A stretch of DNA of 64,000 nt from Candidatus Poribacteria bacterium. GTDB lineage: Bacteria > Poribacteria > WGA-4E > WGA-3G. Every line of letters begins with the position of its first letter. The stretch's first letter is position 1. Positions 1 through 64,000 of this stretch are shown here, in pieces. The DNA lies in contig CBDBFU010000002.1 of assembly GCA_965205025.1 (NCBI GenBank), positions 256,001 through 320,000 on the forward strand, read 5' to 3'. The notes under the pieces were generated by a model. The model was not told the origin of the DNA, searched no databases, and saw nothing but the letters and a program-made list of their open reading frames with translations. Position numbers and translations under genes: made by a program.

Positions 1-707
1 GCCAATGTCAGAATACTCCTATCCTCCCTTTCCGAATGACCTTTGACCGCATATCCTTTGAGGTCCAGACGTCGTATACCTGTCGTTGTATCCCATAGAC
101 GGATTCTACCTTCACGAGTTCCAGTGGCAAGACTGCTACCGTCTTCGGATAATACCACAGACTCGTATGAATCTATCTCTCGATACCTCGACTCTTTACT
201 GCTGGTATCCAGATTCAAAAGGGGAAAATCCGACACAATCCTGCCAGTGTCCACGTTCCAACGGATAATACTAAAAATGTCAAGACTGATGAGCGTTGTA
301 TTGTCTTCTGAGATAGCGATTGTGGTAGGTGAACCGGCTGACATGAAGATCGCGTGTTTGCTATCAGTATTCAAATCCCATAGCTGAATATTGGGGTTGT
401 TAAGTCCGCCACTTGCGAGCATTTTTCCATCTTGTGAGAATGCCAATGCATTTGCTTGCCTAACCCCTTCTGTGAATAAAGCGGTCTCTTTGCCATCCTC
501 TACATCATATAGCCACACGCCGACATCTGTTCCTACGGCGAGGCGCGTGCCATCAGGTGAAAATCGCATGATGTTAATCCCACCTTTTCCGAGACGCGCG
601 ATTGCACCTTCAAGTAAACCTACTTGTGTGTTGTCCTGACATAATCCGGTCAAGTGTATTACTACTGTCAATAGAACAGCAATAAAAAGCAGATATTTTG
701 TTTTCAT
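1..707 (-). CDS. Secreted WD40-repeat protein (runs off the window edge; missing from the ORF track)
   Basis: ATG at 707 with AGGAGA RBS (715-720). Manual translation MKTKYLLFIAVLLTVVIHLTGLCQDNTQVGLLEGAIARLGKGGINIMRFSPDGTRLAVGTDVGVWLYDV... shows a signal peptide followed by WD40 blades. Confidence 0.85.
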   Translation of the reverse strand, partial: MKTKYLLFIAVLLTVVIHLTGLCQDNTQVGLLEGAIARLGKGGINIMRFSPDGTRLAVGTDVGVWLYDVEDGKETALFTEGVRQANALAFSQDGKMLASGGLNNPNIQLWDLNTDSKHAIFMSAGSPTTIAISEDNTTLISLDIFSIIRWNVDTGRIVSDFPLLNLDTSSKESRYREIDSYESVVLSEDGSSLATGTREGRIRLWDTTTGIRRLDLKGYAVKGHSEREDRSILTL

Positions 708-860
708 GTGTGAATCTCCTTACTAATCTACCGTGAATTTGATATATAGCAAATTCTAAACATAGGGCAAATTAACTTACGGTTAGGTTTCCTAATCCGG
801 ATGGGTGAGGGGACCTTGCCTGGACAAGAAGTCCAACATCTTGTTTTTCCAAGCTCATAC

Positions 861-980
861 TCAATTACCTCTGAAGGATACTTCAATATCCAACTCTAAA
901 TCTGGAATCTGTTTCATGAGATTTTGAAGTGGAGTCATATCTTGAATTGGATTCTCCGCGACCTTTAAACTCGTTATTAT
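861..980 (-). pseudogene. Orphan C-terminal fragment of an LRR gene
   Basis: Translates IITSLKVAENPIQDMTPLQNLMKQIPDLELDIEVSFRGN*, matching the end of the 4234..4998 LRR protein (LYIKGNPIQDMTPIYKLCQQNPNLKLDI). In-frame stop immediately upstream. Confidence 0.75.
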
Positions 981-997
981 TCACATCTAATTACCCC

Positions 998-2614
998 TTA
1001 ATCTATTGCAAAGTCGCTTAACAAAGCGGGTGTAGCTGTATCAAAACCGACAAAATCCAGCATGCCAGCATCTTGGGGGTCAGCAATAGAAAAGTCATTT
1101 GCTACCATTGCTACAACCGCTAATTTTGCGGGTTTCCCCATCTCTTGCCGATACATATCAAGTGCTGTTTTCGGGTGTATATCACCATGCCACGTTTCAT
1201 TATCTGTATAGATAGTGAACATGTCTACCTCAAGCTTGTTCTCTAATGCATATAGCATAGGTAGTGCACAATCAGTGCCTCCGTGCGGTAGTCCAGAAAC
1301 TGCTTTGATAGCACTTGTCAACCTATCGGCTGCAGTAATAGGGATGTGAACGAACTCGTCTGAAAATCCGAAGATATGGTAATTCGGTTCAGTGCGTGCG
1401 GTCACCAATGCCATCGCAGCGGAAGCACGTCTCGGCGTAAGTCCTTGACAACCTGCCACAATACCACCTTTCATTGATCCGGAAACATCAAGTGCTAAGA
1501 ACGTGTTCTTATGACTCGGTTCTACGTTATCAAACGCCATGTAAAATGCAGCGTCTAAACCCTCAACAATCTGCGGAACGGGTTCCCATGTCAAACTTCC
1601 TCTGACTCCTGAACCAGACCTATATGTAGTCAACGCCATCAAAATCTGGATAGGATGGATAAGCGAACGTTGAATCGCATTCGCGGAGAGTCTATCCAAG
1701 ACTATCTGAACTTCTGGTGCAAAAGGTTTCAACAGACCGACTTGCGTCATCTTACCGAGGTTTCGTACCGTTGCCATCACTGGCATGTTAGCTAATAACG
1801 CTGCCCAGACATTTATATCATCCTTCCACTGATTTGGCACCATTTCATGTGTAAATTGATGTTTCTCAATCAAATTGATGACTTCCGCGCGTTTTTGCGT
1901 GCTTTTCAGTTCTTCATATCCAGCAAGTAATTCGGGCAAAGCATCTGTAGCATCGTAAACTGTAGAAACCTTTTCTTCTAAACCGCGATGCACAGTCCGT
2001 TTTTCTGTCCCAAGTCCTTTGATCCAACGGTAGATACCTCGGTTTTCACCGTAGTGACATTTTGAAAGGACATCTGCATGTCGCCAACTATTCCGAGACT
2101 GATATTTGAGAACTTGATACGCTAACGCATCGTCGCCTTTCGTGCGATACCACTCGCCAACTAACCGACGTAATGCTCTACCCCAGCCACGCATACCATC
2201 TATAAACGCTACGAAATTGAAGAGGTGCGTTCCGATACGCGCCACGTCGCAGAATACTTCTTGCACTTTCTGCTTTGTGTCAGCGTTACCGTGGGTGAAA
2301 GCGAGTGCCAATGCATATAAAGCTGGATCGTTTTTCGGTGCGCGTCCAGAAACAGAAATCTCCTTGATTCGTTCAACCACCTGAACCCCATCCTCGGCAA
2401 TGCACTGCTTGACAGAATCAACATTTACTTTTGTCAAATCCTGTTCCGCTGCATAATAGGAGCCACCTTCGGTGCCTAAAATGAGAAACCGGTCCAAATT
2501 TGTCCAGATAGAAACAGGATACGCAAACCCACCAGCCGAGTTTTCGATCTGTCGTTCGTCCAAAGGTTGTCGCTGGTTCGGATGCAATGGTGAATATTTT
2601 CGTAGATAACTCAT
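998..2614 (-). CDS. rsr: Ro60-related RNA-binding protein (TROVE + vWA)
   Basis: NSAGGFAY, RFLILGTEGGSYY, KYQSRNSWRHAD, vWA MIDAS LDVSGSM, GGTDCALPM, YTDNETW, MLDFVGFD. Start placed at ATG 2614, which has an AAAGGAG RBS at 2622-2628. Confidence 0.95.
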   Translation of the reverse strand: MSYLRKYSPLHPNQRQPLDERQIENSAGGFAYPVSIWTNLDRFLILGTEGGSYYAAEQDLTKVNVDSVKQCIAEDGVQVVERIKEISVSGRAPKNDPALYALALAFTHGNADTKQKVQEVFCDVARIGTHLFNFVAFIDGMRGWGRALRRLVGEWYRTKGDDALAYQVLKYQSRNSWRHADVLSKCHYGENRGIYRWIKGLGTEKRTVHRGLEEKVSTVYDATDALPELLAGYEELKSTQKRAEVINLIEKHQFTHEMVPNQWKDDINVWAALLANMPVMATVRNLGKMTQVGLLKPFAPEVQIVLDRLSANAIQRSLIHPIQILMALTTYRSGSGVRGSLTWEPVPQIVEGLDAAFYMAFDNVEPSHKNTFLALDVSGSMKGGIVAGCQGLTPRRASAAMALVTARTEPNYHIFGFSDEFVHIPITAADRLTSAIKAVSGLPHGGTDCALPMLYALENKLEVDMFTIYTDNETWHGDIHPKTALDMYRQEMGKPAKLAVVAMVANDFSIADPQDAGMLDFVGFDTATPALLSDFAID

Positions 2615-2634
2615 GATTTTACTCCTTTGATGGA

Positions 2635-2704
2635 GCACGGGCAAGGTGTGTATTACGGGTTTTAACGGTTATTGATAAAGTTAACGTAATACTTCGGCCC
2701 GCAC
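2635..2704 (-). ncRNA. Short Y RNA (YrlB/metazoan-like), proximal copy
   Basis: GTGCGGGC(C)GA pairs with TTGCCCGTGC to form the bulged-C Ro-binding helix. Second helix GTATTACG/CGTAATAC. Directly upstream of rsr. Confidence 0.75.
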
Positions 2705-2711
2705 AACGGGA

Positions 2712-2836
2712 ACTCTGGATAAGTAAAGAGAATACGGGTACGCTCTACCGCTGAGCTACAGCAGGTTTCGCATTACACACAACCTGCTGACAGGAGTCGA
2801 ACCTGCCACCCACCACGCATTCATTCGACCCAGAGT
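2712..2836 (-). ncRNA. yrlA: YrlA-type Y RNA with permuted tRNA-like domain
   Basis: Ro stem ACTCTGGGT(C)GA/TTATCCAGAGT, then T arm GCAGGTTCGACTCCTGT, loop-closed acceptor-like stem CAGCAGGTT/AACCTGCTG, then D arm TAGCTCAGCGGTAGAGC. T-before-D order next to rsr is diagnostic of YrlA. Confidence 0.9.
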
Positions 2837-2869
2837 AATGCTTTTGTTCATATATTCAATTTTCATATA

Positions 2870-2944
2870 TTAACGGGCAAGGTGTGTATTACGTGTTTTC
2901 CGTTGGCCAAACGGAGTAGATAACGTAATACTTCGGCCCGTTAA
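2870..2944 (-). ncRNA. Short Y RNA (YrlB/metazoan-like), distal copy
   Basis: TTAACGGGC(C)GA pairs with TTGCCCGTTAA. Helix GTATTACGT/ACGTAATAC and apical hairpin TCCGTT-TGGCC-AACGGA. Confidence 0.8.
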
Positions 2945-3005
2945 AGACGGTTGATTTTCAATATCACATATCTTCATTCAGCTTCTGTATAGTTGAAAAT
3001 ACGAA

Positions 3006-4095
3006 CAGGACTTACGCAGTTTTAAATTTTATTGAAGGATTTGAGAGTTGATGTTTTAAGTAATCACTCAATAAACCATCTTTAAACTCGTAAATCTTTT
3101 GTCCAACAGCACGTACAACACGCGTCATAAAGACCCATACTTGGAAACTACACGCAATATGATTTCTCTGGGCACGCACCTTACGACATTGGCATTTACC
3201 AATACCGGTTACTTGTTTCATCTCACGATGAAGGAGTTCAATCTTCCAACGGAGACGACACTTTTGGTGAGTCATATCCACATTTGATTGTGTCAAATCG
3301 TTTGTCACTATATATTCCGTGCGTCCGGTATCAGACACAAACCGGAATAACTTTACGACAGAACCTTTCGGAAAGTTTTTGAGATGTACGCGTTTACCGC
3401 TTTTCTTTTCTGCTTGAGACCAAGATAGATCTTTGACTGCCTTGTGAGGTTCTACACCTTTGGTATCATTCACAAGACGGTTTCGTTTCAACGGAACATA
3501 ATAGATCTTAGAAAGTCTATCAATCGCTTTCATCACTTTCATGGACGCATACCAAGAGTCCATCAAGACTGTCCGGAATGGGAGTTGTTTCTTAGAATAA
3601 GCATCGTGCAACATATCCAATAAATGATCGATTTTGGTTTTACCGTCATGATCTCTGTCAAAAATACGGTAATCAATGACCCAATATTCCTGTGTCTTAG
3701 GGTTGACATAGAGACAGGTGACAATACCGATACCTTGAATCACCTTTCTGTCACTACCACTCCATTGAGAGCGTACTATTTCAATCCGTTTAGAATGTAT
3801 TTTTGACAGCACAACATCATCAAAAATCAGGTATCCTTCTTCATCAAAGTCGATGTCGTCTTTGACGGATGCCCAGAGTTCACTTGTAGGAATGTTTTCG
3901 TCTCTCAGAAAGCGATTGAGTTGATCGTGGCTCCAACGGTCTGTATGTTTAGCAAAATAAGTTTGTGTAAAATTAGTGAAACTTGAAAACAAATATTGAC
4001 AATAATCGGAAAATAAGTCTTGCTTCTTTTTAGAATGTGTAAATGTGTTCATAATCAATAAGAATAACACATTTTGTAATTTTGCGTAAGTCCTG
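3006..4095 (-). mobile_element. IS701-family insertion sequence, copy 1 (1090 bp)
   Basis: 13-bp terminal IRs CAGGACTTACGCA/TGCGTAAGTCCTG. Flanking direct repeat TACGAA at 3000-3005 and 4096-4101. Confidence 0.92.
3012..4052 (-). CDS. IS701-family DDE transposase
   Basis: SHDQLNRFL, LIFDDVVL, VLMDSWY, RWKIELLHREMKQ. The stop codon lies inside the IR. Start placed at MNTFTH because the ORF-track start lies outside the element. Confidence 0.9.
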   Translation of the reverse strand: MNTFTHSKKKQDLFSDYCQYLFSSFTNFTQTYFAKHTDRWSHDQLNRFLRDENIPTSELWASVKDDIDFDEEGYLIFDDVVLSKIHSKRIEIVRSQWSGSDRKVIQGIGIVTCLYVNPKTQEYWVIDYRIFDRDHDGKTKIDHLLDMLHDAYSKKQLPFRTVLMDSWYASMKVMKAIDRLSKIYYVPLKRNRLVNDTKGVEPHKAVKDLSWSQAEKKSGKRVHLKNFPKGSVVKLFRFVSDTGRTEYIVTNDLTQSNVDMTHQKCRLRWKIELLHREMKQVTGIGKCQCRKVRAQRNHIACSFQVWVFMTRVVRAVGQKIYEFKDGLLSDYLKHQLSNPSIKFKTA

Positions 4096-4233
4096 TACGA
4101 ATAAGCATCCATATCAATAAAACAAAATTATAAATAAACCAAGAATAACGAGTAAACCGAACATTATTATCACATGATAAGGTATAAAAATGAAAGCTGA
4201 AATGGATTCAATCCCACACAATACACGATTAAT

Positions 4234-4998
4234 CTATAATACAATGTCGAGTTTCAAGTTCGGATTCTGTTGACAAAGCTTGTAAATCGGGGTCATGTCC
4301 TGAATTGGGTTCCCCTTGATATACAAGGTGCTTAAACTCGGTAAGTTCTCAATAATACTAACATCTCTGATGTTATTGTTTGCAATGCATAACCGTCTTA
4401 GCTTCAGCAATCTGGAAAGTGGTGTAATGTCATTTATGTGACACCCTTCAATACTTAAATCAGAAAGTTGTGTAAATTCTGATAGTTGACTAATGTCGTT
4501 GCTAATCTGAAGTCGATTCATTGATAATGAAATCAGCAATGGAAATCGTCTGAGTATTCTATAAATGTGTGATAAATCTTGTATAGGATTCGTTCCAAGA
4601 TATAATGACCGAAGCTCCTTCAAACCAGCAATTGGAGTAAAGTCACTGATCTTATTAATGTTTAAAAATAAAGTCTGAAGCTGCGTCAAACTTGAAAGTG
4701 GTGTAATATCCTTAATTTTATTATCACGTAGATTTAAGTGCGTCAACTTATTCAAATTCGCTAAAGGTCTGATGTCCTCAATTTCATTATTACTATATAG
4801 ATGTAACATCTTCAACTCTGTCAAATGTTCAATTCCTGTTAGATCGCTAACATAAAAGTAAACAGCAGTCAGTTTCTCCACACTTGTTAGACTCTCTACT
4901 GAAATTGGTTCATCCGTATCCAAGCCAATTGCCCCTCTGATTAGTTTAGCTAATCTTGGATCGGGTATATGGATATATTCTTTATTAGATTTATTCAT
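4234..4998 (-). CDS. Leucine-rich repeat (internalin-like) protein
   Basis: IPDPRL cap followed by repeated LxxLxLxxNxIxDIxPL units. Confidence 0.92.
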   Translation of the reverse strand: MNKSNKEYIHIPDPRLAKLIRGAIGLDTDEPISVESLTSVEKLTAVYFYVSDLTGIEHLTELKMLHLYSNNEIEDIRPLANLNKLTHLNLRDNKIKDITPLSSLTQLQTLFLNINKISDFTPIAGLKELRSLYLGTNPIQDLSHIYRILRRFPLLISLSMNRLQISNDISQLSEFTQLSDLSIEGCHINDITPLSRLLKLRRLCIANNNIRDVSIIENLPSLSTLYIKGNPIQDMTPIYKLCQQNPNLKLDIVL

Positions 4999-5061
4999 TA
5001 CTTTGCTAATTTATGGTAAAATTTCAATTTAAATGATAGATGCGCGAACACCTGCCTTATC

Positions 5062-7788
5062 TTATTTTGTTATGGTGACATCCCACAACAATACCGTGCC
5101 ATCCCTGCTCCCGCTGGCAATAAACTTACCTTCAGGACCAAACACCACACTATAGACCCCAGCCGTGTGTCCACTCAGGGTATGTAGTAGTTCACCTGTG
5201 CTGGCATCCCATAAACGGATTGTGCCATCGCCGCTCCCGCTGGCAATAAACTTACCATCAGGACTAAAAGGCACGCTATAAACCCAACCAGTACTTCCAT
5301 TCAGGGTATGTAGTAGCTCACTTGTGCTAACATCCCATAAACGGATTGTGCCATCGTAACTCCCACTGGCAAGCACCTGACCATCAGGACTAAAAGATAC
5401 ACCATTGACCCCAGCCGTATGTCCATTCAGGGTATGTAGTAGCTTGCCTGTGTTAAGATTCCATAACCTAAGTGTTTCGTCCAAACTTCCACTGGCAAGC
5501 ACTTGTCCATCAGGACTAAATGATACATCATTGACCCCAGCCGTATGCCCACTCAGGGTATATAGTAACTCACCTGTGTTAAGATCCCATAGGTGAATCG
5601 TTGCGTCCGTGCCCCCGCTGACAAGCAACTGACCATCGGGACTAAAAGAGAGACTTTTGACCGTAGCAGTATGTCCTTCGAAGGCAATATGTCCTTCTAT
5701 CGTGCGGTGCAGCACACCTGTACTAACATCCCATAAGCGAATCAGTCCATCAATGCTACCACTGGCAAGTACTTTTCCATCAGGACTAAATGATACACTA
5801 TAGACATCCGCCCAAGCTGCCGACAGCGCATGTAAGTGTCTACCCGTGCTAATATCCCATAAATGGATCATGTTATCGTCGCCTCCACTGGCAAGGAGTT
5901 GGCCATCAGGACTAAAGGATACGTTAAAGACCCAACTTGTATGCCCTTCAATGGCATGGTGTAGCACACCTGTCCTAACATGCCATAAACGGATTACCGT
6001 ATCCCCACTTCCACTGGCAAGGATCCGTCCATCAGGACTAAAAGACACGCTACATGTCTCATATATATGTACATTCAAGGTTTGCAGTAATTCACCTGCG
6101 CTGACAACCCATAAGCGGATCGTGTCATCGTCACTACCACTGGCAAGCAGTCGCCCATCGGGACTAAACGATACACTGCAGACATCAGCCGTATGCCCGT
6201 CAAGTGTGCGGTGCATCTCACCTGTGCTAACATCCCATAAACAGACTGTGTTATCCCCACTTCCACTGGCAAGGAGTTGACCATCAGGACTAAAAGATAC
6301 ACTATGAACATCAGCAGCATGTCCATTCAGGATTTTCAGTGATGCCCCCGTACCAACATCCCATATGCGAATCGTGTCATCGTTGCTCCCACTGGCAAGG
6401 AGTTGACCATCAGGACTAAAGGACACACTGTTGACCAAATCGGCATGCTTATCAAGTGTGCGGTGTAGCACACCCGTGTTAACATCCCATAAACAAATCG
6501 TTGCATCTGTGCTCCCACTGGCAAGCAACTGTTCATTAGGACTAAAAGACACACTGTTGACACCAGCCGTATGTGAACTAAAAGTGTGCAAGTGTTTACC
6601 TGTGTTACCATCCCATAAACGGACCGTGGTATCCTCACTGCCACTGGCAAGCAGTCGTCCATCGGGACTAAAAGACACACAGTTGACACCAGCAGTGTGT
6701 CCTGTAAGCAGTTCACGTGGTTCACCGGTCTGTACGTCATATATCCAAATACCGATACTGCTTGCAACTGCCAGTCGCGTGCTATCTGGAGAATATGCTG
6801 CTTCCGCTACCCCTCCTTTGCCGAAACGCATTTCTGCATCTTTTGGTAGACTCCATCGCGTGTAGTTGCTTTGATTGCCTAAAATCTGGTTTGCTTCCTG
6901 TGCAGAACTACCACCCTTATCGCTATCATCAGAAGCTACTCCTAACTGATTTCGAACCTTAGGTTGCTCCTCAGGATTCAGCACAACAGGTGCATCAATT
7001 AATTCTACCACCAATTCAGATTGAGAATCCAAACTATAGGGATGTTGGAAACGTGCTAAGTATCGGTTACCCAATCCGAGTATCAGTACAATCAAGATCG
7101 CACTTGATGCAGCAATTGCCCATGGCACTAAAGGTTTGCTACTGGACGGTGCAGCAGGTTTGATACGCGAAATCTCTTGCATAATATTTTTTGTAAGTTG
7201 TGTAGGTAGTTGGAAACTACTGAGGTTTTCGTTTATCACCGTTTCTTCATTCCTTAATCTGTTGCGTGCCCGGTGGAGTCGACTGCGAACAGTATTTGTT
7301 GATACTCCCAAAAACTTTCCGATATCTTCACATGTCATTTCAGCGATGTAATACAGATTGACGACTGTCCTCTCACTTTCTTGAAGCTTACTTAGCAACC
7401 TCTGAACCAGCTCTCGTCGTTTTTGATTTGCTGATTCTTCGCGTTGTTGGGTTATATACACTGAATAATACACCTCCTCTAATACACTGGGATTCATCGC
7501 TTCTAACGACTGTGGTTGTGGTTTTTTCTTTCGGTGCCACGCGATACATGTGCGGTTGACAATGACATAGAGCCATCCCGCAAAACTATTAGGGTTTTTC
7601 AGCGTTGTAAGCTTATGATATGCTGTAAGAAACACATCCTGCGTAATCTCTTGCGCTATGTGAAAATCACCAATCTTCTGCCACGCTAATACATGTATCT
7701 GTTTTTGGTATTTTTCCACAAGCGCAGCAAACGCTTGCTGATCCCCTTCTAAAGTATGTTGAATCAGGTCCGCATCATCATATTTCAT
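5062..7788 (-). CDS. ECF sigma factor fused to TM helix and 14 WD40 blades
   Basis: Sigma region 2 (DFHIAQEITQDVF, FAGWLY) and region 4 (EDIGKFLGVSTNTVRSRLHRAR), hydrophobic WAIAASSAILIVLILGLG, and GH..V..VSFSPDG..LASGS.D.TIRLWD repeats. Confidence 0.93.
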   Translation of the reverse strand: MKYDDADLIQHTLEGDQQAFAALVEKYQKQIHVLAWQKIGDFHIAQEITQDVFLTAYHKLTTLKNPNSFAGWLYVIVNRTCIAWHRKKKPQPQSLEAMNPSVLEEVYYSVYITQQREESANQKRRELVQRLLSKLQESERTVVNLYYIAEMTCEDIGKFLGVSTNTVRSRLHRARNRLRNEETVINENLSSFQLPTQLTKNIMQEISRIKPAAPSSSKPLVPWAIAASSAILIVLILGLGNRYLARFQHPYSLDSQSELVVELIDAPVVLNPEEQPKVRNQLGVASDDSDKGGSSAQEANQILGNQSNYTRWSLPKDAEMRFGKGGVAEAAYSPDSTRLAVASSIGIWIYDVQTGEPRELLTGHTAGVNCVSFSPDGRLLASGSEDTTVRLWDGNTGKHLHTFSSHTAGVNSVSFSPNEQLLASGSTDATICLWDVNTGVLHRTLDKHADLVNSVSFSPDGQLLASGSNDDTIRIWDVGTGASLKILNGHAADVHSVSFSPDGQLLASGSGDNTVCLWDVSTGEMHRTLDGHTADVCSVSFSPDGRLLASGSDDDTIRLWVVSAGELLQTLNVHIYETCSVSFSPDGRILASGSGDTVIRLWHVRTGVLHHAIEGHTSWVFNVSFSPDGQLLASGGDDNMIHLWDISTGRHLHALSAAWADVYSVSFSPDGKVLASGSIDGLIRLWDVSTGVLHRTIEGHIAFEGHTATVKSLSFSPDGQLLVSGGTDATIHLWDLNTGELLYTLSGHTAGVNDVSFSPDGQVLASGSLDETLRLWNLNTGKLLHTLNGHTAGVNGVSFSPDGQVLASGSYDGTIRLWDVSTSELLHTLNGSTGWVYSVPFSPDGKFIASGSGDGTIRLWDASTGELLHTLSGHTAGVYSVVFGPEGKFIASGSRDGTVLLWDVTITK

Positions 7789-7826
7789 CTAAAACCTCAA
7801 TACGCAAATTGGTCATTTGATTCATA

Positions 7827-7855
7827 TAGACGCGATTTTGTGATGCAGAATTGCA
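7827..7855 (-). promoter_or_regulatory. Putative ECF promoter TGCAAT-N17-CGTCTA
   Basis: Motif shared with the other ECF-WD40 upstream regions. Confidence 0.55.
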
Positions 7856-7918
7856 TATTTCGAAGAAAAAATCGAATTTTAATGGAAGAACGATTATTAT
7901 TTACACACCATGTCTGTT

Positions 7919-8398
7919 CTAATGCGTTTCATTCTTACGTTCAGGTTCAAGGTATTGACGGTTAAAATCTATCACTATATCTTTACAGAACTCATCCAGC
8001 TGCTCCAGCGATGGCTTGCCGACAGGGGTATAGAACCCTAATAATCCTTCAGCACCTTCATAAAAGCATATAGATATTTCTACAACGGGTAAATGTTGTT
8101 CATTCTCCCATTCGCGATAAGATATGTTGAATACGATCTGTACAAAATATGCCCAATCTTCTTTTACATCATTCTTAACAATCTTAACATCACCGAGACC
8201 CACTAACTCTTGTTCAATATATTTTTGAAGGGCTTCTCTAAAATTGGTCGTCTCATGTTTATCTTTTGAGCGGTCAGTTTTAATACCTTCTTGATAGCAA
8301 GACGTAACTCTGACAGCAACTAAGAACTTATTTTCAATCTTCGTCCGTCTGATCTTAGATTTATAAGATGCAGTCTTTGGAAATTTATCCGTTTCCAT
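7919..8398 (-). CDS. Hypothetical protein
   Basis: 159-aa ORF with AAAGGAG RBS. No recognisable motif. Confidence 0.7.
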   Translation of the reverse strand: METDKFPKTASYKSKIRRTKIENKFLVAVRVTSCYQEGIKTDRSKDKHETTNFREALQKYIEQELVGLGDVKIVKNDVKEDWAYFVQIVFNISYREWENEQHLPVVEISICFYEGAEGLLGFYTPVGKPSLEQLDEFCKDIVIDFNRQYLEPERKNETH

Positions 8399-8430
8399 TA
8401 TCGCAACTCCTTTGTATTAGATTGTAATAT

Positions 8431-8452
8431 GCGCAATGAATTGCGCGACTAC
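8431..8452 (-). repeat. GTAG-type REP hairpin
   Basis: GTAGTC-GCGCAAT-TC-ATTGCGC. Confidence 0.6.
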
Positions 8453-8531
8453 AAACGCTGTAATTCTAAATTTTGGACAATTCCGCGTGTCCGCTTAGTA
8501 GATTGTTTTTAACTTGTAAGACCTCAGGCAT

Positions 8532-11471
8532 TCATCGATCCGAACCCTTGAGGACTTCATCCCAATCCCACAGAAGAATTGTACCATCTTCCCCTGTACT
8601 TACAAGTGTTTTGCCATCGGGTGAGAACACCAACGTTTGCACTGTCGCTGTGTGTCCTTCAAGTATAGTAGGTTTATCTTCTGTTTCCAGATCCCATAAC
8701 TCAATTTCACCACCATTATGTCCGATAACAAGCATAGTATTATCTGCTGCAAACACTAACGTTTCGGCACTGGCACTATTGAATATTTCCTTAAGAAGGG
8801 TATGTTTATGATCTGCCAACAAACGTAACAAACGTACGCTTTTGTAACTTACCATAGCAAGCAAACTGCCATTTGGTGAGAATGCCAATGTTGGAATATG
8901 TTCCTGATAGGCGATACTAACATCAGGTGGGGTCCCTTCCACTATCGGCCCTTTTCCTTCAAAGAGTCGGGCTAACGAAACGCCAGTTTCCGCATCCCAC
9001 ATCTCGACCTTTCCGCCCCGGGTTGCACCAACAAGTTTTTTGCCATCTGGTGAAAAAACTAAAGCACTGATTTTAGACTCAAGAGCTCTGATTTGAGTAT
9101 GAATGTGGTCAGGCAACTTGTCAATATCGTCCTGATCTAAGTGAGATGTATCAAGAGATATATCAAAAGTCTCACCTGTCTCTGTATTCCACACACGAAT
9201 CTTACCAGAATCGTCGAATGCCACCGTTTTTCCATCAGGTGAAAAAGTAAGGCATGAAGAACCTCCTTCCGTAGCCAAAGTCTGCAATTCATGTCCTGTT
9301 CTAACGTCACTCAGACGAACCAGCGGCTCATGTGTATACTGCATAGAGGCATGTGGGAAGGCTCTATTACCTTTTACACCAGCACTTGCGAGCTTTGTCC
9401 CATCAGGTGAAAACGCTGAAGCCGATAACCAATCTTGATGTCTTTCAGGATAGAAATCGGTTTTTTGTAAGGCACTCGAATCCGTTTTTTCCAATGTTTT
9501 CTCATCCCATAAGCTAACTACCCTATTATGCGCTACAGTTGCAAGCGTGGTGTTATTTTTAAAGAAAGTCGCTGCTTCCACCTGCATTGTGTGTCCGGTG
9601 ATACGGGTAGGTAATGAATTTCCTGTCTCAATATTCCAAAACTGGACTGTGCCATCTGCACTTCCACTGGCAAGTGTGCGATTATCTGGTGAAAACGTTA
9701 AAGCATTGATGCCGCAGCTATGACCTGTGAAAGTGATGAGAAGTTCTCCCGTGGCGATATGCCACAACTGCACTGTCTTATCGGTCCCGCCGCTGGCAAG
9801 CATATTTCCGTCTGGAGAGAACGCTAACGCATTGACCCATCCCGTGTGTTTGTCAAGGAGAATAGATGCTTTACTGTCGGTATCCCATAATTGTAATGGG
9901 ACTTTTTCATCATTATTTTTACCTGCACTCGCGAGACGTGTGCCATCAGGTGAAAATTCCAAGGCTAAAATACGCATGTTTCCCTTGAGTGTAGACAGTA
10001 TTTCGCCTGTCGTTGTGTCCCACAACTCAATCTTAGTTTCTGTTCCAACTGCAAATTTATCATGTGTGAGCGCAAAAAGATCCTTATAATCCCAATTTGT
10101 TCGTCCTTTGATATGCTTCACATTCCCTTTTCCTGTTTCAACATCTAACTGTCTGATTGAGTCTCCTTTGTTACTCAAAGCAAAAAGTGTTTTGCTATCT
10201 TCAGAGAACCGCAATACTGAGGCATGCGGAAAATAATCAGTGCGTTGCATTTTCTGACCAGTAGCCACTTCCCATAACTGGGGTCCCTCTCTGTAATAAC
10301 CGCCAATATTGCCTGCAAGGAAGCGTCCGTCTGGAGAAAATGCGATGGATTCGCACTTACCGGGGAACATGGATACTTCTTTACCCGTTTTCGCATCATA
10401 AAGCCACACACCTATACTACTGCCCACCGCGAGTTGCGTGCCATCTGGTGAGAATTGAAGCACATTAATCCCGCCTTTTCCCAAGCGTGCTTTTGCAGCT
10501 TTTGGCAATTTCCATTGTGTATAATCTTTCACAATTTCCTCTCCTTGTGCCTCTGTAATTGCTGCAGGGGCATTATTAGGTTGCTGTTCAGGGTTATTAC
10601 GCTTATCCAATACGTTGACACTTTCTATTTCCGTCCGCACATCTGGTTCGGATTCCAAATTCGCAACTATAGGTGCATCAATAATATCAACCTTCATTTC
10701 TGCGGTAACATCAAGACTATAAGGTTGCTGAAAGCGAACTAAGTATCGGCTGCTCATTCCGACCATCAGTAAAATCAAAATAGCAGTTGATGCACTCAGC
10801 ACCCACGGCATAAAGGGTTTACTCCCTGATGGGGTAGTCGGTTTTATCCGTGCAACTTCTCGTATAATGTTATCAGTAAGATTTGGGGATAGTTGAAAGT
10901 TGCTAAGTGCCTCTTTTATCATCGGTTCCTCCTTTTTTAAACGCTTCCGAGCACGGTGCAATCGAAGCTTAATCGCGCTTGTAGATACACCTAAAAATCG
11001 GCTTATCTCTTCAATCGTCATTTCACCAAGATAGTGAAGTGTCATCACTGTGCGTTCACTCTCATTCAGTTTGGCAAGCAGTTTTTTAACGACTTCACGT
11101 TGAGTCTCAACTGTAACTTTCGTACGTTCTTCGGTGACATAGCGTGAATATGCTGTACCTTCTGTCCATTCAATCTTTGTGTATTCTATTGGTGCAGTTT
11201 TAATACGCTTTTTACGAAGCCATTCCCGGCATTGGTTGGTCGCAATTACATACAGCCATCCAGGAAACTGATCTGGATTTCTCAATGTTCCAAGTTTCTG
11301 ATGGACTTTCAGGAAGGTGTCCTGTGTAATCTCTTCGGCGATGTGGAAATCGCCGATCTTACGCCAAGCGAGCGTATGTACCTGCTTCTGATATTTTTCC
11401 ACTAAACTGACAAAGGCGGTATCATCACCCTCAAGGATACGGTGTATAAGTTTAACGTCATCATTCTTCAT
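8532..11471 (-). CDS. ECF sigma factor-TM-WD40 fusion
   Basis: Same architecture as 5062..7788. Start moved to MKNDDVK, which has a GAGGTG RBS and aligns with the paralog N-termini. Confidence 0.92.
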   Translation of the reverse strand: MKNDDVKLIHRILEGDDTAFVSLVEKYQKQVHTLAWRKIGDFHIAEEITQDTFLKVHQKLGTLRNPDQFPGWLYVIATNQCREWLRKKRIKTAPIEYTKIEWTEGTAYSRYVTEERTKVTVETQREVVKKLLAKLNESERTVMTLHYLGEMTIEEISRFLGVSTSAIKLRLHRARKRLKKEEPMIKEALSNFQLSPNLTDNIIREVARIKPTTPSGSKPFMPWVLSASTAILILLMVGMSSRYLVRFQQPYSLDVTAEMKVDIIDAPIVANLESEPDVRTEIESVNVLDKRNNPEQQPNNAPAAITEAQGEEIVKDYTQWKLPKAAKARLGKGGINVLQFSPDGTQLAVGSSIGVWLYDAKTGKEVSMFPGKCESIAFSPDGRFLAGNIGGYYREGPQLWEVATGQKMQRTDYFPHASVLRFSEDSKTLFALSNKGDSIRQLDVETGKGNVKHIKGRTNWDYKDLFALTHDKFAVGTETKIELWDTTTGEILSTLKGNMRILALEFSPDGTRLASAGKNNDEKVPLQLWDTDSKASILLDKHTGWVNALAFSPDGNMLASGGTDKTVQLWHIATGELLITFTGHSCGINALTFSPDNRTLASGSADGTVQFWNIETGNSLPTRITGHTMQVEAATFFKNNTTLATVAHNRVVSLWDEKTLEKTDSSALQKTDFYPERHQDWLSASAFSPDGTKLASAGVKGNRAFPHASMQYTHEPLVRLSDVRTGHELQTLATEGGSSCLTFSPDGKTVAFDDSGKIRVWNTETGETFDISLDTSHLDQDDIDKLPDHIHTQIRALESKISALVFSPDGKKLVGATRGGKVEMWDAETGVSLARLFEGKGPIVEGTPPDVSIAYQEHIPTLAFSPNGSLLAMVSYKSVRLLRLLADHKHTLLKEIFNSASAETLVFAADNTMLVIGHNGGEIELWDLETEDKPTILEGHTATVQTLVFSPDGKTLVSTGEDGTILLWDWDEVLKGSDR

Positions 11472-11513
11472 TTGACACCTCAAAAAATGTACCAAATTAA
11501 TAGATATGCATTC

Positions 11514-11543
11514 ATGACGCGGGTTAGAGGGAGAATGGTTACT
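11514..11543 (-). promoter_or_regulatory. Putative ECF promoter AGTAAC-N18-CGTCAT
   Basis: Shared upstream motif. Confidence 0.55.
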
Positions 11544-11717
11544 TAATTCTTTGAAAAGCGGATTTTTCGCAATAATTAATTTTGAACGGGTAATCAGGAG
11601 GATTGATTACCAATTTATCACATCAATAAATTGATGTATAGGATTTGCTTGGTAAGGGGTGAAAACTTTTTGGCACTGCACTACAGTGTATCTCATAAAT
11701 ACGAATCTAATTATTTA

Positions 11718-11750
11718 TTATCCATCTGAACCCTTAAGGACTTCATCCCA
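11718..11750 (-). pseudogene. Orphan 3' end of a WD40 gene
   Basis: Encodes WDEVLKGSDG*, nearly identical to the end of 8532..11471 (WDEVLKGSDR*). Confidence 0.65.
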
Positions 11751-11769
11751 CCCGAAAATGAACCAGAGA

Positions 11770-12258
11770 TTAATCTTGGGCATTTATTATAGAGTGAAGA
11801 TCCCATAGATACACGATACCATCAAGTGCTCCACTTGCGAATAAGCTTCCATTCGGACTGAAACTAACTGTATAAACACCTTGATTATGCGCATCAAAAA
11901 TTGCAATCTGAGTTTTGGTAGCAACATCCCATAGACCGATTTTTCCATGATGGGCACTCACCAACATTTTGCCATCTGGACTAAATGCCACGGTATTTAC
12001 CTCTGCTGTTGCGTCCATTAAAGCAAGTTCTTGAGTCGTCTCTACATCATAAAGCCAAATACCTGTATTAGTTGCTACGGCGAGAAGTTTACCGTCTGGT
12101 GAATATGCAATTTCATTCACCCCACCTTTTCCTAAACGCGCGATTGCCCCGTCAGGTAAACCCCAACGTGTGTAGTCTGGTTGTGCATAAACTGTGGATA
12201 GAAATAGCAGCGAAATGAAGAAGAGTGTAAATAGAATTATCTTTGTTTTTGATGACAT
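11770..12258 (-). CDS. Short secreted WD40 protein (3 blades, possibly internally deleted)
   Basis: Signal peptide (VYA|QP), head motif YTRWGLPDGAIARLGKG, three WD repeats. Confidence 0.85.
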   Translation of the reverse strand: MSSKTKIILFTLFFISLLFLSTVYAQPDYTRWGLPDGAIARLGKGGVNEIAYSPDGKLLAVATNTGIWLYDVETTQELALMDATAEVNTVAFSPDGKMLVSAHHGKIGLWDVATKTQIAIFDAHNQGVYTVSFSPNGSLFASGALDGIVYLWDLHSIINAQD

Positions 12259-12333
12259 TTAGTGTTCCCTCTGGAAAAAGTAAATTAGGAAGGTCCCAAT
12301 TCGATAGTAAATTCGTGATTCTCTCGGTGGTGA

Positions 12334-12454
12334 TCTTATACCATTTCTATAAATGTATCCCATGAACAGTTGTTAAGCTTGTCTTGAAATACTGCACAAA
12401 CTGGAAGTTTATGCTACATTGAAGAAACTTTAAGTATTTAGAAATGGTATAAGA
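12334..12454. mobile_element. MITE with 16-bp terminal IR and internal REP hairpin
   Basis: TCTTATACCATTTCTA...TAGAAATGGTATAAGA. Core GTAGCATAAACTTCCAGTTTGTGC on the minus strand (12394-12417). Sister copy at 53621-53733. Confidence 0.75.
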
Positions 12455-12478
12455 AAAATCTATGAAATGGTAACACGT

Positions 12479-15478
12479 TTAAAGGTTAAAGGACTCATTT
12501 TGAGTTGTACCCTTAAGAACTTCTTTCCAATCCCAAATAAGGATCGTACCGTCTTCTCCACATGTGGCAAGGGTTGTGCCGTCTGCAGAAAAAACCATCT
12601 TGGATATCCAACTTGTATGTCCAGTAAGAGTCGTGATAATTTTCCCTGTTGTTGCATTTCGTAATTCAATAAATCCATGTCGACTCCCACTGACAAGAGT
12701 TAATCCATCTGGAGAGAACGTCAACGATGTTGGAGGATCATTATAACCTATGCCTTCCAGTCTAATTACAGCATCAAAGCTGTTAGTTTCAGGATTTTGG
12801 GAATAAATGTGTCTTCCTGCAGCAAAAGTATTATTACTATCAGGTGGGAACGCAATCTTCCCTTGGTCTTGTAGTGTCTGAATCTCAGCACCAGTCATAG
12901 GATCCCATATCCTAATTGTCTTGTCCTTATCTGTCCAACCAGAACTAACAACAGTTTTGTTATCAGGTGAAAATGCTAAACTGATAACAGCAGTAGTATG
13001 TCCTTCAAGTCTACACAGAGTTTGTCGTTTAGCAACATCCCATATTTGTATAGAATTGTCTTGACGAGAACTCACAGCAAGAAGTTTGCCATCCGGTGAG
13101 AATACCACTTCAGCTTGAAATCCACCACTTTTTTCCTTTCCTCCTAAGACACATAACAAACCTTTTGATTCTGTATCCCATAGTCGGACAACACAATTAT
13201 CAAAATCAATTGTATCTCTGGTTACAAATAGGCGTCCATCTGGTGAAAAAGCTACTTCTGAATTTTTTTCATCATTATTCTCAATCCTATCAATCGTAAA
13301 TTCCTTTCCAGTATCCACATCCCATACAGAAACAAATACCTGCGAGTTTCTCCTACTGATACTGGTGATGGTTTTAATTACACTCTCAGAATGATTCGGT
13401 TTTTCTGTCACCGTTGGTAATTCAGAATGATTGATGTCATTGAATACTAAAGCGGAAACCGACCCCGAATGATTAATCAATGTGAATTGTTCATTCCCTG
13501 AATCGGTTTCCCACAAACGAACAGTACCATCTGTATTGGCACTTACAATCTGTTTACCATCCGGTGAAAAACTGATTGCCTTAAATCTTCCGTATTCTTC
13601 ATGTCCTTCAAACATACGGATAGGTTTCTGACGGGTAGCAGTATTCAGCATACGTTTTAATGTAGAAGATGCACTCCCCGTGTCAATATCCCAGAGACGG
13701 ACTATACCATCAGAACATCCAACAGCAAGCAGACTACTATTTGGTGAAAATGCCAATACCTCTGGTGTTGTATCGGTATTAAGTGTAGACTTAAGCATTT
13801 CACTTGCAATATCCCATAACAGGATTCTATTGGAACCTTCAATAATGGCAAGTGTATTGTTATTTGGTGAAAATGCCAATTCAGTGATATTTTTCATCTT
13901 TTTTTCCACTTTGAATATACAATGTCCAGTCGCCATATCCCATACCTGAATTGGAGGAATATCCTTTTTATTCCGCCAATATGCATTGGCACTTGCAGCC
14001 GCAATATATCGTCTGTCAGGGGAGAATGTCACAAGCAATTCTTCAGAAATTTCATCTAATGCTGCAACCGTAGATTGATATGTATGATCCGAGAGATTCC
14101 AAAGACGAGTTGCCCCGTCTTGTCCCCACCGTACACTGTGCCAACCACTTGCACTAAACAATTTCGTATTGTCATCTGTAAATATCAACTCTCTAACCGG
14201 ACCATCAAATCCTTCAAAGGAAGATTTCAGACTTTGTGTCTGTACATCCCAAATTTGTATATTTCCATCAAAATCTCCACAAGCAAGGGTGTTTCCATCT
14301 GTAGAAAAAGCCAACACATTGATATATAATCTTCCTTGTTTTCGGTTAATATCATTGTTATCAGAAAGTAATGCGATTTCCTCTCCAGTATTTGCATCGT
14401 AAAACCATAGACCGATAGAAGTTCCAAGTACAAATAATTTACCATCTGGTGCGAATTTAATATCGGTAACCTCACCCTTCCCTAAACGGGTTTTTGCTTT
14501 TTCTGGTATCATACTCTTTGTATATTCTTTCATGATTTCCTCTGTTTGTTTATCCTCAGATAATGTAGTCATGTTTTCATTTTTTTCTTCTTCAGATTCA
14601 TTTTGTTTTACCAAAACGATCCTATTTTTAATTTGCATTCGTAAATCCTGTTTAGATTTCAAGTTCGCGACGATAGGAGCGTCAACGATTTCAACCGTCA
14701 TATCTGCTGTAGTATCAAACGAATAAGGGTGCTGAAAGAGGGGTAAGTATTGGTGGTTACCAAAACCAAGTATTAACACCACAATTACTAACGTGGAAGC
14801 AACTATTCCCCACGGAACTATAGGTTTAGTACTGGTTGGTGTCATCGGTTTGCTTCGTGAGATTTCTTTCATTATCGTATCCGTGAGATTTGGTGAAATC
14901 TGGTAATTCTCTAACGCTTCTCTAATGATTCCTTCATCCTTCTGCAAACGCTGTTGCGCACGGTGAAGTCTACTTTTAACTGTATTTGCGGAAACACCTA
15001 AAAACGCACCAATCTCTTTACACGTCATATCCCCATAATAGTGAAGTGTCATGACAGTCCGTTCACTTTCCTTAAGTTTTGCAAGCAATTTTTCGACAAC
15101 AATACGCTGGGTTTCTGCCGAGGAACGTTTGTTCTCTGTAGCAACATATTCCGAATAAGTTGATTCTTTAGGTTGTTTGATATCAATCTTCTCTTGTAGT
15201 TGAGTTCGGATGTTTTTATTACGTAACCATGTATTGCAAAGATTTGAAGCAATTACATACAACCATCCAGCAAATAGTTGTGGTTTCTTCAAAGTATTGA
15301 GTTGCTGATATGCCCTCAGAAATGTATCCTGCGTAAGTTCTTCCGCAAAATGAAAATCCCCAATTTTCTTCCACACAAGGGCATGAACCTGCTTTTGGTA
15401 TTTTTCAACAAGCTCCGAGAATGCATTATCATCACCTTCAAGACTGCGGTGAATCAGGTGTGTATCATTGTTTATCAT
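12479..15478 (-). CDS. ECF sigma factor-TM-WD40 fusion
   Basis: Sigma regions 2 and 4, TM helix WGIVASTLVIVVLILGFG, WD40 repeats. Confidence 0.92.
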   Translation of the reverse strand: MINNDTHLIHRSLEGDDNAFSELVEKYQKQVHALVWKKIGDFHFAEELTQDTFLRAYQQLNTLKKPQLFAGWLYVIASNLCNTWLRNKNIRTQLQEKIDIKQPKESTYSEYVATENKRSSAETQRIVVEKLLAKLKESERTVMTLHYYGDMTCKEIGAFLGVSANTVKSRLHRAQQRLQKDEGIIREALENYQISPNLTDTIMKEISRSKPMTPTSTKPIVPWGIVASTLVIVVLILGFGNHQYLPLFQHPYSFDTTADMTVEIVDAPIVANLKSKQDLRMQIKNRIVLVKQNESEEEKNENMTTLSEDKQTEEIMKEYTKSMIPEKAKTRLGKGEVTDIKFAPDGKLFVLGTSIGLWFYDANTGEEIALLSDNNDINRKQGRLYINVLAFSTDGNTLACGDFDGNIQIWDVQTQSLKSSFEGFDGPVRELIFTDDNTKLFSASGWHSVRWGQDGATRLWNLSDHTYQSTVAALDEISEELLVTFSPDRRYIAAASANAYWRNKKDIPPIQVWDMATGHCIFKVEKKMKNITELAFSPNNNTLAIIEGSNRILLWDIASEMLKSTLNTDTTPEVLAFSPNSSLLAVGCSDGIVRLWDIDTGSASSTLKRMLNTATRQKPIRMFEGHEEYGRFKAISFSPDGKQIVSANTDGTVRLWETDSGNEQFTLINHSGSVSALVFNDINHSELPTVTEKPNHSESVIKTITSISRRNSQVFVSVWDVDTGKEFTIDRIENNDEKNSEVAFSPDGRLFVTRDTIDFDNCVVRLWDTESKGLLCVLGGKEKSGGFQAEVVFSPDGKLLAVSSRQDNSIQIWDVAKRQTLCRLEGHTTAVISLAFSPDNKTVVSSGWTDKDKTIRIWDPMTGAEIQTLQDQGKIAFPPDSNNTFAAGRHIYSQNPETNSFDAVIRLEGIGYNDPPTSLTFSPDGLTLVSGSRHGFIELRNATTGKIITTLTGHTSWISKMVFSADGTTLATCGEDGTILIWDWKEVLKGTTQNESFNL

Positions 15479-15518
15479 AGATTCCCTCCGATTATATTTA
15501 GGCCGATTGATACTAATA

Positions 15519-15548
15519 ATGACAACGCAAAGGAATAAATGGGGTGCA
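15519..15548 (-). promoter_or_regulatory. Putative ECF promoter TGCACC-N18-TGTCAT
   Basis: Shared upstream motif. Confidence 0.6.
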
Positions 15549-15550
15549 TA

Positions 15551-15693
15551 ATTATAACTATAGTTTGGACATTATTATAACTATAGTTTGGACATTTTAA
15601 GCTGCAGTATGTGTATTAAAGTAGTTTTGATCCAAGTGACTGCTTTAGTATCAGATCAACCTAAAATATCTGATAAATTGTCCAAAACTATAG
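15551..15693. mobile_element. MITE-like element with duplicated left end
   Basis: 23-bp tandem duplication ATTATAACTATAGTTTGGACATT (15551-15596). IR CTATAGTTTGGACA...TGTCCAAAACTATAG. Related ends occur near 54030 and 54250. Confidence 0.6.
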
Positions 15694-15962
15694 TATAATT
15701 TATACAAGCTTAAATTAGGAATGAATTGTTGGTTGTTAGGTGTCGTTCGGTTGAACTAAAGGATGAAACCTTTTTCATCAATGTAAACAACTTTCCATCC
15801 TTCAGGTTCTACCCTTTATTCTTTAGGTCGGCTTTCTGTTCCTCAGAAAGTTTCGGTTCATCATTAAATGTCGTTTAGGATTCTCTGAACAGGGAAGTTA
15901 AGAGACCTTACCTACTATTGAATAAGAGTATCTATTAGATTGTCCACGATTCTACTTCTACC

Positions 15963-18900
15963 CTAATCCTGCATCTTACGATTGATTTTCAAGTCATCAA
16001 ACGGTTGTCCGTTTTGATCGGTGATCCGCAGATAAAATCCCCATCCACCTGCTTCCTGGCACACTTTGACAAGGATACTGTTCTTTCCTTGTTTGAGCGT
16101 TATAGGAATACCGTATCTGTCAATTTCTGCACTATGTGTTTTTGTATGTGTGAATACCTCTTCACCATTTAACCATACTTTCCCTTGGTCATCACTATCA
16201 AAGCGGATTTGTGCTTCCCGATTATCAGGTGAAGTAAGGGTAGCGAACGCGTAAGCGACACACCAAAAAACATCCTTTCCGAAACCGATATAACCGTTTA
16301 GTGAATCATCTGTGCATTTTTGCCAACTCACCTTTTCATTAAGTCCATCGTATTTCGCATCCAAATCTATCTCAGTGATGTCTTCAGGGATGTATACTGT
16401 ATCAAAACCGATTCTACCTGCATTATCGAATGGACCCAGAATCATCCATGAATCTTTAGGAATAAAACCAGTTTTCTGTATATATGCGTTTACCTTCATT
16501 CCACTGTCATTGCCACTATTACGATAAACACGATAAAATTCTGCCAAAACAAAGTTCGTACTTCTTTGCTGTTCAGGGGTAAGGTTGTGAATAATAGAGT
16601 CGATTTTTCGTATGTACTCATCTGACTTCTCAACCATCCCTTTCTTATGATAATATACAGCCATACTAAGGTAAACATCAATCTGGAAGGTAGTACTTTC
16701 TGCTGAAAGGTCTACAGTTATAGAATCAACCTCTCGGGTATGCTCTTCTACCTTTTGATGCATACCCTGTTGGTGATAAAAATCTGCCAAAACCAGATGC
16801 GCATTTATTCGGATACTCAGACTATGAGAAAAATGATCAATCAATTTATCCATCATATTGGCAAAACCCTCTTTGTCTTGAATGTTTTTACCTACTTTGC
16901 CAATTTTCGTGAATAGTTCATATTGAAAAACCGGAGACGTTGTGACAATCTCATCACTTTGATAATCTGCAGCTGATAGATATTTGATGAATTCTATAAA
17001 CGCATCTTCAAACCATTCGTTTGCCAGATATACCTCACCATTCGTCAAGATATGATCAGAGATTTTGGGTTTGTCTGTTGAATGTTCAAGGAATTGCAAC
17101 ACAGTTTCTGGTGATTGATTCTCTTCGTGTATATTCGTAAGAACTTTTTCCCAATCCCAAAAAAGAATCGTACCACCACCAACACTGATTAGTGTTTTGT
17201 TATCATCTGAAAAGGATAAATCTTCCACTGATACTGAGTGCCCTTCAAGTGTAGAGAGTAAATCTCCGGTATGAACATCCCATAATTCAATATTACCACC
17301 CCAAAAACCGACAATTAGTATTGTATTATCTGGTGAAAAAATACATTTATCACAAGAACTTTTATTATCAAAAGTGACTTCTCTAAAATGGGGTTGTTTT
17401 GCCCTTCCTATCAAACGCAGCCGTTTATTACTACCTACAGCAATCAGGGAACTGTCTGATGAGAAAGCTAAGTTAAAGATTGGATTACTGTCCCTGTATG
17501 AATTATCCTTTGGAGGTATCTCCTCAAAGAAAGAACTTAACTCCGCTCCAGTTTCCACATCCCACAACTGAACACGCCCACCCATTGTTCCACTGACAAT
17601 TTTTTCTCCATCTGGTGAAAATGCCACAGTTCTGATAAGAGGTTTATGATCATCGGAATCTTCGTCGTGTTCTGAAGTGACAATCTCACGTTCTGCCCCG
17701 GTTTCAATATTCAGCAAACGGATTTTATTACCACTACTGCTGATTAAAGTTTTGCCATCAGGTGAAAATACCTCGCAATATCCAGATGGTAAAACCTTTA
17801 ACTCACGTCCTGTGCTAACTTCAGATAAACGAAGCACCCTCCTATTAAAGTCTGGCTTAGTTGAATTTCTCTGTGTGCCGTGAGCAGCGAGGATTGTTCC
17901 ATCAGGTGACAAGACAACTCGTCTGTACCATCTCCAATATAACGGTTCTTCAAGCATCGTTTTTGTTATAGAAGTTGTTTTTTGTGAATTCTTCAGATCC
18001 CAAACTGTAATAATACCGTGCTCAGAAACACTCACCAATTTGGAACCATCATTCAGAATAGATGCTGTGCGCATCCACATGTGTCCTGAAATTCGTTTCT
18101 GTAGCGGTTTTCTTTTCTTAATATCCCAAAACCTGATAGCTCCCTCTGTCCCACCACTCACAAGCGTGTTCCCATCTGGTGAAAATACTAATGAACCTAC
18201 CTTGCTGAAATGACCCGTGAACGTAGCAATCATTTTTCCTGTAAGAGTATTCCACAATTTAATAGTGCTATCTTCACTTCCACAGGCAAGTAGTGTGGCA
18301 TCTGGAGAGAACGCCAATACCACAGGTCTACCATTCCTCTCGTTCTTCATTGGATTGTTTACTATCTCTTTACCATTTTCAGTTGATACTCTCCAAGTTT
18401 TACCTTCTACAATAGGTTTTTGATAAACTATCAATTCTTCGCCTGTGGAGGTATCCCATAGTTGAACCGTTGTATCCAAATTCCCAGTTGCGAGTCGCGT
18501 GCCATCAGGTGTAAATTTCATAGTCAATGCATGGTTATTCCTAACGAAATAATCCGGCATACGAATTTCTTTCCCAAATTCCCTGAGTGTGGACAACTTT
18601 ATACCTGTCCTTGTATCCCACAACTCAATTCTTCCATCATCACTCCCGATTGCGATTTTATCTTCTGCGAGTGCGTAATTTTCAAGATGTAAGTACCCGG
18701 GTCTTTCTCCTAACTTTGTGGTAGTCGTCTCACCAGTTTCAACATTTACCCTATATATTGTGTCTCTTGCCATACTTAAGAACACAAGTGTTTTGCTATC
18801 ATTTGAGAATCGGATCACTTTTGCAGCAGGTAATACCTCTTTTACCGAAACTTCACTCGCTGTTGCTATATTCCACAACACTACACCCTTCTCCAGATGA

Positions 18901-20108
18901 CTTCCACCAAAACTTGTGATAGGGTCTCCTCCACGGGATGCAATAAAGCGACCATCAGGAGAATATGCAAAAATACCATACATATTTGGGATTAGGGAAA
19001 TCTCTTCTCCTGTTTTTACATCGTAGTGCCATACACCGATGCTACTTCCCACTGTGATTTGCGTACTATCTGGTGAAAACTGCATTCCCCAAATACCGCC
19101 CTTCCCTAAACGCATTTTGGCTTCTTTTGGCAGATGCCATTGTGGATAATTCTCCATTTTATTCTCCTCTCCTGTTTCTGTAGATAGTAGTTGTGTATTA
19201 TCCTGTTGTAGTTTAGGAACAGGAATATCAGGTTGTCGGTTATTATTTTCTACTTGTTGATGCACATTCGATTCTAATACAAGCTTATCTATTACAGGAG
19301 CCTCTACGATTTCAACCGACACCTCTGAACTCGCATCTAAACTATACGGTTGTTGAAAAAGTGACAAATTTTTATTACTGCCAATACCTAACATTATCAA
19401 TACAACTACGAATGTTGAGGCAGCGACTAACCAAGGGACAAACGGTTTGCTGGTTGGTGAAACTATGGGATCTGCTTTGGCGATCTCACGCATGATGTTT
19501 TCCGTGAGATTTGGTGTAATTTTATAGTTTTCCAACGCCTCTCTTATGAAAGGTTCATGTTTCATCAAACGTTGTCGTGCTCGACGTAGTCGACTCTTAA
19601 TCGTATTTGCTGACACCCCTAAAAACTCACTAATCTCTGTACATGACATTTCTCCGAAGTAATGCAATGTCACAACAGTGCGGTCACTCTCCTGCAGTTT
19701 AGCAAGCAACTTCTTCACTACATAACGTTGGGTTTCTACCGCGGATTGTTCTTTTTCCGTAACCACATATTCAGAATATATGGTTTCTTCAATTTTCTCA
19801 TTGTCCGCCTGTTCCATTTCTTCAAATGACTGTGTCTGTATACGTTTTTTACGCAACCAAGCCAAGCAGCACCGTCTTGTAATCACATACATCCAACCGG
19901 CAAATCGCTGTGGATCCTTTAAGGTTTTCAATCGCATATATGCTTTTAGAAATGCATCTTGCGTAATCTCTTCTGCAATATGGAAATCACAGATATACCG
20001 CCATGCAAGCGCGTGCACCTGTTTCCGATATTTTTCCACCAATTTAGAAAAAGCGTCGTCATCCCCTTCAAGGGTAAGTTGGATAAGTTCGGTATCGTCG
20101 TAGTTCAT
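15963..20108 (-). CDS. ECF sigma-TM-WD40-TPR-like fusion with C-terminal beta-sandwich domain
   Basis: Sigma regions 2 and 4, TM, WD40, helical repeats (AHLVLADFY), C-terminal WMILGPFDN...FDSDDQGKVWLNG...LKQGKNSILVKV. Confidence 0.9.
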   Translation of the reverse strand: MNYDDTELIQLTLEGDDDAFSKLVEKYRKQVHALAWRYICDFHIAEEITQDAFLKAYMRLKTLKDPQRFAGWMYVITRRCCLAWLRKKRIQTQSFEEMEQADNEKIEETIYSEYVVTEKEQSAVETQRYVVKKLLAKLQESDRTVVTLHYFGEMSCTEISEFLGVSANTIKSRLRRARQRLMKHEPFIREALENYKITPNLTENIMREIAKADPIVSPTSKPFVPWLVAASTFVVVLIMLGIGSNKNLSLFQQPYSLDASSEVSVEIVEAPVIDKLVLESNVHQQVENNNRQPDIPVPKLQQDNTQLLSTETGEENKMENYPQWHLPKEAKMRLGKGGIWGMQFSPDSTQITVGSSIGVWHYDVKTGEEISLIPNMYGIFAYSPDGRFIASRGGDPITSFGGSHLEKGVVLWNIATASEVSVKEVLPAAKVIRFSNDSKTLVFLSMARDTIYRVNVETGETTTTKLGERPGYLHLENYALAEDKIAIGSDDGRIELWDTRTGIKLSTLREFGKEIRMPDYFVRNNHALTMKFTPDGTRLATGNLDTTVQLWDTSTGEELIVYQKPIVEGKTWRVSTENGKEIVNNPMKNERNGRPVVLAFSPDATLLACGSEDSTIKLWNTLTGKMIATFTGHFSKVGSLVFSPDGNTLVSGGTEGAIRFWDIKKRKPLQKRISGHMWMRTASILNDGSKLVSVSEHGIITVWDLKNSQKTTSITKTMLEEPLYWRWYRRVVLSPDGTILAAHGTQRNSTKPDFNRRVLRLSEVSTGRELKVLPSGYCEVFSPDGKTLISSSGNKIRLLNIETGAEREIVTSEHDEDSDDHKPLIRTVAFSPDGEKIVSGTMGGRVQLWDVETGAELSSFFEEIPPKDNSYRDSNPIFNLAFSSDSSLIAVGSNKRLRLIGRAKQPHFREVTFDNKSSCDKCIFSPDNTILIVGFWGGNIELWDVHTGDLLSTLEGHSVSVEDLSFSDDNKTLISVGGGTILFWDWEKVLTNIHEENQSPETVLQFLEHSTDKPKISDHILTNGEVYLANEWFEDAFIEFIKYLSAADYQSDEIVTTSPVFQYELFTKIGKVGKNIQDKEGFANMMDKLIDHFSHSLSIRINAHLVLADFYHQQGMHQKVEEHTREVDSITVDLSAESTTFQIDVYLSMAVYYHKKGMVEKSDEYIRKIDSIIHNLTPEQQRSTNFVLAEFYRVYRNSGNDSGMKVNAYIQKTGFIPKDSWMILGPFDNAGRIGFDTVYIPEDITEIDLDAKYDGLNEKVSWQKCTDDSLNGYIGFGKDVFWCVAYAFATLTSPDNREAQIRFDSDDQGKVWLNGEEVFTHTKTHSAEIDRYGIPITLKQGKNSILVKVCQEAGGWGFYLRITDQNGQPFDDLKINRKMQD

Positions 20109-20151
20109 TCGTCACCTCTAATATAAATGGTTCATTACCTTTTTATTCTCT

Positions 20152-20181
20152 ATGACGCGATCTGAAACGAAAACGGGTGCA
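20152..20181 (-). promoter_or_regulatory. Putative ECF promoter TGCACC-N18-CGTCAT
   Basis: Shared upstream motif. Confidence 0.65.
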
Positions 20182-20265
20182 TAATTTTACCCGAATTTTG
20201 CAATTCCTTCAAACGGATCAATACATTATTCGTCTCTAATAACATATATATTTAATGTCACTCTC

Positions 20266-23200
20266 TTACTGTGTCACGCGATTGATCCCTAAATCCTCAA
20301 ACGCATGTCCGTTTTGGTCGGTAATCCGCAGATAGAATGCCCATCCACCCATCTCATTACATACCTTAACAAGAATACTATTCTTACCTTGTTTGAGAGT
20401 TACAGGAATAGTGTACCTATCAATTCTTGCCATAAAGGCTTTGGTATGCGAAAAGATCTCATTGCCATTTAACCATACTTTTCCTTGATCGTCACTATCG
20501 AATCGAAATTGAACTTCACGTTCATCCGGGGAGGTAACGGTTGCGAATGCATAGGAGACACGCCAATTAACATTCTCCTCACCAAGATGAATATAACCAT
20601 CTACCTCTTCATCCGTGAACTCTTTCCAACTTACTGTTCCATTGAGTCCATCATATTTTGCATTCAGGTCAATCTGTGTAATGTCTTCAGGGATGTATGC
20701 TGTATCATAGCCGACTCCATCAGCATTATCAAATGGTCCAAGTACCATCCAAGCGTCTTCTGTAACAAAACCAGTTTTTTGGATATACTCATCTGCTTTT
20801 TCAACTATACCAATCTCACGATAATAGTTAGCTAATTCGAATTTAGTTTCTAACAGAAGTTTCAGACTGTAGGGATCATTATGGTCAAGTTCAGCCGTCA
20901 TATCACCAATCTTCTTAATAAACAGATCTGCCTTCTCAACCATATTACTTTCATGATAATACTTAGCCATACTGAGACTGGCGTCCAACTGGTGGTTAAG
21001 ACTCTCAGTGGGAAGGTCAGCAGTTATAGATTCAATTTTCTTAATATGCTCCTCTGCTTTTTGATGTCTACCATCATCGTGATAGAATTTAGCCAAAACC
21101 AGATGTGCATTTAACTGGATACTTAGACTATCAGGAGAAAGGTCGATTAATTGATTCACCATATCGGTAAACCCATTTTTATTCTGGATGCCCTTGCTAA
21201 ATTTGCCAATTTTTGCGAATAACTTGCGTTGAAAACTTGGGGATGTTGTGACATTCCAATCTGGTGGATAATTTGTAGGGAATAAGTATCTTTTAAATTG
21301 TTCTAACGCTGCTTCATACCATTCGTTTGCAAGATATACCTCTCCTTGTGTTAGGAAACGATCTACACTTTTCGCTGGATGCGATGAATGTTCAACGAAT
21401 TTTATCACTTTTTCTTTGGATTGTTCATGAATGTTAATGTCCACATCAGCCTTATGTTCCTGATTCTCTCCACGCGCACTTCTAAGAACTGTGTCCCAAT
21501 CCCAAAACAGAACGTTCCCACCTCCAACACTAATAAGAGTCTTATTATCTGGTGAAAATTTCAAATCTTCTAAAGATACCGAGTGTCCATGAAGTGTCGT
21601 AAGTAATTCTCCAGTTGGCACATCCAATAACCGAATTTCGCCACCATAAAGGCTTCTAAGAAGTACACTATCATCTGGAGAAAAAACTAATAAATCGTCA
21701 TAGACGTTGTCATCTTCGGATACCTCCTTAAAATAAGGTTGGTTCGAACTTCCCAATAAACGTATCTTTTTCCTGCTTCCTACAGCAAGGAGTGAACCAT
21801 CTGAAGAGAAAGCAAAGGCTCTAATAGAATCCTGATAATTGCCATCAATTGGAGGTTGTTCTTCAAAGAAAGAAGATAATTCAACTCCTGTTTCCACATC
21901 CCACATCTGAACAAGTCCCCCGTTTGTACCACTGACAATCTTTTTCCCATCTGGTGAGAATTCAAAACCATTGAGAACTGGGGTATGCGTATCGGAATCA
22001 TCATCCGGTTCTTCAGCTATAATGATCTCCCACATTTCACCTGTTTCAGTATTCAATAAGCGTATCTTATTTCCACCCCAAGCAGCTAAGAGTTTTCCAT
22101 CAGGTGAAAAAATTCTGCCACTTCCACTCGGAAATGCTTTCAATTCCCGTCCTGTTCTGACATCAGTTAAACGAAGTACAGAAGTATTATCGCTTTGTCT
22201 GCCGTGATTGGCAAGTTTTGTTCCATCAGGGGATAACGCATAATGTCTGTAACTTTCCCAATATAACGGTTCCTCAAGTGTCGCTTTAGTCTTGAAGGTA
22301 GTTTTTTGTGAATTTTGCATATCCCATACGGTGACGATACCGTTGGATGAAACACTTGCCAAGTGGGATCCATTATAAAAAAAAGATGCTGTTCTCATCC
22401 ACATGTGTCCTCCAATGCGAGTTTGGAGGGGATTACGCAGTCTAATATCCCAGAAACGAACCGTACCATCGGCACTTCCACTTGCAAGGGTGTTCCCATC
22501 TGGGGAAAATGCTAATATGCGTATAGTACTGAGGTGTCCTGTGAAAATTACGATCAATTCACCAGTAAGAGTATTCCACAATTTTATTGTACAATCTTCA
22601 CTTCCACAGGCAAGGATAGTGCCATCTGGAGAGAATGCCAAGCTAATTGGTCTTCCCATCCTCTCATCCTTCATAGGATCTCGTACTATATTCTTGCCAT
22701 CTTGAGAGAATACCAGATTACCTTTGCTTTGTTTAGGCTTTTGTAAGGTAATCAACTCTTTGCCTGTGGTTGTATCCCATAGTTGTACCGTTGTATCTAA
22801 ATTTCCAGTTGCGAGTTGTGTGCCATCTGGTGAAAATTCCATAGTTAAAGGATGGTTTTCCTTCGAAAAAGAACGCGGCATACGGACTGTTTCACCATAT
22901 TCCTTAAGTGTGAATAACCTATTACCTGTCGTTGTGTCCCATAACTCAAGCTTTCCTTTTCTGTCTGAAATAGCGATTTTATCTTCAGTTAGTTCATAGT
23001 ATTCAGATGATGAAGTCTCAGTCCTTTCCCGCATTTCTGTGACTTTCTTTTCTCCGGTCTCCACATTCCACCTGATAATCTCACGTCCGGATTCACCTAT
23101 ACTTATAATCGTTTTTCCATTATCAGTAAATAGGAAACTGGAAGACAAAGAAGGAGCATCAGTCGGTGTGACATTTTTTCCTGTGGCCATCTCCCACAAT

Positions 23201-24396
23201 TCAACATTACCCCCACCTTTTACAATTAAACGTCCATCTGGTGAAAATGCTAATGCTATAGATCCTCGCCTTCCAGGAAATAGGGACATTTCCTTACCTG
23301 TACTTACATCGTAGAACCAGATTCCGAGCGTGCTACTCAACGCGAGTTGCGTGCCATCTGGTGTAAACTGAATTGCCCCAATACCACCCTTACCTAATCG
23401 CGCTTTAGCTTCTTTTGGAATCTCCCATTGTGGATAATTTTCAACAGTACCATTTGCCTGTACATCTTCAACTGATGGTGTATCATTAGATTGTTCTTCA
23501 GAAACTGTCTTTTTAATTTGTGCATTCATACTACCAATTTTCCTTTGTTCCTCAGGTTTCAATGTAGGTTTTTTCATAACTGGTGCCTCCACAATATCAA
23601 TCTCTGTCTCAGACTTAGCATCAAAATTATAAGGTTGCTGAAACCGTGTTAATGTCTTGTTGTATCCAAACCCTAACATTAGCATAACAACTACTACTAC
23701 TGATGTAGCAGTAATTAACCATGGAACCAACGGTTTATTTCCAGACGGAACAGTGGGTTGTGTTTGTGAAATCTCACGCATGATGTTTTCTGTAAGATTT
23801 GGTGTAATTTTAAAGTTTTCCAATGCCTCTTTTATGATGGGTTCATGTTCCTTTAAACTTTGTCGTGCTCGACGTAGTCGACTCTTAATCGTATTTGCTG
23901 ATACACCTAAAAACTCACCGATCTCTGTACATGACATTTCACCGAAGTAATGCAATGTCACGACAGTACGTTCACTCTCCTGTAGTTTTTCGAGTAATTT
24001 CTTCACAATTTCGCGTTGATTTTCTACCGTGGCTTTCTCTTTTTCCGCTACCACATATTCAGAATACACGGTTTCTTCTAATTGCTCATTGTCTACCTGC
24101 TTCATTTGCTCATGCGACTGTGTCCGTAGACGCTTTTTACGCAACCACGCCAGACAGCACCGTCTTGTAATCACATACATCCAACCAGCAAATCGCTGTG
24201 GATCCTTCAAGGTTTTCAATCGCATATATGCTCTTAGAAATGCATCTTGTGTAATTTCCTCAGCGATATGGAAATCACAGATATACCGCCACGCAAGCGC
24301 GTGTACCCGCTTCTGATATTTTTTCATCAGCATAGAAAATGCGTCGTCATCTCCTTCAAGGGCACGGTGGATAAGTTCAGCATCTTTGTATTCCAT
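20266..24396 (-). CDS. ECF sigma-TM-WD40-TPR-like fusion, close paralog of 15963..20108
   Basis: Long identical stretches shared with the neighbour, e.g. VHALAWRYICDFHIAEEITQDAFL and LATGNLDTTVQLWDT. Confidence 0.9.
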   Translation of the reverse strand: MEYKDAELIHRALEGDDDAFSMLMKKYQKRVHALAWRYICDFHIAEEITQDAFLRAYMRLKTLKDPQRFAGWMYVITRRCCLAWLRKKRLRTQSHEQMKQVDNEQLEETVYSEYVVAEKEKATVENQREIVKKLLEKLQESERTVVTLHYFGEMSCTEIGEFLGVSANTIKSRLRRARQSLKEHEPIIKEALENFKITPNLTENIMREISQTQPTVPSGNKPLVPWLITATSVVVVVMLMLGFGYNKTLTRFQQPYNFDAKSETEIDIVEAPVMKKPTLKPEEQRKIGSMNAQIKKTVSEEQSNDTPSVEDVQANGTVENYPQWEIPKEAKARLGKGGIGAIQFTPDGTQLALSSTLGIWFYDVSTGKEMSLFPGRRGSIALAFSPDGRLIVKGGGNVELWEMATGKNVTPTDAPSLSSSFLFTDNGKTIISIGESGREIIRWNVETGEKKVTEMRERTETSSSEYYELTEDKIAISDRKGKLELWDTTTGNRLFTLKEYGETVRMPRSFSKENHPLTMEFSPDGTQLATGNLDTTVQLWDTTTGKELITLQKPKQSKGNLVFSQDGKNIVRDPMKDERMGRPISLAFSPDGTILACGSEDCTIKLWNTLTGELIVIFTGHLSTIRILAFSPDGNTLASGSADGTVRFWDIRLRNPLQTRIGGHMWMRTASFFYNGSHLASVSSNGIVTVWDMQNSQKTTFKTKATLEEPLYWESYRHYALSPDGTKLANHGRQSDNTSVLRLTDVRTGRELKAFPSGSGRIFSPDGKLLAAWGGNKIRLLNTETGEMWEIIIAEEPDDDSDTHTPVLNGFEFSPDGKKIVSGTNGGLVQMWDVETGVELSSFFEEQPPIDGNYQDSIRAFAFSSDGSLLAVGSRKKIRLLGSSNQPYFKEVSEDDNVYDDLLVFSPDDSVLLRSLYGGEIRLLDVPTGELLTTLHGHSVSLEDLKFSPDNKTLISVGGGNVLFWDWDTVLRSARGENQEHKADVDINIHEQSKEKVIKFVEHSSHPAKSVDRFLTQGEVYLANEWYEAALEQFKRYLFPTNYPPDWNVTTSPSFQRKLFAKIGKFSKGIQNKNGFTDMVNQLIDLSPDSLSIQLNAHLVLAKFYHDDGRHQKAEEHIKKIESITADLPTESLNHQLDASLSMAKYYHESNMVEKADLFIKKIGDMTAELDHNDPYSLKLLLETKFELANYYREIGIVEKADEYIQKTGFVTEDAWMVLGPFDNADGVGYDTAYIPEDITQIDLNAKYDGLNGTVSWKEFTDEEVDGYIHLGEENVNWRVSYAFATVTSPDEREVQFRFDSDDQGKVWLNGNEIFSHTKAFMARIDRYTIPVTLKQGKNSILVKVCNEMGGWAFYLRITDQNGHAFEDLGINRVTQ

Positions 24397-24440
24397 CGTT
24401 ATATCCTGGCTTAAAGTCGTTGATTATCTATTTAAACACT

Positions 24441-24470
24441 GTGACGCGCAATAGAGTGCAAACGGGTGCA
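24441..24470 (-). promoter_or_regulatory. Putative ECF promoter TGCACC-N18-CGTCAC
   Basis: Shared upstream motif. Confidence 0.65.
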
Positions 24471-24526
24471 TAAATTTACACTTTGTGGTGGGAAGGATTT
24501 ATTATGGATGGTTATCTCCATAGTAA

Positions 24527-24549
24527 GTGGGTTTTGGAATCCCACCTAC
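24527..24549 (-). repeat. GTAG-type REP hairpin
   Basis: GTAG-GTGGGATTCCAAAACCCAC. Confidence 0.55.
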
Positions 24550-24587
24550 TACGGTAAGAAGTACTTCTATGAACAAGTACCAATAGA

Positions 24588-25934
24588 TTACACCCAAGAT
24601 GATTTCAACTCATGTATTTTCAACGACGCAAGTGTAGCAGAACCACCCTCAGAATAAATACCAATATCAGCATTATCAAGGTTAGGAAGGAAATAGGAGG
24701 TCATTGATAACGCTCCAACATTTCCAAATGCCTCAATAGAGATACGATCCACCAGAATTTGCAACTGGATCTTACCGTCTTGAAGTGCAAGAGGACCACT
24801 CCTTTCAAGGAAGGTCAACTGCTCTTCTTCTACACTATACCGTACATCTTGACCACGAATATTGAAACCGACAGCCGACGCATCATTGAGTTCGATCTCT
24901 GCCCGGATATCAAAAAGTTCACCTGTTAATCCATCAAGAAGATTTTCATCAGGATTAAGTGGTACATTACTCCATGCATGTGTATAGTCATGGATATTGA
25001 CAATTTCTTCAACAGGTTGACGATGTAAACGGATTCCCTCTGATGTTGTCCGAAGTGTCAACACGCAAGGGAAACTCATCTGCTGATTAAACGGCATCTC
25101 TGGTGGATTACTACCGTTCATCCATGCGATTTGAATACGACGGCCATCCGAATCCGGTATATCACTCCAAGTTTGTGCTGCGTAAAAGTTCGCACCGTAA
25201 TCTGCTCTGTGTGATTCACCATCTGGTGTGAAAGTTGTGCCATCAAAATCACCAACATAATACTTACCACCAGCACCCCAGAACACCCATTTAGTATTAT
25301 CGGGATCATCATCAACAGGGAGTTCAAAGATGTCTGGACATTCCCCATCTGGAATCTTTATGTCCGAAAGTCGTTCCCATTCCCTTAGGTTTGTGGATCC
25401 GAAAAAAGCAAAGTCATTTCCGTCAAGGAAAAGTGTCATTACCCACTTATTTGTAGGTTCATGCCAGATTACCTTTGGATCACGATTACTCGCAACAATA
25501 TGTTCAATGACAGGATTTCCTTCATATTTAGTCCAACTTCTACCACGGTCATTGCTATAAGCGATACTCTGTGTGAACGGCACAGGTTCAGGGGCATGGT
25601 TTCCAGCGGATGTATAGAAAGCCACCAGAACCGATTCGTCTCCTGTCTGGAATCCAGCAGTATTGTTCCAATCCACAACACCGGAACCCGAAAAAATCGT
25701 TCCAAGTTCATCCGGATGGATGGCGTGTGGGAGTTGTTTCCAATGAACAAGATCTCGACTTACAGCGTGCCCCCAGGTCATGTTCCCCCAATTGATACCT
25801 GTTGGATTGTGTTGGAAAAAGAGGTGATATTCCCCTTTATAATATATCAATCCGTTTGGATCATTCGTCCAATTTGTTTTTGGTGTAAAATGGAATTGTG
25901 GACGATACGTTTCATTATATGCAGTTTGAATCAT
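24588..25934 (-). CDS. GH32 beta-fructofuranosidase/levanase
   Basis: RPQFHF, WTNDPNG nucleophile motif, WGHAVSRDLVHW, FSGS, RDPKV, ECPD, FYAAQTW. Confidence 0.93.
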   Translation of the reverse strand: MIQTAYNETYRPQFHFTPKTNWTNDPNGLIYYKGEYHLFFQHNPTGINWGNMTWGHAVSRDLVHWKQLPHAIHPDELGTIFSGSGVVDWNNTAGFQTGDESVLVAFYTSAGNHAPEPVPFTQSIAYSNDRGRSWTKYEGNPVIEHIVASNRDPKVIWHEPTNKWVMTLFLDGNDFAFFGSTNLREWERLSDIKIPDGECPDIFELPVDDDPDNTKWVFWGAGGKYYVGDFDGTTFTPDGESHRADYGANFYAAQTWSDIPDSDGRRIQIAWMNGSNPPEMPFNQQMSFPCVLTLRTTSEGIRLHRQPVEEIVNIHDYTHAWSNVPLNPDENLLDGLTGELFDIRAEIELNDASAVGFNIRGQDVRYSVEEEQLTFLERSGPLALQDGKIQLQILVDRISIEAFGNVGALSMTSYFLPNLDNADIGIYSEGGSATLASLKIHELKSSWV

Positions 25935-26002
25935 AATCTGTTCCTCTCTATAATTGTATGATAGTCTGTACTTACTTCTCTTAACGGTATATTTTGGTTG
26001 AC

Positions 26003-26031
26003 ATTCTATACCTCGTATTCTATTTTGTCAA
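26003..26031 (-). promoter_or_regulatory. Sigma70 promoter for GH32
   Basis: TTGACA-N17-TAGAAT on the minus strand. An overlapping TTGACA (25998-26003) faces the other way. Confidence 0.6.
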
Positions 26032-26231
26032 GAACGGCTTAATTGGAGCTGAGACAATTTGTCAGATTGGATAGTGTATGAAACCTAACCTCTTATACAG
26101 AAAAATCGTAGATTAGAATTTTAAATTTGTATAGAACTTGTATTTTTACAAAATTATACATCAATTTTGACGTTTCACGGGTTGTCATATATAATACAGA
26201 TTAATGAACCTATTTCGCATTGAGACTAACT

Positions 26232-28802
26232 ATGATCAGAGAAGCACTTCACAACCTCAAAATTTCACCTGTCCTTACTGATAACATCATGCGTGAAACC
26301 TCTCAAATTAAACCCACTCCATCACCTACCAACAAACCTTTAATACCATGGGTAATAGGTGCATCAAGTATTATATTGATTGTCCTTATGATTGGGATAG
26401 GTAGCCAATACATAGGACGTTTTCAGAAACCTTATAGTTTGGATACCCAATCCGAAACAACAGTTGAAGTGGTTAATTCACCAGTTGTCAAGAAACTAAA
26501 TATAAAACAGGATGAACAAATTCAGTTAGGTGGACGTTCCGATAAGGGGGGTAAGAACAGGGACAACAGTGAGGAGTCGAACCAAACTATTGCTGATAAT
26601 AGTGATTATACGTTATGGGGATTGCCAGAAGATGCAATACGACGACTTGGGAAAGGCACGTTTACAGATATGCAGATATCTCCTGATGGTGATAGCTTAG
26701 CTATTGCCAGTTCAACAGGTATTTGGTTATACGATATCAAGACAGGATCAGAAACCGCTCTTCTTACAGAAAACAGCGCGTTAATAGGATATATAGCATA
26801 CTCTCCTGATAGTACTAAACTGGCGAGTACTGGTGGAGATAAGAAATGCCGTATCTGGGATATTAAGAGTCAGAAACTTCTTTTAACATTCAAATCTCCT
26901 GATTGGGTTTTCGGTCTGACATTCCTTGATGATGGGAAAACGCTTGTAGGTGAAGGTTTAATAGGTAAATCATCTACCTTTTTTACAAATGGACCTTTGA
27001 GATGGGATGTTCCTAAAATTTGGACTTGGGATATAACCACAGGAAAACTATTAAGTACATATACTACAAAACTTCCGAAATTTAACCTCATGAAAGATGC
27101 AAGAAGCAGTGTCATGGTAAAGGGTTTTGCCAATAAATCACGCGCCATTTTTGCTGTTGAAAATGTAGAATATATAATTAGTGATAGGGAAACAAACACT
27201 GGATATGTAGATCATACAATTAGTGTTAAGGATGCAAACACTAGACTGGAACTAACTAAAATTCCGATAAAAAAAGGGAGGCTATACTCCTACAATTTCT
27301 CGCCAGATGGTAAAAACCTTGCGATTGCACATCACGAGAGTGTGGATATCTGGAACCTTGATACGAACAAACTGATCGGAACGTTTCCAATTATGCGTTC
27401 TGATTATGACAGGAAGTATCGTCTTACATTCTCAAGAAATGGAAAAATCCTCGCAGGAGCATTTAATACACAGGGTATCACTCTATCAAAGGATATCACG
27501 CTATGGAATATGGAAACCCGTTCCAAAATTGCTACAATCGAAAATAAGAGTGAAGGACTATGGGACTTTGTCTTATCTCCTGATGGAACAACTATTGCTA
27601 CCATAAACCATCAAGGGGTAGTAGATTTTTGGTCAGTCAATACTGGCAAACATGAACGTTCATTCACGACTGGATATACAAATAGATTTACTAAGTTGGC
27701 TTTCAGTCAAGATGGTAAAACAGTTGCAGGTACGGTTGGTAACGCAATCCATTTGTGGGATACAGATACTGGCAACCAGAAGTCGGTGTTACAAGTGCCG
27801 GATAATAGAAACAGACATTTAGAACAAAATCAGCGAATTGATCATAGGAACAGCAAGAAACCTGTCCTTTTCAGCTTAACTTTCTCCAAAGATACCGAAA
27901 CCTTATTTACATGTAACACTTTAGGTGTATTCGGAATATGGGATATTACCACTAAGAAATACAGTATCTCTAACTCTATATTAAGCAGACCTTCCATTAG
28001 GTCTCCATGGATAAGCCCATTAACAGAAGGGGCATTGAATTTTACTTTACCACGAACATCAAATATCTACCACCTTATCTCAGCCTCCGTGGATAATACC
28101 AATTATTTTACATCTGAAGCCGATTTTTCAGAAAATGGTGAATTCTTTGCAGTAAAAGATCGGAATGGTTCTGTGAAAGTATGGCATATCCCTATAGAAA
28201 AAAGTTTACATTCACATACAAGCAAAAACAAGGAAGATAAGACAAGCAAAAACAAGAAAGATAAAATTCCGCTAAAATTATCATTCTCCTACAATGGTAA
28301 AACACTGGCTATTGGAGAAAAGCATGATATTAGGATATTAGATACAAAGAAAGGTAATACAATTACGACTTTCAAGATGCCGAATAAGGAACTAAGTGGA
28401 TTTGAAAAATTACAGGCTATGTTCGGTAAAAAGTTTATTGATTTGGGAGTTGAAACAATAGCATTAGCACAAAACGAAAGAATGCTTGTATCTGGAAGTG
28501 GCGGTAATATTATCTATGTGTGGGATGTGGCAACGCGAGAACGTATCTTAACACTCAAGCATACGGACGAAGTGTGTAAATTAGCATTTAGCGCGGATGG
28601 TAATCGTCTTGCCAGTGGGGATGTAGATGGGAAAATATACTTATGGGAGATACCTTCGGGACAGAAACTTTCCACATTTAAACCGTATGAAAGTCCAATT
28701 ACGCAACTGGTATTTTCACCTGACGGCAAAACCCTTACAAGTACAAATTTATACTCTCGTTTTACGGGAACTATACTTCTTTGGGATGTTCCATCCGAAT
28801 AA
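26232..28802 (+). CDS. TM-anchored WD40 protein; ECF-WD40 paralog lacking the sigma domain
   Basis: Begins MIREALHNLKISPVLTDNIMRE, which is the post-sigma linker of the paralogs, followed by the TM helix and WD40 blades. Confidence 0.85.
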   Translation: MIREALHNLKISPVLTDNIMRETSQIKPTPSPTNKPLIPWVIGASSIILIVLMIGIGSQYIGRFQKPYSLDTQSETTVEVVNSPVVKKLNIKQDEQIQLGGRSDKGGKNRDNSEESNQTIADNSDYTLWGLPEDAIRRLGKGTFTDMQISPDGDSLAIASSTGIWLYDIKTGSETALLTENSALIGYIAYSPDSTKLASTGGDKKCRIWDIKSQKLLLTFKSPDWVFGLTFLDDGKTLVGEGLIGKSSTFFTNGPLRWDVPKIWTWDITTGKLLSTYTTKLPKFNLMKDARSSVMVKGFANKSRAIFAVENVEYIISDRETNTGYVDHTISVKDANTRLELTKIPIKKGRLYSYNFSPDGKNLAIAHHESVDIWNLDTNKLIGTFPIMRSDYDRKYRLTFSRNGKILAGAFNTQGITLSKDITLWNMETRSKIATIENKSEGLWDFVLSPDGTTIATINHQGVVDFWSVNTGKHERSFTTGYTNRFTKLAFSQDGKTVAGTVGNAIHLWDTDTGNQKSVLQVPDNRNRHLEQNQRIDHRNSKKPVLFSLTFSKDTETLFTCNTLGVFGIWDITTKKYSISNSILSRPSIRSPWISPLTEGALNFTLPRTSNIYHLISASVDNTNYFTSEADFSENGEFFAVKDRNGSVKVWHIPIEKSLHSHTSKNKEDKTSKNKKDKIPLKLSFSYNGKTLAIGEKHDIRILDTKKGNTITTFKMPNKELSGFEKLQAMFGKKFIDLGVETIALAQNERMLVSGSGGNIIYVWDVATRERILTLKHTDEVCKLAFSADGNRLASGDVDGKIYLWEIPSGQKLSTFKPYESPITQLVFSPDGKTLTSTNLYSRFTGTILLWDVPSE

Positions 28803-28835
28803 AGAGAGCGAAGAATTCTGATTTAGATTTTTTCT

Positions 28836-28859
28836 GTAGGAGGGGATTCCAATCCTCGA
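28836..28859 (+). repeat. GTAG-type REP
   Basis: GTAGGAGGGGATTCCAATCCTCGA. Related copies at about 53234 and 53273. Confidence 0.6.
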
Positions 28860-28937
28860 TCTTAACTACAAAGTATCGTGATTCGAAGAACATACCTTCC
28901 AGTGCTTTAATGTCAAAAACTTTACATACTCGTTTAA

Positions 28938-28967
28938 TTGACATTTCATATCATTCTTCAGTATAAT
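28938..28967 (+). promoter_or_regulatory. Sigma70 promoter
   Basis: TTGACA-N18-TATAAT upstream of the Rpn gene. Confidence 0.7.
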
Positions 28968-28994
28968 AAACATAGGTGGCAATAGTTTTTAGCT

Positions 28995-30080
28995 ATGGAA
29001 ATGAAAGATACAGAGTTCCTCTCTTTTTTAGATTACCCTATAGAGCAGTTCCATGACCGCAGCACACGTTGGTTACTTGAAGACAAGGAGAATGTTCAAG
29101 GACTATTAGAAATTGTCAGGGAACATTTAGTTCCACATATTGATTTTAATCAACTTGTGCATATCAACAGGAGTTTCATTCCAGACAATTTACGAGAACA
29201 GGAGTCCGACCTTGTGTATACTGTACCGTTTAAAAGTGATACACAGACAGACGAACTTCTGATTTACATTCTTATTGAACACCAGTCAACGATAGACGCA
29301 ACAATGGGTTTTAGAGTTCTGTTCTATATGACACAGATATGGGATTTTCAACGACGCGAATGGGAATCCAACAACATATCTAAGAGTCAAAGACGATTAC
29401 GCCCCATTATTCCGATTGTATTTTATACAGGCGAACAAAAATGGCAAACACCTTTATCACTCTATAACTTGATAGAATTGCCCGAATTACTTGTAGATTT
29501 TGTCCCTAACTTTGAAATCCTGTTTCTGAGTGTAAAAGAAACAGACTCCGCAGTTTTAACCAAAACCGACCATCCGTTTGGATGGTTGCTAACTGTTCTG
29601 CAAAAGGAAAATGCAACTAAAGAGGAGATACGAACTGCCCTAACAGAAGCAATACAGCATATTGACACACTTGATGTTGAAAAAACTCAACAGTGGCGGC
29701 GTGCGATATTTTACCTTTATCTGTTAATCCTACACCGACGTCCCGTTGAAGAACATGATGAGTTGAAGACTTTAGTTTATCAGCAATCCCAAGAAACTTC
29801 ACATAGAGAGGAGGGAGAAGCAATGGCACAGACAATGGCTGAATTCCTAATTGAACAAGGTAAAAAAGAAGGTGAAAAAAGAGGTGAAAAAAAAGGTGAA
29901 AAAAAAGGTGAATTACGTGCAAAACGTGAGGCTGTTTTAAAATCACTCCACATCCGATTTGATCCAGTTACAGATACAATCCTCAATAAAATATCTGCTA
30001 TTCGGAGTATCTCACGTCTTGATACGCTTTTTGAGAAAATAGCAACCGCAAAAACACTTAATGAAATTGACTGGGAATAA
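28995..30080 (+). CDS. Rpn/YhgA-like PD-(D/E)XK nuclease
   Basis: ESDLVY, YILIEHQS, PIIPIVFYTG, C-terminal GEKKG tandem repeats. Confidence 0.9.
   Translation: MEMKDTEFLSFLDYPIEQFHDRSTRWLLEDKENVQGLLEIVREHLVPHIDFNQLVHINRSFIPDNLREQESDLVYTVPFKSDTQTDELLIYILIEHQSTIDATMGFRVLFYMTQIWDFQRREWESNNISKSQRRLRPIIPIVFYTGEQKWQTPLSLYNLIELPELLVDFVPNFEILFLSVKETDSAVLTKTDHPFGWLLTVLQKENATKEEIRTALTEAIQHIDTLDVEKTQQWRRAIFYLYLLILHRRPVEEHDELKTLVYQQSQETSHREEGEAMAQTMAEFLIEQGKKEGEKRGEKKGEKKGELRAKREAVLKSLHIRFDPVTDTILNKISAIRSISRLDTLFEKIATAKTLNEIDWE
29823..30080 (+). CDS. Putative internally translated RpnS-type small protein (85 aa)
   Basis: GAGGAGGGAG RBS 5 nt before an in-frame ATG (MAQTMAEFLIEQG). Confidence 0.6.
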   Translation: MAQTMAEFLIEQGKKEGEKRGEKKGEKKGELRAKREAVLKSLHIRFDPVTDTILNKISAIRSISRLDTLFEKIATAKTLNEIDWE

Positions 30081-30197
30081 TTAAGGTTAGAATTCATCAG
30101 ATTTATGATAAATATTAGACTAAATTAGACACCCTACAACGGAGCAATATCAAACCCAGATACACCGATTAACCCTACCTAACCTTATGCAATTTGC

Positions 30198-30226
30198 TTG
30201 ACAGAATCGAATTGAAGTGGTAATCT
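30198..30226 (+). promoter_or_regulatory. Sigma70 promoter
   Basis: TTGACA-N17-TAATCT with an extended TG. Confidence 0.6.
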
Positions 30227-30275
30227 ATTTTCAGTTTTTATGAAGATATTGAGATATGGAGAGACTGTCTGACGT

Positions 30276-30878
30276 ATGTCAAAACCGAAAAGAAAACGTA
30301 AGAATAGACATTCTTCAGAAGAGGGTACAGAGGAAACACCTCGTTTAGAGAAAACAGCACCACTGCAACTACGATATTATGGTGACCCCGTACTCAGAAA
30401 AAAAGCAGAACCTGTTCAAGAAATTACCTACGAAGAGGTAAAACTTGCTGAAGACATGCTCAATACTCTCTACTTTACAGAAGTCGGTATCGGTTTAGCA
30501 GCAACACAGGTCGGTATCTTAAAACGATTCTTGATTGTTGATATACGTGAGGATGAAGAAGAGGACGAAACCGGACTTTTTATGTTGTTTAATCCTGAAA
30601 TTCTTAATTCTGAAGGTGAAGATATAGCTGAAGAAGGATGTTTGAGCATACCGGACCTTCGTGAAGATGTGAAAAGACCGGAAAAAATAGTTGTAAAAGC
30701 AATAGACTTACGAAATCAATCAGTTGAATTTGAAGCAGACGGATTACTTGCCCGCGTTCTCCAACACGAAATTGACCACTTAAATGGAACTCTTTTTATT
30801 GATAGGATTAGTGGCTTAAAAAGACAATTGCTAAGCGATGAATTGAAGAAGTTACAGAAAGCTGATCGACCCACGTAA
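30276..30878 (+). CDS. def: Peptide deformylase
   Basis: GIGLAATQVG, EGCLS, QHEIDHLNG. Confidence 0.96.
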   Translation: MSKPKRKRKNRHSSEEGTEETPRLEKTAPLQLRYYGDPVLRKKAEPVQEITYEEVKLAEDMLNTLYFTEVGIGLAATQVGILKRFLIVDIREDEEEDETGLFMLFNPEILNSEGEDIAEEGCLSIPDLREDVKRPEKIVVKAIDLRNQSVEFEADGLLARVLQHEIDHLNGTLFIDRISGLKRQLLSDELKKLQKADRPT

Positions 30879-30887
30879 CGCGTTAGG

Positions 30888-31751
30888 ATGGTAAATATGA
30901 CACCAAAACCTATAAAATCTCCCACTTTACAAACAAAAGTAGACCGTCTATATGAATGCCTACGCAACTATGAAAAGGTTATTGTTGCCTTCTCTGGTGG
31001 TGTAGATAGTACATTTCTTGCAGAAGCATCACAACATGCTTTAGGTGAAAATGCGCTTGCTGTTACTGCTATTTCCGATTCATACCCTATCAGAGAAATG
31101 AAAGCTGCACAAGAAATTGCTAAGCAGATTGGTATTCGCTTTGAAACTGTTAATACTGAAGAATTAGATTTAGAGGGATATGCAAGCAATCCAACAAATC
31201 GATGCTTCTTTTGTAAGACAGAATTGTTCGACAAACTTCGTCCAATTGCTGAAAAATATGATGTTGGTACAATTGTCTATGGTGCAATCCCAGACGACGT
31301 TGGTGACCATCGTCCGGGAATGGATGCAGCAAAACAGATGGGTATACAGGCACCGCTAATTGATGTTGACTTAACGAAAGCCGAAATCCGAGAGATTTCT
31401 AAAGTGTGGGATCTCCCAACATGGGATAAACCTGCGTTTGCTTGTCTTTCTTCACGTTTCCCATACGGTATGCGTATTACACGTGAATTACTACGTCAAG
31501 TTGATGCAGCAGAACAATTTTTATATGATATGGGTATCCGTCAATTCCGTGTCCGCCACCACGGAGAACTTGCCAGAATTGAACTGGAAGCAGATGAAAT
31601 GACACGATTTTACAAGAAAGAGACACGAAATCAAATCAACGAACATTTCAATACATTGGGATATACCCACGTCACACTTGATCTACAAGGATATCGTTCC
31701 GGTAGCCTAAATGAAGGAGTCACGAAAACACAAGTCAGTCAACTAACCTAA
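30888..31751 (+). CDS. larE: LarE-family ATP-dependent sacrificial sulfur transferase
   Basis: PP-loop AFSGGVDS, RCFFCK, RPGMDAA, ACLSSRFPYG. Confidence 0.9.
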   Translation: MVNMTPKPIKSPTLQTKVDRLYECLRNYEKVIVAFSGGVDSTFLAEASQHALGENALAVTAISDSYPIREMKAAQEIAKQIGIRFETVNTEELDLEGYASNPTNRCFFCKTELFDKLRPIAEKYDVGTIVYGAIPDDVGDHRPGMDAAKQMGIQAPLIDVDLTKAEIREISKVWDLPTWDKPAFACLSSRFPYGMRITRELLRQVDAAEQFLYDMGIRQFRVRHHGELARIELEADEMTRFYKKETRNQINEHFNTLGYTHVTLDLQGYRSGSLNEGVTKTQVSQLT

Positions 31752-31765
31752 CAGAGGAATAAAAG

Positions 31766-32110
31766 ATGTATGATTTAGAAGGTGTTTTACAATTACTTGT
31801 AGCATTCCCAGTTCATATATTGACCTTTTTGGGTTGTATTCTACTTCTTATACTTGTCTGGCCAAAACATAGGAAAAAGGGTAAATATACTCCTATCTCG
31901 TCTGAATCCACTGCAAAAAAGCAAGACTTAACACAGAGCGAAAAACATCAACTTGTGGAAAAGATTAATGAAAATAGAATGAGTGGTATCAAGAAAAGTG
32001 CTGCAATAGGTCAAGACTCCAAATTTATGGTTTTTATTACGGTTGTTTTAATCGTACTTACTTTGATTTTTATTGTTGGCATGATAATGATGAAATTTCA
32101 TAAATATTGA
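31766..32110 (+). CDS. Small membrane protein (2 TM)
   Basis: Two hydrophobic segments and a GAGG RBS. Confidence 0.65.
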   Translation: MYDLEGVLQLLVAFPVHILTFLGCILLLILVWPKHRKKGKYTPISSESTAKKQDLTQSEKHQLVEKINENRMSGIKKSAAIGQDSKFMVFITVVLIVLTLIFIVGMIMMKFHKY

Positions 32111-32164
32111 TGCTATCACCTATTTCAATAATAAAACCACCCAAAAGAATAAGTTTCAAACTAC

Positions 32165-33490
32165 ATGTCCACCCCTCAAAACCAGCCACTAATCGGCACA
32201 GATTCCTTCAGTTGGAAGAAATGGGATGCCTGTACGCATTGTGGTCTCTGCTTACCTACCTGTCCCACTTACCGTGAATTAGGACTTGAAACAGACTCCC
32301 CCAGAGGTAGATTATACCTTATGGGGAGTGCATTCAAACCACAAGATCCAACACCGCTGAACGAAGAATGGGCAGAATATATTTATCGATGTCTGGATTG
32401 CCGTGCATGTGAGACCGCTTGTCCTTCAGGTGTTCATTTTGGTGAACTCCTTGAAGAAGCACGCGCCATTTACGAACAGAACGCTTCCCGTTCAACAAGT
32501 TATCGTTTCTGGAGTGATCTCGTCTTCAAACGTATACTCCCGAACAAAGAACGTTTAGATCTTATTTTTGAACTGATGTGGTTATACCAAAAACTCGGTA
32601 TACGTTGGTTAGTTCAGAAAACTGGGATTCTTAAGTTGATGGGACAGATGGGACAGATGGAGTCATTACTTCCAAAAATCCCTTCTCCAAAACTCAAATA
32701 CACGATACGAGATATCACCCCAGCAGAAGGAGAAACCCGTTATCGTGTCGGTTTTATTCCAGGTTGCATAATGAATCAGGTATTTACAGATACGAACCTG
32801 GCAACTATCCGAGTACTTACCCAGAATGGATGTGAGGTAGTTACGCCGAGAAAGCAAACCTGTTGTGGGGCATTACATTTACATAACGGTGTACGCGATG
32901 TCGCTTCCGCATTGGCTAAACAGAACATAGATGCATTTGAGAATGAGAATTTGGACGCTGTTATCATCAATTCTGCTGGATGTGGAGCAACACTCAAGGA
33001 GTACGAAGCACTGCTGGAAAACACTGATTATGCCGAAAAGGCTGAACACTTTAGTCACAATATGCGAGACATCAGCGAGTTCTTGGCAGAAATTGAGATG
33101 ATACCACCAAACGGTAAAATCCCATTACGTGTTACGTACGATGAACCGTGCCATCTCCTACACGGACAAAGTGTAAAACTGCAGCCGCGAAAAGTGTTAC
33201 AAGCCATTCCAGAACTTGAACTGATTGAGTTGACTGAAGCTGAATGGTGTTGTGGGAGTGCGGGGATATATAATATCACTCAACCCGAACTATCTCAGGA
33301 AATATTGGAACGGAAGATGGAACACATCAGTGATACTAATGCTGATATTGTTGCCACTGGTAATCCAGGATGCCTTCTCCAAATTCAACTTGGAATCCAA
33401 AAACACAGTTTAGATATGAAAGCGATGCATCCTATCACACTCTTAGATTATTCCTATCGTAACATCCCACCAGACGAATGGGAAGAATAG
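32165..33490 (+). CDS. glcF: Glycolate oxidase-type Fe-S subunit (CCG domains)
   Basis: CTHCGLCLPTCP, CLDCRACETACP, CCGAL, CCGSAG, NPGC. Confidence 0.8.
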   Translation: MSTPQNQPLIGTDSFSWKKWDACTHCGLCLPTCPTYRELGLETDSPRGRLYLMGSAFKPQDPTPLNEEWAEYIYRCLDCRACETACPSGVHFGELLEEARAIYEQNASRSTSYRFWSDLVFKRILPNKERLDLIFELMWLYQKLGIRWLVQKTGILKLMGQMGQMESLLPKIPSPKLKYTIRDITPAEGETRYRVGFIPGCIMNQVFTDTNLATIRVLTQNGCEVVTPRKQTCCGALHLHNGVRDVASALAKQNIDAFENENLDAVIINSAGCGATLKEYEALLENTDYAEKAEHFSHNMRDISEFLAEIEMIPPNGKIPLRVTYDEPCHLLHGQSVKLQPRKVLQAIPELELIELTEAEWCCGSAGIYNITQPELSQEILERKMEHISDTNADIVATGNPGCLLQIQLGIQKHSLDMKAMHPITLLDYSYRNIPPDEWEE

Positions 33491-33557
33491 CAACAGTCTT
33501 TAACAATCAGATTACAAAAAACGTGACAACTTAGTAAAAGTATGGTAAATTAATAAT

Positions 33558-34142
33558 ATGGTTTTATCAAATGTAGATATCCTAAAATATATGGACGAAG
33601 GAAAAATAAAAATTACCCCAGAACCCAATTTAGATACACAATTAGGGAGTTGTTCAATTGATTGTAGATTGGGGAATGTTTTTCGAGTTTTTGAGCACAG
33701 CAAACATGCTTTTATTGATTTGAAAACAAAGGTAGATGTTGATGATCTCATGCGAAAAGTAGATGTACCTGAGGGTGATGCATTTACGATGCAACCGGGG
33801 GAATTTGTTCTGGCTGCTACGCAAGAAAAACTGGAATTAGCCGACGATGTAATGGCAAGACTTGAAGGAAGAAGCAGCCTCGGTAGACTTGGTATTATTG
33901 TTCATAGCACTGCTGGACTATTTGACCCAGGTTGGGTTGGAAATGCAACGTTGGAACTTGGCAATCTTGGAAGGATGCCTGTGATACTATATCCTGGGAT
34001 GCGTATATGTGCTTTTACCTTTGAGCAGCTTTCTTCGCCTTCAACTGTTCCCTACCACCTGAAACCCGCTAATAAATATGCTGGACAAGGTGGACCCGAA
34101 ATTAGTAGATTTGCTGAAGATGTTGAATTAAAAGAACCGTAA
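33558..34142 (+). CDS. dcd: dCTP deaminase
   Basis: EGRSSLGRLG, AGLFDPGW, TLELGN, KYAGQ. Confidence 0.95.
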   Translation: MVLSNVDILKYMDEGKIKITPEPNLDTQLGSCSIDCRLGNVFRVFEHSKHAFIDLKTKVDVDDLMRKVDVPEGDAFTMQPGEFVLAATQEKLELADDVMARLEGRSSLGRLGIIVHSTAGLFDPGWVGNATLELGNLGRMPVILYPGMRICAFTFEQLSSPSTVPYHLKPANKYAGQGGPEISRFAEDVELKEP

Positions 34143-34145
34143 TTC

Positions 34146-34185
34146 TGCTGAAATTTTGGGCAAATTTATGCCTAATTATTTAGCA
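34146..34185. promoter_or_regulatory. Tandem NtrC-type enhancer boxes
   Basis: TGCTGAAATTTTGGGCA (34146-34162) and TGCCTAATTATTTAGCA (34169-34185), both TGC-N11-GCA. Confidence 0.55.
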
Positions 34186-34322
34186 AATCAATATACTCTA
34201 TCTTAGGTGCTTGAATAGATGTACCTAAGATATTTAGTTATGTAAACAGATGCTTCTAAGCACTGTTTGATTCTGTTGCATTGGTGTCGTCAAATTGCGT
34301 TTTATGCGACAAGAATGCTTAA

Positions 34323-34340
34323 TTGGCATAGACTTTGCAT
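34323..34340 (+). promoter_or_regulatory. Sigma54 (-24/-12) promoter of glnA
   Basis: TTGGCATAGACTTTGCA matches TGGCAY-N5-TTGCW. Confidence 0.75.
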
Positions 34341-34435
34341 AGTCTTTATTGGGATTTTTGTCAAATAATATAATTACGCATTGGATTGACGACCCATCAC
34401 AATTTACAATATACTGTTGATTCACTTAGGAGGAA

Positions 34436-35857
34436 ATGCGAATGACACCAAGTGAGGTGGTTCAACTTGCAAAAGATAATGATGTTAAGATAGTTGACCT
34501 GAAATTCATGGATTTACCCGGGATGTGGCAACACTTCTCCATTATGGTTGGAGAATTGAACGAAGACCTTTTTGAAGAAGGTATCGGTTTTGATGGGTCA
34601 AGTATCCGTGGTTTTCAGGCTATTAACGAGAGCGATATGCTCCTCTTTCCAGACCCTACGACAGCACTTCTTGACCCAGTTTGTGAAATACCGACGTTAA
34701 GTATTACCTGTAATATCAAAGACCCAATTACTCTTGAAAATTACACCCGTGATGTACGCCATATTGCGCAGAAAGCTGAAGCGTATCTTCAGTCTACCGG
34801 TATTGCAGATATTAGTTATTGGGGACCAGAAGCTGAATTCTATCTATTGAATGATATCCGTTATGAACAGACAGCAAATTCTGGATTCTACTCTGTTGAT
34901 TCTGTTGAAGGTAGTTGGAATTCTGGTAAAGATGAGAATCCGAATCTCGGTTACAAACCCCGTTATAAAGAAGGATATTTCCCAGTTCCACCATCAGATA
35001 CACTTCAAGACATCCGGTCTGAGATCTGTTTGAAACTTATTGAATCTGGAATTGATGTTGAAGTTCATCACCACGAAGTTGGTACAGCTGGTCAAGGTGA
35101 GATTGATATCCGCTTTGATACACTTACCACTGTTGGGGACAAAATTGCTTTATACAAGTACATCGTCAAGAATATCGCTCGTTCCCATAATTTGGTAGCC
35201 ACCTTTATGCCAAAACCACTCTTCCAAGACAACGGTTCCGGTATGCACGTGCACCAAAGTTTTTGGAAAGATGGTAAGAATATCTTCTTTGATCCACAAG
35301 GATATTCATTGTTAAGTGAAACTGCTCTGTATTATATCGGTGGTTTGCTTGCACATGCGCGGTCTTTATGTGCCATTATTGCCCCAACCACGAATTCCTA
35401 TAAGCGACTGGTTCCGGGATATGAAGCACCTGTCAATATTGCTTATTCACAAAGAAACCGTAGTGCCTGTGTTAGAATTCCTGTTTATTCTAAGAGTGAA
35501 AAGGCTAAACGTGTTGAGTTTAGAACACCCGATCCGTCTTGTAATCCGTATCTTGCCTTTAGTGCTTTAATGATGGCAGGACTTGACGGTATTCAAAACC
35601 GTATTCACCCTGGTGATCCTCTGGATAAAGACCTTTATGATCTTGAACCGGAAGAACTTGCCGATATTGAATCCACACCCGTTTCTCTTGGTGATGCCCT
35701 TGATGCCCTTGAAGATGATCACGAATATCTTCTGAAAGGTGATGTTTTTACACAAGACGTGCTTGATGTCTGGATTGATTATAAACGGGAGAATGAAGTA
35801 GATGCCGTCAATATGCGTCCACATCCGTATGAATTCTTCCTCTACCACGATATATAG
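34436..35857 (+). CDS. glnA: Glutamine synthetase type I
   Basis: FDGSSIRG, HHEVG, FMPKP, NGSGMHVH, RNRSACVRIP, DLYDL. Confidence 0.97.
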   Translation: MRMTPSEVVQLAKDNDVKIVDLKFMDLPGMWQHFSIMVGELNEDLFEEGIGFDGSSIRGFQAINESDMLLFPDPTTALLDPVCEIPTLSITCNIKDPITLENYTRDVRHIAQKAEAYLQSTGIADISYWGPEAEFYLLNDIRYEQTANSGFYSVDSVEGSWNSGKDENPNLGYKPRYKEGYFPVPPSDTLQDIRSEICLKLIESGIDVEVHHHEVGTAGQGEIDIRFDTLTTVGDKIALYKYIVKNIARSHNLVATFMPKPLFQDNGSGMHVHQSFWKDGKNIFFDPQGYSLLSETALYYIGGLLAHARSLCAIIAPTTNSYKRLVPGYEAPVNIAYSQRNRSACVRIPVYSKSEKAKRVEFRTPDPSCNPYLAFSALMMAGLDGIQNRIHPGDPLDKDLYDLEPEELADIESTPVSLGDALDALEDDHEYLLKGDVFTQDVLDVWIDYKRENEVDAVNMRPHPYEFFLYHDI

Positions 35858-36196
35858 GAACTATCCTATACCTTTTATAGGTAAAGTTTAGAGGTGTTTC
35901 CTCGAATATGAAATAGTAGTTTCTACTGTATCTATTGTGGGGAGGGGCAAGAACCCCGTGTCTGAGGTATCACATAACCGCAAGCGTTGATTTCCAGGCG
36001 AGTGTGAATTGTAGTGTATATTCTGATAAGTATGCATTTGACAAACACGTATAGCTTAGATGACACGCAAGATAAAGCGATAATCTGATGCCTCAGTCTA
36101 TTTTATATGGACGGATTAATCATTCGTCCGCAGCAACCTGATAAACATAAGGCGAATCCCACGATCCGCCGAGATAACCCTAACAAATTTGTGTAG

Positions 36197-36553
<357 letters not shown>

Positions 36554-36585
36554 CTTTTATATTTATTATCGATTTCTAATTATTA

Positions 36586-36614
36586 GTAGGGACAGGCTAT
36601 ATGCCTGTCCTTTC
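36586..36614 (+). terminator. Hairpin after glnB (REP-like, possible terminator)
   Basis: GTAG-GGACAGGC-TATAT-GCCTGTCC-TTTC. Confidence 0.6.
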
Positions 36615-36670
36615 TGGTTTAATTTGTCTTATTAAGGATAATTGAAAGGTTCAATATCTTTCAATTTCTC

Positions 36671-36699
36671 TTGACATTATCCTAATTACATGGTATTAT
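36671..36699 (+). promoter_or_regulatory. Sigma70 promoter
   Basis: TTGACA-N17-TATTAT. Confidence 0.7.
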
Positions 36700-36791
36700 T
36701 TTCTTTGGTATTTTACCCTATAAGATGTTGGTTTGAAACCCTTTTCGCCAACGACATCTCAAATAAAATATTTTAAAAACACATAAACGTA

Positions 36792-37787
36792 ATGATTGAA
36801 GTAAAAGAACTTACAAAGTCTTACGGTCCGACCCTTGCCGTGAACCGAGTATCTTTTGATGCTCAAGCTGGAGAAGTAGTAGGTTTCATTGGACCAAATG
36901 GGGCTGGTAAAACCACAACCATGAGGATTCTAACATGCTATCTCACAGCGGATTCAGGCAGTGCAACCGTTGCTGGTTATGATGTCCTCCAAAGTGCTAT
37001 TGATGTCAGGAAAAACGTTGGGTATTTGCCTGAAAGTGCACCACTCTATACAGACATGGGAGTGGTTGAATACCTAAAGTTTATGGCAGATATTCGAGAC
37101 ATACCGAAAAGTCAGCGAAAAGACAGATTAAAAACTGTCGTTGAAATCTGTGGCCTTGAAGGAGTTATCCAAAAAGACATTGGTGAGCTTTCTAAAGGCT
37201 ACCGACAACGAGTTGGTTTAGCACAAAGTCTAATACACGATCCTCCTATTCTGATTTTAGATGAACCTACCTCCGGACTCGACCCGAGCCAAACGATTGA
37301 AATACGAAACTTAATCAAGGATATCGGTAGAGAAAAATTGGTACTCTTCAGTACACATATACTGCCTGAAGTTGCCGCGACGTGCGACCGTATTCTAATT
37401 ATAAGTCGAGGGCAACTTGTTGCCAACGGAACATTGGATGACCTCATCGGTCAAGTACGCAGCGTTAACAGGTTATATGTCGCAATCAGAGGCACAGAGG
37501 AGACAATTACCCCTCACTTGAACCAGTTAGAAGGTATCACCGAATTAACACATGTTGGAACCGACAACGGGGTCGTTAGTTATGATATTACATTAGTTGA
37601 GGACGGTGATGGCTCTGAACTTCTCTTTCAAGCTGCAGTCGAAAACGGATGGTCTTTGACTGAACTCCGACAGGAATCTATTGATCTGGAGGATGTATTC
37701 CTGCAATTTACTTCTGGAGAACAGAGTAGCAACACTGCATCTCCTCAACCATCAGAAAATAGTGTAACACCCGTTGACGAGGAGTAA
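36792..37787 (+). CDS. ABC-2 ATP-binding protein (GldA-like)
   Basis: GPNGAGKTT, LSKGYRQR, ILDEPT. Confidence 0.93.
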   Translation: MIEVKELTKSYGPTLAVNRVSFDAQAGEVVGFIGPNGAGKTTTMRILTCYLTADSGSATVAGYDVLQSAIDVRKNVGYLPESAPLYTDMGVVEYLKFMADIRDIPKSQRKDRLKTVVEICGLEGVIQKDIGELSKGYRQRVGLAQSLIHDPPILILDEPTSGLDPSQTIEIRNLIKDIGREKLVLFSTHILPEVAATCDRILIISRGQLVANGTLDDLIGQVRSVNRLYVAIRGTEETITPHLNQLEGITELTHVGTDNGVVSYDITLVEDGDGSELLFQAAVENGWSLTELRQESIDLEDVFLQFTSGEQSSNTASPQPSENSVTPVDEE

Positions 37788-37845
37788 TCTCAGAATTATT
37801 TTTTTTGACTCAATAAATACTATGCCTCGCATAGAATAGAATATT

Positions 37846-38562
37846 ATGCAGAATATAAACGCAATCTTCAAAAAAGAAATTAGAAGTTATTTCAATTCTC
37901 CTATCGCTTACATATTTATAACCTTTTTTCTTGCCATCTCTTCATGGCTCTTCTTTGGATCCTTTTTCATATATAACCAAGCAGAAATGCGAAGTTTCTT
38001 TGGATTAATGCCGTGGATGTTCCTTTTTTTCATCCCTGCGGTAACCATGAAACTCTGGGCAGAAGAGAAACAGCTCGGAACAGCAGAAATCCTGATGACC
38101 CTTCCGATCCGTGATCACGAGGTTGTTATCGGTAAATTTCTTGCAAGTCTTGGGTTGCTTGCTATTACCGCCCTTTTTTCGCTCTGCCTTCCTTTTTCAG
38201 TCATCTATCTGGGTAATGTTGATGGTGGAACACTTATATGTGGTTACTTAGGTTTATTATTGATGGGTGGAGCTTATTTGGCAATAGGTTTGTTTACATC
38301 AACCTTAACTAAGAATCAGATAATTGCCTTCATACTGGGAATATCTGCCTGCTTTGTTTTATGGATTATTGGGGAAGGTTTCGTACTTTCAAGGACTCCC
38401 GGATGGCTATTCCCGATATTTAGTTATCTCGGTCTCGGAACTCATTATAGTAGTATACTACGTGGTGTCATTGATACCCGTGATATCATCTATTATTTAA
38501 GTATCATTGGATTCTTTCTCTACTTAAGTACATTGTCAGTAGAAAGTCGGAAATGGCGTTAG
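37846..38562 (+). CDS. ABC-2 permease (GldF-like)
   Basis: KEIRSYFNSPIAY, AEEKQLGT, six TM segments. Confidence 0.9.
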   Translation: MQNINAIFKKEIRSYFNSPIAYIFITFFLAISSWLFFGSFFIYNQAEMRSFFGLMPWMFLFFIPAVTMKLWAEEKQLGTAEILMTLPIRDHEVVIGKFLASLGLLAITALFSLCLPFSVIYLGNVDGGTLICGYLGLLLMGGAYLAIGLFTSTLTKNQIIAFILGISACFVLWIIGEGFVLSRTPGWLFPIFSYLGLGTHYSSILRGVIDTRDIIYYLSIIGFFLYLSTLSVESRKWR

Positions 38563-38580
38563 ATAAGGAGGTAAACTATT

Positions 38581-40236
38581 ATGGCAGATAAACGGATCAG
38601 ATACGGTAGTAATACACTTGCTTTTGTAGCAATCGTCATTGGAATTCTTGTCTTAGTAAATTTCTTGTCTTCGCGTCGTTTTTTTCGCGCAGATCTGACT
38701 GAGGATAAACGTTACACTGTATCAAAAGCAACAAAAAATTTGATTAAGTCGTTAGACGATATTGTTACGATAACTGTATACTTCTCAATGGAGCCAGCGG
38801 AAGTTGCCCAAATTCGTCGTGATGTCAAAGATGTACTGGACGAATATAAGGCATTTTCGAAAAAACTACAGATTGATTACATTGATCCTTCTGGATTAGA
38901 TGATGGAGAGAAACAGGAACTCCGATTTAAAGGCGTTAATGAAGTCCAAATCAATGTTCGTGGAAAAGACAAACTTGAAATTGCGAATGTCTTTATGGGA
39001 ATTTCTATCGGTTATAGCGGAAAAGAGGAAGTCCTTCCAGTCGTTCAATCAACAGCAAACTTTGAATATGAACTTACCTCCGCTATCTTAAAAGTCACTA
39101 CTAAAGAAGCGAAAACAATCGGATTTTTGACTGGACACAACGAGTATGATATCAATGCTCAAAACGAAGGAACGCAACAATTTCGGCAACTAATGGATAA
39201 ATCTGGTAAAGGACAATACAACATTACCACTGTTGACCTGCAAGCAGGAGATCCTGTTGACGCTACGGTTACTACATTAGTCATTGCCGGACCGAAACAA
39301 CCTTTATCTGAACGTGAGAAATACGAGATTGATCAATTCATCATGCGTGGGGGTAAAGCGATTTTTCTGATTGATCCGGTGACAATAAATATGCAAACAC
39401 TTCAAGGCACACCTCTACCTACCGGTTTGAATGATCTTCTTGAACATTACGGTGTTAAGCTTGGAAACAATTTGATTGCTGATCTCAGATCTCACGATAA
39501 CGTACAAACTCAACGTGGATTTATGACAGTCATTCAAGACTATCCGTACTTTGTCAAGATCAGAAGCCAGAACTTCTCAAAAGAACATGCTGTGACAAGC
39601 CAATTAGAGGCACTAACTTTACCTTGGACAAGTTCGTTAGAGACAGTAGCAGTAGATGGTGTGAAAGCAACTGCATTGGCAAAAACAACCGAATTTGGAC
39701 AGAGCTTCCAAGGATATTATAACGTTATGCCGGGAACTCAAATTCCTAAAGGAGAACACAAAGTCTTTACAACTGTTGCTTCTTTGGAAGGAAAGTTCAA
39801 GAGTTTTTACGCTGGCAAAGAAATTCCTCCTGTAAGCACACCTACTGATGATGAAACGGAAAACGGAAATGATACAACCCCATCGAACGAAGAAACCGAA
39901 GAACGAACAACTATAAATGAAAGTGCAGATACGCAAATTATAGTTGTGGGGACAGCACAAGTACTCACACAGTTAAGTCGAAATAGTGTTGACTTTTTCT
40001 TAAATAGTATTGATTGGCTAACACAAGGTGATACACTTATAGGTATCCGTTCCCATACTATTACCGACCGTCCGTTAAAAGAGACAACAAATTTGGAGAA
40101 AAACATTATTATGTTTCTGTGTATAGTCGGTATACCTCTGCTTGTAGTCATCATAGGGTTGGTCCGATATCTGCTTAAGGGACGTGTAAAACGAATGGTC
40201 GAAACATACGGTTCTGAAACTTCTCTGTTCAGTTAA
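38581..40236 (+). CDS. GldG-family ABC auxiliary component
   Basis: DLTEDKRYTVS, FLTGHNE, DQFIMRGG, terminal TM helices. Confidence 0.88.
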   Translation: MADKRIRYGSNTLAFVAIVIGILVLVNFLSSRRFFRADLTEDKRYTVSKATKNLIKSLDDIVTITVYFSMEPAEVAQIRRDVKDVLDEYKAFSKKLQIDYIDPSGLDDGEKQELRFKGVNEVQINVRGKDKLEIANVFMGISIGYSGKEEVLPVVQSTANFEYELTSAILKVTTKEAKTIGFLTGHNEYDINAQNEGTQQFRQLMDKSGKGQYNITTVDLQAGDPVDATVTTLVIAGPKQPLSEREKYEIDQFIMRGGKAIFLIDPVTINMQTLQGTPLPTGLNDLLEHYGVKLGNNLIADLRSHDNVQTQRGFMTVIQDYPYFVKIRSQNFSKEHAVTSQLEALTLPWTSSLETVAVDGVKATALAKTTEFGQSFQGYYNVMPGTQIPKGEHKVFTTVASLEGKFKSFYAGKEIPPVSTPTDDETENGNDTTPSNEETEERTTINESADTQIIVVGTAQVLTQLSRNSVDFFLNSIDWLTQGDTLIGIRSHTITDRPLKETTNLEKNIIMFLCIVGIPLLVVIIGLVRYLLKGRVKRMVETYGSETSLFS

Positions 40237-40266
40237 ACATTTACTAATATACATCTGGATGAAACG

Positions 40267-41265
40267 ATGCAAAAGAAACAACTACTGATTTTAGTCGGCA
40301 TTTTTATTGTATTAGCACTCATTGTACTAATTTTTGAGAATCCTTTTGGTAAGAGCGAATATGAAAAGAAGGTTGAAGAGGCAACTGTCCTATTTCCGGA
40401 TTTCAATCGGGAAATGGTTACAAAGGTAGAAATTATCGCTAAGGGTGAGACGACTACCCTTACAAAACAGGGAGAAAGTTGGGTTGTCACGACTATGGAT
40501 GACTATCCCGCAGATAGCGAAAGTATTGATGAATTGTTTACTAAAGTGGGAGAATTCACTAACGCTAACCTTGTTTCCGATAATCCCAAAAACCAGGCAG
40601 AATTTGAAGTAAATAGTTCCGGAGTGGAAGCAAAATTGATGGGTGCAGACGACAAATTGTTAGCACATCTGTTTGTTGGGAAAAACACGCCAGGCTTTTT
40701 GAGCAGTTATGTAAGGGTGGCTGATTCAAATAATGTATATGTTGGACAAGGTTACCTCCAATCTGTTTTTGACAAAGGAACGAGAACTTGGAAAGACCGA
40801 ACTATTTTCGATTTTAACAAAGGGATTGTCACCCAGGTTGATATTACATCCGCTGAGGAAACTGTTGAACTACGGTTAGATGCAGAAAACAAATGGCAAA
40901 TGCTTCAACCGACAGCGTCTGATGTAAAACAAACTGAAATGGATAATCTGCTTACGACCTTTAGCCAATTGACGACTGACGATTTTGCTGAGGAAAAAGA
41001 ACTTTCTGAATATGGATTAGATGCTCCTATATCCTCTATTTCTGCCAGTCTAAACGATGGGAGAACTGCGACACTAATTGTTGGGAAAGAGGAAGGTGGC
41101 AAACATTACGTAAAAAGTAATGATAAAGAGACGATTTTCATGCTGTTCAAATCAAATGTTGATAGATTAATAAAGAAGTCTGAAACCCTTAAAGAAGTGG
41201 TTACACCTCCGGAGACTGAGGAAACAACTCCATCAGAGGCGGTTGATGTCACTCCTACGGAGTAA
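40267..41265 (+). CDS. DUF4340-like protein
   Basis: N-terminal TM and duplicated YPAD/EYGLDAP-type domain; usual partner of GldG. Confidence 0.75.
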   Translation: MQKKQLLILVGIFIVLALIVLIFENPFGKSEYEKKVEEATVLFPDFNREMVTKVEIIAKGETTTLTKQGESWVVTTMDDYPADSESIDELFTKVGEFTNANLVSDNPKNQAEFEVNSSGVEAKLMGADDKLLAHLFVGKNTPGFLSSYVRVADSNNVYVGQGYLQSVFDKGTRTWKDRTIFDFNKGIVTQVDITSAEETVELRLDAENKWQMLQPTASDVKQTEMDNLLTTFSQLTTDDFAEEKELSEYGLDAPISSISASLNDGRTATLIVGKEEGGKHYVKSNDKETIFMLFKSNVDRLIKKSETLKEVVTPPETEETTPSEAVDVTPTE

Positions 41266-41302
41266 TTATAGTAATAGATCTTTGAAATCTATAGGAGGAA
41301 TA

Positions 41303-42049
41303 ATGACGAGGAAGAATTATTGGTTATTACTCATCGCAGTATTGGTAGTAATCCCTACACTCACTGCCTGTGATTCACGTTTAGCAACCGAATTGTTAAC
41401 ACCCCCAACAAGTGGTAGAACTATCCATGTAAATGGTAGCGGTTCTGTAACTGGAGAACCGGATATCGCATCTCTGAATTTAGGTGTATCTGTTGAAAAG
41501 GAAACTGTTGCGGAGGCACGAGAAGAAGCTGCGAGTTCCATGACTGCTTTAATAGAAACGTTGAAGGCTAATAACATCGACGAAAAGGATATTAGTACTG
41601 AAAATTTCAGTATCTATCCCCAGTATGATTGGACTGAAGAAGGACGCATACTAAAAGGATATAGAGTCAACAACACTGTTAGAGCAAAGGTGCGGGATTT
41701 AGACTCTCTTAGCGATGTAATAGATGATGCAACGGAAGCTGGAGGGGATTATATAGTCCTTAATTCCATTCAATTTATGATTGAAGATACCACCGATTAC
41801 CAACATCAAGCACGGACATTAGCGGTAAAAGATGCTGAAGCGAAAGCACAAACTTTGGCTGAAGCAAGTGGTGTTACACTTGGAAAACCGGTAACTATAT
41901 CTGAAAACACCTACTACGAAAGTCCACCTATTCCGTATGCAGCAGTAGCTGAATCGGCTGCAGACGATAGTGCAAGGAGTTCTACTCCGATTGTTCCTGG
42001 GGAACAGACTATTACTGTGAATGTCACTATTGTGTATGAAATAGAGTAG
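41303..42049 (+). CDS. SIMPL (DUF541) domain protein, probable lipoprotein
   Basis: AGGAGG RBS then MTRKNY, lipobox-like LTAC, IHVNGSGSVTGEPDIA, AKAQTLAEASGVTLG. Confidence 0.88.
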   Translation: MTRKNYWLLLIAVLVVIPTLTACDSRLATELLTPPTSGRTIHVNGSGSVTGEPDIASLNLGVSVEKETVAEAREEAASSMTALIETLKANNIDEKDISTENFSIYPQYDWTEEGRILKGYRVNNTVRAKVRDLDSLSDVIDDATEAGGDYIVLNSIQFMIEDTTDYQHQARTLAVKDAEAKAQTLAEASGVTLGKPVTISENTYYESPPIPYAAVAESAADDSARSSTPIVPGEQTITVNVTIVYEIE

Positions 42050-42067
42050 TGTTTGATAACTTTCCTG

Positions 42068-42099
42068 AAAAGGACATAGGATTCATCCTATGGCCTTTT
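42068..42099. terminator. Bidirectional terminator between convergent genes
   Basis: AAAAGGACATAGGAT-TC-ATCCTATGGCCTTTT. Confidence 0.7.
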
Positions 42100-43164
42100 T
42101 TATTTAATCACAGGAACTTTTCGCCATCCCTGTCCTTCAGTAAATTCTCTTACGCTTAGACACCAGACGACAACCCGTTTTCCTTTCATATTATCTTGTC
42201 TTCGAAATAGATTCAAACGTGATGGTGTTGCCCCTGAACCACGTACTGCGACCACATCCACGGGAAATCCAAATTGATACGCAAGATGGTCGGGTAGTCC
42301 TGCCCCTTGTGCATGCATACCACTTCCGGCATGGAAAACAAGATTATGGCTATCCCCTAATAATACAACCGGACTTTCCCGCCACGATTTGCCAAACGGT
42401 TGCATTGAAGTGGTTGCTTCTCCATCAATCCTAACAAAGGTGAGTTGTAATTGTTCTTTGGGTTGGTCCGTATTCCCAAGTTCTCTCCAAAGGTCTCCCG
42501 TTATTTCAACGTTACGGGTTTCAAGTAATGCCTTCCGTTTTGGAATCTCATCCATCCACGAGGGGGTACCGATATGTGTTGCTATAGCCTTCGCTGCCAA
42601 CACACAGGCTTCACCAGACCAATGCGTATCTTGTTTGCAGTACAACGGGTTTGAGTTTGTATTTCGATATTCTAAGAAAAGATCGGTTAGGTCTAAGACG
42701 TTCACCCCCTGTATTCGTAAGATCTCATAGAATTTCTGGAGTTGTTTATCTGTACGTTTTGTCGTTGTATGTTCCGAGATCATCTCCGGATAGATTGTGG
42801 CTTTTGCAGGTATAGGAACGAAAATCAACTCAATTCCAGCAGTGTCCAGTTGTTTCTTGAAATCTAAGATTGCAGGAAGTGGGTCTGCATACTCTGGATT
42901 GGATGCTCTACTTACCTTCATTGCTGCGTCACCCCAAAAATCACCAACGCTGATGCTTCGCAGCTCAGAAACAAAGAACAACCATCCATCTTTTGCAGAT
43001 ACCACAGATGTTTTTTGCGTCTCTGCTTGCCTAACTTTTTCTGCTAAGGATTGAATGAAAATATTTTCTGCTACACCCGTAGGTGTATTATACAAGCATA
43101 AACCAACAGTAAGTATTAGGGAAAGCAAACATAAAGGTATATTTCTTCTGTGAGTGTATATCAC
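42100..43164 (-). CDS. AlgX/AlgJ-type SGNH-like O-acetyltransferase
   Basis: KDGWLFF, DTHWS, LLGDSH. GTG start overlaps the upstream TGA. Confidence 0.85.
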   Translation of the reverse strand: MIYTHRRNIPLCLLSLILTVGLCLYNTPTGVAENIFIQSLAEKVRQAETQKTSVVSAKDGWLFFVSELRSISVGDFWGDAAMKVSRASNPEYADPLPAILDFKKQLDTAGIELIFVPIPAKATIYPEMISEHTTTKRTDKQLQKFYEILRIQGVNVLDLTDLFLEYRNTNSNPLYCKQDTHWSGEACVLAAKAIATHIGTPSWMDEIPKRKALLETRNVEITGDLWRELGNTDQPKEQLQLTFVRIDGEATTSMQPFGKSWRESPVVLLGDSHNLVFHAGSGMHAQGAGLPDHLAYQFGFPVDVVAVRGSGATPSRLNLFRRQDNMKGKRVVVWCLSVREFTEGQGWRKVPVIK

Positions 43165-44720
43165 TGTATCTCTCCCCAATAGATATCTAATAACCATGTC
43201 TCCTCATTATCTAATTCTATACGATTGTAGCTGCCATAATCTGCTTCTACCGAATTCCACGATTGTAGATTTAGCTTTATATTCTGTCCAACCTTATATT
43301 TCGTGGCTTCCGTCCATTTGTTTTCACGCATACCCCACATGAATACGACTATTTCATCGGGTAGGTCTGGAGTCTTTATATTCCCAAGATGAAACGCTAT
43401 GATGCATTCTGTATATGGTACACTCCCTGGAATCGGTGGTTCAGTCTTGTCTATTACGGATGCGGTTATAGTAATACCCGTTGTTGATTGTACTGGACTT
43501 TCACTGTTATCTGCTGAAGTAGGTTGTACCTTTGGTACAGATAGAATCTTCCAGTCTCCAGAATACAACTCTCTCGCTGCGAACTGATAAATAAGAACAC
43601 GTTTACCATTAATCCGTTCAGGTTGCTTTATTAACGCTTGTCGGGTTGCAAGGGCACCACCTGCATTATTAACAATTTTATCAATTGACCGTGAGAGTTG
43701 TGCACTGAGATGCTCTACGAATCCTGCTGATTCTCCCCATCCCATTCCTGAAAGGGAGTATATATTACTGAAGCTATCTCCGAGAAATAGTATTTCTGCT
43801 TTACGGTTTGGTTGCCAAAGTTCTCCAGTATAATCCTTGATAATATGAGATGTTATACGTTCTGATGGAAGTATATTTTGGAGTTCTGGTAGCTTCAGCA
43901 TTTTGGCTATATCACCAATGTTTTCGATTTCAACTATCGCTTTGGTGTAAGTAGTGTTTGGGTCATTAACAAATTCTATCCGTTCATTAATGAATAAGGC
44001 AAGATCTTTTGCAACCCGTTCCATCGCTTCAGGTTTCCAATGTGTATCCGTTCTTAGATACTGTGGATTCTCCTTTTTAGCCTCATAAAGCAGCGAAGAT
44101 GGATCATAGACAATTACCCCTTGTGATATAAGTGTTTCAATAAGTTCTGTGTAAAACGGATTGTGTATAGGGGTTTTTACCTCTTTATATCGTCGGGAAA
44201 ATCGTTCGGGATGAATCGTTGGTTTTACGGGTATTGGTACAACGATTAGTGTTATATTCTGTACTTCTAATTGCTGTTTTAAATCGAGAAGTGTTTTTAG
44301 AGCATCGTTGTATTTACTATGATCCGAATTATCATTGATACCAATTACAGCGTCTATATCGGCACGATAAAACAACCAACCTTCTTTACCAATATAGGCT
44401 TGTTCATTACCCATGTTGAATAGACTTGTGAAAGTTGTCTGGACAATTGGCAGGAACAAATTGGAGAGTATTGCCTTTTCCTCTAATGTATGCTCAAATT
44501 TCTCAAATGCTTCACGTCGTGGATTCGACACTAATTCACCGACTTGGAATACCTGTGGAAACTTGTGCTTCAGTATTTCAGATGTAAACTGACAGATCGG
44601 TACAGATAGCAGTATGATACAGAAGATAACAAGGTTTACTATACACACATTCTGTTTTATATGTGTACTTTCAAGATCTTTTTTGGCTGTATTTCGACGA
44701 TGTTCGGCTAAGTTTCGCAT
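43161..44720 (-). CDS. AlgJ-type O-acetyltransferase with extra C-terminal domain
   Basis: N-terminal TM, GKEGWLFY, RTDTHW, FLGDSFS. Confidence 0.85.
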   Translation of the reverse strand: MRNLAEHRRNTAKKDLESTHIKQNVCIVNLVIFCIILLSVPICQFTSEILKHKFPQVFQVGELVSNPRREAFEKFEHTLEEKAILSNLFLPIVQTTFTSLFNMGNEQAYIGKEGWLFYRADIDAVIGINDNSDHSKYNDALKTLLDLKQQLEVQNITLIVVPIPVKPTIHPERFSRRYKEVKTPIHNPFYTELIETLISQGVIVYDPSSLLYEAKKENPQYLRTDTHWKPEAMERVAKDLALFINERIEFVNDPNTTYTKAIVEIENIGDIAKMLKLPELQNILPSERITSHIIKDYTGELWQPNRKAEILFLGDSFSNIYSLSGMGWGESAGFVEHLSAQLSRSIDKIVNNAGGALATRQALIKQPERINGKRVLIYQFAARELYSGDWKILSVPKVQPTSADNSESPVQSTTGITITASVIDKTEPPIPGSVPYTECIIAFHLGNIKTPDLPDEIVVFMWGMRENKWTEATKYKVGQNIKLNLQSWNSVEADYGSYNRIELDNEETWLLDIYWGEIQ

Positions 44721-44722
44721 AA

Positions 44723-46126
44723 TTAGAATATAAAATAGATAAACGGATTATAGGTTTGTGTTGACATAACAGCAAGGGAGAGAAAGAAAAGTAATAGACA
44801 TATACCCATTCTAATTGGTGTGAGTCGTTGTGTCCACTCCCAAGTCTGCGGACAACTCCAAATAATAATTCCTGCGACACACATCGTCAAAAGATAGTAA
44901 GGTTGATACAGTATACCTGCAATTAGATCGGTTGATTCTGGTACATTCACACTGCTAAACATAGAACGTAGATGTGTGATAGCATGAGGTAAATTGCTTG
45001 CTCGGAAGAAAACCCATGTGATAAGTATAAGTAGAAAGGTTGCTACAACACGTAGGAGTTTCGGTAAGGATGAATAGTAGGTTGTCTTTCCACGATTCCG
45101 TTCAAGCGCAAGCATACCGCCATGAATTGCTCCCCATATCACGAAGTTCCACGATGCCCCGTGCCATAAACCACCCAGCAGCATGACAAGTGCTAAATTA
45201 ATATAGGTACGGGATTGACCACGACGATTTCCACCGAGTGGGATGTATAAGTAGTCTCGCAACCAACTGGAGAGTGATATATGCCATGTACGCCAAAAAT
45301 CGGTTACTGATTCAGATTTATATGGAGCATCGAAGTTTTTGGGAAAGGTAAATCCGAGCATGAGTCCTAAGCCTATAGCCATATCGGAATAACCGCTAAA
45401 ATCGAAGTATATTTGAAATGCGTAAGCAAGGGTGCCATACCATGCATCAAGTGTGTTGACTATTCCCGCGTCAAAAACTGTGTCAGCACATTTACCGCAG
45501 GGGTTTGCGAGGAGAATCTTCTTTGCCATACCCATTGCGAAAAATGCAATACCACGTGCGAATTTCTGGAGTGTATGCGTACGATGTCTTAGCTGATCGT
45601 CTATTTCTGAAAAACGTATTATTGGTCCGGCAACGAGTTGCGGGAACATGGATACATAACAAGCAAAATCTATAAAATTGTGTATTGCTTTTCCATCACC
45701 ACGGTACACATCAATTGTATAACTCATCGATTGGAATGTATAGAAACTTATGCCGAGAGGCAGTGCAACTTGCAGGACACTTTCCCATATAGGCAGACCT
45801 AACCAATCAAGCAGAACATTGAAATTTGAGATGCCGAAATTGAAGTATTTGAAGAAACCTAAGAGAGATAGATTCGAACAGATGGAAACCGTCAAGGCAA
45901 GTTTGCGATTACGGTTATATTCGCTACCTGAAATGATCCGACCACAAGTATAATCAATCAGTGTTGAGGCAAACATGAGTAGCACAAATGGTGGATGTGC
46001 CCAACCATAAAACAGATAACTGAGGAACGTCAAGCCAAGATGTTTGGCTTTGCGGGGAAGTAGATAGTAAACAAGTAGTGCAAAGGGTAGGAAATAGTAG
46101 ACGAATATATGCGAACTGAATACCAT
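44723..46126 (-). CDS. MBOAT O-acyltransferase (AlgI/PatA-like)
   Basis: LPLGISFYTFQ, FPQLVAGPI, DFSGYSDMAIG, GLWHGA, FIYFIF. Confidence 0.93.
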   Translation of the reverse strand: MVFSSHIFVYYFLPFALLVYYLLPRKAKHLGLTFLSYLFYGWAHPPFVLLMFASTLIDYTCGRIISGSEYNRNRKLALTVSICSNLSLLGFFKYFNFGISNFNVLLDWLGLPIWESVLQVALPLGISFYTFQSMSYTIDVYRGDGKAIHNFIDFACYVSMFPQLVAGPIIRFSEIDDQLRHRTHTLQKFARGIAFFAMGMAKKILLANPCGKCADTVFDAGIVNTLDAWYGTLAYAFQIYFDFSGYSDMAIGLGLMLGFTFPKNFDAPYKSESVTDFWRTWHISLSSWLRDYLYIPLGGNRRGQSRTYINLALVMLLGGLWHGASWNFVIWGAIHGGMLALERNRGKTTYYSSLPKLLRVVATFLLILITWVFFRASNLPHAITHLRSMFSSVNVPESTDLIAGILYQPYYLLTMCVAGIIIWSCPQTWEWTQRLTPIRMGICLLLFFLSLAVMSTQTYNPFIYFIF

Positions 46127-46221
46127 TTAATTTGCAGATTTATGTAATGACAGAGGGGTATATGATGTTGGTCTGGTATTGATCGTTACCAGTAAGAGTT
46201 AAGACTTGGTGTTCCTCGTTG

Positions 46222-47913
46222 TTATTTAGAATGACGTTTTCTGACTTCTTCGAGTTTAAGGGTTAATTTTGTAGCACCTTGTGCATTCAGGTGATCAAGA
46301 TCTTTGAACATTTCTGGAGTGAAATCGTGATATCCACCTTGAAGCAGATCAACAAAAACAAAGTCCGGTAATGTTCTCTGAAGTCGTTTTAATCGGTCAA
46401 CCAGTTCACGATAACCTTCTTGTGTTGTTCCATCATCATCTACAAGGCGTTCTCCTTGTATTATTGGATGTATAGGGGAGAAATAAATTAACACCTTCAC
46501 ACCTTGTTCGTTTAATGAGGAAATCATTGATGTTAGGTTCATCCATCTTTCTTCAGAGATTTCCCAATCCCTGTCAGAATTTATCTTTTTTGGGTCTTGC
46601 CAAATCTCGTTCTTATATTCCCATCCCCATGGACGTTCAGACCAGTATGCCGACACATAGGGTATTGAAGAAATATCGTCAATCGTCTTTTTCTCGTTTG
46701 GGTTATCGGAACGATCCCAAAGTGTTTGCTCGTGTTTCTGATCAAATTTGAAACCGTCGCTTCTTCTCAATCTCTTCTCGGATGCTTTTTTGAAATGTCT
46801 GTTAACAACTCTCGGTGACATCTGATAAACCAACCACTCCAAGTTAGGAAGTTTCATCAAATATTCCTCAACAATAAGTCTCTGTACCTCTAAAGATCCT
46901 CCAGAAATTGCCAGGTTGTATGCCACTGGTATCCTAAGGTTTTCATCACCGTAAAAGAGTTCGGTTTTAACACCACATTCACACCGGGAATCGCCTAATG
47001 CGACAAGTTTCAATTGGTTTTTCAATTGCCAAAAGACAGGCATCTTTTCGGACAAAATAGAATCGTAGTCAAATCGGTCATCCAAAGTTTCATCTTCAAG
47101 TATCTTTTGTCCAACATCGTGGTAGAGTGGTATATCTGGATCTAATTCCAGCGTATCACTCGTATATATGCTCTCAAGCTCTTTGAACTGTTTGTATGGA
47201 TAGAGTTTCAGTCTCTGCGAATCGCCTATTTCGAGTTTACCAATTGACTGTGGTTGATTGTCATAGATAGCCCAATGTGCTACTCTTAGTTTTTTACCCT
47301 TGAATTCACCATCAAGTCGCTTATCAAGTTTATATTCGTAGAAGACAAGTGCTTCCCGATACGGTGATATATCCTCAAGCGTAGGTATTTTCGATTTTGC
47401 GGTTAGTTCTACCCTAAGTTCAATTGGATCACTCTTATCTATATCTAAGAGTGTTCCGTCTGGTGCAATTTCAAGGTCAATATCTATCCCCATTTCATCT
47501 GCTTCGACTTCGTAATACAGACCTTTTCCAAGTTCTGTTTTGCGATCAACATCCTTAATTCTTAACATACCAACTTGTCGGTAGACTGTATCTTGTACAG
47601 GTATTGGCAATTCTAAGAAGGATATATTTTCTGTTATGTCTTTTTCTATAAACGTGCCATCTGGTGTGATCTGCAGTTCGAATCTAATTCTATCGTCTTC
47701 AGCTTCTACGTCATAATATATCTCGTCATCGTCCTTTTCTCTATCAACATCGTCAATGGGTACATCTCCGATGACACGTAGTGCTATCTCTTGAATAGAT
47801 TTTGGCAGTTCGTCAAATTCAATGTCTTTGGAGAATCCGTTTGGGGTAAGTAGCAAGTGGGTAATTGTAAAAAGCAGTAGTAGCGTCAAGGTGTTGTTTT
47901 GTGTTTTGTTCAT
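46222..47913 (-). CDS. Secreted protein with two PepSY/BLIP-like repeats and an SGNH/DltD-like domain
   Basis: Signal peptide, repeated LPxxxQ...YxVEA...IxPDGT, ALGDSR and DLDHLN motifs. Confidence 0.7.
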   Translation of the reverse strand: MNKTQNNTLTLLLLFTITHLLLTPNGFSKDIEFDELPKSIQEIALRVIGDVPIDDVDREKDDDEIYYDVEAEDDRIRFELQITPDGTFIEKDITENISFLELPIPVQDTVYRQVGMLRIKDVDRKTELGKGLYYEVEADEMGIDIDLEIAPDGTLLDIDKSDPIELRVELTAKSKIPTLEDISPYREALVFYEYKLDKRLDGEFKGKKLRVAHWAIYDNQPQSIGKLEIGDSQRLKLYPYKQFKELESIYTSDTLELDPDIPLYHDVGQKILEDETLDDRFDYDSILSEKMPVFWQLKNQLKLVALGDSRCECGVKTELFYGDENLRIPVAYNLAISGGSLEVQRLIVEEYLMKLPNLEWLVYQMSPRVVNRHFKKASEKRLRRSDGFKFDQKHEQTLWDRSDNPNEKKTIDDISSIPYVSAYWSERPWGWEYKNEIWQDPKKINSDRDWEISEERWMNLTSMISSLNEQGVKVLIYFSPIHPIIQGERLVDDDGTTQEGYRELVDRLKRLQRTLPDFVFVDLLQGGYHDFTPEMFKDLDHLNAQGATKLTLKLEEVRKRHSK

Positions 47914-47931
47914 AGTTGGATCTTGTGTAGA

Positions 47932-48789
47932 TTAAACTAAGTTTGGTAAGTTCAGTTGAAAGATGAGAAATTCTCCGTTAAAGAGATGTTGGAGTTTAAA
48001 TATCTCCATTTGATCAAACAATTCTGAGCAATTCATTTCTTCAAAAGCAATTCTCATTTTATTTTGTTCTCGATTTTTCTCTATTTCATCATGACAAGGT
48101 ACGGCAAAGTTTAATGTGTTGTGTCCTATCTGAGCATACTCATTTTGATTAAGTATGTTTGCCCCCGCCTTAACTTCGGTCATAATCCGAAAACGTAATC
48201 TTACTGAGGCATCGTCAACATTTCTTGTTCGACTAAAAGTATGCTGTTCACTGAAAATTCTTAACAATTTCTGTCTCATTGAACCTGATAATGATTCTCC
48301 AATTTCATTTAAACGTTCCTCTAATGCCTGACCGAATGATTCCGAAATCAAAGTTTCAACAGGCACAGTTTCAAAAAACTTCCCATGTGTCAAGCATACT
48401 TTTATATTTGACTGTTTTCTACCCCGAATCAAATAGAAAACTTGACGGATTGGTACAGAAAGTATGTTGTCACCTGATTCTTCCATTTGCGTTCGGATAG
48501 TATTTTCTTGACCTTCTATTAGTATTTCTATTTCTTTTTCACCCGTTGGAATAGTTGAATTAAACGAAGAAACGGAATAACTTTTGCTGTCTTTGAGTTC
48601 AATCAATTCCCCGCCAGTAAACTGAAGGTCGTTCTTATTGAGTCTAACAGCTAAATCAGGAAATTTACCCTTGTTAATACAAGAAAGCATTTGTTCATCA
48701 AATGGGAAATTTTCCAGTTTATTTTCACCAAGGAATTCCGATTTCTTTAAACACAAATGAACAAAGAAGTGGTAAATTGAGAACGCCAT
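47932..48789 (-). CDS. Putative type II restriction endonuclease
   Basis: FPDL...IELKD matches the PD-(D/E)xK pattern. Starts immediately after the methyltransferase stop. Confidence 0.6.
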   Translation of the reverse strand: MAFSIYHFFVHLCLKKSEFLGENKLENFPFDEQMLSCINKGKFPDLAVRLNKNDLQFTGGELIELKDSKSYSVSSFNSTIPTGEKEIEILIEGQENTIRTQMEESGDNILSVPIRQVFYLIRGRKQSNIKVCLTHGKFFETVPVETLISESFGQALEERLNEIGESLSGSMRQKLLRIFSEQHTFSRTRNVDDASVRLRFRIMTEVKAGANILNQNEYAQIGHNTLNFAVPCHDEIEKNREQNKMRIAFEEMNCSELFDQMEIFKLQHLFNGEFLIFQLNLPNLV

Positions 48790-49725
48790 TTATCGTTTTG
48801 ATTCGAAAAGTGACATCTGATCTGATCTTGGTGTCTTGGAAGTAGTTGATATTTTCGTTAGTGAGGATTGTCCCCAAATGGCATCTAAGTCTGGTGTGCA
48901 GGCGTAATCCTTGAGAAATCGGGAGACGTCATCGGCTTTTCTCTGTCCGGATAATCTGTTTTGAATGATTTCAACATTGGTTGCATCAATTTCAACGCCA
49001 ATTGATTTTCGACCTAATTGTTGTGAAACAACCAATGTTGTCCCTGATCCAGCAAACGGATCAAGTACGACATCACCAGGATTTGTTGAAGAAAGGATAA
49101 TTCGAAGTAAGAGTTGTATCGGTGTCTGCTGTTTGTGTAAGCGATTTCCCTCTGCATCCCGTAATGCTTCATCTCCTGCATAATAACCTGATGTCAATTC
49201 ACGTATATCCTCCCATACGTCAGTTACATACATCCCATTTTCACGTTCGTGTTTATACCCTGCTGGCAAGGGTGGATCTATCCGTAGACGATTAAATACA
49301 CGGGGTTGCTTCCCTTTCGTTGCGAACCCAATTATCTGATAGTGTTTTCCAAAACGTTTCATCCCAGGGACGGCAGATGTTTTCTTCTTCCATATTATAA
49401 GATTTTGAAAAGTCCATCCCGTATCGGCTAAGCATCCGAGAACATATTCTGTATTCTTCTCACGTTGCATGAAATAGATTGCCCCACCTTCAGATGTTAA
49501 CGCATACACTTTAGCGCAAATATCGCTCATCCAATCCCAATACTCATTTGGGGGCAGGTTGTCATCCCACGCATTATATGCTTTATCTTGATTGAAGGGT
49601 GGATCAAGAAAGGATAGGTCTATTTTCTCAGCAATGTTGTCTACGTGCAAGGCATCCGCACAACTTTCATGAATAAGGATTGAATTTTCGCTAAAAGAGT
49701 TCACTTTGTACCTTGTACTTACCAC
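48790..49725 (-). CDS. N4/N6 amino-DNA methyltransferase (beta class)
   Basis: DPPF (motif IV) precedes LDPFAGSGTT (motif I). Confidence 0.92.
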   Translation of the reverse strand: MVSTRYKVNSFSENSILIHESCADALHVDNIAEKIDLSFLDPPFNQDKAYNAWDDNLPPNEYWDWMSDICAKVYALTSEGGAIYFMQREKNTEYVLGCLADTGWTFQNLIIWKKKTSAVPGMKRFGKHYQIIGFATKGKQPRVFNRLRIDPPLPAGYKHERENGMYVTDVWEDIRELTSGYYAGDEALRDAEGNRLHKQQTPIQLLLRIILSSTNPGDVVLDPFAGSGTTLVVSQQLGRKSIGVEIDATNVEIIQNRLSGQRKADDVSRFLKDYACTPDLDAIWGQSSLTKISTTSKTPRSDQMSLFESKR

Positions 49726-49807
49726 CTTTTTCAGGTGATAGTCATACCCACAGTAAGGTGATTCATTGAAACCGATTTACCAAGGGAATAGACTAACAAC
49801 CTTGTTA

Positions 49808-50302
49808 TTATACGGTGTAGTTTTTAACGACATCGTCATCAAGATTTTCTAAGATATCTTTGGTATCAACATCTTTGTCTTTATCTCTTTTGACTTCTGC
49901 CTCAAGGAAACCGTTTTCTTCGATGACATCCTCATCAACAAAGATAGGAGCATCACATCGGAGTGCAAGAGCAAAGGCGTCACTGGGGCGTGAATCAATT
50001 TCGTATTCTTCCCCGTTCAATTCAAGTGTTACCTTTGCATAAAAGGTAGTTTTTTCAAATGCGTTAACACAGATAGATTGCACCTTACCTGAAATAGTGT
50101 CAATAACGTTTTTGAGTAGATCGTGTGTCATAGGTCGTGGCATAGGAACATTCTTGAGTTGATTATCAATTGCCCATGCTTCCGATTCACCGATCCATAT
50201 TAGCAATATGCGTTTGGAATCGCCTTCTGTTTCTTTTAATATGACGACCGGTGCGCCAGTATTGCTATCAATGGTAAGAACTTCAATCTTCACTTCAACC
50301 AT
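49808..50302 (-). CDS. Bifunctional nuclease (DUF151)
   Basis: IWIGESEA, PRPMTHDL, DSRPSDA. Confidence 0.92.
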   Translation of the reverse strand: MVEVKIEVLTIDSNTGAPVVILKETEGDSKRILLIWIGESEAWAIDNQLKNVPMPRPMTHDLLKNVIDTISGKVQSICVNAFEKTTFYAKVTLELNGEEYEIDSRPSDAFALALRCDAPIFVDEDVIEENGFLEAEVKRDKDKDVDTKDILENLDDDVVKNYTV

Positions 50303-50336
50303 GTTATTACTCCTTTACTATGAATCCGTATTAAAA

Positions 50337-50774
50337 TTAAGATTCATTTTTTATATTTTTCTCCACTTCCGATGCCGAGAATCCGTTTTGTTCAAGCACA
50401 ACCTCATCAATATAGATTGGCACATCACATCTTAGAGCGAGAGCGATTGCGTCACTCGGTCGAGAATCAATAACTATTTCTTCACCGTCCGATTTGAGTT
50501 TCAGCGTTGCATAAAAGGTTGATTTTTCAAAGGCATTGATATAAATAGCGGTTACCGTTGCCGAAAGTGCCTCTACAATATTCTTCATAAGATCGTGTGT
50601 CATCGGCCGCGGCATAGGAACATTCTTGAGTTGACTATCAATCGCAGATGCTTCCGATTCACCGATCCATATTAATAAGAGTCGTTTTGATTCACTTTCT
50701 TTTTCTTCTAAGATAAGAACGGGAGTATTTGAACCACTACCAGTGGTAATAGATGCCGGTTTCATTTCTACCAT
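50337..50774 (-). CDS. Bifunctional nuclease (DUF151), tandem paralog
   Basis: Same motifs as 49808..50302. Confidence 0.9.
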   Translation of the reverse strand: MVEMKPASITTGSGSNTPVLILEEKESESKRLLLIWIGESEASAIDSQLKNVPMPRPMTHDLMKNIVEALSATVTAIYINAFEKSTFYATLKLKSDGEEIVIDSRPSDAIALALRCDVPIYIDEVVLEQNGFSASEVEKNIKNES

Positions 50775-50781
50775 AATATAG

Positions 50782-50886
50782 TCACTCTTTCTCTTCTAAA
50801 ATGTATCCGTTTTCTTCTATGACACTGTCTTCCACATAGATTGGCACGTCATATCGGAGTGCCATTGCAATTCCTTCGCTGGGGCG
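50782..50886 (-). pseudogene. Orphan 3' end of a third DUF151 gene
   Basis: Translates RPSEGIAMALRYDVPIYVEDSVIEENGYILEEKE*. Confidence 0.75.
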
Positions 50887-50896
50887 TAAACAATAT

Positions 50897-51523
50897 CTAC
50901 AGGGATGGTTCGGATTCCGATTCTACTCGTTTTACATCAAATATACGTTCGACAGGATCATAGTCTAAAAAGGTAATTTTATCTCCTTTTGATGGATTTG
51001 GTTCACCTACCTTGACACGACAATTAACAGTTATCGTTTGACCATTCGGCATCTCAACTTGTGCAGTGCCACCGTTCTGTGTGATATGATCGCTGGTTAC
51101 GTTCCCTTGTAGACCGAGTAGTTTTGGATCTTCAGATGTATCCACAGTATCGGTATTAGAGAATAGTTTTGTAAACGTCAACAGGAGATATCGCGTTCCG
51201 ATCACACTTGTTATAAATGCTATGATGATGGATGCACCGAAAGTTCCACTCGAAACGGTTTCGATGTTCAAAAGTTTATTCGCTATTAATCCAGCAAATC
51301 CCCATGTTATCATCAATGTTATCAATACTATCTTGAAGGATACCTCGGTAGCATTCAAGAATCTTAATATTACGGATACATGAGTTTTGGATTTCGTATC
51401 AACATCCCGATGCCAAATAAGTGTAATAATACGCCAAATAATCGCATACAGGAATACTACAGCTATAGGAAAAGTGTAGCAGATATTATGTGGTACAGTC
51501 AGGTATGTCCAGAATGTGTCCAT
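50897..51523 (-). CDS. YqiJ/NfeD-like membrane protein with OB fold
   Basis: Three TM segments then LLGLQGNVTS...SKGDKITFLDYD. Confidence 0.65.
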   Translation of the reverse strand: MDTFWTYLTVPHNICYTFPIAVVFLYAIIWRIITLIWHRDVDTKSKTHVSVILRFLNATEVSFKIVLITLMITWGFAGLIANKLLNIETVSSGTFGASIIIAFITSVIGTRYLLLTFTKLFSNTDTVDTSEDPKLLGLQGNVTSDHITQNGGTAQVEMPNGQTITVNCRVKVGEPNPSKGDKITFLDYDPVERIFDVKRVESESEPSL

Positions 51524-51524
51524 T

Positions 51525-51905
51525 TTAGTTTTGTATCTGTTGTGCGATTAATGTATGTGCGCGCCGTGCCTCCCGGTAACTCATATTGTCGATGCAGTAC
51601 ATATTACGTTTAACGTTTATTTCCAATCGTGCTTGTCCTAAAATCCTATGTTTTAAGAATCTGGCTAAATTGACGGTGTTGATATCACTAAAAGGCAGAT
51701 TACATCGTACATTTGCGTATGAAACAGCGAGGCTTCCCATATATTTTTCGTCTAATATTAGGACACGCCGGTTTGTAATCAGTACAAAATCTGGATGTAA
51801 TAGTGATGAACGTCCCAAAACACATAAGCAGATCTGTTCATCCGGTTGTAATTCTGCTTTTGCGATCTGTTGTATGCGGTTTGGTAGACTGTCGAAATCC
51901 ACCAT
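51525..51905 (-). CDS. Bacterial PH-like domain protein
   Basis: LQPDEQI...VLITNRRVLIL. Start at MVDFDS with an AAGGTG RBS. Confidence 0.65.
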   Translation of the reverse strand: MVDFDSLPNRIQQIAKAELQPDEQICLCVLGRSSLLHPDFVLITNRRVLILDEKYMGSLAVSYANVRCNLPFSDINTVNLARFLKHRILGQARLEINVKRNMYCIDNMSYREARRAHTLIAQQIQN

Positions 51906-52019
51906 TGTGCTTACACCTTGCGATAGTAAAATGTGTAATATGAAATCCGCCGATAGACGGTTTATAGGTTGTGTCAATCGGCGGAACTACGGTATTATCC
52001 AATAAGTTGTTATTCGTAT

Positions 52020-52160
52020 TACCGCAAACTAAATGAAGATTTATTTTTTTATTCGGCAATTCTAATTACCTCAGACCCGGTAGGTGCGGTTTCCTAACCG
52101 CACCGAATTTCTCAGCAAAATTACCGATATATTTATTTTATCTTCATACAGTTTACGGTA
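52020..52160. mobile_element. MITE-like element with ~40-bp imperfect IR and central REP
   Basis: TACCGCAAACTAAATGAAGAT...ATCTTCATACAGTTTACGGTA. Core GTAGGTGCGGTTTCCTAACCGCACC. Confidence 0.6.
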
Positions 52161-52237
52161 CGAATAGAAGAATCAAAAATCGGAGTTTCCTCCTACAGAA
52201 CATGTATTGTCCGATAATGATCAGTCAAAGATCATGA

Positions 52238-52588
52238 TGGAGGTGGCGGGAATTGAACCCGCGTCCGAAAGTATATTGATAAAGGCTACTACATGCTTAT
52301 CACAGGCTTTATGTTTTGCCTCTTAGACTCCCCTGTGCAAGATTCCAAGACGGCTATCTCAAGTTTATGTTCGCGGTATGTCCCTTGAGAACGACCAGAC
52401 CGCTATCCCGTATTGCGACGCTTTAGCCTCTCTGACGGGAGGCAGATCAACCAAGCGTAGCTGTCTTAAGCAGCTAATGCTAATTCTTGATCAGCAATTA
52501 TAATTGTTCCGCCTATTTTACGAGGCCTGCGGAGACCTCGACATGCAACCTGTATCGCAATTACCTCCGTCGAAACCAAGTCACCCCC
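52238..52588 (-). ncRNA. ssrA: tmRNA
   Basis: 5' GGGGGTGACTTGGTTTCGAC, 3' GCGGGTTCAATTCCCGCCACCTCCA. Tag ORF 52466-52495 encodes (A)ADQELALAA*. Adjacent to smpB. Confidence 0.96.
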
Positions 52589-52606
52589 GAAATAAATTGT
52601 GAAAAT

Positions 52607-53071
52607 CTATGTGTATGATCGTATTTCTCGGGTAGCCTGTTCGCGATCTATTTTATCGCGTTTGTCGTATAGTTTTTTACCTTGTGCGACTGCTAACTCT
52701 ACCTTGACATTGCTTCCTAAAAAATATGCCTTTGTTGGAATTAGTGTCATCCCTTTTGAATGTACGGATCGTTCAAGTTTCTTTATTTCGTTACGGTGTA
52801 ATAACAGTTTCCGAATACGTTTTGGTTCGTGATTTGCTCGATTTCCGTGATCGTATAATCCGATAAACGCATCAATCAGAAATATCTCTCCTTCTGTTAT
52901 TTGTGCGTAACTATCCGTGAGATTAAACTGCCCGTTCCGTATTGCTTTCACCTCAGTCCCCTGTAAGACGATTCCTGCCTCAAATCGGTCACCCAAATGA
53001 TAGTCGTGGCGTGCTTTCCGATTGACAGTTATGGTAGGGTTCTGCTGTGTTTTTTTCTTGTTCTTTTTCAC
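52607..53071 (-). CDS. smpB: SsrA-binding protein
   Basis: NRKARHDY, AGIVLQGTEVK, RKLLLH, GKKLYDKR. Start uncertain (GTG 53071 preferred). Confidence 0.95.
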   Translation of the reverse strand: MKKNKKKTQQNPTITVNRKARHDYHLGDRFEAGIVLQGTEVKAIRNGQFNLTDSYAQITEGEIFLIDAFIGLYDHGNRANHEPKRIRKLLLHRNEIKKLERSVHSKGMTLIPTKAYFLGSNVKVELAVAQGKKLYDKRDKIDREQATREIRSYT

Positions 53072-53140
53072 AATGCGTTTAATTTTAACATATAAAATTG
53101 TCGTATGCAAGCGAATTATAGATTGTAGCTAGTTTATTTC

Positions 53141-54260
53141 GTAGGTTGGGTTGAACCACAGTGAATTCCATACGCGGATTCACTGAATCTTCCATATTAC
53201 TTATAGGCATCAATTTAAGCATTGGACTCTTCTATAGAAGGGGATTCCAATCCCAATCTTCCTCCCTCTTCTGTAGGAGGGGATTCCGATCCCCGATTCT
53301 TATACCATTTCTATTTTAATAGTTCACATTACGAATACTCTTAGTAGTCCCCTGATAAGGGGATTTAGGGGTTTCTTTAAGTTAATAATGGATGATCATT
53401 ATTTAGATATGGTATTAGATGTATGGATACTGCGTATTGTAAAAAAATGTTAATATTTGTCGTCTTGAATTCTTTACACTTTCACGGAAACCTTCACGGA
53501 GCATTTTTACGAACCCTTGTTCTATATGGGTTTATAATTTCAACTATACCAATCCTCCGTGAATCACACATGTTAATACTAACATAACACAAGCCTGTAT
53601 GGAATGCATCTTTGGGTTTCATCTTATACCATTTCTATAGATATTTAGTTGTTATACGTGGCTTGAAATACCGCACAAACTGAAAGTTTATGCTACATTT
53701 AAGAGACCTTAATTATCAGAAATGGTATAAGATCGTGGATTAGAATTCACACTCCTACTAAGAATTTAATGCTAAAATTGACGTCTATAGTGACAAATTA
53801 TTTACGCACCCAAATAAGAACAGCCCCAGCGGGGCGAAATGTTTGTAGAAACGCCATACCTCCCATAGGTCAAGCCCCAGAGGGGCGAAAGGTGTGTAGA
53901 AAACGTAATAGTCCTAAACAATAAGCCCCAGGGAATGCCTAATGGCATTCATACCCGGGGAACGCCCACAGGCGTTCATACCGTTGATTCCTTGATTCAC
54001 GGGGCGAAAGGTGTATCGCTTAATATTATCCAAACTATAATAATAATTTGGGTAAAATAAAAACGAAGTAATTTTATACCCGTTACACATTTGAAAGATG
54101 TATTATTTAACACAAGTTGCTACTAACGGATTTGATCGTTTCAACACAGCTTTTCAGACACTTTCCTCAACCCCAGAGGGGTGATATGTCTATAGAAAAA
54201 ACTATATCAACATCCTGCACTCCAGCGGAGTGCTATGTCTAAAATTGTCCAAACTATAGG
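53141..54260. repeat. Nested REP/MITE cluster
   Basis: Outer IR at 53202-53223 and 53768-53789. Inner MITEs at 53298-53419 and 53621-53733. Several GTAG hairpins and CCCCAG(C/A)GGGG repeats. Confidence 0.75.
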
Positions 54261-54499
54261 AACTGCTAAAACGTTGATTTATTTTGGGTATCAATCTCCT
54301 ATTAATTGCTTAAATTCATAGATTGCAAAGGAAACGAAAAAACGGAAAAAGTTACACTTTTTGTCACATCGTGTGACATTTGTTTTCGGCATAATTATGT
54401 CCTTCAGCCCAGTACTGGACTGGGTTTGTTGCAGTATAAATATAAAAAAGTAAAATTTCTAAATTTCTCATTTTTGTGTTGTTTTCTCTGCTTTTTGTT

Positions 54500-54600
54500 T
54501 GTGTGTAAAATGTTCACAATTGTTGATAGATTGTTGATAATTATCAGTTGTTCGTTTATAGTTGTTAATTGTCGATTGTTGGTTATCAATTACTGGTTTT
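54500..54600. repeat. Degenerate 7-nt tandem repeat
   Basis: Period-7 runs of the TTGTTGA/TTATCAG type. Confidence 0.5.
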
Positions 54601-54683
54601 TCAGAACCAAGATTAACTGGATTTCTCAAGATATTTTTTAAAATATATCTATACATTTTTTGAACCAAGGTGTATGGAACTGA

Positions 54684-55556
54684 TTATCCCGTAATTGCCT
54701 TTTGTTCTGGTGGTTTGATTGCAAGTAGTAGATTCTCTACCGCTTCAACGATTTCAGGATCGTTCTGGTTTTCAGATAGTTCTTCATCTGAACTGATTGC
54801 TTTGGTTATTCTCCCTAAAACAGATAAAATAGTGGGTTTGGTTAGATTCTTGTTGTGAGCAACAGTCAATCTATTGATAGTATCAAGTGTCTTTGTTAGT
54901 GAGTTCGTGAGAGCAGGTATCTGTTTTGACGAGGTCTCACTGTCTTCCAGTACGGTTTGGATTCGTTGTAGATGATTGACTAAGAGATCCACTTGTTCTG
55001 GAATATTGGAGAATTGCTGTTCAGTGCATACACCAATTTTCCATGCACGCTCTTCCTCCCAAAATACTCCATATTTCTCTTGCGGAAATCGTGAGTCACC
55101 TTTCTTTAGATATGAAAAAAGAGGTATTAAGGTTGTGCGAAGCGGTTGCATACCCATAGCATCGTCTTGTGCTAACCGATTTAGGATTGGATCTTCATTC
55201 ATCAATGTTGTAACCGCTTTTGATGTTGTAAGTCCATAGGCGTGGTAACGGACCATAGTTTCACGATGATGGTCTGTTATGAAGTTGGATATACACCTCT
55301 TTAATTCGCACCGGACAATACCCTTTAGATTTTGCATGGTATCCTCGTCAATGCCGTTTTCAGATTGCTTGAGTATATCTGAACCCGTAATTTTGATAGC
55401 GTACTTCTGTATAAGTTCAATAACATCATTGACAACGACACCTGGGGTGGTGTAATTGAACTTTCTTTTAATTTCTTTATGTAGTTCGTCAGTATCAGTT
55501 TTATAAACACCTTCAAAAATTTCTGTCCTTAGTTTTGACATTCCTCCACTATTCAT
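54684..55556 (-). CDS. Hypothetical helical protein
   Basis: GGAGG RBS before MNSGGM. No firm family call. Confidence 0.7.
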   Translation of the reverse strand: MNSGGMSKLRTEIFEGVYKTDTDELHKEIKRKFNYTTPGVVVNDVIELIQKYAIKITGSDILKQSENGIDEDTMQNLKGIVRCELKRCISNFITDHHRETMVRYHAYGLTTSKAVTTLMNEDPILNRLAQDDAMGMQPLRTTLIPLFSYLKKGDSRFPQEKYGVFWEEERAWKIGVCTEQQFSNIPEQVDLLVNHLQRIQTVLEDSETSSKQIPALTNSLTKTLDTINRLTVAHNKNLTKPTILSVLGRITKAISSDEELSENQNDPEIVEAVENLLLAIKPPEQKAITG

Positions 55557-55952
55557 GGTTATCCTCCATATTTTTAGTTTTTCAAGTTTTTTTAGTCGGT
55601 TTTTTAAACCTTTCAATTTAAAGTGCTTTGAAGTAAGTCTGAGACTGACTTCATAACGAATCACCAAAAGCAGGTGATTTTTTAAAAATTTGAAAAACTT
55701 GAAAACTGTATTTTCGGTTCAATCTGCTATAAACCCATTCTGGTAAAGGGATTGTACAGAATTGCCTAATATTTATCAATCGAACCTCAAATATATACAT
55801 TATCATAATAAAATAAACCTTTATCGTTTATATTTTCCATTACACACCATATTATTATAACATACGTGTAAAACATATGCAACTTTATTTTTCACACACG
55901 TGACTTCAGATGGTATTATGCGGATTTTTATTCACTGTTTTTTTATTTTAAT

Positions 55953-57042
55953 CAGGACTTACGCAGTTTTAAATTTTATTGAAGGATTTGAGAGTTGATG
56001 TTTTAAGTAATCACTCAATAAACCATCTTTAAACTCGTAAATCTTTTGTCCAACAGCACGTACAACACGCGTCATAAAGACCCATACTTGGAAACTACAC
56101 GCAATATGATTTCTCTGGGCACGCATCTTACGACATTGGCATTTACCAATACCGGTTACTTGTTTCATCTCACGATGAAGGAGTTCAATCTTCCAACGGA
56201 GACGACACTTTTGGTGAGTCATATCCACATTTGATTGTGTCAAATCGTTTGTCACTATATATTCCGTGCGTCCGGTATCAGACACAAACCGGAATAACTT
56301 TACGACAGAACCTTTCGGAAAGTTTTTGAGATGTACGCGTTTACCGCTTTTCTTTTCTGCTTGAGACCAAGATAGATCTTTGACTGCCTTGTGAGGTTCT
56401 ACACCTTTGGTATCATTCACAAGACGGTTTCGTTTCAACGGAACATAATAGATCTTAGAAAGTCTATCAATCGCTTTCATCACTTTCATGGACGCATACC
56501 AAGAGTCCATCAAGACTGTCCGGAATGGGAGTTGTTTCTTAGAATAAGCATCGTGCAACATATCCAATAAATGATCGATTTTGGTTTTACCGTCATGATC
56601 TCTGTCAAAAATACGGTAATCAATGACCCAATATTCCTGTGTCTTAGGGTTGACATAGAGACAGGTGACAATACCGATACCTTGAATCACCTTTCTGTCA
56701 CTACCACTCCATTGAGAGCGTACTATTTCAATCCGTTTAGAATGTATTTTTGACAGCACAACATCATCAAAAATCAGGTATCCTTCTTCATCAAAGTCGA
56801 TGTCGTCTTTGACGGATGCCCAGAGTTCACTTGTAGGAATGTTTTCGTCTCTCAGAAAGCGATTGAGTTGATCGTGGCTCCAACGGTCTGTATGTTTAGC
56901 AAAATAAGTTTGTGTAAAATTAGTAAAACTTGAAAACAAATATTGACAATAATCGGAAAATAAGTCTTGCTTCTTTTTAGAATGTGTAAATGTGTTCATA
57001 ATCAATAAGAATAACACATTTTGTAATTTTGCGTAAGTCCTG
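55953..57042 (-). mobile_element. IS701-family insertion sequence, copy 2 (1090 bp)
   Basis: Same IRs as copy 1. Direct repeat TTAAT at 55948-55952 and 57043-57047. Only two substitutions noticed relative to copy 1. Confidence 0.92.
55959..56999 (-). CDS. IS701-family transposase
   Basis: Identical to copy 1 except one V-to-M change. Confidence 0.9.
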   Translation of the reverse strand: MNTFTHSKKKQDLFSDYCQYLFSSFTNFTQTYFAKHTDRWSHDQLNRFLRDENIPTSELWASVKDDIDFDEEGYLIFDDVVLSKIHSKRIEIVRSQWSGSDRKVIQGIGIVTCLYVNPKTQEYWVIDYRIFDRDHDGKTKIDHLLDMLHDAYSKKQLPFRTVLMDSWYASMKVMKAIDRLSKIYYVPLKRNRLVNDTKGVEPHKAVKDLSWSQAEKKSGKRVHLKNFPKGSVVKLFRFVSDTGRTEYIVTNDLTQSNVDMTHQKCRLRWKIELLHREMKQVTGIGKCQCRKMRAQRNHIACSFQVWVFMTRVVRAVGQKIYEFKDGLLSDYLKHQLSNPSIKFKTA

Positions 57043-57114
57043 TTAATACTATTTTCAATTTATAGGTATACATTATGATTTATCTGAAACAAGGATTATC
57101 ATATACGTATTTAT

Positions 57115-57241
57115 GAGTCCCGGGGAATGCCTAAATGGCATTCATACCGTTGATTCGAGGGGCGAAAGGTGTGTAGAAACGAGGGAATCGCGGGTTAGTT
57201 GTCTGAATCGCGGATTACACGGATTACGCAGATTTCACGGA
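57115..57241. repeat. Composite intergenic repeats
   Basis: CCCC/GGGG repeat interrupted by a GGAATGCC..GGCATTC element, followed by GGATTACAC-type 9-mers. Confidence 0.6.
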
Positions 57242-57296
57242 AAAGAGGGGTTTGATAAAAGGTGAATGTTTTTTATTAGGATAATGTCTCTAATTT

Positions 57297-58127
57297 TTAT
57301 TCTGCGGATGATTCTAATTCCTGTAGAAATGCTTCAACGCTGGATGTCTGGATTGCTGTCCGATGCAACCCTAACAAGTGATCAAAGTCTTGAATGGATT
57401 CAAGTGCTTTCGCCACAGGTTGTACATCCTCAAATGGAAAACGTTCGGTAAGAACAGACAAAATATTTCTAATACAAGCTTCAATACCTTGTTCAATACC
57501 TTGTCCAATACCGCGCTGCATTATGAGTTCGATAAAAGGAGATTCTTGCATCATTTCCTCCAATATGAGTTTTTGAAAAAGACTTGCATCGTATGTTAAA
57601 CTACCCAACGTTGATAATGCAAACAATAGTGTGCCACGCGTCTGTGTGTCAACGGGTGCGGATTCCGTCTTTTCGACACACTTTTGCAACCATGCTTCCG
57701 TGTTCATGCCTTCAGGTGGTTTCATTAAGGGTGTGAACGGTAATAGACCAACCGACACTGCATCCAAAAACAACTCACCTTCTAAATCTGCCAATCGAAT
57801 TACCTGATATTTGTGTTGCAAACCAAATGTATCATCTCCATAACTATAGCCACCTGGATCCGTTTGTCCTGCGTTTTGACTTAAATAGAGAACGACTGAA
57901 TAGACTGGAAGTTCATACCGTAGCAGAAGTTCACCAGCATACGCAAGAACACGCAACGGCATCGGTTTATCTCTACTGTCTTGGGTTTGTACTTCTATAT
58001 GAAGTAGTACTGTTTCATTATGCCACCGTACCTTAAATGTCATGTCGTTACGATGGACTTTTACTGTTTGTTGCTCCGTATCAAGTGTCTCTAAGACTTC
58101 AACATTGGATGTAGCAAAAGATAACAT
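57297..58127 (-). CDS. Rpn-family nuclease, probably 5'-truncated
   Basis: LLHIEVQT, MPLRVLAY, VYSVVLYL, GIEQG repeats. Internal GGAGG RBS with in-frame ATG at 57551. Confidence 0.8.
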   Translation of the reverse strand: MLSFATSNVEVLETLDTEQQTVKVHRNDMTFKVRWHNETVLLHIEVQTQDSRDKPMPLRVLAYAGELLLRYELPVYSVVLYLSQNAGQTDPGGYSYGDDTFGLQHKYQVIRLADLEGELFLDAVSVGLLPFTPLMKPPEGMNTEAWLQKCVEKTESAPVDTQTRGTLLFALSTLGSLTYDASLFQKLILEEMMQESPFIELIMQRGIGQGIEQGIEACIRNILSVLTERFPFEDVQPVAKALESIQDFDHLLGLHRTAIQTSSVEAFLQELESSAE

Positions 58128-58189
58128 GGTAAATGAGTTGTTTAATCTGAACCGTGAACTATAGGATTAGTTGGCAGTAAAAATATGAT

Positions 58190-59386
58190 TCAGGTTCTCT
58201 TCTTAACCGTTTTTACTGCATGTTCAAACGCCCTTTTATAGATTGTACGTTCAAGTCTATTTCCTACAAAATTTTCAAGATTGTCTTTTTCATCACGTAC
58301 ACGTTTCGCTTCAAAGTTAAAGGCATATAAATTATGACATGCTCGTCGATGTATGTGGTTTTGACCATTCTTATCTTCAAGATAATCTAAGTAAGAAATT
58401 GCGTCTTTTTTACATTTAATTGTCCAAATCTTTCCATTTTCGTTATCCCAATCTTTGATTGAAAAATTTTCTTCAGTGACCATTTTTACTAAATGATCGG
58501 CAAATTTAATACGCCTTTCTTCATATTTCTTTGGGTCTTTTTCTCTTTCTCGAGGTGACAATCGAGTCCAAGAAAATCCTGGTAACTGCACATATTTAAA
58601 TGCCGCGCTTAACATCCAACTCTGTGAATCAACTGAATCAACACCACAATAAAAAGCGAATAACATTAAGAGTGTTGACCCCATTGAGAAACAGTGAATA
58701 TGAGAATTTGGGAGAAGTTTACGGACTATACAAATAATATCAATTGCTTTTTGTTTACTTCCATTACGAGCAAGTGGTGCTAAACTTCCGATGCCGACAA
58801 TAGGAGGTTCTGGTCCGCAGATCTTGATAATTTCATCAATGCGGCGTTTTAAAGTCTGTGAACTATGTCCGTGAATTACAGGCATCAAATGGAAACCATC
58901 TGGAATATCACCGTTCCGAGAATTTAATTCGTCAAACATTCGACGCGTGTTTTCGACAGTATTTTTCCAACGTTTACCTTTTGTACGGGCTGCTGTTTTT
59001 GGTAGGAAAGGATGGTCTAAAACAACAGAGATGTCTGCCCCAAGCTCTAACCCAATTGAAAGAACATCATTAGGGTCAATACTAATGTCAGTGTGTTTTT
59101 GGAAGTTAAATGCACCAGAATCAAGTATCAAAGGACCATTAAACTCAATAAATTCATGAAGTTGACACTTTTTTTCTTTAATTTCTAATGCAGCAATTTT
59201 AGTTTGTTTATTCGCTAATAAATCAAAGGCGTTAAGCAGAACTCCTTGGGTGCCAGTAATATTCCATGGATGGAAACGTAAACGAGCCTGGGGAAAATCT
59301 CCAATGCGGTAACTGGCAAATAATGTTGGTGTTTCAAAAGAATAATCAGAAAAAACTGAAGAATTATCCACATCTTGACTCTTCAA
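58190..59386 (-). CDS. tRNA-guanine transglycosylase-family protein (arcTGT/DpdA-like, non-canonical)
   Basis: ETP, ILDSGAF, VLDHP, PVIHG, GIGSL, HIHCFSMG, GVDSVDS, CHNL. No CxCxxC zinc site. Confidence 0.85.
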   Translation of the reverse strand: MKSQDVDNSSVFSDYSFETPTLFASYRIGDFPQARLRFHPWNITGTQGVLLNAFDLLANKQTKIAALEIKEKKCQLHEFIEFNGPLILDSGAFNFQKHTDISIDPNDVLSIGLELGADISVVLDHPFLPKTAARTKGKRWKNTVENTRRMFDELNSRNGDIPDGFHLMPVIHGHSSQTLKRRIDEIIKICGPEPPIVGIGSLAPLARNGSKQKAIDIICIVRKLLPNSHIHCFSMGSTLLMLFAFYCGVDSVDSQSWMLSAAFKYVQLPGFSWTRLSPREREKDPKKYEERRIKFADHLVKMVTEENFSIKDWDNENGKIWTIKCKKDAISYLDYLEDKNGQNHIHRRACHNLYAFNFEAKRVRDEKDNLENFVGNRLERTIYKRAFEHAVKTVKKRT

Positions 59387-60564
59387 CTATCATTTTCCAC
59401 TTCTTGACTCAACCGTTCTCGCATTTTAGGTAAAAAATATCCTGGTAAGACATTTAACTCCGCTTTTTCTACAACTCCTTTTAATAATGTATACTCTTCC
59501 TTAACTATCTCTTCAGTTAAAGGCTTTAACTTGTCAGGCCGATTAGATACTGCTTCACCACGTTCTCTTAAATCTAATTCATACTTATTACGACCACTAT
59601 TTAGGTAATCTGAAACGTAGTTAATAGCAAGTTCAAAGTTGGCAATAGGTTGTAGTTCAATTGGTTCTCCTAATCGTCGTTCAATGGCAGGATATTGACG
59701 AAGGTCTTTGGGTTCTGGTACGGTTGCAATAACAAAGAAGACTGATTCCTTTAATGTATCAAAAAGGTGACGTAGGTCTTGGGCATATCGTGATTGCCGT
59801 GAACGAGTTAACCCTTCAAAAATCTCTTCAAATTCGTCAAATAATAGTACAACACCTGTACAGATATCTAATTCTTTTAATAGATTAATAAATCCATTTA
59901 AGAAACGTATTGCAAGTGAAGAACTCGTTATATCTACAGGTGTTTTCCCTCCTTGTATACTTATTATTTTTTTCTCTGATGTAAGAAGTTTATGTCCTTT
60001 CATCCAGCGAAGAAAAACGTCTTTCTGGCGTTCTTCTTCTGAAAATAACGGTATTGTAGAAGGATGAGTGATACTATGAAGTACTTCCAATATTTCATTA
60101 GCTGAAATTACCTTTGTTGAAAGTGACTTTATTAGATTTGAATCTGATCGTAGAACACTAACTAAATCATTCAGGAAAAAACCTGCCAATTTATCAATGA
60201 TTTGTTCATGAATATCAAAATAACTTTCTCCAGGAGCATAAATATAAATTGGACGTAGATTATTGATAAGTTTATTGCGTCTTGCTTCATCTATTAAACG
60301 CTCAAAATACTGTAAAATATTTGTTTTACCTGCTCCATTTTCACCGTTGATCCGTAAGCGTTTGGCATCGGAAGAAAAATTCTGTAAACTATAAACAAAC
60401 TTTTTCTTAATTTCGTCCTGGTCGGTACAAACATCAAAGCCTGTTTCACCATATCCTGGGAATGGATTTTCAAGAAGAAAGTATTTCTCATAAGGATTAA
60501 GTTCTTCCCGTTCAACTTCAAATAAAGAAAGGTCCTTTTTCAATGTCACTATAATCACTCCCAT
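59383..60564 (-). CDS. AAA+/P-loop ATPase
   Basis: ENPF, Walker A GENGAGKT, Walker B LLFDEFE, AIERRL arginine-finger-like motif. True start may be GTG 60549. Confidence 0.88.
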   Translation of the reverse strand: MGVIIVTLKKDLSLFEVEREELNPYEKYFLLENPFPGYGETGFDVCTDQDEIKKKFVYSLQNFSSDAKRLRINGENGAGKTNILQYFERLIDEARRNKLINNLRPIYIYAPGESYFDIHEQIIDKLAGFFLNDLVSVLRSDSNLIKSLSTKVISANEILEVLHSITHPSTIPLFSEEERQKDVFLRWMKGHKLLTSEKKIISIQGGKTPVDITSSSLAIRFLNGFINLLKELDICTGVVLLFDEFEEIFEGLTRSRQSRYAQDLRHLFDTLKESVFFVIATVPEPKDLRQYPAIERRLGEPIELQPIANFELAINYVSDYLNSGRNKYELDLRERGEAVSNRPDKLKPLTEEIVKEEYTLLKGVVEKAELNVLPGYFLPKMRERLSQEVENDS

Positions 60565-61499
60565 CGGACAAGTTTGACCAGACTACCCTTGACACGCATT
60601 CCATCTTCAAGGTAACGATATTCTAACCATTGTGATTTCTGACGATTGTTCTCGCTTCTCTCTTCAGTTTGTTTCCTACCTAACAATTCTGTAGAAAGAC
60701 GTTTGCCGAGGATTTCATTTCTTGGACGGATTGTAATGATTTGGTTTTTACCTGAAATGACACGGCGGATTGTAGCTGGGGCGAGTGTTATTTCACCGGG
60801 AAAAGTTTCTAATAATTGATTCATCTTCATCTCAAAAGCCTGAAAAGATATACGAAGCTCCTGGCAAACTAGATGTGCCAAACGACCAAGGTTTGCATAA
60901 GCAGATGTTTTATCTGTCTGATTGTACTTTTTTAGACAAATTTCTTTAAAGTTCTCTAATGAAGGTTTATTCTTATCCCATTCTCCACCCCAATATAAGA
61001 ATTCTTCAAATGGTGATCGATATGCATGTCCAACAGATATCGCCCAAGGATAAAATGTATCAAATGCTACAAAAGTAATATTATATCTTTCTTTTAAACT
61101 AACTCCTAAAGTTTTCTTAGCTTCTTTATTATGATGTTCCGGTATTTTAATCTGCCCTTGATCCTTTAAGCATTTAAGGAAACTAGCATAAGGTGAGTAA
61201 TTTGTTAATCCTTCATTCATTGGCAGTAGTTGATTTCCTATGTTCCAAGCATCAATAAAACTATGATATTTCTCAGTTAAATATAGAATATCAGATTTTC
61301 CCTCTCTTTGAGTCATCCATTGTGATTCTTTAAAGATTCGAAGTATATCCTTTACGCGCCGATCAAGATCCTTTATTTTTCCTCGACTCTCTATATCAAT
61401 AATCTTATAAAATGTATTCAGAGAGAGTTGATTATCTGTACGATGTGTATCAATAGCATCGGCAACAGAAAGCAACTTATTTATAGTGATCGGGTCCAT
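60555..61499 (-). CDS. Hypothetical protein, possible tandem winged-helix
   Basis: Wing-like ILYLTEKY and a C-terminal helix-turn-helix-like segment. The fold is inferred. Confidence 0.7.
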   Translation of the reverse strand: MDPITINKLLSVADAIDTHRTDNQLSLNTFYKIIDIESRGKIKDLDRRVKDILRIFKESQWMTQREGKSDILYLTEKYHSFIDAWNIGNQLLPMNEGLTNYSPYASFLKCLKDQGQIKIPEHHNKEAKKTLGVSLKERYNITFVAFDTFYPWAISVGHAYRSPFEEFLYWGGEWDKNKPSLENFKEICLKKYNQTDKTSAYANLGRLAHLVCQELRISFQAFEMKMNQLLETFPGEITLAPATIRRVISGKNQIITIRPRNEILGKRLSTELLGRKQTEERSENNRQKSQWLEYRYLEDGMRVKGSLVKLVRWE

Positions 61500-61502
61500 T
61501 TA

Positions 61503-62579
61503 TCATTCCTCCTGAATCTCCATCACATCGTGTGCAAAAAATCCTTGTTTTGCTTGTGAGTAATAGGCCAGTTCAATTTTGCGAGAACATTTCTTATTCT
61601 CCAATCGAATCGTACTGAAGACTTGTGCCATATCCCATAGTAGATAATGTATAGGTGTGAGTACTAACTTTCCATTATATGAATCGTATCTAACGGAACT
61701 AATTTTAGTAGGTACTGACGGTGTACCAATATGTAGACTATCTACATTTTCTAAGGTTGACAGTGAAGCCATATCTTTATCACCGGTCAGAAGATAAACA
61801 CCTTGTTGTAATCCTCGGTCTCGTTTAAGGTTTTTTGTGCTTTCAATAATCAATCTATCAATGTTTGAATTACCGTTGGACTGACCTAAGTGCTCAGAAA
61901 GAGTGGTTAGCATTTCTATAGGTCTCCACTGACGAATATGGTTCAATTCTCGACTAATACAAGAAACTTGTGGACGCTGACTCAAAACGCCACATTTACC
62001 AATATGTGGTTGTGTACCTCTCACAGATGCTTCCCAAAGATCACTTACTTCCTTAGCTTGTCTTTGTACTTCAGTCATAACAAAAACTGGTACTACTGTC
62101 CATATCAATACCTTAGATAAAGTTTTGTGCAAGAAAGAGGGAACTGCACGTCGTAAAGCACTCGTATCAACAACAAGTATCAAGTGGATTTGTTCTGAAA
62201 GTCTTTCCATTACATCTCGAAACCCCATTTTAATATTCTGTCTTTCCATTAGGCAAAACTCTGGACGTAGAAGCCCCGTTCGCAATATACTGTCAGCAAG
62301 TTCTGAACATATAAAATCAGCGGCTCTATGTTTTTGTGCCTTTTCATCAGATATTTTGGAAAAATTACATCTAATTTGTTGATTAGTTAAAGGCGTGAAA
62401 GTAAAAGGTAAAATCGGGTGTATCTGCGCAATTTTCTCGGATTCGTCAATTACGATTTCACCGAGTTTGATATATTCATCTTTAGGCAAATGAGTACCAT
62501 CTGTATAGGAAACTTCCCAATTACTCCAGAATCGGTATTCCGCAACAAACTCATCTAATTTTAGCGTACGACTACGCAT
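61503..62579 (-). CDS. PIN-domain nuclease
   Basis: Acidic PIN motifs VVDTSAL, VMTEV, IDRLIIE, LLTGDKDM. Confidence 0.8.
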   Translation of the reverse strand: MRSRTLKLDEFVAEYRFWSNWEVSYTDGTHLPKDEYIKLGEIVIDESEKIAQIHPILPFTFTPLTNQQIRCNFSKISDEKAQKHRAADFICSELADSILRTGLLRPEFCLMERQNIKMGFRDVMERLSEQIHLILVVDTSALRRAVPSFLHKTLSKVLIWTVVPVFVMTEVQRQAKEVSDLWEASVRGTQPHIGKCGVLSQRPQVSCISRELNHIRQWRPIEMLTTLSEHLGQSNGNSNIDRLIIESTKNLKRDRGLQQGVYLLTGDKDMASLSTLENVDSLHIGTPSVPTKISSVRYDSYNGKLVLTPIHYLLWDMAQVFSTIRLENKKCSRKIELAYYSQAKQGFFAHDVMEIQEE

Positions 62580-62997
62580 CAGAAATTCTCACTTTATACT
62601 CAGATTGCAGCTGATAATTCTGTAAAATTTCATGTACAACAGCCAACAAAATAGACTTTGATTTTAATTCTGTCATGAAAGTCGGTTCGCTAAACTTATC
62701 TTGAATATGATCTGAGGATTCTTCTAAGTCTGTATGTAATTCCTCAAATTGAGAGATAGCCTCGTTTATTATTGGATCAGGCAGATAAAAATCAACTTCC
62801 TTTTCACCTGATATTGGCTCATTAGTTTCTAAATCAATTGAGTTCAAATTTTCCACTTTATCCGAGATAGTATTAAGACAAATGATGATTTCACTTTCAT
62901 CTTTCCAATCATGAAAGTCCAAAAGAGAAAGACCTTCTACTTTATAGATATCAACTACTTTGTGTGTTAGAGGATTGACAACTTCTATTTTCATCAT
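62572..62997 (-). CDS. Acidic hypothetical protein
   Basis: 141 aa with GAAGGTG RBS. Its stop overlaps the PIN gene start. Confidence 0.75.
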   Translation of the reverse strand: MMKIEVVNPLTHKVVDIYKVEGLSLLDFHDWKDESEIIICLNTISDKVENLNSIDLETNEPISGEKEVDFYLPDPIINEAISQFEELHTDLEESSDHIQDKFSEPTFMTELKSKSILLAVVHEILQNYQLQSEYKVRISDA

Positions 62998-63026
62998 AAA
63001 ACACCTTCACCAATAGAATTAGAATA

Positions 63027-63473
63027 TTATCCCCATAACCAATTTTTTAACTGGGTTTGTTTTTTTCCAATCGTACCGTAAGTGACTATTTTTTCTATAT
63101 GAATTGGAATTATATTCCCCAGTTCTTCAAATACTTTTAAATACATTCGTCCAAGAACAAAACATACTGAAATGTAATTATTTTGAATTACATTTAAAAA
63201 AGATGATTTGACATCAGATTGGATCTCAGCTACTCGCATTAAGTTCATCTTTTGGTCATACAACTTAGTTTGGTGATCTTTCGAAATAAGTCCATAAGCA
63301 GCAGACAAAATATAAACATCTAATTGCTTTGCTTTGAGCGGACATTCACGAAGAAAACGACGTAAAACAAAAAATAGGGGCCCGTTGTATCTCTCAATCG
63401 CAGGTAACGGCTCTTGAGAAGGGTGTTTCCGCTGGGAACAAGATAAAATCAGCAAACGACGGTGACTGTTCAT
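63027..63473 (-). CDS. DUF6884/YaaA-like protein
   Basis: LLILSCSQRK, PAIERYNGPLF, YILSAAYGLI, YDQKM. Confidence 0.75.
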   Translation of the reverse strand: MNSHRRLLILSCSQRKHPSQEPLPAIERYNGPLFFVLRRFLRECPLKAKQLDVYILSAAYGLISKDHQTKLYDQKMNLMRVAEIQSDVKSSFLNVIQNNYISVCFVLGRMYLKVFEELGNIIPIHIEKIVTYGTIGKKQTQLKNWLWG

Positions 63474-63526
63474 AACATTCTTTCGCAAATATAAGATCGT
63501 ATTCAACAATAAACTGAATTTCTTAT

Positions 63527-63555
63527 ATTGTAAACTACAAGTTATATTATTGCAA
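63527..63555 (-). promoter_or_regulatory. Putative sigma70 promoter for the DUF6884-to-TGT operon
   Basis: TTGCAA-N17-TACAAT. Confidence 0.55.
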
Positions 63556-63600
63556 TGGGAAAATTAATGCTTGAATGCAATGGGAAAATTAATGCTTGAA
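63551..63600. repeat. Perfect 25-bp tandem duplication
   Basis: TGCAATGGGAAAATTAATGCTTGAA twice. Confidence 0.9.
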
Positions 63601-63639
63601 AAGACAAGATAGAAAACAGACTGGATTTATTACTACCGA

Positions 63640-64000
63640 TTACACTTCCCGATACTCACCCTGAAACACCTCTCTAACATGCCAACCGATATTCCCTTCA
63701 TCAGGATTAAACGTTCGACTTTGAGGTAGGTTGATTCTCTCCCCATGAAAATTCATCAACCACTCCTGAAATCCAACTGTTCCATGTGCTTCATTAGAGA
63801 CTAAGATATGTAACTGTTTTGACAATGTAAAAGCCCCACGGTCAAATAACTTATGATGCAATGAGCATAAAGCTAATCCGTTTATTTCTTGGTCAGATCC
63901 ACCTGCCATCTGCCATCTAATATGACACGCATCCAGAGCAACAGGAGAATTACCTAATTTGACATCATATCCACAGACTGCACACCTGTATTCATAGGCT
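63640..64000 (-). CDS. HNH endonuclease, modification-dependent restriction type (C-terminal part only)
   Basis: Frame extends to the window edge: AYEYRCAVCG...LDACHIRW...NGLALCSLHHKLFDRG...WHVREVF. Confidence 0.88.
   Translation of the reverse strand, partial: AYEYRCAVCGYDVKLGNSPVALDACHIRWQMAGGSDQEINGLALCSLHHKLFDRGAFTLSKQLHILVSNEAHGTVGFQEWLMNFHGERINLPQSRTFNPDEGNIGWHVREVFQGEYREV

Follow-up and report, generated by a model that had tools for sequence, protein, structure and literature searches.

A six-gene operon from Candidatus Poribacteria looks like an undescribed, compact version of a restriction-modification defence, and we hold, with moderate confidence, that it is a Dpd-like system of 7-deazaguanine DNA modification and restriction. 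The window, i.e., the whole stretch of 64,000 nucleotides that was analysed, contains at 58190-63509 six co-directional and tightly packed ORFs, all on the minus strand (see table), and their best reading is as one operon. There is a 29-bp gap between g1 and g2, an 8-bp overlap of the g2 stop with the g3 start (62572-62579), a 3-bp gap between g3 and g4, a 10-bp overlap of g4 and g5 (60555-60564), and a 4-bp overlap of the g5 stop with the g6 start (59383-59386), exactly the junctions that an earlier note on this DNA had described. Its remark that the cluster is AT-rich is also correct (35.3% GC vs 39.4% for the window, with only 0.8% of 5.3-kb windows lower), and its domain guesses for the six genes hold in family searches or, for g4, by predicted structure. 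The longest ORF of g1 begins with TTG at 63509 and ends at 63027; orthologues align from its residue 13 onwards, which makes the ATG at 63473 the probable true start.

Features of the putative operon, in positions of the window
Feature	Coordinates	Strand	Description
g1	63027..63473	-	DUF6884 / DpdC-like protein, ~148 aa counted from the ATG at 63473
g2	62572..62997	-	small acidic protein, 141 aa, pI 4.35, without known family
g3	61503..62579	-	predicted PIN-domain nuclease, 358 aa
g4	60555..61499	-	three predicted winged-helix-like domains, 314 aa, small unnamed family
g5	59383..60564	-	P-loop ATPase, AAA+/STAND-like, BrxC/BrxD-like core, 393 aa
g6	58190..59386	-	TGT-fold transglycosylase, 398 aa
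Presumed regulatory region of the operon	63474..63639	-	intergenic, upstream of g1

The gene order is conserved across phyla. Among 28 loci of the g6 (TGT) clade, g1 lies within 8 kb in 24, and g3, g4, and g5 occur in the same order in 21, with conserved loci in Poribacteria, Latescibacterota, Chloroflexota, and Acidobacteriota. An acidic g2 orthologue (pI 4.2-5.2) holds the same position in 16 other loci listed, and tblastn detects g2 in 19 of the 21 loci with the g2-g5 cassette. When the search was seeded with g4 in other species, g3 was present in 19/19 loci, g5 and g6 in all 18 that were long enough, and the TGT gene was directly downstream of g5 in the same 18; no g4 locus without TGT, and no cassette alone, was found among them. 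Since the order recurs in both searches, the operon is more than a chance arrangement, and these comparisons support the genes forming one conserved unit across phyla.

The surroundings of the operon, which include SspC/SspD, a GmrSD-like gene, and IS elements, support a defence island as its setting, and the low GC, the nearby Ssp genes, and the IS elements place it, in our best reading, in an acquired island. The IS neighbour seen earlier is an IS701-family transposase (55959-57017, 4.3e-109). The HNH neighbour is also present, but only as the C-terminal part of a gene that an IS630 element splits just past the end of the window; it is a broken phosphorothioate-dependent endonuclease that belongs to the Ssp system next door. 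It adjoins SspD/SspC and accompanies the cluster in only 4/28 TGT-clade loci and 4/19 g4-seeded loci, and we rejected it as an operon member or second effector. Three further claims of the earlier note were not confirmed. The ORF at 57297-58127, labelled Rpn, has no Pfam, NCBIfam, or PADLOC match at E <= 0.1 save a chance-level one to GerE (0.05). The additional genes supposed to lie beyond the window turn out to be the broken HNH gene, the IS630 element, and SspD/SspC, although two Anaerolineae relatives do have a ~610-aa protein and HerA downstream of TGT. As for a promoter of the operon's own, the 21 promoter-like sites in 57900-64000 are no excess over the 21.9 expected by chance, and the two weak matches upstream of g1, within the presumed regulatory region, are to be read against that count. 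The same region contains a perfect 25-bp tandem duplication (63551-63600; two copies vs 0.00 expected), which did not turn up ahead of g1 at 16 other loci.

The protein that ties the operon to Dpd is g1. The earlier note had recognised none of the Dpd partners, yet g1 matches DUF6884 (Pfam, 1e-10) and YaaA (3.8e-4) and, in PADLOC, PDC-M57A (1e-10) and DpdC (7.6e-4). Its CSQRK and LSAAYG motifs fit the CxxxK and LSAxxG that Pfam's authors give for DUF6884 (PMC11701544), and residues C12, K16, S57, and A58 are invariant among 11 sequences. DUF6884 is assigned to DpdC in the GATOR-GC preprint, a DpdC verified by PADLOC at 4.4e-86 also matches PDC-M57A (8.8e-6), and hhalign aligns the g1 family with PADLOC-verified DpdC over 102 columns (E 3e-4). 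The link is a distant one, as g1 is half as long as DpdC and the hhalign probability is only 40%. A further connection comes from the same genome, where another contig (C12) encodes a 589-aa DUF6884–DpdA fusion (PADLOC DpdA 1.9e-95) that has the CxCxxC…H motif; its N-terminal domain is 30% identical to g1 (E 1e-13), DpdA proteins so named by PGAP on 27 plasmids match its TGT part with up to 39.5% identity, and HerA and a weak NurA-like gene lie ahead of its gene. We take g1 to be, on these matches, a distantly related DpdC-type partner of DNA transglycosylases. With a DpdC-type domain in the operon and a DpdA fusion in the genome, the cluster would be a relative of Dpd and not an unrelated system.

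The likeness to Dpd thus consists of g1 and the TGT-fold g6, both distant relatives, whereas the nuclease, the DNA-binding protein, and the ATPase differ from Dpd proteins: neither DpdB nor DpdD-K could be detected as homologues of g2-g5. PADLOC matched no described system in full; g1 was matched, g5 and g6 weakly, g2 at chance level (Cyclase, 0.027), and g3 and g4 not at all. Within the cassette, g3 matches PIN_4 (2.9e-4) 0.3 bits below Pfam's cut-off, and 13/14 members of its family match it too (best 2.1e-8); 221 homologue clusters of g3 were found. The PIN domain spans residues 136-281, behind a ~130-aa N-terminal region without known family; D138, E170, D241, D267, and D269 are invariant across both cassette types, and the gene is broken in two related loci. 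Searches of Pfam, NCBIfam, and PADLOC gave no family for g4, whose AlphaFold2 model (pLDDT 85.7, pTM 0.83) bears out the earlier wHTH-like guess: VIA-align matches three parts to winged-helix domains with modest Z of 6-8.2 (residues 4-88 resemble those of MukF, Hel308, and MarR, 100-173 a Sulfolobus DNA-binding protein, and 177-314 those of Cdt1, Tpt1, and SAMD1), and Foldseek matches have E of 0.015 and weaker. Natural PIN–winged-helix fusions of g3 with g4-like proteins (P0278, P0285) lead us to infer that the two act as one unit. The ATPase g5 matches TniB (1.2e-6), BrxC_BrxD (2.7e-5; 23.7 bits vs a cut-off of 22.2), and, weakly, NACHT and AAA_16, and a type-b orthologue matches PADLOC BrxD (2.4e-6). 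It has a Walker A (G74-K80-T81), a Walker B (D243-E244), YAQDLR, and RR (R296-R297); the Walker B, YAQDLR, and RR residues are invariant in 17 sequences, and Walker A is kept wherever covered. Besides the Cyclase hit, the best match of g2 is NCBIfam DCM_methyl_Nterm (0.039), and neither is significant.

The catalytic motifs are intact in g3, g5, and g6, the last retaining the three catalytic Asp of the TGT fold: D89 (LDSG), D124 (LDHP), and D253 (VDSQ). It matches Pfam TGT (4.8e-19) and has 420 homologue clusters at E <= 1e-10. [quoted passage not shown] The clade is separate from those of bacterial Tgt, archaeal TgtA, and DpdA. We did not find it in viral contigs, which leaves no phage precedent for the clade acting on DNA.

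A number of observations could be taken to mean that the system is directed at RNA, with g6 acting by base exchange on host or phage RNA, be it tRNA or another kind, a VapC-type PIN RNase halting translation in infection, and g2 an antitoxin-like inhibitor. We consider this unlikely. The best NCBIfam score of g6 is to archaeal tRNA TGT (TIGR00432, 76 bits; Tgt 33 bits), the nearest relative with a solved structure is arcTGT of P. horikoshii (1iq8, 2.2e-11), and archaeal and bacterial TGTs exchange a base in tRNA; PIN domains are RNases more often than DNases, PIN_4 members largely so, and the overlap of the small acidic g2 with the PIN gene recalls antitoxin–toxin pairs. However, the 1iq8 match spans only the catalytic core, g6 lacks the C-terminal tRNA-binding domains of the 582-aa arcTGT, and a housekeeping Tgt (553.7 bits) is already encoded elsewhere in the genome, on C15. 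The constant partner is of the DpdC type, a domain that this very genome also carries as a fusion with a bona fide DpdA, the remaining ones are DNA-type (HerA, the weak NurA-like protein, and the triple winged-helix protein), and DUF6884 and YaaA are described as DNA-binding by Pfam's authors (PMC11701544).

The modification pair does not always come with the cassette: in 4-5 loci (L059, L062, L012, L013, L014), g1 and g6 occur without it, beside the ~610-aa protein and HerA, and both modules are found together in 2 loci. The two types of cassette, a and b, are divergent and lie intermingled on the TGT tree, whose well-supported branches require no fewer than 3 changes, and they have been swapped between TGT lineages; in some loci TGT and g1 are 65-70% identical to those of the window and g3-g5 only ~30%. 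Such mobility, and the frequency of nested systems in defence islands, would suit two independent units, a stand-alone DNA-modification pair (g1 and g6) and, merely nested between, a module of its own (g2-g5) that serves defence or resembles a toxin–antitoxin. This is quite improbable in our view, given the constant succession of g5 and TGT in the g4-seeded loci and the overlap of their genes here. The g4 family is tiny, with 179 clusters at 90% identity and only 63 representatives in 1.84 billion proteins, which is more in keeping with a dedicated accessory than with a system that stands by itself. Also, where flanks are long enough the pair is never alone, an ATPase-containing module always adjoining it, be it the cassette or the ~610-aa protein with HerA.

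Just as improbable is an attack or repair by base excision, where the ATPase and winged-helix protein find foreign or damaged DNA, TGT and DUF6884 flip and remove or replace bases, and PIN cuts there, leaving no heritable self mark. The loss of the zinc subdomain sets the clade apart from DpdA, and Pfam's authors, who model base flipping, note that abasic or RNA-base lesions pulled down the DUF6884 member YfjM of Bacillus subtilis (PMC11701544). Against this, the DNA TGTs characterised so far (DpdA) all install a protective or self mark (PMC10164549), and the genes found next door in relatives, a VUT/YhhQ-type transporter beside g1 in 3 loci and QueC in 1 of the 28 TGT-clade loci, speak for a link with 7-deazaguanine supply and for consumption of such a base rather than mere excision. 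The canonical DpdC-DpdB-DpdA-DpdB-QueE-QueD-QueC cluster of a Sinorhizobium plasmid also has a VUT gene. Finally, g6 might handle a deazaguanine-tagged partner (e.g., g2, g3, or g5) without marking the genome, by analogy with the proposal for type IV CBASS cited in PMC13376578, where the N-terminus of a protein receives a 7-deazaguanine from QueC-like Cap9, and TGT-like Cap10 then takes up the tagged protein and hands it on to some further target; PADLOC's CBASS-type TGT does weakly match g6 (0.0029) and a Saccharibacteria relative (3.9e-7), about equal to their DpdA matches, but this is the least probable reading, as the operon has no QueC-like, Cap9-type, or cyclase gene, QueC adjoins in just that one locus, and the constant partner is DpdC-like rather than Cap9-like.

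The Dpd-like modification and restriction that we favour would involve, judging from homology, 1) the replacement by g6 of guanine bases in host DNA with preQ0 drawn from the housekeeping queuosine pathway; and 2) processing of the inserted base on DNA by g1, a short DUF6884/YaaA-fold protein. The supply of preQ0 is only partly verified: the genome encodes QueC (248.7 bits), and all that was detected of QueD is a fragment scoring 23 bits where a contig ends. In Dpd, the corresponding processing step turns nitrile into amide and gives dADG, and DpdA needs the ATPase DpdB for base insertion. In several architectures the gene immediately ahead of TGT encodes an ATPase (g5 here, HerA in L011, L014, and C12), and the genome has no DndB/DpdB-like gene; g5 may replace DpdB. 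From domains, fusions, and context we propose that 3) the triple winged helix of g4 binds DNA; 4) g4 directs the PIN nuclease g3; 5) g5 powers loading or translocation; and 6) g2, whose translation is coupled to that of g3, keeps the nuclease in check or adapts it. TGT would thus mark, the winged-helix protein and ATPase read, and PIN cut, roles that the natural fusions fit, and unmarked incoming DNA would be cut while marked self DNA is spared. The exchange of cassettes between TGT lineages is what an arms race would lead one to expect of a module for specificity or effector function.

7-Deazaguanine marks on DNA are known from 11-gene Dpd islands and from phages, and DpdA, the transglycosylase, depends there on DpdB, a ParB-like ATPase. 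From the content and conservation of six minus-strand genes (g1 to g6, listed in the table), their natural fusions, their intact catalytic motifs and the published biochemistry of Dpd, we infer that they may constitute a modification–restriction system. The gene junctions reported in the earlier note hold: g1 and g2 are 29 bp apart and g3 and g4 3 bp apart, whereas g2/g3, g4/g5 and g5/g6 overlap by 8, 10 and 4 bp. The true start of g1 is probably the ATG at 63473, because its orthologues begin at g1 residue 13. The cluster is AT-rich as had been noticed (35.3% GC, against 39.4% in the window, with lower values in only 0.8% of 5.3-kb windows). A promoter of its own, also proposed, was not borne out: there are 21 promoter-like sites, compared with 21.9 in shuffled sequences. 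The intergenic stretch 5' of g1 holds a perfect 25-bp tandem duplication (63551-63600; seen twice, against 0.00 expected), which we rejected as a conserved operator, as it is missing 5' of g1 in 16 other loci. An Rfam scan of positions 1-9000 of L002, the 20 kb starting at C2:314000, gave no credible riboswitch or RNA of another kind around the operon, and only a chance-level snoRNA match (E 0.22).

Coordinates of the six genes in the window and of the genes for the ~610-aa protein and HerA in loci of relatives
Feature	Position	Strand	Product
g1	63027-63509	minus	DUF6884/DpdC-like; longest ORF, 160 aa
g2	62572-62997	minus	small acidic protein, 141 aa
g3	61503-62579	minus	predicted PIN protein, 358 aa
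g4	60555-61499	minus	putative winged-helix protein, 314 aa
g5	59383-60564	minus	P-loop ATPase, 393 aa
g6	58190-59386	minus	TGT-fold protein, 398 aa
~610-aa protein + HerA	L010:5981-9660
~610-aa protein + HerA	L011:6185-9999
~610-aa protein + HerA	L014:3590-7324
~610-aa protein + HerA	L048:6480 onward
~610-aa protein + HerA	L056:10018 onward

The gene set recurs across distant lineages. A scan seeded with g6 recovered 12 loci, and one with an alignment of its clade recovered 28 loci in 27 records. Among these 28, g1 lies within 8 kb in 24, and g3, g4 and g5 (together called the cassette) follow the order of the window in 21, one more locus ending at a contig edge just past g5. Four others carry only a ~610-aa protein, HerA, or both; L012 is too short to tell, and one distant locus has none of these genes. 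The cassette occurs in loci of Poribacteria, Latescibacterota, Chloroflexota and Acidobacteriota. The ~610-aa protein, which has no match in Pfam, PADLOC or NCBIfam, occurs with HerA, a TGT of the g6 clade and DUF6884 in MAGs of Saccharibacteria, Armatimonadota, Acidobacteriota and Bacillota, an architecture of which we found no description in the literature searched. The cassette, the ~610-aa protein and HerA stand together in two Anaerolineae loci, where the last two come after a full six-gene cluster. In the Saccharibacteria locus L010, a gene of the nucleoside 2-deoxyribosyltransferase family, a family of base-exchange enzymes, lies between the HerA and VUT/QueC genes (L010:9663-10115, 3.7e-21). 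Some copies are damaged: L008 carries the PIN gene in pieces, in L009 a 1.3-kb insertion bearing a 439-aa ORF splits it, and L035 appears decayed.

Around the six genes lie mobile elements and genes of another defence system. The IS neighbour seen in the earlier note is an IS701 transposase (55959-57017, 4.3e-109). The adjacent 276-aa ORF (57297-58127) had been labelled Rpn, and the label found no backing, as no family in Pfam, NCBIfam or PADLOC was assigned. A counterpart 77% identical to it occupies the same place in the related locus L003 (L003:11305-12186), and a 290-aa ORF adjoining QueC on contig C10 (L066:4608-5480) resembles it by eye; it may represent an unannotated family abundant in this lineage. 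On the other side, the HNH ORF, the C-terminal piece of its gene, matches positions 172-284 of a 284-position model of a phosphorothioated-DNA-binding restriction endonuclease (9.3e-44). The gene (63640-64000 of the window and L002:5641-7444) is interrupted by an IS630 element (2.3e-30), with the N-terminal part (1.7e-29, model positions 4-84) beyond the insertion, and an intact orthologue is found in a Poribacteria MAG (L003:4864-5760, 350.9 bits). The suggestion that HNH takes part in the system is rejected: it is this IS630-split endonuclease and is present in only 4 of 19 loci recovered with g4. The genes past it encode SspD (1.3e-118) and an SspC whose match begins at model position ~260 (8.5e-238), beside an IS1595 transposase (L002:7457-10964), and farther out an 810-aa HATPase protein, a 764-aa GmrSD-like (SspE-like) protein and a second SspD/SspC pair (L002:16260-19999). 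L002 has two Ssp-type phosphorothioation gene sets, the first with an SspC devoid of ~260 N-terminal model positions; the upstream SspC also scores as BrxC, yet is part of the Ssp cluster. In L003 an SspD and HNH pair stands immediately 5' of the six genes, and L007 retains remnants of such a pair. In the Poribacteria locus L005 a 506-aa DndB-family protein (L005:4150-5670, 7.8e-32) is encoded directly 5' of the DUF6884 gene, after SspC/SspD; it may serve the Ssp genes or be a DpdB-like partner of the TGT. Further genes outside the window, which spans C2:256001-320000, had been thought possible; the 20 kb inspected from C2:314000 onward contain no additional gene of the system upstream in this genome.

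The product of g6 is a TGT by Pfam, with archaeal tRNA TGT as its best model (76 bits) and 1iq8 as its best structure (2.2e-11). Its residues D89, D124 and D253 align with arcTGT motifs and are kept by every member of the clade whose sequence extends over these sites; the three invariant active-site Asp of the TGT TIM-barrel core act as general acid/base, in base recognition and as nucleophile (PMC10164549). Unlike the transglycosylase of Dpd, g6 falls outside the DpdA family, as judged from model scores and the zinc site. First, the NCBIfam DpdA model (NF041059) gives 26.6 bits (E 2.5e-6), below its cut-off of 200 bits. Second, the PADLOC DpdA models gave no match at E <= 0.1. Third, g6 and 12 relatives lack the CxCxxC zinc motif and retain only the His of ACHNL; the full site, CXCX2CX22H, is described as conserved in both the DpdA and TGT families (Gedara et al., PMC10164549). 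That g6 is by sequence closer to tRNA enzymes than to DpdA is a main weakness of the modification–restriction reading. It is here that RNA would enter as the target of g6 and the PIN protein, an alternative that we consider unlikely when set beside the DpdC-type gene that accompanies g6. No relative of the g6 clade that might speak for a phage origin was found in IMG/VR by pattern search and tblastn, which detect only sequences with both chosen motifs.

This partner gene, g1, belongs to DUF6884 (PF21818; 42.3 bits, against a Pfam cut-off of 30), and it has a weak YaaA match and matches to the PADLOC model of DpdC (7.6e-4) and the PADLOC candidate model PDC-M57A (1e-10). It carries the motifs CSQRK and LSAAYG, in which Cys, Lys, Ser and Ala do not vary among 11 aligned sequences; the Pfam authors give CxxxK and LSAxxG as the motifs of DUF6884 (PMC11701544), and Pfam scans of dpd islands place this domain in DpdC (GATOR-GC preprint). 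In a Sinorhizobium plasmid cluster with the order DpdC-DpdB-DpdA-DpdB-QueE-QueD-QueC-VUT, DpdC (PADLOC 4.4e-86) also matches PDC-M57A (8.8e-6), and the profile of the g1 family aligns with it over 102 columns (hhalign E 3e-4, probability 40%). We read g1, about half as long as DpdC, as a distant, short-form member of the DpdC type; the view in the earlier note that no Dpd partner is present had missed this link of DUF6884 to DpdC. The distance between the two sequences is nonetheless a main weakness of the modification–restriction reading. The existence of PDC-M57A as a candidate model shows that DUF6884-like proteins have already been flagged near defence genes, and none of the six proteins matched another PDC-M57 component model.

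The genome of the window offers stronger evidence for the Dpd link than the GATOR-GC and Sinorhizobium comparisons do. It encodes three TGT-fold proteins, namely the housekeeping Tgt (553.7 bits), g6 and a 589-aa protein on contig C12. The latter is a DUF6884–DpdA fusion that matches PADLOC DpdA at 1.9e-95, has the CxCxxC…H zinc motif and, in a comparison with PGAP-named DpdA, has matches on 27 plasmids at up to 39.5% identity. Its gene follows those of a 545-aa weakly NurA-like protein (7.2e-4) and a 672-aa HerA (L019:6562-12002), an arrangement for which we found no description in the literature searched. The N-terminal domain of the fusion is 30% identical to g1 (E 1e-13). A gene resembling DndB or DpdB was not found genome-wide (PF14072; the genome is 95.5% complete). 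At 2.7 kb 3' of the fusion lie PDC-M30A/M41A, with a GMT-wHTH domain, and PDC-M41B/M30B (DUF5131, 2.4e-109; L019:14666-16597), a PADLOC candidate pair that makes the C12 locus a defence island as well. QueC is present in the genome and a QueD-like fragment stands at the extreme end of contig C16, and the genome can probably supply preQ0.

Between g1 and g6 lie four genes with few family assignments. With a pI of 4.35 the product of g2 is acidic, and so are the proteins encoded at its position in the 16 other loci listed; g2 was assigned to no family, has no antitoxin-family match in Pfam, PADLOC or NCBIfam, and is small and overlaps g3 in a layout that we compare with VapBC-type antitoxin–toxin pairs. 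Profile and active-site acidic residues mark g3 as a predicted PIN protein: it scores 0.3 bits under the PIN_4 cut-off (21.6 against 21.9), but PIN_4 is matched by 13 of the 14 members of its family at E <= 0.01 (best 2.1e-8), and D138, E170, D241, D267 and D269 are invariant across both types of cassette described below. No family matches g4, for which an AlphaFold2 model (pLDDT 85.7) has three successive segments that match winged-helix domains (Z 6-8.2; Foldseek E >= 0.015). We propose with moderate confidence, because the structure-match scores are modest, that g4 is a triple winged-helix protein. Its family is small: clustering at 90% identity leaves 179 clusters, and a set of 1.84 billion proteins contains 63 representatives, of which two are natural PIN–g4 fusions. 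Finally, g5 is a P-loop ATPase whose core resembles those of TniB, BrxC-BrxD and NACHT and whose Walker motifs (A, K80; B, D243 and E244) are conserved. Neither g1 and g5 nor a profile of g3 had a match in sequence searches of solved structures.

The cassette behaves as an exchangeable part. Three Poribacteria loci have a TGT and g1 65-70% identical to those of the window, whereas their g3 to g5 are only ~30% identical; by sequence these loci carry a second type of cassette, b, with its own acidic g2. Both types are found at separate places in one genome. In a maximum-likelihood tree of 25 TGT sequences, from which L012, L013 and L063 (truncated or distant) and L046 (cut) were omitted, types a and b are intermingled, the well-supported branches require three or more changes for each type, and the type-a TGT of the window nests with three type-b loci (support 99/95). 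One might accordingly regard g2 to g5 as an independent module nested in a g1 and g6 pair. We find this quite unlikely, and the loci seeded with g4 are the ones to set against such independence: g3 is present in all 19, g5 and g6 in all 18 of sufficient length, and g1 and g2 each in 16 of the 19, with g1 inverted 3' of the TGT in two.

Of the systems to which the six genes can be compared, Dpd of the Salmonella Montevideo type comes first. There, the insertion of preQ0 by DpdA is accompanied by hydrolysis of ATP by DpdB, after which DpdC turns dPreQ0 into dADG (PMC10164549). Common to both are a TGT-fold transglycosylase with a protein of the DpdC superfamily (DUF6884/DUF328, YaaA fold), an ATPase required next to the TGT, a modification module joined to one that contains a nuclease, and a supply of preQ0, with VUT and QueC genes beside relatives of this cluster (VUT/YhhQ-type transporter genes adjoin g1 in three loci and QueC in one) and beside the canonical plasmid cluster. 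The two differ in that the ParB/DndB-like DpdB is absent from this operon and genome, g1 is short, a PIN nuclease stands in place of a PLD enzyme, and the genes number six rather than about eleven. No Dpd model of PADLOC or NCBIfam for dpdD-K (SNF2, DEAD and YprA helicases, DpdG, DpdH/I, PLD nuclease) matched g2 to g5. A DpdG-like cluster appeared for g4 at rank 30 in the ESM Atlas (score 0.82), which is a lead only. We rejected g4 as DpdG at the sequence level, as its profile gave an hhalign probability of 0.2% against DpdG of an Enterobacter plasmid (a single sequence, hence of limited sensitivity), and none of 32 remote relatives of g4 matches an NCBIfam Dpd model; g5 as DpdH was likewise set aside, with no BLASTP match to DpdH of that plasmid. 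The operon has its TGT and DpdC-type core, and probably its chemistry, in common with Dpd. The HerA-type loci share the DUF6884 and TGT core, with an ATPase gene 5' of the TGT gene, and those with the ~610-aa protein have a TGT of the g6 clade in L059, L062, L013 and L014, plus the cassette in L048 and L056. They differ in that the partner is HerA with the ~610-aa protein (on C12, the weakly NurA-like one) and not the PIN protein, winged-helix protein and P-loop ATPase, and on C12 also in that the TGT is a true DpdA with the zinc motif.

Other systems are further removed. Type IV CBASS (QueC-like Cap9, TGT-like Cap10, OGG) resembles the operon in having a TGT-fold protein, and g6 matches the PADLOC CBASS TGT model weakly (0.0029). 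It differs in that the operon lacks a credible cyclase (g2 gives E 0.027 and 11.5 bits against a cyclase model), a QueC-like Cap9 and a cyclic-nucleotide effector, and that the partner here is DpdC-like. An attack by base excision appears quite improbable to us. Handling of a deazaguanine-tagged protein by g6 in the manner of Cap10, a mechanism cited in PMC13376578, is highly improbable given the same missing CBASS partners. BRC, described as HerA/FtsK, GNAT and TGT with BREX-like PglZ, DUF6079, STAND and DUF4007, is without DpdB, in whose place its authors propose another NTPase, and by their account has no DpdC homologue (PMC12839542). Both BRC and this operon recruited a TGT to a multi-gene defence operon lacking DpdB, and g5 has a BrxC/BrxD-type ATPase core; the operon is without PglZ, DUF6079, DUF4007, GNAT and HerA but has a DpdC homologue. 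BREX itself was rejected, since only the ATPase core of g5 matches in part (BrxC_BrxD, residues 176-298, 23.7 bits) and neither PglZ nor PglX is present, as was BRIGADE, which is YprA-based, haloarchaeal and unlike this operon. By functional analogy, type I restriction–modification also encodes its DNA-recognition subunit in a single operon with an ATPase and nuclease and with a modifying enzyme, and has exchangeable specificity modules comparable to cassette types a and b; there is no homology, and the mark here would come from base exchange and not from methylation. This gene set was not found described in the literature searched, although variants could be listed in supplements to the papers on GATOR-GC, YprA and BREX.

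Under the modification–restriction reading, 1) g6 and g1 would label self DNA with a 7-deazaguanine; 2) g4 would bind DNA and direct the PIN nuclease g3; 3) g5 would power the complex, perhaps in the place of DpdB, because the ATPase gene lies directly 5' of the TGT gene both here and in the HerA variants; and 4) g2 would restrain g3. Somewhat short of an even chance, in our estimate, is the further proposal that the operon is a third, independent build of base-exchange restriction–modification, in which a zinc-less TGT writer without DpdB is combined with a swappable PIN–triple-winged-helix reader and cutter. The TGT would write 7-deazaguanine on DNA, driven by the AAA+/STAND-type g5 or by HerA in sister loci, and the swappable module would sense the unmarked state and cut. 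In a bolder form, the TGT itself may be the weapon, exchanging or excising bases of invader DNA or tethering a tagged protein to it.

The analysis adds the unannotated families of g2, g3 and g4 to the catalogue of defence-island genes and brings the sister architecture of ~610-aa protein, HerA, TGT and DUF6884 to attention. It makes two questions testable, namely which role the ATPase plays for a DNA transglycosylase and how an unmodified site is read, in a system made tractable by its small size, by two exchangeable types of cassette and by the DUF6884–DpdA and PIN–winged-helix proteins that occur as natural fusions. If the modification–restriction reading is true, Dpd chemistry would be carried out with six genes, by a TGT clade devoid of the zinc site, a different ATPase and a PIN nuclease that a triple winged-helix protein directs. 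If the operon is indeed a third build, the ATP-dependent partner of DNA transglycosylases would be interchangeable, and cassette types a and b would be natural specificity variants.
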